Assembly (NCBI GenBank): GCA_024280215.1
Contig: JAJRQO010000014.1
Span: forward strand, 431-64,430
Length of the DNA stretch: 64,000 nucleotides
Direction of reading: 5' to 3'
Source: Candidatus Zixiibacteriota bacterium
GTDB taxonomy: Bacteria; Zixibacteria; MSB-5A5; GN15; FEB-12
In this document: positions 1 to 64,000 of the stretch, one piece after another
Layout: every line of letters starts with the position of its first letter
Position numbering within the stretch: the stretch's first letter is position 1
Position numbers and translations under genes: made by a program
The notes under the pieces: generated by a model
Told to the model about the DNA's origin: nothing
The model's database searches: none
What the model saw: only the letters and a program-made list of their open reading frames with translations

Positions 1-30428: not shown

Positions 30429-30920
30429 ATGTCACAACAACAGTCAGACAATTTTAAACCATTCAATGTTGACTTGTGGAAATACGACGGTCAAGAGGGT
30501 GCTTTGATTCCTCTATTACAGTCGGCACAGGATACATACGGATATATTTCTGAAAAAGCGATAGACTATATCGCACATATCACAGGCATACCAGCTGCAG
30601 ATATCTATGGCGTGGTAACATTTTATGCACAGTTTAGAACCAAACCTCTTGGCAAGTATGTTGTCAAAGTTTGTAATGGTACTGCCTGTCATGTCAATGG
30701 TGCCAAACCTATCGGCGATACCATCACCGATGAATTAAGTATAAGTTACGATGAAACATCCGATGACGGTAATTTTACTCTCTTGTCAGTCGCATGTATC
30801 GGATGTTGTTCACTCGCACCAGTAATTTTAATTAACGATGAAACCTACGGCAGATTAACATCACCAAAACTCCGTAAAATTTTACGTCAATATAAACGTA
30901 AAGTCAAAGAAGAGAAATAG
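30429..30920 (+). CDS. NuoE/HydC-like [2Fe-2S] subunit
   Basis: VVTFYAQF, CNGTACHVNG, CIGCCSLAP. Confidence 0.93.
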   Translation: MSQQQSDNFKPFNVDLWKYDGQEGALIPLLQSAQDTYGYISEKAIDYIAHITGIPAADIYGVVTFYAQFRTKPLGKYVVKVCNGTACHVNGAKPIGDTITDELSISYDETSDDGNFTLLSVACIGCCSLAPVILINDETYGRLTSPKLRKILRQYKRKVKEEK

Positions 30921-30929
30921 GAGCCGAAT

Positions 30930-32687
30930 ATGAAAACAGTAAAAGTAGGACTCGGCACTTGTGGTATCTCTGCTGGTGGTGAAAAAGTTTATAAAGCATT
31001 TCAAGAAGAATTAAAAGAACATCCCAATGCCTTTGTCTTAAAAGAAACAGGCTGTATTGGAATGTGTTACTCTGAAGTCTTAATCGAAATTGAAAACGGT
31101 GCAGATAGTTCAGTCTTTTATGGAGAAGTAACTCCTGAACGTGTTGGTGAAATTGTTGAAAAAACAATTCTCTCAGACGACACAATTGAAGACTGGTTAG
31201 CCGTCAAAAAAGATAACACGAAAAACTTCTTAGAGAATCAAACACGTATCGTACTTCGAAACTGCGGTATAATTGACCCAGGTTCTATCGACGAATATAT
31301 CGAAAAGGGTGGTTATGAGGGTGCCAAAAAAGCACTTACTACAATGACCCCTGATGATGTAATTCAAGATGTCATCAAGTCTGGTCTCAAGGGAAGAGGC
31401 GGTGGTGGTTTTCCAACTGGTGTTAAATGGAACTTTACAAAAGGTGCTAAAGGTGATCAAAAATATATTATCTGTAACGCCGATGAAGGTGACCCAGGTG
31501 CCTTTATGGATCGTTCAGTATTAGAGGGTGACCCGAATGCCGTTCTTGAAGGAATGATTATCGCTGGTTATGCTATTGGTGCCGACGCATCATATATTTA
31601 TTGTCGGGCTGAATATCCAAAAGCTATCGCACGGCTCCGTCAAGCTATTGCCCAAGCGAAAAAGAAAAATTTTCTCGGAGATAACATTTTCGGAACCGAC
31701 TTCTCATTTAACATAAAAATCAAAGAGGGCGCTGGAGCATTTGTTTGCGGTGAAGAGACCGCACTGATTGCTTCTATTGAAGGCAAACGTGGTATGCCGA
31801 AATTTCGTCCTCCGTTTCCTGCTATTTCAGGACTCTGGGGCAAGCCAACCAATATCAACAATGTAGAAACATTTGCCAACGTCCCTTGGATTATTTTAAA
31901 AGGTGGCGATGCATACGCCGCATATGGTACCGATGATTCCAAAGGTACCAAAGTATTTGCAATGGCGGGAAAAGTAAAACGGACAGGACTTGTTGAAGTA
32001 CCGATGGGCTGTTCTATCAATGAAATTATTTTTGATGTCTGTGATGGCATTGTTGATGATAAAAAATTCAAAGCAGTGCAGATGGGTGGTCCATCGGGTG
32101 GCTGTATCCCAGCCGACCAATGCGATGTCAAAATCGATTACAAAGAAATAAACAAGACTGGTGCTATCATGGGTTCTGGTGGAATGGTGGTAATGGATGA
32201 GACAACATGTATGGTTGATGTTGCCAAGTTCTTCCTGTCATTTACCCAAGATGAATCATGTGGCAAATGTACATTCTGCCGTATCGGTACCAAACGGATG
32301 CTTGAAATTTTAGAGCGTATCACTATTGGTGAAGGAACTATGGAAGACTTAGACAATTTAGAAGAGCTAAGCGGACAAATCAAAAACGCTTCTCTTTGTG
32401 GTCTTGGTCAGACAGCTCCGAATCCTGTGCTGACAACTATGAAGTATTTCAAAGATGAATATATCGCACACATACAAGACAAAAAATGCCCAGCCCATGT
32501 ATGCTCGGCTATTTTAGAATACACTATCAATGATGCCTGTACTGGTTGTACAATTTGTGCCAAAGCATGTCCGACTGATGCTATTTTAGGTGACAAAAAA
32601 GAACTACACATTATTGAACAAGACAAATGTATTAAATGCGGCAAGTGCTTTACCGTTTGCCGATTTGATGCTGTGGTGAAGGATTGA
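30930..32687 (+). CDS. NuoF/HydB-like FMN/NADH-binding subunit
   Basis: GRGGGGFPTG, NADEGDPGAFMD, CGEETAL, GGPSG, ESCGKCTFCR; extra N-terminal 2Fe-2S domain and C-terminal 2x[4Fe-4S]. Confidence 0.93.
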   Translation: MKTVKVGLGTCGISAGGEKVYKAFQEELKEHPNAFVLKETGCIGMCYSEVLIEIENGADSSVFYGEVTPERVGEIVEKTILSDDTIEDWLAVKKDNTKNFLENQTRIVLRNCGIIDPGSIDEYIEKGGYEGAKKALTTMTPDDVIQDVIKSGLKGRGGGGFPTGVKWNFTKGAKGDQKYIICNADEGDPGAFMDRSVLEGDPNAVLEGMIIAGYAIGADASYIYCRAEYPKAIARLRQAIAQAKKKNFLGDNIFGTDFSFNIKIKEGAGAFVCGEETALIASIEGKRGMPKFRPPFPAISGLWGKPTNINNVETFANVPWIILKGGDAYAAYGTDDSKGTKVFAMAGKVKRTGLVEVPMGCSINEIIFDVCDGIVDDKKFKAVQMGGPSGGCIPADQCDVKIDYKEINKTGAIMGSGGMVVMDETTCMVDVAKFFLSFTQDESCGKCTFCRIGTKRMLEILERITIGEGTMEDLDNLEELSGQIKNASLCGLGQTAPNPVLTTMKYFKDEYIAHIQDKKCPAHVCSAILEYTINDACTGCTICAKACPTDAILGDKKELHIIEQDKCIKCGKCFTVCRFDAVVKD

Positions 32688-32695
32688 GGTGAACA

Positions 32696-35600
32696 ATGGT
32701 TAAACTGACAATCAATGGAAAAGAAGTAACCGCATCTGAAGATAAAACTATCCTTCAAGTATGCCGTGAACAAAATATAGATAACAATATCCCAACACTC
32801 TGCAACGATGACAAACTGAAACCGTATGGTTCCTGTTTTCTCTGCGTCGTAGAGATGGAAGGAGTCGACAAACTCTTCCCATCATGTGCTACAAAAGTTG
32901 GCGAGGGAATGAAGATTCAGACTCGTTCGGAAAAAGTAAAAGCTGCTCGCAAGACTTGCTTAGAATTACTTGTCTCCGACCATTATGCTGACTGCTTAGG
33001 ACCTTGTCGTTTGGGTTGTCCCGCCGATGTTGATATTCAAGGCTACATGTCTTTAATCAATTTAGGGAAACCGACCGAAGCAATCGCACTCATCAAAGAA
33101 AAATTACCGTTCCCATCAGTATGCGGTCGTGTCTGCACACGCAAATGCGAAGTCAACTGCCGTCGTTCGGTTATTGATGCTCCAGTTGGAATTGACTTTC
33201 TCAAGCGTTACGCCGCCGATCAGGATATGATTGGCGAGATGTGGCAACCAACACCAAAGCCTGACAATGGAATCCCTGTCGCTATCATCGGTGGTGGACC
33301 TGCTGGCTTAACAGCAGCCTACTATCTTGTTTGTGAAGGTTATCGTCCGACTGTCTATGAAGCATTGCCAAAACTTGGAGGTATGCTTCGCTATGGAATA
33401 CCTGAGTATCGTCTTCCAAAAGATGTTCTCGCAAAAGAAATAGACTGGATAACATCGCTTGGTGTTGAAGTGAAAACTGAAACCGCTCTCGGAAAAGATT
33501 TTACTATTGATTCATTGTTTGACGATGGATTCAAATCTGTCTTTATCGGTCTTGGCGCTCAAGTTGGAAAACCGATGCGTGTTGAAAATGAAGATGTCGA
33601 GGGTGTCCTTTCAGGTGTCGAATTTCTTCAACAGGTCGAACTCAAAACTGCTCCGAAAATTTCGGGTAAAGTCATCGTCGTTGGTGGTGGTAACACCGCA
33701 CTCGATGCGGCTCGTTCGTCGATTCGCTTAGGTGCCGATGAAGTCGTCATTCTCTATCGTCGTACTCGCAAAGAGATGCCAGCAAATATTATGGAAATTG
33801 ATGCTGCCGATGAAGAAGGTATCAAAATGGAATTTCTCGCCGCACCATCATCTATCAATGTTGACAAAGATGGTCGTATGAAATCTATCGAATGTTTCCG
33901 TATGGAACTCGGTGAACCTGATGATTCTGGTCGTCGCCGTCCTGTCAAAATCGACGGCTCCGAACATGCTATTGAAGCCGACTGGATTATTGCTGCTATC
34001 GGTCAGGATGTAAACTTAGATGGCGTTGACACCGATGACCAAATAGAATTAACATCATGGAAAACTATTGTCGCTAAAGAAGGAACTTTCAACACCGACC
34101 GTCCAGGCGTATTTGCTGGTGGTGATGTGGTAACTGGACCTGCCGATGCGGTCGATGCAATCGCAGCGGGTCGTCAAGCGGCTGTCGCCATTGATTCCTA
34201 TATTAAAAATAATGTTATCAAACCACTCGGCTATCGTTTTGAAAGTAAACGGGATGCCTTCCATACTATCAAGAGGGAAGACCTGCTCGAAGTTGAAACA
34301 TCCGAACGTCACCAGATGCTTGAACTTCCTGTCGCCAAACGTGTCTCATCATTTGATGAAGTCGAAGTCGGCTACACGCAAGATGAAGCGGTCAAAGAAT
34401 CGCTCCGTTGTGCTGAGTGTGGATGCGATGTTTCTATCGCTTGTGATTTCAGAGATTACTGCTCGGAATACGAAGTTGACCAAAACCGTTTTGTTGGTGC
34501 CTACAACAAATACAAAGTCGACACTCGTCATCCATTTATAAAAATAGATTCTAACAAATGTATCCGTTGTGGACGATGTGTCATGACCTGTTCAGAAATT
34601 CTCAATGTCTCCGCTTTAGGTTTTGTCAATCGTGGCTTTAGAACAATTGTAAAACCAGCCATGGAAAAACCTCTGCTTGAAACAAACTGTGTCTCATGCG
34701 GTAACTGTATCGACGTTTGCCCTACAGGTGCCTTAAATGAAAAGATGCCGTTCCGTCGTTCTGGTCCATGGAAAATGGAAGGAACGCAATCGGTTTGTAA
34801 CTACTGTTCGGTTGGTTGTAATATTTTAATTAACCATAAAACCCCTGATTTGTTTTTTGTTACTGGAGCTCCTCCTGATGCTGAACCTAATAATGGTGAG
34901 CTATGTGTCAAAGGGCGTTTTGGATATGAACATTATCTCGATGGTTCCCGTCTGACAAAACCGATGGTGAAAAAAGGTGACCGTATGGTTGAATGCACAT
35001 GGGAAGAAGCGTTCGATGCTATCAAAGTTGGAATCGGAAACGTCTATGAACATGCAGACCGAGATCAGACTTTGATTACCGCATCACCAAAACTAACCAA
35101 TGAAGAACTTTATTTGGCAGGTATGTTTGCTCGTGCCGCTGTTGGAACAAATAATATCACATCGTTCCAACGTCTAACTACTGAAGCAGACTATCATGCC
35201 TTAGATGATATCCTCGGAGCGACTGCATCGACTGTTTCAAATAAAGATGTTGAAAATGCTGATTTATTTATTTTCCTCGGCGGCAACCCAACTGCTGACA
35301 ATCCTGTTCTTGGATGGCAGATGAAACGTCGTATGAAAAACGGTACTAAAGCAATTGTCATTAATTCAAATGAAATCGACTTGGTACAATATGCTACTGC
35401 GTGGGCTGACCCTCGTCGTGGTACCTCGACCGTTCTGCTCAATGTTATCATGGCGGAACTTATTAAAGCGGGTAAAATCGACGAGTCATTTATCGCAGGT
35501 AAGACTACTAACTTTGATCAAGTCAAAGATGAAATGCTCAAGCATGACCTCGATGAGGCCGCATCGGTTTCGGGTGTGACTGCGAAAACGATTTCAAAAA

Positions 35601-36436
35601 TTGTTGAAATTTTATCCGACCCTTCATTGAAGATTGTTGCCTACTACAATATGGATAGCCGTATTGACCGTGCCACCAATGACCTCAAAGCACTTGGTAC
35701 TCTCATGCTGATGCTTGGCAAACTCGGTGTTGATGGTTCAGGTATTGCGATAACATCGGGACAGTGTAACCAAACGGGGATGAAAATCACAGGCTATGAC
35801 CGTCATCTACTTCCTGGTGGACGATCTGTTGAAGATGCTTCTGCGATGAAAGAAATTTCTGCTATTTGGCAAAAAGATATTTCTGCAACGATTGAAAAAT
35901 CTGGACATAATATCAACCGTAAGATGCGTGATAATAAAATTCGGGCAGCCTTTATCTTTGGTGAGAACCCAGCCAAGGACCCAGAATACAATTCGTTTAT
36001 TGACCATCTTGATTTCTTGGTTGTCGCTGATATGTTTAAAAATGAAACCGTTCAGATGGCTGATGTTTTCCTACCGATGTCATCATACCTTGAGGGCAAG
36101 GGGCATCTTACCAATTGGGCTGGCACAAAACAATTCACCAATCCAATCGGCGAACCTTTGAGTGGGAAACTGAATCTCGATATTATCAATGAACTGATGC
36201 ACATCGTTGGTTATGACCGTGCCATAAATTCATTTGATGAGTTAGCATCTGAGATTGAGTACATGCAGAAACATGCTGGGGTAGCGGTTCCACTTCAGGC
36301 ACCATTTGCGACTGACGATGGCAAGGCACACTTCGCATTGTACACGACAGAAATTTCTACGACGTCTGCCAATGTCGAAGATATACTTGAAATCGATTCC
36401 CGCATCGCCGCCCGCACCAAAGAAATCAATGTGTAG
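32696..36436 (+). CDS. Fused 2Fe-2S / GltD-like FAD-NADPH / NuoG-FdhA-like subunit
   Basis: CFLCVVE, CGRVC, GGGPAG, GGGNTALD, YRR, FAGGD, CIRCGRC, CVSCGNC, CNYCSVGC, LCVKGRFG. Confidence 0.85.
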   Translation: MVKLTINGKEVTASEDKTILQVCREQNIDNNIPTLCNDDKLKPYGSCFLCVVEMEGVDKLFPSCATKVGEGMKIQTRSEKVKAARKTCLELLVSDHYADCLGPCRLGCPADVDIQGYMSLINLGKPTEAIALIKEKLPFPSVCGRVCTRKCEVNCRRSVIDAPVGIDFLKRYAADQDMIGEMWQPTPKPDNGIPVAIIGGGPAGLTAAYYLVCEGYRPTVYEALPKLGGMLRYGIPEYRLPKDVLAKEIDWITSLGVEVKTETALGKDFTIDSLFDDGFKSVFIGLGAQVGKPMRVENEDVEGVLSGVEFLQQVELKTAPKISGKVIVVGGGNTALDAARSSIRLGADEVVILYRRTRKEMPANIMEIDAADEEGIKMEFLAAPSSINVDKDGRMKSIECFRMELGEPDDSGRRRPVKIDGSEHAIEADWIIAAIGQDVNLDGVDTDDQIELTSWKTIVAKEGTFNTDRPGVFAGGDVVTGPADAVDAIAAGRQAAVAIDSYIKNNVIKPLGYRFESKRDAFHTIKREDLLEVETSERHQMLELPVAKRVSSFDEVEVGYTQDEAVKESLRCAECGCDVSIACDFRDYCSEYEVDQNRFVGAYNKYKVDTRHPFIKIDSNKCIRCGRCVMTCSEILNVSALGFVNRGFRTIVKPAMEKPLLETNCVSCGNCIDVCPTGALNEKMPFRRSGPWKMEGTQSVCNYCSVGCNILINHKTPDLFFVTGAPPDAEPNNGELCVKGRFGYEHYLDGSRLTKPMVKKGDRMVECTWEEAFDAIKVGIGNVYEHADRDQTLITASPKLTNEELYLAGMFARAAVGTNNITSFQRLTTEADYHALDDILGATASTVSNKDVENADLFIFLGGNPTADNPVLGWQMKRRMKNGTKAIVINSNEIDLVQYATAWADPRRGTSTVLLNVIMAELIKAGKIDESFIAGKTTNFDQVKDEMLKHDLDEAASVSGVTAKTISKIVEILSDPSLKIVAYYNMDSRIDRATNDLKALGTLMLMLGKLGVDGSGIAITSGQCNQTGMKITGYDRHLLPGGRSVEDASAMKEISAIWQKDISATIEKSGHNINRKMRDNKIRAAFIFGENPAKDPEYNSFIDHLDFLVVADMFKNETVQMADVFLPMSSYLEGKGHLTNWAGTKQFTNPIGEPLSGKLNLDIINELMHIVGYDRAINSFDELASEIEYMQKHAGVAVPLQAPFATDDGKAHFALYTTEISTTSANVEDILEIDSRIAARTKEINV

Positions 36437-36444
36437 CACATAAT

Positions 36445-36559
36445 GTCATTCCCAACTTGCTTGGTGCCTGCAGGCACTTGGGAATCTATATAGTAGGGCA
36501 GGTCTTTCCAAGACCTGCCTTTTTTAAGAAAGTCACCCTGAGTGGAGTCGAAGGGACTT
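36445..36559. repeat. Mixed repeat cluster; the GTAG hairpin with T-tract probably acts as terminator
   Basis: GTCATTCCCAA...TTGGGAATC with insert; GTAGGGCAGGTCTTTCCAAGACCTGCC-TTTTTT; GTCACCCTGAGTGGAGTCGAAGGG. Confidence 0.8.
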
Positions 36560-36798
36560 TCTTAAAAGTTATCCACAATCTCAATGGCTATAGATTCCGT
36601 TCAATCTTTTCTGTCTTATTAGGTTACACCGAATTGGGTTTGTTTTGTCAAATTTAAGTTTTTTTGATTGTCTCTTTTCCTCTTGATAAAATTATACGCT
36701 TCTCATAGAATAGGGGAGAGTTTGGAATTACATCGGATGTGTAGGGAATATGTGACTCGCAATCTTATATCTATAAGAACAAGAAAACACCTGTCCGC

Positions 36799-36842
36799 CA
36801 TTGTCGTTCCAGCGAAGGCTGGAATCCAGTCTTAAAAATCAA
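36799..36842. repeat. GTC-tagged TTCCAGC-GAAG-GCTGGAA hairpin repeat
   Basis: GTCGTTCCAGCGAAGGCTGGAATCCAGTC; direct copy at 37572-37631, inverted copy at 37923-37949. Confidence 0.8.
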
Positions 36843-36853
36843 AAGAAACCGTA

Positions 36854-37540
36854 TCAATCTTCAACTGTAACTAACACTCCATTATCAAACAAGTCTTGTT
36901 TTATCATTTCACCACGTTCATTATATGTTGTCCATTTCCCATGTTTTTTACCTTCGTTCATTTTACCTACATCAAACCCATCTATTCTATCAACCCATAA
37001 ATCTAATTCCTTGTTTTCAAAAGGGTAATCGATACGAAGTCTTGTACGATTCTTACCAATACAAAGGAGTAATTTTCCATCCATATAAAAACAACTACTA
37101 TCTAAATTATCACTCATAAATTCTTTGGGTGAATCTTTAAACCACTTACATAACCCATGAAGATTACCTTGTTTGTAATACAGTATAGATTTTTCAGTAT
37201 GGTTTTGATACCATTCAACAGATAATCCATGTTTTTTAGCATTTATAAATTGGCTCTCTTCTGCTTTCATACCATTTTCATACCAACTAATAAATGAATA
37301 CGTCATTGTATTCACATAAGCATATTCCGCAGAGATTTTGTTTTTTCCATTCTTATACCAACTCATATATTGCCCATGTTTTACAAACCCTTTTTCGTTC
37401 CCATAATGATTCGTTCTCATGTATAGTTCTTTTAATGTACTATCTTCATAATATACTGAAACAGTATCATATTTTGTGTCATCCCATCCAAAAGATAAAG
37501 CTGGTAGTAAAGTGATTAAAAGTATTAGTAATGTTTTCAT
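36854..37540 (-). CDS. Exported MORN-variant repeat (YwqK-like) protein
   Basis: Signal peptide; repeats such as KHGQYMSWYKNG, KHGLSVEWYQN, KHGKWTTYNERG. Confidence 0.8.
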   Translation of the reverse strand: MKTLLILLITLLPALSFGWDDTKYDTVSVYYEDSTLKELYMRTNHYGNEKGFVKHGQYMSWYKNGKNKISAEYAYVNTMTYSFISWYENGMKAEESQFINAKKHGLSVEWYQNHTEKSILYYKQGNLHGLCKWFKDSPKEFMSDNLDSSCFYMDGKLLLCIGKNRTRLRIDYPFENKELDLWVDRIDGFDVGKMNEGKKHGKWTTYNERGEMIKQDLFDNGVLVTVED

Positions 37541-37622
37541 GAAATCTCCAATCTATTTATAATTATTTTTGCATTATTATACCTGCGAAGGCTGTGCCTG
37601 CAGGCACGCTGGAATCCAGTCT

Positions 37623-37910
37623 TTAAATCAATCGGTTATATAAATCTTCCCATTCTTTATTATCTTTTTCAATAAGTTTCAACTTCCAATTTCGTTTCCA
37701 CCATTTTAATTGTTTCTCCCTACGAATAGCATCTTCAATACTGTCAGCGGATTCATAGTACACTAACGTATCAATATTATACTTTGATGTAAAGCAACTC
37801 CCAAGTTTGTTTTTGTGTTGGTAGACTCGTTTTATTAAGTCGTTTGTGACGCCGATGTAAAGTGTACCGTTTCGTTTACTTGCAAGTATGTATACATAGT
37901 ATGTTTTCAA
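37623..37910 (-). CDS. Small GIY-YIG nuclease (UPF0213/COG2827-like)
   Basis: YYVYILASKRNGTLYIGVT, R, AIRREKQLK; TTG start at 37910 after AGAAAGGT; the longer ORF start reads through repeats. Confidence 0.92.
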   Translation of the reverse strand: MKTYYVYILASKRNGTLYIGVTNDLIKRVYQHKNKLGSCFTSKYNIDTLVYYESADSIEDAIRREKQLKWWKRNWKLKLIEKDNKEWEDLYNRLI

Positions 37911-38321
37911 AATAAAACCTTTCTGGTTCCCAGCCTTCGCTGGGATGACAAAGGGGACAGGGATGACAAAGGGGGGCGTTGTGAAAAATAATAAAGCGAT
38001 GATAGCGTTAGGGCAAAATTTTCCATGCTTTAACATACAATCTCTGACTGACAGGGAATGTCATACTAATCTCAATTTCCCTACAACATCCCACTAAATC
38101 CAAAAATTTCTCTTTAGATGAATGACCTAAAGAAGAGAGAGAAAATACATGAACAAAAACACTATAAATTATAATATCAAAAATGGCTTTAAGCCATTTT
38201 TAAGGGCAAACCCATTTCCTCCTAACACCCTGCGGGTGATTTTTTATAGCGAAAGTTAGTATGAAAAAGGACGTTTAAAAAACTTTTTATATGAGATGGA
38301 ACCCATTTTGGAAATTAAAAA

Positions 38322-38476
38322 GTCAGGAGGACAGGCCTCCTGACCTACAAGACTTTGTCGGGTTTCTCGATTTAGAAATCTTGCGATTTCAAACCAACTG
38401 AACAGCCTGCAAGCTGAGCAAACCCGACCTAGAAGTTTTGTACAAATTAGGAGGTTCAGGCATGCCTGAACCCTAC
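38322..38476. repeat. Minus-strand GTAG REP cluster including a copy of the RAYT right flank
   Basis: GTCAGGAGG-ACAGG-CCTCCTGAC-CTAC; GTCGGGTTTCTCGATTTAGAAATCTTGCGATTTCAAACCAAC...CCCGACCTAG; GGTTCAGGCATGCCTGAACC-CTAC. Confidence 0.85.
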
Positions 38477-38548
38477 AGATAATATAAACAATAAAAGAAA
38501 ACTGATTTCTTTCTTGTTATCTTTACAAATTCATTGTAGTTTCTCAAA

Positions 38549-39082
38549 ATGACAGACTCATATATCAACTTTGTTTTGGCTAATCCGCTATTGTCGGCAG
38601 CAATCCAGTTTGCTGTGTTAGGCACATTGGGTGAACTGATTTCGTTTTCATTTATCAAAAAGAAATTAGCCCTTCCATGTTCTTTCGGGCAACTTGTTGC
38701 CAAAATTTTCGCATGGGCATTGCTTGGGATTATTATCAAATATGGTTTTGCGGGGATGAAAGGGTTCACTCTTGCTCTGCTTGACCATCATCTGTTACCA
38801 CAACTTTTTGCCACAGGTATCGGATGGGCGTTTGCTGTCTCTGTTCTGACCAATATCTTTTTCGGACCTCAGATGATGTTTTTCCACAGGCTTGAAGATA
38901 ACCTGATTATGGGCGAGAAAAACTACCAAGGAATGTCGGTCGCTTTGAAGACTTTACTCTGGTTTTGGATCCCAGCCCATACCGTGACTTTCTCGTTACC
39001 TGTTGAATATCAGATAGGGCTTGCAGCGATGTGGGGGATGGTTTTAGGCATTATTTTAGGGTATAGTAACAGCCGAAAATAG
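38549..39082 (+). CDS. Membrane protein (Mpv17/PMP22-like)
   Basis: Hydrophobic; WFWIPAHTVTFSLP...W motif. Confidence 0.6.
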   Translation: MTDSYINFVLANPLLSAAIQFAVLGTLGELISFSFIKKKLALPCSFGQLVAKIFAWALLGIIIKYGFAGMKGFTLALLDHHLLPQLFATGIGWAFAVSVLTNIFFGPQMMFFHRLEDNLIMGEKNYQGMSVALKTLLWFWIPAHTVTFSLPVEYQIGLAAMWGMVLGIILGYSNSRK

Positions 39083-39143
39083 ACCTAAAATCTCTCTGTA
39101 ATTCCTGCTTGCCAAGTCGAATATTTCTATATACATTTCCGCC

Positions 39144-64000: not shown

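What the first reader, a model, noticed from the sequence alone, without database searches (positions are those of the whole stretch)
36461..37610. 14-bp palindrome GTGCCTGCAGGCAC inserted twice into hairpin repeats, each with a 3-bp duplication
Seen: TTG-GTGCCTGCAGGCAC-TTG (36461-36480) and GCT-GTGCCTGCAGGCAC-GCT (37591-37610). Removing the 14-mer and one triplet restores ATTCCCAA-CTTGC-TTGGGAAT and GCGAAGGCTGGAATCCAG, and the latter matches the intact copy at 36803. In both cases the duplicated triplet is the first 3 nt of the 3' stem arm, directly before GGAATC, although the triplets differ. Inference: an ultra-small mobile unit or excision footprint that targets hairpin structure. I know of no named element like this.
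Basis: seen in the sequence. Interest (0 to 1): 0.82.

Follow-up and report, generated by a model that had tools for sequence, protein, structure and literature searches.

The report
Tiny palindromic hairpin nested in repeats
A 14-base palindrome has been inserted, with a 3-base duplication, into the tips of known nuclease-associated hairpin repeats in one bacterial genus, and it looks like one of the smallest mobile DNA units seen, though the enzyme that moves it is unknown.

Summary
GTGCCTGCAGGCAC sits at 36464-36477 and 37594-37607, flanked by TTG/TTG and GCT/GCT. All 4 exact genome copies and both nested one-mismatch variants lie in the same hairpin-repeat family, just before the 3' arm.

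The host hairpins are a known kind. They are NTS/SRM-like repeats (GTCATTCC-stem-loop-stem-GGAATCCAG), the partners of small GIY-YIG "Ssn" ssDNA nucleases (PMC11893778). The neighbouring GIY-YIG looks like one, though its subfamily could not be tested.

Deleting the 14-mer plus 3 nt restores empty paralogues in 5 of 6 cases. Five of 11 copies in two species have perfect 3-nt duplications, against a 2% background.

The 14-mer is one subfamily of genus-restricted, TGCA-centred 14-nt palindromes. These are also nested in a second repeat family and in a RAYT-linked repeat, and their stems covary.

No larger parent element was found, so the excision-footprint reading is weak.

Best reading: a miniature hairpin insert that enters hairpin apexes and then spreads with its host repeat. 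The mechanism is unproven. I rate it a new variant of a known kind, of moderate to high interest.

The parts
36443..36486 (+). NTS/SRM-like hairpin repeat (AATGTCATTCCCAA-CTTGC-...-TTGGGAATC) that carries insert copy 1. It lies between the stop codon of the 1246-aa oxidoreductase ORF and its terminator.
   Evidence: The sister species lacks the whole repeat at the orthologous site. A contig of run X1 has 17 other letters in place of 36437-36487.
36461..36463 (+). Left copy of the 3-nt duplication (TTG), copy 1.
36464..36477 (.). 14-nt palindrome GTGCCTGCAGGCAC, copy 1. It folds as a mini-hairpin GTGCC-TGCA-GGCAC.
   Evidence: The fold shows it stacked on the repeat's 3' arm with an 8-nt bulge on the 5' side.
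36478..36480 (+). Right copy of the duplication (TTG). It is also the first 3 nt of the 3' arm TTGGGAAT.
36801..36829 (+). Empty NTS/SRM-like repeat TTGTCGTTCCAGC-GAAG-GCTGGAATCCAG. It serves as the reference for copy 2.
   Evidence: One search gives a 22/22 match to the de-inserted copy 2. Fold.
37582..37619 (+). NTS/SRM-like repeat that carries insert copy 2 (CCTGC-GAAG-GCT[14]GCT-GGAATCCAG). Read on the minus strand it starts 3 nt after the stop codon of the GIY-YIG gene.
37594..37607 (.). 14-nt palindrome, copy 2, flanked by GCT (37591-37593) and GCT (37608-37610).
   Evidence: In related public contigs the left flank reads GCA (T37593A in 4, 3, 1 and 4 contigs of runs X1-X4).
37623..38036 (-). 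Small GIY-YIG nuclease gene. The conserved core is 97 aa (37626-37916). It is a candidate Ssn-family ssDNA nuclease.
   Evidence: Pfam PF01541, E = 1.6e-15. 8000 of the 8000 scored candidates, mostly about 95 aa, had E <= 1e-5; the 120 listed are 63-76% identical apart from the window's own protein. The repeat lies directly after the stop codon, as in 4 of 5 small GIY-YIG genes of the genome.
36532..36557 (+). Empty copy of the second hairpin-repeat family (GTCACCCTGAGTGGAGTCGAAGGGAC). Elsewhere in the genome this family hosts the related TGCA-centred palindromes.
38403..38416 (.). Related, imperfect TGCA-centred 14-mer CAGCCTGCAAGCTG, nested in a RAYT-associated long repeat.
28967..29446 (-). 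Its flanking hairpins are of a different type (GTAG/CTAC).
   Evidence: NCBIfam NF047646 scores 107.8 bits against a cut-off of 80.

Best explanation
The 14-mer is a miniature palindromic hairpin insert (5-bp stem GTGCC/GGCAC, loop TGCA). It has entered the apex of NTS/SRM-type hairpin repeats several independent times. Each time it landed at the start of the 3' arm and duplicated 3 host nucleotides.

It is one subfamily of a genus-restricted superfamily of TGCA-centred 14-nt palindromes (NNN-C-Y-TGCA-R-G-NNN). These occur only nested inside other hairpin repeats: two repeat families linked to small GIY-YIG genes, and one repeat linked to a RAYT.

Shown: it is an insertion relative to empty paralogues; it carries a flanking duplication matched to each host's own stem; it is found only in hairpins, at one position; stem pairing is kept by compensatory change; filled repeats later spread as units.

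Inferred: entry is transposition-like, through a 3-nt staggered break at the frayed, single-stranded tip of an extruded hairpin, made by an enzyme acting in trans that I could not identify. The apex is a permissive site, because published SsnA tolerates loop changes and extensions at the loop position. A filled repeat therefore stays a working repeat and is copied on.
For: (1) Insertion. In 5 of 6 G000 copies, deleting 14+3 nt restores continuity with empty paralogues.

(2) Duplication. Of 11 copies with at most 1 mismatch in G000 and G003, 5 have identical flanking triplets (TTG, GCT, ACC, ATC, ATC), 4 match at 2 of 3 positions and 2 at none. The background is 0.020. The triplets differ because each equals the start of that host's own 3' arm, so recombination between repeats cannot explain them.

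(3) Specificity. All 4 exact copies in G000 and all 3 in G003 are in these repeats, on the 3'-arm side. Of 48 GTDB-wide and 65 metagenome pattern hits, only 2 are in repeat context, and both lie on one contig of one MAG.

(4) Hairpin constraint. All 4 nested one-mismatch variants change only the central TGCA. The degenerate copy keeps GTGCC...GGCAT. In the sister subfamilies, 37 copies from 3 genomes show all 3 variable stem pairs changed on both sides, with 93% of cells paired; 0 of 500 shuffles reach the covariation score, and slid controls give 24-46% paired.

(5) The same kind of insert occurs at a fixed site in a second repeat family (18 filled against 111 empty) and in a RAYT-linked repeat with a 5-nt duplication.

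(6) Genus-restricted. The exact 14-mer is present in 3 of 108 family genomes, one of them a chance coding hit. The family-2 inserts are present in 3 of 108, all in the same genus.

(7) The host repeats match the published NTS consensus, and 4 of 5 small GIY-YIG genes are followed by one. PMC11893778 (Results parts 1-2, Discussion and passages read) reports that loop identity is not essential and that loop extensions are tolerated.
Against: No enzyme is identified. The only DDE transposase is an IS481-like element with unrelated ends. The five RAYTs have other cognate hairpins. Published SsnA cuts upstream of the hairpin, not in it.

No filled/empty polymorphism was seen at one orthologous site. 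Relatives either lack the whole repeat or have the filled form.

Filled repeats spread as units: G000 and G003 share composite types at non-orthologous loci, and several contigs per run carry the copy-2 type. Independent insertions may therefore number only 4-7.

Two copies have unrelated flanks (ACG/TTA, CCG/TTT). The related contigs read GCA...GCT at copy 2, so the perfect GCT/GCT in the window may be secondary.

Duplication length differs between host families (3, 3-4 and 5 nt; read), which is unusual for a single transposase.

14 bp is shorter than any substrate known to be moved by a transposase (recalled).
Confidence: 0.5

Rival explanations
1. No autonomous mobility. The palindromes arise and move by replication template switching, slippage and short-tract recombination among the very abundant hairpin repeats. 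The flanking repeats are microhomologies, not target-site duplications.
For: Composite repeats look chimeric. The copy-2 type in related contigs has a left flank native to a CCTGC/GCAGG stem and a right flank native to a CCAGC/GCTGG stem. The flanking repeat length varies between host families at 3, 3-4 and 5 nt. In some family-2 hosts the insert arm CACCCTG repeats the adjacent host 7-mer. Compound hairpin repeats, with a second hairpin next to one arm or a tandem 5' half-repeat, occur in 47 of 108 genomes of the family, and there the flanking repeats are only 0-2 nt. Yeast mitochondrial GC clusters show comparable 'merger and shuffling' (PMC4478555, passages read).
Against: Four different perfect triplets each match their own host stem. 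Conversion would instead import the donor's arm. The identical 14-mer has no local template in most hosts. The CACCCTG resemblance is absent in other hosts of the same insert.
Confidence: 0.22
2. Excision or deletion remnant of a larger IS or MITE with terminal inverted repeats GTGCCTGCA... and a 3-bp target duplication that targets hairpin repeats, as IS1397/ISKpn1 target E. coli and Klebsiella REPs. The interior would have been lost between the two palindromic CTGCAG/TGCA motifs.
For: A 3-bp duplication is typical of some DDE families (recalled). REPs are documented IS targets for the IS3, IS110, IS4, IS256 and IS5 families (PMC1525189, passages read). A self-complementary TGCA at the join would give the same remnant every time (inference). 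MAGs often lose multicopy IS elements.
Against: No element with these ends exists in G000 or in G001-G004. The most abundant sister palindrome, CAGCTTGCAAGCTG, has no CTGCAG site. Terminal bases vary while internal bases are conserved, and the two halves covary; independent ends would not do this. Variation is confined to the loop.
Confidence: 0.12
3. A host-selected functional module, for example a palindromic protein-binding site or an extension that strengthens a terminator or mRNA-stabilising hairpin. It would be kept by selection rather than by its own mobility.
For: The 14-mer is perfectly conserved in 7 of 11 copies across two species whose coding DNA is only about 76% identical. Free-standing GTGCCTGAAGGCAC hairpins followed by T-runs look like terminators. 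Copy 1 lies between a stop codon and a terminator, and copy 2 between two genes.
Against: This does not explain how the same 14-mer with host-matched duplications entered different repeat subtypes. The copies lie at non-orthologous, unrelated loci. Loop variation argues against a sequence-specific dsDNA site.
Confidence: 0.08
4. Sequencing or assembly artefact (adapter or linker).
For: The sequence is a perfect palindrome containing a rare 8-bp restriction site.
Against: It is present in two independent assemblies and in contigs of four public runs from two studies. It always lies in one register of one repeat family.
Confidence: 0.01

Closest known systems
NTS / SRM repeats and Ssn (SsnA) single-domain GIY-YIG ssDNA nucleases (Chenal et al. 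2025, PMC11893778); dRS3 of Neisseria
   Same: The host hairpins have the same core and asymmetric flanks: published CGTCATTCCCGCGMAVGCGGGAATCYRG against TGTCATTCCCGTGAAAACGGGAATCCAG here. They are multicopy and intergenic, and they sit directly beside ~95-aa GIY-YIG genes.
   Different: The paper (sections and passages read; supplements not seen) does not describe natural inserts nested in the hairpin; 'nested' occurs 0 times in its text. The 14-mer itself is not an SRM. SsnA cuts upstream of the hairpin, so it does not obviously make the insertion.
Yeast mitochondrial GC clusters (for example GC42) and related organellar palindromic mini-elements (PMC4478555)
   Same: Both are short GC-rich hairpins in an AT-rich background, flanked by 2-3-nt direct repeats. 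Substitutions concentrate in loops. Units merge and shuffle. The mechanism is unknown.
   Different: Those elements are 30-40+ nt, sit in mitochondria and insert into AT-rich spacers. Here the unit is 14 nt, bacterial, and found only inside other hairpin repeats.
REP-targeting insertion sequences (IS1397, ISKpn1, IS621, ISPpu9/10; PMC1525189)
   Same: They insert specifically into extragenic palindromic hairpins. IS3-family members give 3-4-bp duplications (recalled).
   Different: Those are 1-1.5-kb elements that encode a transposase. No such element with matching ends is present here.
REPs / REPINs mobilised by RAYTs (PMC3333891, PMC3116915)
   Same: They are small hairpin replicators under selection for pairing, and are thought to move as ssDNA.
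   Different: The 14-mer has no 5' GTAG. It does not flank any of the five RAYT genes. RAYT/IS200-type movement leaves no duplication.

Membership tests
NTS/SRM repeats (host hairpins) | A hairpin with an ATTCC(C)...(G)GGAAT core plus conserved asymmetric flanks (GTCATTCC ... GGAATCYRG). | tested here: met
   There are 68 GGAATCCAG sites, most preceded by (A)ATGTCATTCC or GAACTCCTTTCC plus a stem-loop. 60 copies have the canonical 9-11-nt spacing. The published degenerate SRM motif hits 17 times against 7 in a shuffled genome, including 4 copies of TGTCATTCCCGTGAAAACGGGAATCCAG. The three window copies themselves do not fit the strict motif.
NTS/SRM repeats (host hairpins) | Physical association with a single-domain GIY-YIG (ssnA-like) gene. 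| tested here: met
   4 of 5 small GIY-YIG genes have the repeat 3-17 nt after the stop codon.
Ssn nuclease family (the neighbouring GIY-YIG) | A single GIY-YIG domain of about 94 aa assigned to CDD cd10448. | tested here: inconclusive
   Pfam GIY-YIG E = 1.6e-15. The core is 97 aa, and thousands of ~95-aa homologues exist. The nearest solved structure is UPF0213 BH0048, E = 3e-5. A CDD assignment could not be run.
Ssn nuclease family (the neighbouring GIY-YIG) | Binds the repeat only as ssDNA and cuts a few nt upstream. | not testable with these tools
   This needs biochemistry.
MITE / IS-derived element (the 14-mer) | Terminal inverted repeats and a target-site duplication. | tested here: met
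   The sequence is a perfect palindrome, and 5 of 11 copies have a perfect 3-nt duplication.
MITE / IS-derived element (the 14-mer) | A cognate autonomous element with the same ends. | tested here: not met
   None found in G000 or G001-G004. The only rve transposase has TGTATAGTATCA... ends. PF01609 gave 0 hits.
REP/REPIN of a RAYT (the 14-mer) | A 5' GTAG tetranucleotide, with copies flanking a RAYT gene. | tested here: not met
   The flanks of the five RAYT genes carry other hairpins followed by CTACAA, and none is the 14-mer.
IS200/IS605-type PATE (the 14-mer) | Insertion 3' of a fixed target tetranucleotide, without duplication. | tested here: not met
   The flanks are variable duplicated triplets.

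The most novel reading that the evidence does not exclude
The TGCA-centred 14-mers are self-propagating 'nano-elements'. They would be the smallest mobile DNA units yet described: a bare 5-bp-stem hairpin that is inserted in trans into the single-stranded apex of other hairpin repeats, so parasitising the repeats of Ssn nucleases and RAYTs. The mechanism would be hairpin-directed and make a 3-5-nt duplication, and it would belong to no known transposase class.
Probability: 0.3. Interest if true: 0.85.

Novelty: new variant of a known kind. Interest (0 to 1): 0.62.

Why it matters
NTS/SRM repeats and their Ssn nucleases were described only in 2025, and how the repeats diversify and spread remains open. 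This finding shows natural SRM copies carrying a second hairpin at the very position where the published enzyme tolerates extensions.

Host-matched 3-nt duplications indicate real insertion events. If the insert moves on its own, it lowers the known size limit for mobile DNA to 14 nt and points to an unknown hairpin-targeting integration activity. It would also give a bacterial counterpart to the unexplained mitochondrial GC-cluster elements.

If it does not move on its own, it is still a clean case of how hairpin repeats grow by nesting. It also provides natural variants for testing Ssn substrate rules.

Tried and rejected
Searches for a parent element.
- GGCAC-N3-GGAAT-type ends and every GTGCCTGC site in G000 gave only the 14-mers plus coding-like sites.
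- Paired GTGCC...GGCAC ends with equal triplets within 6 kb gave 3 weak chance pairs.
- GTGCCTGCAG in G001-G004 gave 14 other sites, all coding-like.
- An end-pattern search was mis-specified by one base and caught only part of the copies. Its 10 other loci were unrelated.

IS481-like element. Its ends are unrelated, so it was rejected as parent.

Wider scans. The pattern (14-mer)+N6-7+ATCC gave 48 stretches in genome contigs, 2 of them in repeat context. It gave 65 stretches in metagenome contigs, none in repeat context. This says nothing about absence, because records near the window may be left out.

Reads. Only contigs of relatives were available, with word shares of 0.20 or less. No filled/empty pair at one locus was found. 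Parts of the stretch without cover are not interpreted.

Automatic decomposition of compound repeats in other genera. It picked spurious 'canonical' remainders and was discarded. Comparison by eye with true canonical copies gave only 0-2-nt flanking repeats, so I do not claim that the 3-nt rule holds outside this genus.

Two over-loose scripts gave mostly noise. Only the rows named in the report are used.

Other ideas considered and dropped:
- A restriction-site (PstI/SbfI) origin, because the commonest sister palindrome lacks the site.
- A sigma-54 or operator site, because nothing fits.
- P-nucleotide-like hairpin opening, because it would give inverted rather than direct flanks.
- Carry-over of 3 nt from a previous host by an HUH enzyme, because it fits 4 imperfect copies but not the 5 perfect ones.

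Literature.
- GIY-YIG plus 'repetitive extragenic palindromic': 0 papers.
- 'nearly precise excision' plus palindrom plus 'insertion sequence': 0 papers.
- One search gave nothing relevant.
- I found no paper describing inserts nested in SRM/NTS repeats in the searches. Supplements of PMC11893778 were not seen and could list such variants.
Full report
**1. The observation**

The window reads ...ATTCCCAACTTGC-TTG-GTGCCTGCAGGCAC-TTG-GGAATC... at 36448-36486. It reads ...CCTGCGAAG-GCT-GTGCCTGCAGGCAC-GCT-GGAATCCAG at 37582-37619. The 14-mer occurs twice in the window. Shuffles give a mean of 0.04, and 0 of 100 reach two.

The window is contig C20:431-64430 of a 3.03-Mb, 36.6% GC, 42-contig genome. 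Genome-wide counts are:
- 4 exact copies;
- 4 one-mismatch copies and no two-mismatch copies;
- one degenerate copy, GTGCCGTAGGCAT, in the same repeat subtype as copy 1.

Of the one-mismatch copies, two (C27, C32) are nested in the same hairpin repeats. The other two are followed by T-runs and look like terminators.

**2. It is an insertion**

I removed the 14-mer plus the right triplet from each of six G000 copies and searched the genome. Five of the six reconstructed 'empty' forms then matched paralogous repeats across the junction:
- Copy 1 matched at least 10 paralogues at 96%.
- Copy 2 matched the intact repeat in the window at 22 of 22 bases.
- C27 matched at 95% over 40 nt, C8 at 92% over 36 nt, and C14 at 93% over 30 nt.
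- C32 had no match.

The repeat family has 60 copies with the canonical 9-11-nt spacing.

**3. Flanking duplication**

A sister species (G003) holds 3 exact and 2 one-mismatch nested copies. Across the 11 copies in the two species:
- 5 have identical flanking triplets (TTG, GCT, ACC, ATC, ATC);
- 4 match at 2 of 3 positions;
- 2 do not match (ACG/TTA, CCG/TTT).

The genome background for identical triplets at that spacing is 0.020. Each triplet is the start of that host's own 3' arm, or its last loop base plus two arm bases. It therefore differs with the host stem, and simple exchange between repeats cannot explain it.

All 11 copies lie on the 3'-arm side relative to the GGAATCCAG tail. Next to one filled copy in G003 lies an empty copy of the same subtype.

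**4. What the host hairpins are**

The repeats read (A)ATGTCATTCC-stem-loop-stem-GGAATCCAG or GAACTCCTTTCC-...-GGAATCCAG, with loops such as GAAA, GAAG and CTTGA. This matches the Neisseria Transformation Sequence CGTCATTCCCGCGMAVGCGGGAATCYRG and the wider 'Ssn-related motifs' of Chenal et al. 2025. I read Results parts 1-2, the Discussion and passages of PMC11893778.

According to that paper:
- These repeats flank single-domain ~94-aa GIY-YIG genes (ssnA, cd10448).
- The product binds the hairpin only as ssDNA and cuts a few nucleotides upstream.
- Loop identity is not essential, and extensions at the loop position are tolerated.

In G000:
- There are five small GIY-YIG genes and one 617-aa open frame that also matches the GIY-YIG family.
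- Four of the five small genes have such a repeat 3-17 nt after the stop codon. The window gene (37623-38036, minus strand) is one of them, and its repeat is the one carrying copy 2.
- The published degenerate motif hits 17 times against 7 in a shuffled genome. The three window copies do not fit the strict motif.
- The window protein has thousands of ~95-aa homologues.
- CDD assignment could not be tested.

The hairpins are therefore a known kind. The nested insert is not described in the parts of that paper I read.

**5. No parent element**

No larger element with these ends exists in G000 or in the other four genomes of the genus. The only DDE transposase is an IS481-like element with unrelated ends. 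PF01609 gave no hit. The five RAYTs, including the window's, are flanked by other hairpins followed by CTACAA.

**6. A wider family**

Listing all CCTGCAGG sites and all perfect palindromes showed that the 14-mer has relatives. They fall in two further host families.

Second hairpin-repeat family (GTCACCCTGA|GAGCGGAGTCGAAGGGAC):
- The repeat flanks the fifth GIY-YIG gene.
- It carries A-CAGCTTGCAAGCTG-T or A-CACCCTGCAGGGTG-T at one fixed site.
- 18 loci are filled and 111 are empty.
- The extra 18 nt can be placed in four equivalent ways, which implies a 3-nt repeat, TGA (read from the sequences).

RAYT-associated long repeat:
- It carries CAGCCTGCAGGCTG with a TTCCG duplication, beside roughly ten empty copies.
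- An imperfect copy lies in the window at 38403-38416.

Distribution. A scan of 108 genomes of the family found the second-family inserts only in this genus: G000 18, G003 9, G004 10, G001 0, G002 0, and 0 in the other 103. The exact 14-mer is in G000 (4), in G003 (3) and once in a GC-rich coding context in G053. In the first repeat family only the GTG...CAC variant occurs.

**7. Hairpin constraint**

In 37 second-family inserts (12 distinct rows), the three variable stem pairs all show changes on both sides. The variants include GCT/AGC, CCC/GGG, GGT/ACC, GCC/GGC, GTC/GAC and ACC/GGT. Overall, 93% of cells are paired, 0 of 500 shuffles reach the covariation score, and slid controls give 24-46% paired. 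The search pattern left these six positions free.

In the first family, all four nested one-mismatch variants change only the central TGCA. The degenerate copy keeps the stem with a G-T pair.

The unit is therefore a 5-bp-stem hairpin under constraint for pairing, and not a decaying remnant.

**8. Spread of filled repeats**

- G000 and G003 share composite types (same host subtype, same neighbouring sequence) at loci that are otherwise unrelated.
- Public contigs of four runs hold several different contigs per run with the copy-2 composite, preceded by ...GAACTCCTTT. They read GCA instead of GCT on the left.
- At copy 1, the sister species and one contig of X1 lack the whole repeat.

Filled repeats therefore propagate as units, and independent insertions probably number 4-7.

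**9. Mechanism**

Shown: an insertion with a host-matched duplication, restricted to hairpin apexes.

Inferred: a transposition-like entry through a short staggered break at the frayed hairpin tip, made by an unidentified enzyme. Persistence follows because the apex is permissive for the repeat's own biology.

I hold this at about 0.5. The rivals and their weights are:
- origin by template switching and recombination among repeats, 0.22;
- remnant of a lost IS or MITE, 0.12;
- host-selected module, 0.08;
- artefact, 0.01.

**10. Comparison and novelty**

The closest known analogues in behaviour are the yeast mitochondrial GC clusters. They are hairpins with 2-3-nt flanking repeats, loop-biased change, merging of units and an unknown mechanism (PMC4478555, passages read). 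REPs as IS targets are documented (PMC1525189). RAYT biochemistry (PMC3333891) offers no route to a duplication.

Compound hairpin repeats also occur in other genera of the family, but there I could not show a consistent duplication.

Verdict: a real, non-random feature. It is a new variant of a known kind (small nested palindromic repeat elements) sitting inside a recently described repeat-nuclease system.

Noticed in passing
G000 C5:9913-10260, C2:26205-26492, C37:7270-7602; window 37582-38036: Four of the five small GIY-YIG genes are followed within 3-17 nt of the stop codon by an NTS/SRM-like hairpin in the CTGGATTCC orientation. The fifth gene, of a different subfamily (C37:15646-15978), is flanked instead by the GTCACCCTGAGC...GTCGAAGGGT repeat family.
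   Followed up: partly
G000 genome-wide, for example C28:74377-74400, C4:8125-8148; window 36532-36557 is an empty copy: A second hairpin-repeat family, CTGAGC-N3-4-TCGAAG, has 111 empty copies. A further 18 copies carry a 16-nt TGCA-centred palindrome at one fixed site, with covarying stems across three species.
   Followed up: yes
window 38403-38416; G000 C42:131974, C25:88762: A RAYT-associated long repeat (GTAGGTCGCGGTTCCG|TTGGTTTGAAATCG...) carries CAGCCTGCAGGCTG with a 5-nt TTCCG duplication in about 3 of about 14 copies.
   Followed up: partly
G000 genome-wide; window 38453-38472: There are many 18-28-nt GC-rich perfect palindromes: GGAACAGGCATGCCTGTTCC x11, GGTTCGGGCATGCCCGAACC x8, GGCGTTACATGTAACGCC x9 and GTAGGGGCGTTACATGTAACGCCCCTAC x3. 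They are probably RAYT REP/REPIN families with GTAG/CTAC ends.
   Followed up: no
loci L201-L230 (genera g20, g42, g44, g57 and others): Other genera of the family have compound SRM repeats with a different second hairpin next to one arm, for example TCCGCCGATGGCGG or CCCCGGGCCTGAACCGGGG. One case is triple-nested (L214), and one has the second repeat family nested in the first (L229). Flanking repeats there are only 0-2 nt.
   Followed up: partly
many genomes of the family, for example G114, G108, G086 (table): Tandem 5' half-repeats (TCATTCCCGCCCCCTCTG, present once to three times) directly precede a full SRM hairpin. This pattern is very common among the 47 of 108 genomes that matched.
   Followed up: no
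window 38118-38320 and 38356-38403: A ~200-bp stretch and a ~50-bp stretch upstream of the GIY-YIG gene match dozens of places in each of the four congeneric genomes at 70-94% identity. They are unclassified multicopy elements.
   Followed up: no
G000 C42:122946-124261, C38:104094-105374, C38:124816-124883: An IS481-like element is present as one intact copy (389-aa transposase), one frameshifted copy at 75% identity, and one solo ~68-bp terminal repeat.
   Followed up: partly
G000 C42, downstream of the RAYT at 118449-119021: Five tandem copies of a ~27-nt unit (GGACGTCTGCCTTGCACTTGTTAGAG) follow the RAYT gene. The same GCAGACGAGG..TCTGCC hairpin sits next to the filled repeat on C14 and next to its G003 counterpart.
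   Followed up: no
G000, repeats with the GAACTCCTTTCC head (one search list): Read on the opposite strand, this repeat subtype ends in GGAAAGGAGTTC. The hairpin is therefore followed by a Shine-Dalgarno-like AAGGAG. A possible role in expression of downstream genes was not examined.
   Followed up: no
window 36495-36526: The terminator hairpin GGGCAGGTCTTTCCAAGACCTGCC plus a T-run after the 1246-aa oxidoreductase gene is conserved in three congeners, although the SRM repeat between the stop codon and the terminator is not.
   Followed up: yes

Follow-up and report, generated by a model that had tools for sequence, protein, structure and literature searches.

The closest described counterpart of the locus reported here is the pairing of Ssn single-stranded DNA (ssDNA) nucleases with NTS/SRM repeats (Chenal et al., Nat Commun 2025, PMC11893778). 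In that account, Ssn enzymes cut ssDNA hydrolytically, site-specifically and strand-specifically 5′ of the repeat hairpin, leave dsDNA uncut and have a role in limiting transformation; the motif is bound and cut as DNA, not as RNA, activity is abolished when the stem sequence is changed while the hairpin is kept, and Y6, Y17 and E64 are the catalytic residues that were mutated. RAYT transposases and their REP/REPIN repeats (Nunvar 2010; Bertels & Rainey 2011; Ton-Hoang 2012), as outlined in those reports, share with our locus a single small nuclease gene accompanied by inverted, tagged and dispersed palindromes, and likewise the gene-less doublets that occur in relatives, but they differ in the enzyme, which is an HUH Y1 transposase rather than a hydrolytic GIY-YIG nuclease, and in the tag, which is GTAG rather than the (T)GTC(A) found here. 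The CGTC-tagged REPs of Di Nocera et al. (2013, PMC3733652) come with a description that SRM/NTS repeats fit, the families being compared by description only; the abstract of that paper makes no link between these REPs and a GIY-YIG gene, unlike what we see here. UPF0213 proteins (PDB 1zg2, BH0048; 1ywl, EF2693) resemble the protein studied here as a family with a small GIY-YIG fold. Our literature search found no paper joining GIY-YIG with repetitive extragenic palindromic sequences.

We analysed a window of 64,000 nt, meaning the whole stretch of DNA presented above, in which a 95-aa GIY-YIG gene had been noticed in an initial annotation. The gene was confirmed (Table 1), and GIY-YIG (PF01541, E=5.6e-16, residues 4-77) was the only Pfam domain of its product above its own cut-off, with no Y1_Tnp match in the Pfam profile search; no NCBIfam family rose above cut-off for this protein or for a UPF0213-like paralogue in the same genome. 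A tblastn search with the window protein in a 7.3-Gb database hit one place in each of two chromosome-sized N. gonorrhoeae records (58.9% identity, E=7e-20), namely a 94-aa ORF with NTS copies on both sides. Because of its length, its Y6/Y17/E64 numbering and its NTS flanks, we took this ORF to be the SsnA orthologue, and in our comparisons it stands in for SsnA of N. meningitidis. Pairwise, the two proteins were 59% identical over 90 aa (E=5e-39, where the published homology criterion for Ssn is given as E<1e-10 in PMC11893778), and Y7, Y18 and E65 of the window protein aligned with Y6, Y17 and E64, the equivalents of which were invariant in all four full-length paralogues of the genome. As in the published SsnA/NTS system, the protein is thus ~94 aa long and has GIY-YIG as its single domain, and it shares 59% identity with its gonococcal counterpart. 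The initial annotation had placed the protein in UPF0213, with a likeness to Slx1 and no settled role, a label that is now out of date: the match to 1zg2 reached only E=3e-5 and that to 1ywl 0.083, against 5e-39 for the gonococcal SsnA-type ORF, so that membership in the UPF0213 (YhbQ/BH0048) type was rejected, and 1zg2 was far closer to another paralogue (G000:C37:15649-15939, 3.6e-15). Judged from sequence, the window gene very probably encodes a small GIY-YIG nuclease of the single-domain Ssn family, and the GTC-tagged hairpins at its flanks would be its cognate SRM (NTS in Neisseria). The pairing of nuclease and hairpin is real, but it is already known from the published Ssn/SRM system, since the Ssn family was described in 2025; the window offers an independent re-discovery of this pairing in a distant, uncultured lineage, and to that extent little changes.

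Table 1. Positions, strands and main properties of the features in the window.
Feature	Position	Strand	Remarks
RAYT-like Y1 transposase gene	28967..29446	-	Pfam Y1_Tnp E=1.8e-7, above cut-off
Solo SRM hairpin with nested palindrome in loop	36445..36487	+	-9.5 kcal/mol, z=-2.68
Family-B repeat (GTCACCCTGAGTGGAGTCGAAGGGAC)	36532..36557	+	Family distinct from SRMs
Solo SRM hairpin, GTCG tag	36803..36827	+	Fold z=-3.36
Downstream SRM remnant	37581..37621	+	Inverted orientation; 2 nt past stop codon
Small perfect palindrome GTGCCTGCAGGCAC	37594..37607	.	Nested in downstream SRM; also in SRM 36445-36487
ssn gene (probable assignment)	37623..37910, stop codon included	-	95 aa, TTG start, single-domain GIY-YIG nuclease
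Upstream SRM/NTS-type hairpin	37923..37950	-	TGTCATCCCAGCGAAGGCTGGGAACCAG; matches published SRM search motif
Orphan half-site	37942..37974	-	Tandem duplication of 5′ flank and left arm only, CCCCTTTGTCATCCC twice
Operator-like palindrome CTGACAGGGAATGTCAT	38048..38064	.	One mismatch from CTGACA-N5-TGTCAG

Inverted GTCA hairpins had been reported on both sides of the gene. The upstream hairpin and the inversion stood up to analysis (upstream and downstream elements are mutually inverted over 21 nt, with 81% complementarity), but the downstream element proved to be decayed, interrupted and without its tag. The GTCA-tagged upstream hairpin, laid out as TGTC-ATCCCAGC-GAAG-GCTGGGAA-CCAG, ends 12 nt from the ssn start codon and folded as ssDNA with -9.8 kcal/mol (z=-3.07; 1 of 200 shuffles folded as well), and similar copies are present elsewhere in the genome. 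On the other side, the remnant has lost its GTCAT tag, retains the arm CCTGCGAAGGCTG and a 3′ tail GGAATCCAGTC that shares 95% identity with the copy at 36818-36837 over 20 nt, and is interrupted by the inserted palindrome GTGCCTGCAGGCAC; it folded no better than shuffled sequence (z=-1.38; 18 of 200 shuffles as good). An intact downstream hairpin is found directly 3′ of the stop codon in the paralogues C2, C5 and C37. The inserted palindrome itself had 2 matches against 0.04 expected. For the repeat core CCAGCGAAGGCTGG, allowing up to two mismatches, the window contained 3 occurrences where 0.10 were expected, a number that 0 of 100 shuffles reached. Just outside the upstream hairpin, the two copies of the orphan half-site are 15 nt long, 100% identical and 18 nt apart, and a three-fold version adjoins the ssn gene of a relative (G011, locus L201); as only 3 of 76 homologue loci carried such arrays under a strict criterion, we regard these two cases as an anecdote.

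A survey of homologous genes indicated that the arrangement is widespread. We examined 80 homologue loci from many phyla, 76 of them usable, with control windows at least 600 nt away, and found a forward hairpin upstream at 60, a reverse hairpin downstream at 66 and both at 57 of the 76, compared to 25 of 2236 control windows (1.1%) with hairpins on both sides. The published SRM motif alone detected both sides at only 18 of the 76 loci and the hairpin of only one of six GIY-YIG copies in the genome under study, which is why a generic detector ('GTC + 7-nt arm + reverse complement + C', with its own controls) was added. The median gap between hairpin and gene was 17 nt on the start side and 10 nt on the end side. 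The consensus of 84 flanking hairpins, T-GTCATTCCCGCG-AAAG-CGGGAAT-CCAG, equals the published NTS except at the first base, and the stems carried compensatory changes: pair 6-21 was TA in 70 and CG in 12 hairpins, and pair 9-18 was CG in 63, TA in 10, AT in 5 and GC in 5 (n=84). The architecture is not uniform, however, because the two NTS copies nearest to the N. gonorrhoeae gene are divergent, unlike the convergent hairpins found here and at the 57 homologue loci. Across 41 relatives, the number of ssn genes and that of repeats varied together (Spearman 0.64; 0.60 with one genome per genus, n=32), with a median of 22.5 repeats in genomes with the gene (n=20) versus 3 in those without it (n=21). 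Exceptions occurred in both directions, as G030 and G036 had 29 and 16 repeats with only weak gene matches, while G034 and G005 had the gene together with 0 and 3 repeats. The initial annotation had proposed both of these checks; where it had envisaged that flanking repeats might turn out not to be enriched, the paralogues, the 57 of 76 loci and the co-variation show that they are. Its observation mostly holds and is partly confirmed, and its interpretation is partly supported.

Within the genome of the window (3.03 Mb, 96% complete), we found four intact, full-length ssn paralogues with 61-73% identity, and one 3′ fragment. Convergent hairpins enclose each of the four, every paralogue with a stem variant of its own that also recurs as roughly 8 to 25 dispersed solo copies, a point of difference from the described SsnA/NTS system; one stem variant occurs in 16 identical copies. 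As each enzyme is paired with its own stem variant and solo copies, this suggests that several enzyme-repeat specificities exist side by side in one genome. The same hairpin consensus, the oriented tags, the bracketed gene and a dispersal of repeats above chance are common to both systems, to the extent that PMC11893778 sets them out. Differences lie in the stems, which are AT-richer here (AACTTGATT, AGCGAAGGCT), so that most local copies were missed by the published motif: it gave 17 matches (3.4 +/- 1.4 in 20 dinucleotide shuffles), whereas a local pattern gave 41 (0 for the reversed control). This count is modest beside the SRM-rich genomes of PMC11893778, for which more than 200 copies are mentioned. 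The four diverged enzyme-hairpin pairs could provide ready-made specificities for the ssDNA-cutting tools proposed in that paper.

The dispersed repeats of the window that the initial annotation had grouped as relatives of the flanking hairpins, at 2.2, 2.7, 24.0, 36.4, 36.5 and 36.8 kb, all exist but fall into two families, SRM and B. The solo SRM at 36803..36827 is of the same sub-family as the upstream hairpin of the gene (32 nt, 84% complementary to 37923-37954), and in the relative G001 an ssn cassette lies between the same neighbour genes that enclose this solo SRM here. Family B (GTCAnnCTGAGCnnnGTCGAAG) has copies at ~2191-2214, 2239-2260 (+), 2735-2755 (+), 2775-2795 (-), ~24.05 kb (degenerate) and 36532-36557, and its pattern CTGAGC-N2-3-GTCGAAG was found 109 times in the genome versus 0 times for the reversed control. 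A hairpin was considered for this family and rejected, with the copy at 2233-2268 folding no better than shuffles (z=-0.02); what family B shows is sequence conservation in the middle, with short and variable arms on either side, and not a strong palindrome. The UPF0213-like paralogue G000:C37:15649-15939 has family-B repeats around it rather than SRMs.

By homology to the characterised enzymes, the window protein would bind its hairpin only as ssDNA, and only on the strand reading GTC-ATYCC...GGRAT-C, and would hydrolyse this strand at a point a few nucleotides to the 5′ side of the hairpin. Since such cutting would be strand-specific and restricted to ssDNA, action may be expected wherever SRM-bearing DNA turns single-stranded, that is, at replication forks, in repair intermediates and on incoming DNA. 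The hairpin probably lies between the promoter/operator and the start codon, and the putative operator is the same palindrome as that of recA and ssb. This mechanism is inferred by analogy with the enzymes of Neisseria and Wolbachia, at ~59% identity. Among the points that speak against the Ssn reading is that the local stems are AT-richer than the published ones although the published activity depends on stem sequence.

Regulation may connect these genes to the DNA-damage response. The operator-like palindrome of the window precedes the ssn start codon by ~140 nt, and a recA-type operator at this place is a further difference from the SsnA/NTS system. In the genome, CTGACA-N5-TGTCAG occurs at 9 exact sites, against ~0.2 expected by chance as calculated from sequence length, and at 21 sites with up to one mismatch. 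The genes that these sites precede are recA, ssb (with two sites), one resembling endonuclease IV, the four ssn genes and five or six Y1 genes, and it is from this gene content that the operator reading is drawn. Among relatives, 25 of 30 carried the motif at a constant distance before recA (allowing up to two mismatches), the five genomes of family f3 that we examined having lost it from this position, and it lay upstream of ssn in 8 of the copies from 20 relatives; at the 80 homologue loci, ssn homologues in other phyla lacked it, apart from 4 incidental matches. Because the same palindrome precedes recA and ssb, we infer that ssn may be switched on together with ssDNA and DNA-damage genes. 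LexA was considered as the regulator and discarded, as the 96%-complete genome held no PF01726 match and its sole S24 peptidase is a UmuD-like protein of 145 aa without a DNA-binding domain; the published LexA motifs of Bacteroidetes (GGA-N5-TCC and CTAA-N5-TTAG) also differ from CTGACA-N5-TGTCAG.

The RAYT-like gene of the window, one of five Y1_Tnp matches in the genome, has a GTAG-tagged palindrome just upstream and an operator-like palindrome at 29563-29579. Ssn-type and RAYT-type systems are thus co-resident here with a common putative operator upstream, and the genome offers an internal comparison between Ssn-SRM and RAYT-REP. Tentatively, with the odds rather against it, the small GIY-YIG nucleases and RAYT transposases of the zixibacterial lineage may together be a single set of ssDNA nucleases, inducible by DNA damage and each partnered with repeats, as ssn, RAYT, recA and ssb genes all stand behind the CTGACA-N5-TGTCAG operator; on the same tentative footing, the partnership may extend beyond the Ssn clade, as the UPF0213-like paralogue is embedded in an abundant repeat family of its own. 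If so, the repeats would be cut, and perhaps copied, when expression comes in bursts during DNA damage and hairpins extrude on ssDNA; the common recA/ssb-type operator would be a first regulatory clue to the timing of Ssn and RAYT action, and the nuclease-repeat principle would gain breadth from a second GIY-YIG clade partnered with a separate repeat family. Judged by titles and abstract openings, our literature search on LexA and SOS boxes found nothing that places Ssn or RAYT genes behind an operator of the SOS type, and the one mention of GIY-YIG among its matches concerned a COG0847 exonuclease. The paralogue-specific hairpin sub-families, the UPF0213-like paralogue with a second repeat family and the shared operator appear to go beyond what PMC11893778 describes.

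The initial annotation had proposed that the nuclease propagates the GTCA repeats as RAYT does its REPs; the pair is genuine, but propagation stands in print as a hypothesis only, in the Discussion of PMC11893778. A possible reading, though one we consider less probable than its opposite, is that the gene and its two hairpins make up a selfish mobile element whose nuclease spreads both solo hairpins and its own cassette, as is thought for RAYT with REP/REPIN; it does not exclude the Ssn/SRM identification, with which it is compatible. The IS-like architecture, noted also in PMC11893778, fits this reading, as do the four diverged cassettes and the 3′ fragment in a single 3.0-Mb genome, the 16 identical copies of one stem variant, suggestive of an amplification in the recent past, and the occurrence of homologues with 59-73% identity in very distant phyla and on rhizobial plasmids. 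In the same-genus relative G001, two near-identical, tightly bracketed cassettes flank one gene, with neither present between the same outer genes in G002, and in the relatives G021 and G011 convergent hairpin doublets without a gene are numerous; these have spacers of 12 nt or ~64 nt and look like miniature derivatives. The CGTC-tagged REPs, as described by Di Nocera et al. (2013, PMC3733652), also lack a dedicated transposase. Against mobility, GIY-YIG enzymes hydrolyse DNA, and strand transfer or a covalent intermediate is not among the Ssn properties reported in the consulted text of PMC11893778. As only one hairpin of a convergent pair would be cleavable per strand, single-strand excision in the manner of IS200/IS605 does not follow. 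No target-site duplications were noted by eye at the ssn loci, and we found no clean empty site, the sole orthologous comparison (36425-36870 versus the G001 cassette site) being too diverged to define element ends. Furthermore, the solo hairpins of the genome are mostly singletons, with only one REPIN-like pair within 600 nt under the strict pattern, some relatives are rich in repeats yet lack the gene, and none of 50,697 phage records contained an ssn homologue at E<=1e-10.

It is improbable that the hairpins instead act in cis on the transcript of the gene itself, for regulation or termination (a 5′-UTR attenuator and a 3′ terminator), with a dispersed appearance that comes from hairpins being common. 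The hairpins do hug the coding sequence, to judge from the median distances in homologues, and the upstream one is probably transcribed, given its place downstream of the operator/promoter and ahead of the start codon. However, oriented, non-palindromic tags (5′ GTC, 3′ C-CAG) have been kept from Neisseria to this genome, the characterised enzyme binds and cuts the motif as DNA rather than RNA according to PMC11893778, no T-run follows the downstream hairpins of the paralogues, and repeat number follows gene presence across the 41 relatives. That the gene merely happens to sit in a repeat-rich intergenic region is already refuted: the mosaic of repeat families in the intergenic DNA and the family-B and other repeats within a few hundred nucleotides of the gene would allow for it, but chance cannot put ~41 SRM copies in 3.03 Mb no more than 20 nt from both ends of all four paralogues, and in other phyla the same arrangement recurs at 57 of the 76 homologue loci, compared to 1.1% of control windows. 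Taken as a whole, the intergenic DNA of the genome combines, in mosaic fashion, at least five families of palindromic repeats and a dispersed repeat of ~100-190 nt, with the GTAG-tagged palindromes forming a separate family.

We found the pairing of ssn, the GIY-YIG nuclease gene of the window, with GTC-tagged hairpins (Ssn-related motifs, SRMs; NTS in Neisseria) to be real and far beyond chance and, as judged by sequence, gene and hairpins are a member of the Ssn family published in 2025. GIY-YIG (PF01541, residues 4-77, E=5.6e-16) was the sole Pfam domain above cut-off in the product. Upon searching a plasmid collection with tblastn, we obtained matches in two chromosome-sized N. gonorrhoeae records (58.9% identity, E=7e-20), where the matching 94-aa ORF is unannotated and flanked by NTS copies on either side; pairwise, the two proteins shared 59% identity over 90 aa (E=5e-39). 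Chenal et al. 2025 (PMC11893778) describe SsnA of N. meningitidis as a GIY-YIG protein of 94 aa with a single domain (CDD cd10448) that binds the NTS repeat CGTCATTCCCGCGMAVGCGGGAATCYRG only as ssDNA and on one strand only, cuts a few nucleotides upstream of it, loses cutting upon Y6A, Y17A or E64A substitution, and limits transformation by NTS-bearing DNA. Gonococcal Y6, Y17 and E64 align with Y7, Y18 and E65 of the ssn product, and the hairpin upstream of ssn fits the published SRM search motif. The same paper gives at least one nearby SRM for 71% of Ssn homologues and SRMs on both sides for 42%, with ssn present in 81% of genomes with >200 SRMs.

The initial annotation described ssn as tightly bracketed by inverted hairpins. 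While the upstream hairpin is clean (-9.8 kcal/mol folded as ssDNA, z=-3.07) and an inverted downstream counterpart exists, the latter is decayed: it retains the tail GGAATCCAGTC and one arm, has lost the GTCAT tag, carries a 14-nt perfect palindrome GTGCCTGCAGGCAC inserted mid-way, and does not fold above shuffled sequence (z=-1.38). The repeat core occurs three times in the window versus 0.10 expected. Likewise, the six dispersed GTC(A)-tagged repeats listed as related to the flanking hairpins all exist, but they fall into two families and only two are of the flanking-hairpin kind. Within loops of SRM and family-B (second family) repeats there are small perfect palindromes with CTGCAG or a similar sequence at their centre, which suggests a third element targeting hairpin loops, or palindrome growth via template switching. 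Just outside the complete upstream hairpin, furthermore, its 5' flank and left arm, but not its right arm, are repeated in tandem (two copies). Such half-site arrays, three-fold beside ssn of one relative (G011) and present under a strict criterion in only 3/76 homologue loci, may have been left by cleavage 5' of the hairpin and its repair.

Features of the nuclease-repeat loci and of the shared operator (positions without prefix, window; G000, source genome; other G numbers, relatives; C, contig; L, extracted locus)
Feature	Position	Strand	Remarks
ssn gene	37623-37910	minus	TTG start; 95-aa product
Upstream hairpin TGTCATCCCAGCGAAGGCTGGGAACCAG	37923-37950	minus	7-bp stem; 12 nt 5' of ssn start codon
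Downstream inverted counterpart	~37581-37621		decayed; begins 2 nt 3' of ssn stop codon
Half-site arrays	37942-37974; G011:C10:89050-89560 (L201)
SRM-type repeats	36445-36487, 36803-36827		same kind as ssn flanking hairpins
Family-B copies	2239-2260, 2735-2755, 2775-2795, 36532-36557		GTCAnnCTGAGCnnnGTCGAAG; family to which four of the six listed repeats belong
Nested palindromes	36464-36477, 37594-37607; G000:C24:5135, G000:C18:71489, G000:C4:8119
Operator-like palindrome CTGACAGGGAATGTCAT	38048-38064		~140 nt upstream of ssn
Operator of RAYT-like gene	29563-29579		GTAG palindrome between operator and gene 28967-29446
Further operator sites	G000:C16, upstream of 11999-13111; G000:C38, upstream of 61338
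Dispersed ~100-190-nt repeat	~38100-38240	minus	upstream of ssn operator
S24 peptidase gene	2288-2725		145 aa, UmuD-like
Distant GIY-YIG paralogue	G000:C37:15649-15939 (L005 959-1249)	minus	97 aa; GIY-YIG E=1.6e-18
Gonococcal SsnA-type gene	L214 250-760 (NZ_CP119140.1)		94 aa; nearest NTS reverse upstream, forward directly 3' of stop
ssn cassettes in G001	G001:C265:9300-12500 (L140)		two, near-identical, either side of MORN-repeat gene
Gene-less convergent SRM doublets	L202-L212 (G021), L194-L200 (G011)

Across the 3.03-Mb assembly, the ssn product had six matches, namely four intact paralogues (61-73% identity), one 3' fragment and one distant paralogue (37-39%). Three of these intact copies have a forward hairpin, of the form GTCATYCC-stem-loop-stem-GGRAWCCAG or a variant lacking the GTCA tag, that ends ~10 nt 5' of the start, while the fourth (C5) has two forward hairpins farther upstream, beyond its operator (the palindrome CTGACA-N5-TGTCAG); a reverse hairpin starts 2-25 nt 3' of the stop in all four. 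The stems vary among these copies with both arms altered together, and each variant has dispersed solo copies (~8 of the window type, about a dozen each for the paralogues C5 and C37). The published SRM search motif yielded 17 genome matches versus 3.4 +/- 1.4 in 20 dinucleotide shuffles, missing most local copies because their stems are AT-richer; a local pattern, GTCATYCC-N7-20-GGRAWCC, yielded 41, and its reversed control 0. The genome also contains at least four further families of palindromic repeats, GTAG-tagged ones included, and five Y1_Tnp genes resembling RAYTs (REP-associated transposases), one of them within the window. CGTC-tagged REPs had been described as having no dedicated transposase by Di Nocera et al. 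2013 (PMC3733652).

The association extends far beyond this genome. Scanning one genome per species, we obtained 583 relatives among 599 candidate stretches and took the best 80 loci (59-73% identity), leaving out four of them on account of short length or N characters. These 80 come from Saccharibacteria and other Patescibacteria, Omnitrophota, Dehalococcoidia, Planctomycetota, Verrucomicrobiota, Ignavibacteria, Flavobacteriales, Zixibacteria, Nitrospirae, Alpha-, Gamma- and Deltaproteobacteria, and others. A generic hairpin detector placed a forward hairpin at most 110 nt upstream in 60 of the 76 remaining loci, a reverse one downstream in 66, and both in 57, versus 25/2236 control windows lying >=600 nt from the gene and 11/76 and 16/76 for the opposite orientation beside the gene, which bears out the enrichment of flanking repeats proposed for homologues. 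The consensus of 84 homologue-flanking hairpins equals the Neisseria NTS except for the first base, with compensatory stem substitutions. In N. gonorrhoeae, however, the nearest NTS copies are divergent, opposite to the convergent hairpins of the source genome and of those 57 loci. Repeat abundance co-varied with the gene: strong ssn matches and pattern matches correlated among 41 same-order relatives, which are not independent of one another (Spearman 0.64; 0.60 with one genome per genus, n=32), and the median was 22.5 repeats with the gene versus 3 without. Exceptions ran both ways, with repeats but no strong ssn match in G030 and G036, and the gene with few repeats in G034 and G005.

Whether the nuclease propagates these repeats, as the initial annotation inferred, is a separate matter, and we consider it possible but rather doubtful. 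The idea is already in print as a hypothesis, as the Discussion of PMC11893778 likens NTS-ssnA-NTS to an insertion sequence and draws a parallel to IS200/IS605 and REP-associated transposases; it is compatible with the Ssn assignment, not opposed to it. In its favour, there are several cassettes per genome, and one stem variant, ATTCCCAACTTGATTGGGAAT, is present in 16 identical copies. In the same-genus genome G001, a MORN-repeat gene is flanked by two near-identical cassettes of ~350 nt each (hairpin to hairpin), while G002 has neither cassette nor this gene between the same outer genes; compared to G001, the window has the right-hand cassette only, and its left-hand site holds two solo SRMs. 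Many gene-less convergent doublets, in G021 (92 pattern matches, one gene) and in G011, look like miniature cassette derivatives. Each pairs two different stem variants; those of G021 share a 12-nt spacer and a ~45-nt tail, both conserved, as part of a longer conserved unit, and those of G011 have ~64-nt spacers conserved in length and diverged in sequence. By contrast, the enzyme family is hydrolytic, with no joining activity reported, and of two convergent hairpins, each strand would present only one in cleavable orientation; hence, a single-strand 'peel and paste' of the IS200/IS605 kind would not follow. Furthermore, solo SRMs in the source genome are mostly singletons, neither target duplications nor a readable empty site came to light, and the gene was absent from the phage records searched.

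The operator-like palindrome upstream of ssn is shared with other genes. It has nine exact sites in the genome (~0.2 expected from sequence length), or 21 if one mismatch is allowed, and precedes each of the four ssn copies as well as five or six genes for Y1 transposases. Intergenic sites also precede recA, ssb (two sites), an endonuclease-IV-like gene and a ComM-like/PhzF-like divergent pair, these identities being partly read off N-terminal sequences. Among relatives, the operator lies at a fixed distance upstream of recA in 25/30 (<=2 mismatches) or 21/30 (<=1), and 29 of all 264 tiles of those loci score; all five relatives that lack it are members of family f3. Upstream of ssn it was present in 8/20 relatives' copies. 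Judging by gene content, the palindrome may be the operator of a putative DNA-damage or ssDNA regulon into which ssn and RAYT genes were drawn. The published Bacteroidetes SOS motifs differ from it, the genome yielded no LexA DNA-binding domain, and a literature search linking RAYT or GIY-YIG to LexA or an SOS box returned nothing relevant. The only S24 peptidase found in the genome has no DNA-binding domain; its gene is flanked by family-B repeats. Beyond the ssn operator lies a dispersed repeat with AAATGGCTTAAAGCCATTT and a TTCTCTT...AAGAGAA hairpin, which has >35 genome copies at 70-85% identity and many in same-genus genomes, and is unrelated to ssn.

Family B (109 copies in the source genome) is less a strong hairpin than a conserved stretch with a short, variable arm at each end. 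It accompanies the distant paralogue, which has only 31% identity to the gonococcal SsnA-type protein and matches the UPF0213 structure 1zg2 at 3.6e-15, versus 3e-5 for the window protein. This paralogue is bracketed in inverted fashion, with family B forward upstream and reverse 5 nt 3' of the stop codon. Sampling 285 genomes of the phylum, we found paralogue matches (E<=1e-20) in 29, and a family-B core within 150 nt in 25 of the 30 loci returned versus 2/606 control windows. Orientation was mixed (upstream, forward 15 and reverse 13; downstream, reverse 7 and forward 10), and only 5/30 loci had the inverted arrangement on both sides. While all 29 genomes with the paralogue held at least five copies of CTGAGC-N2-3-GTCGAAG (range 5-177, median 41), so did, by hand count, ~76 of 256 without it (e.g., G130, 349 copies); therefore, the gene lives among the repeats, and the repeats do not need the gene. 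Genes of yet another small GIY-YIG clade, the third, which has the motif GKGAKYTR, lie directly 3' of a tRNA gene (L093, L095, L096, L097 and L099, from G036, G017, G038 and G011); after them the 3' end of the tRNA is repeated in part (GAATCCTACCTCCTCCG), a layout like that of an integration site.
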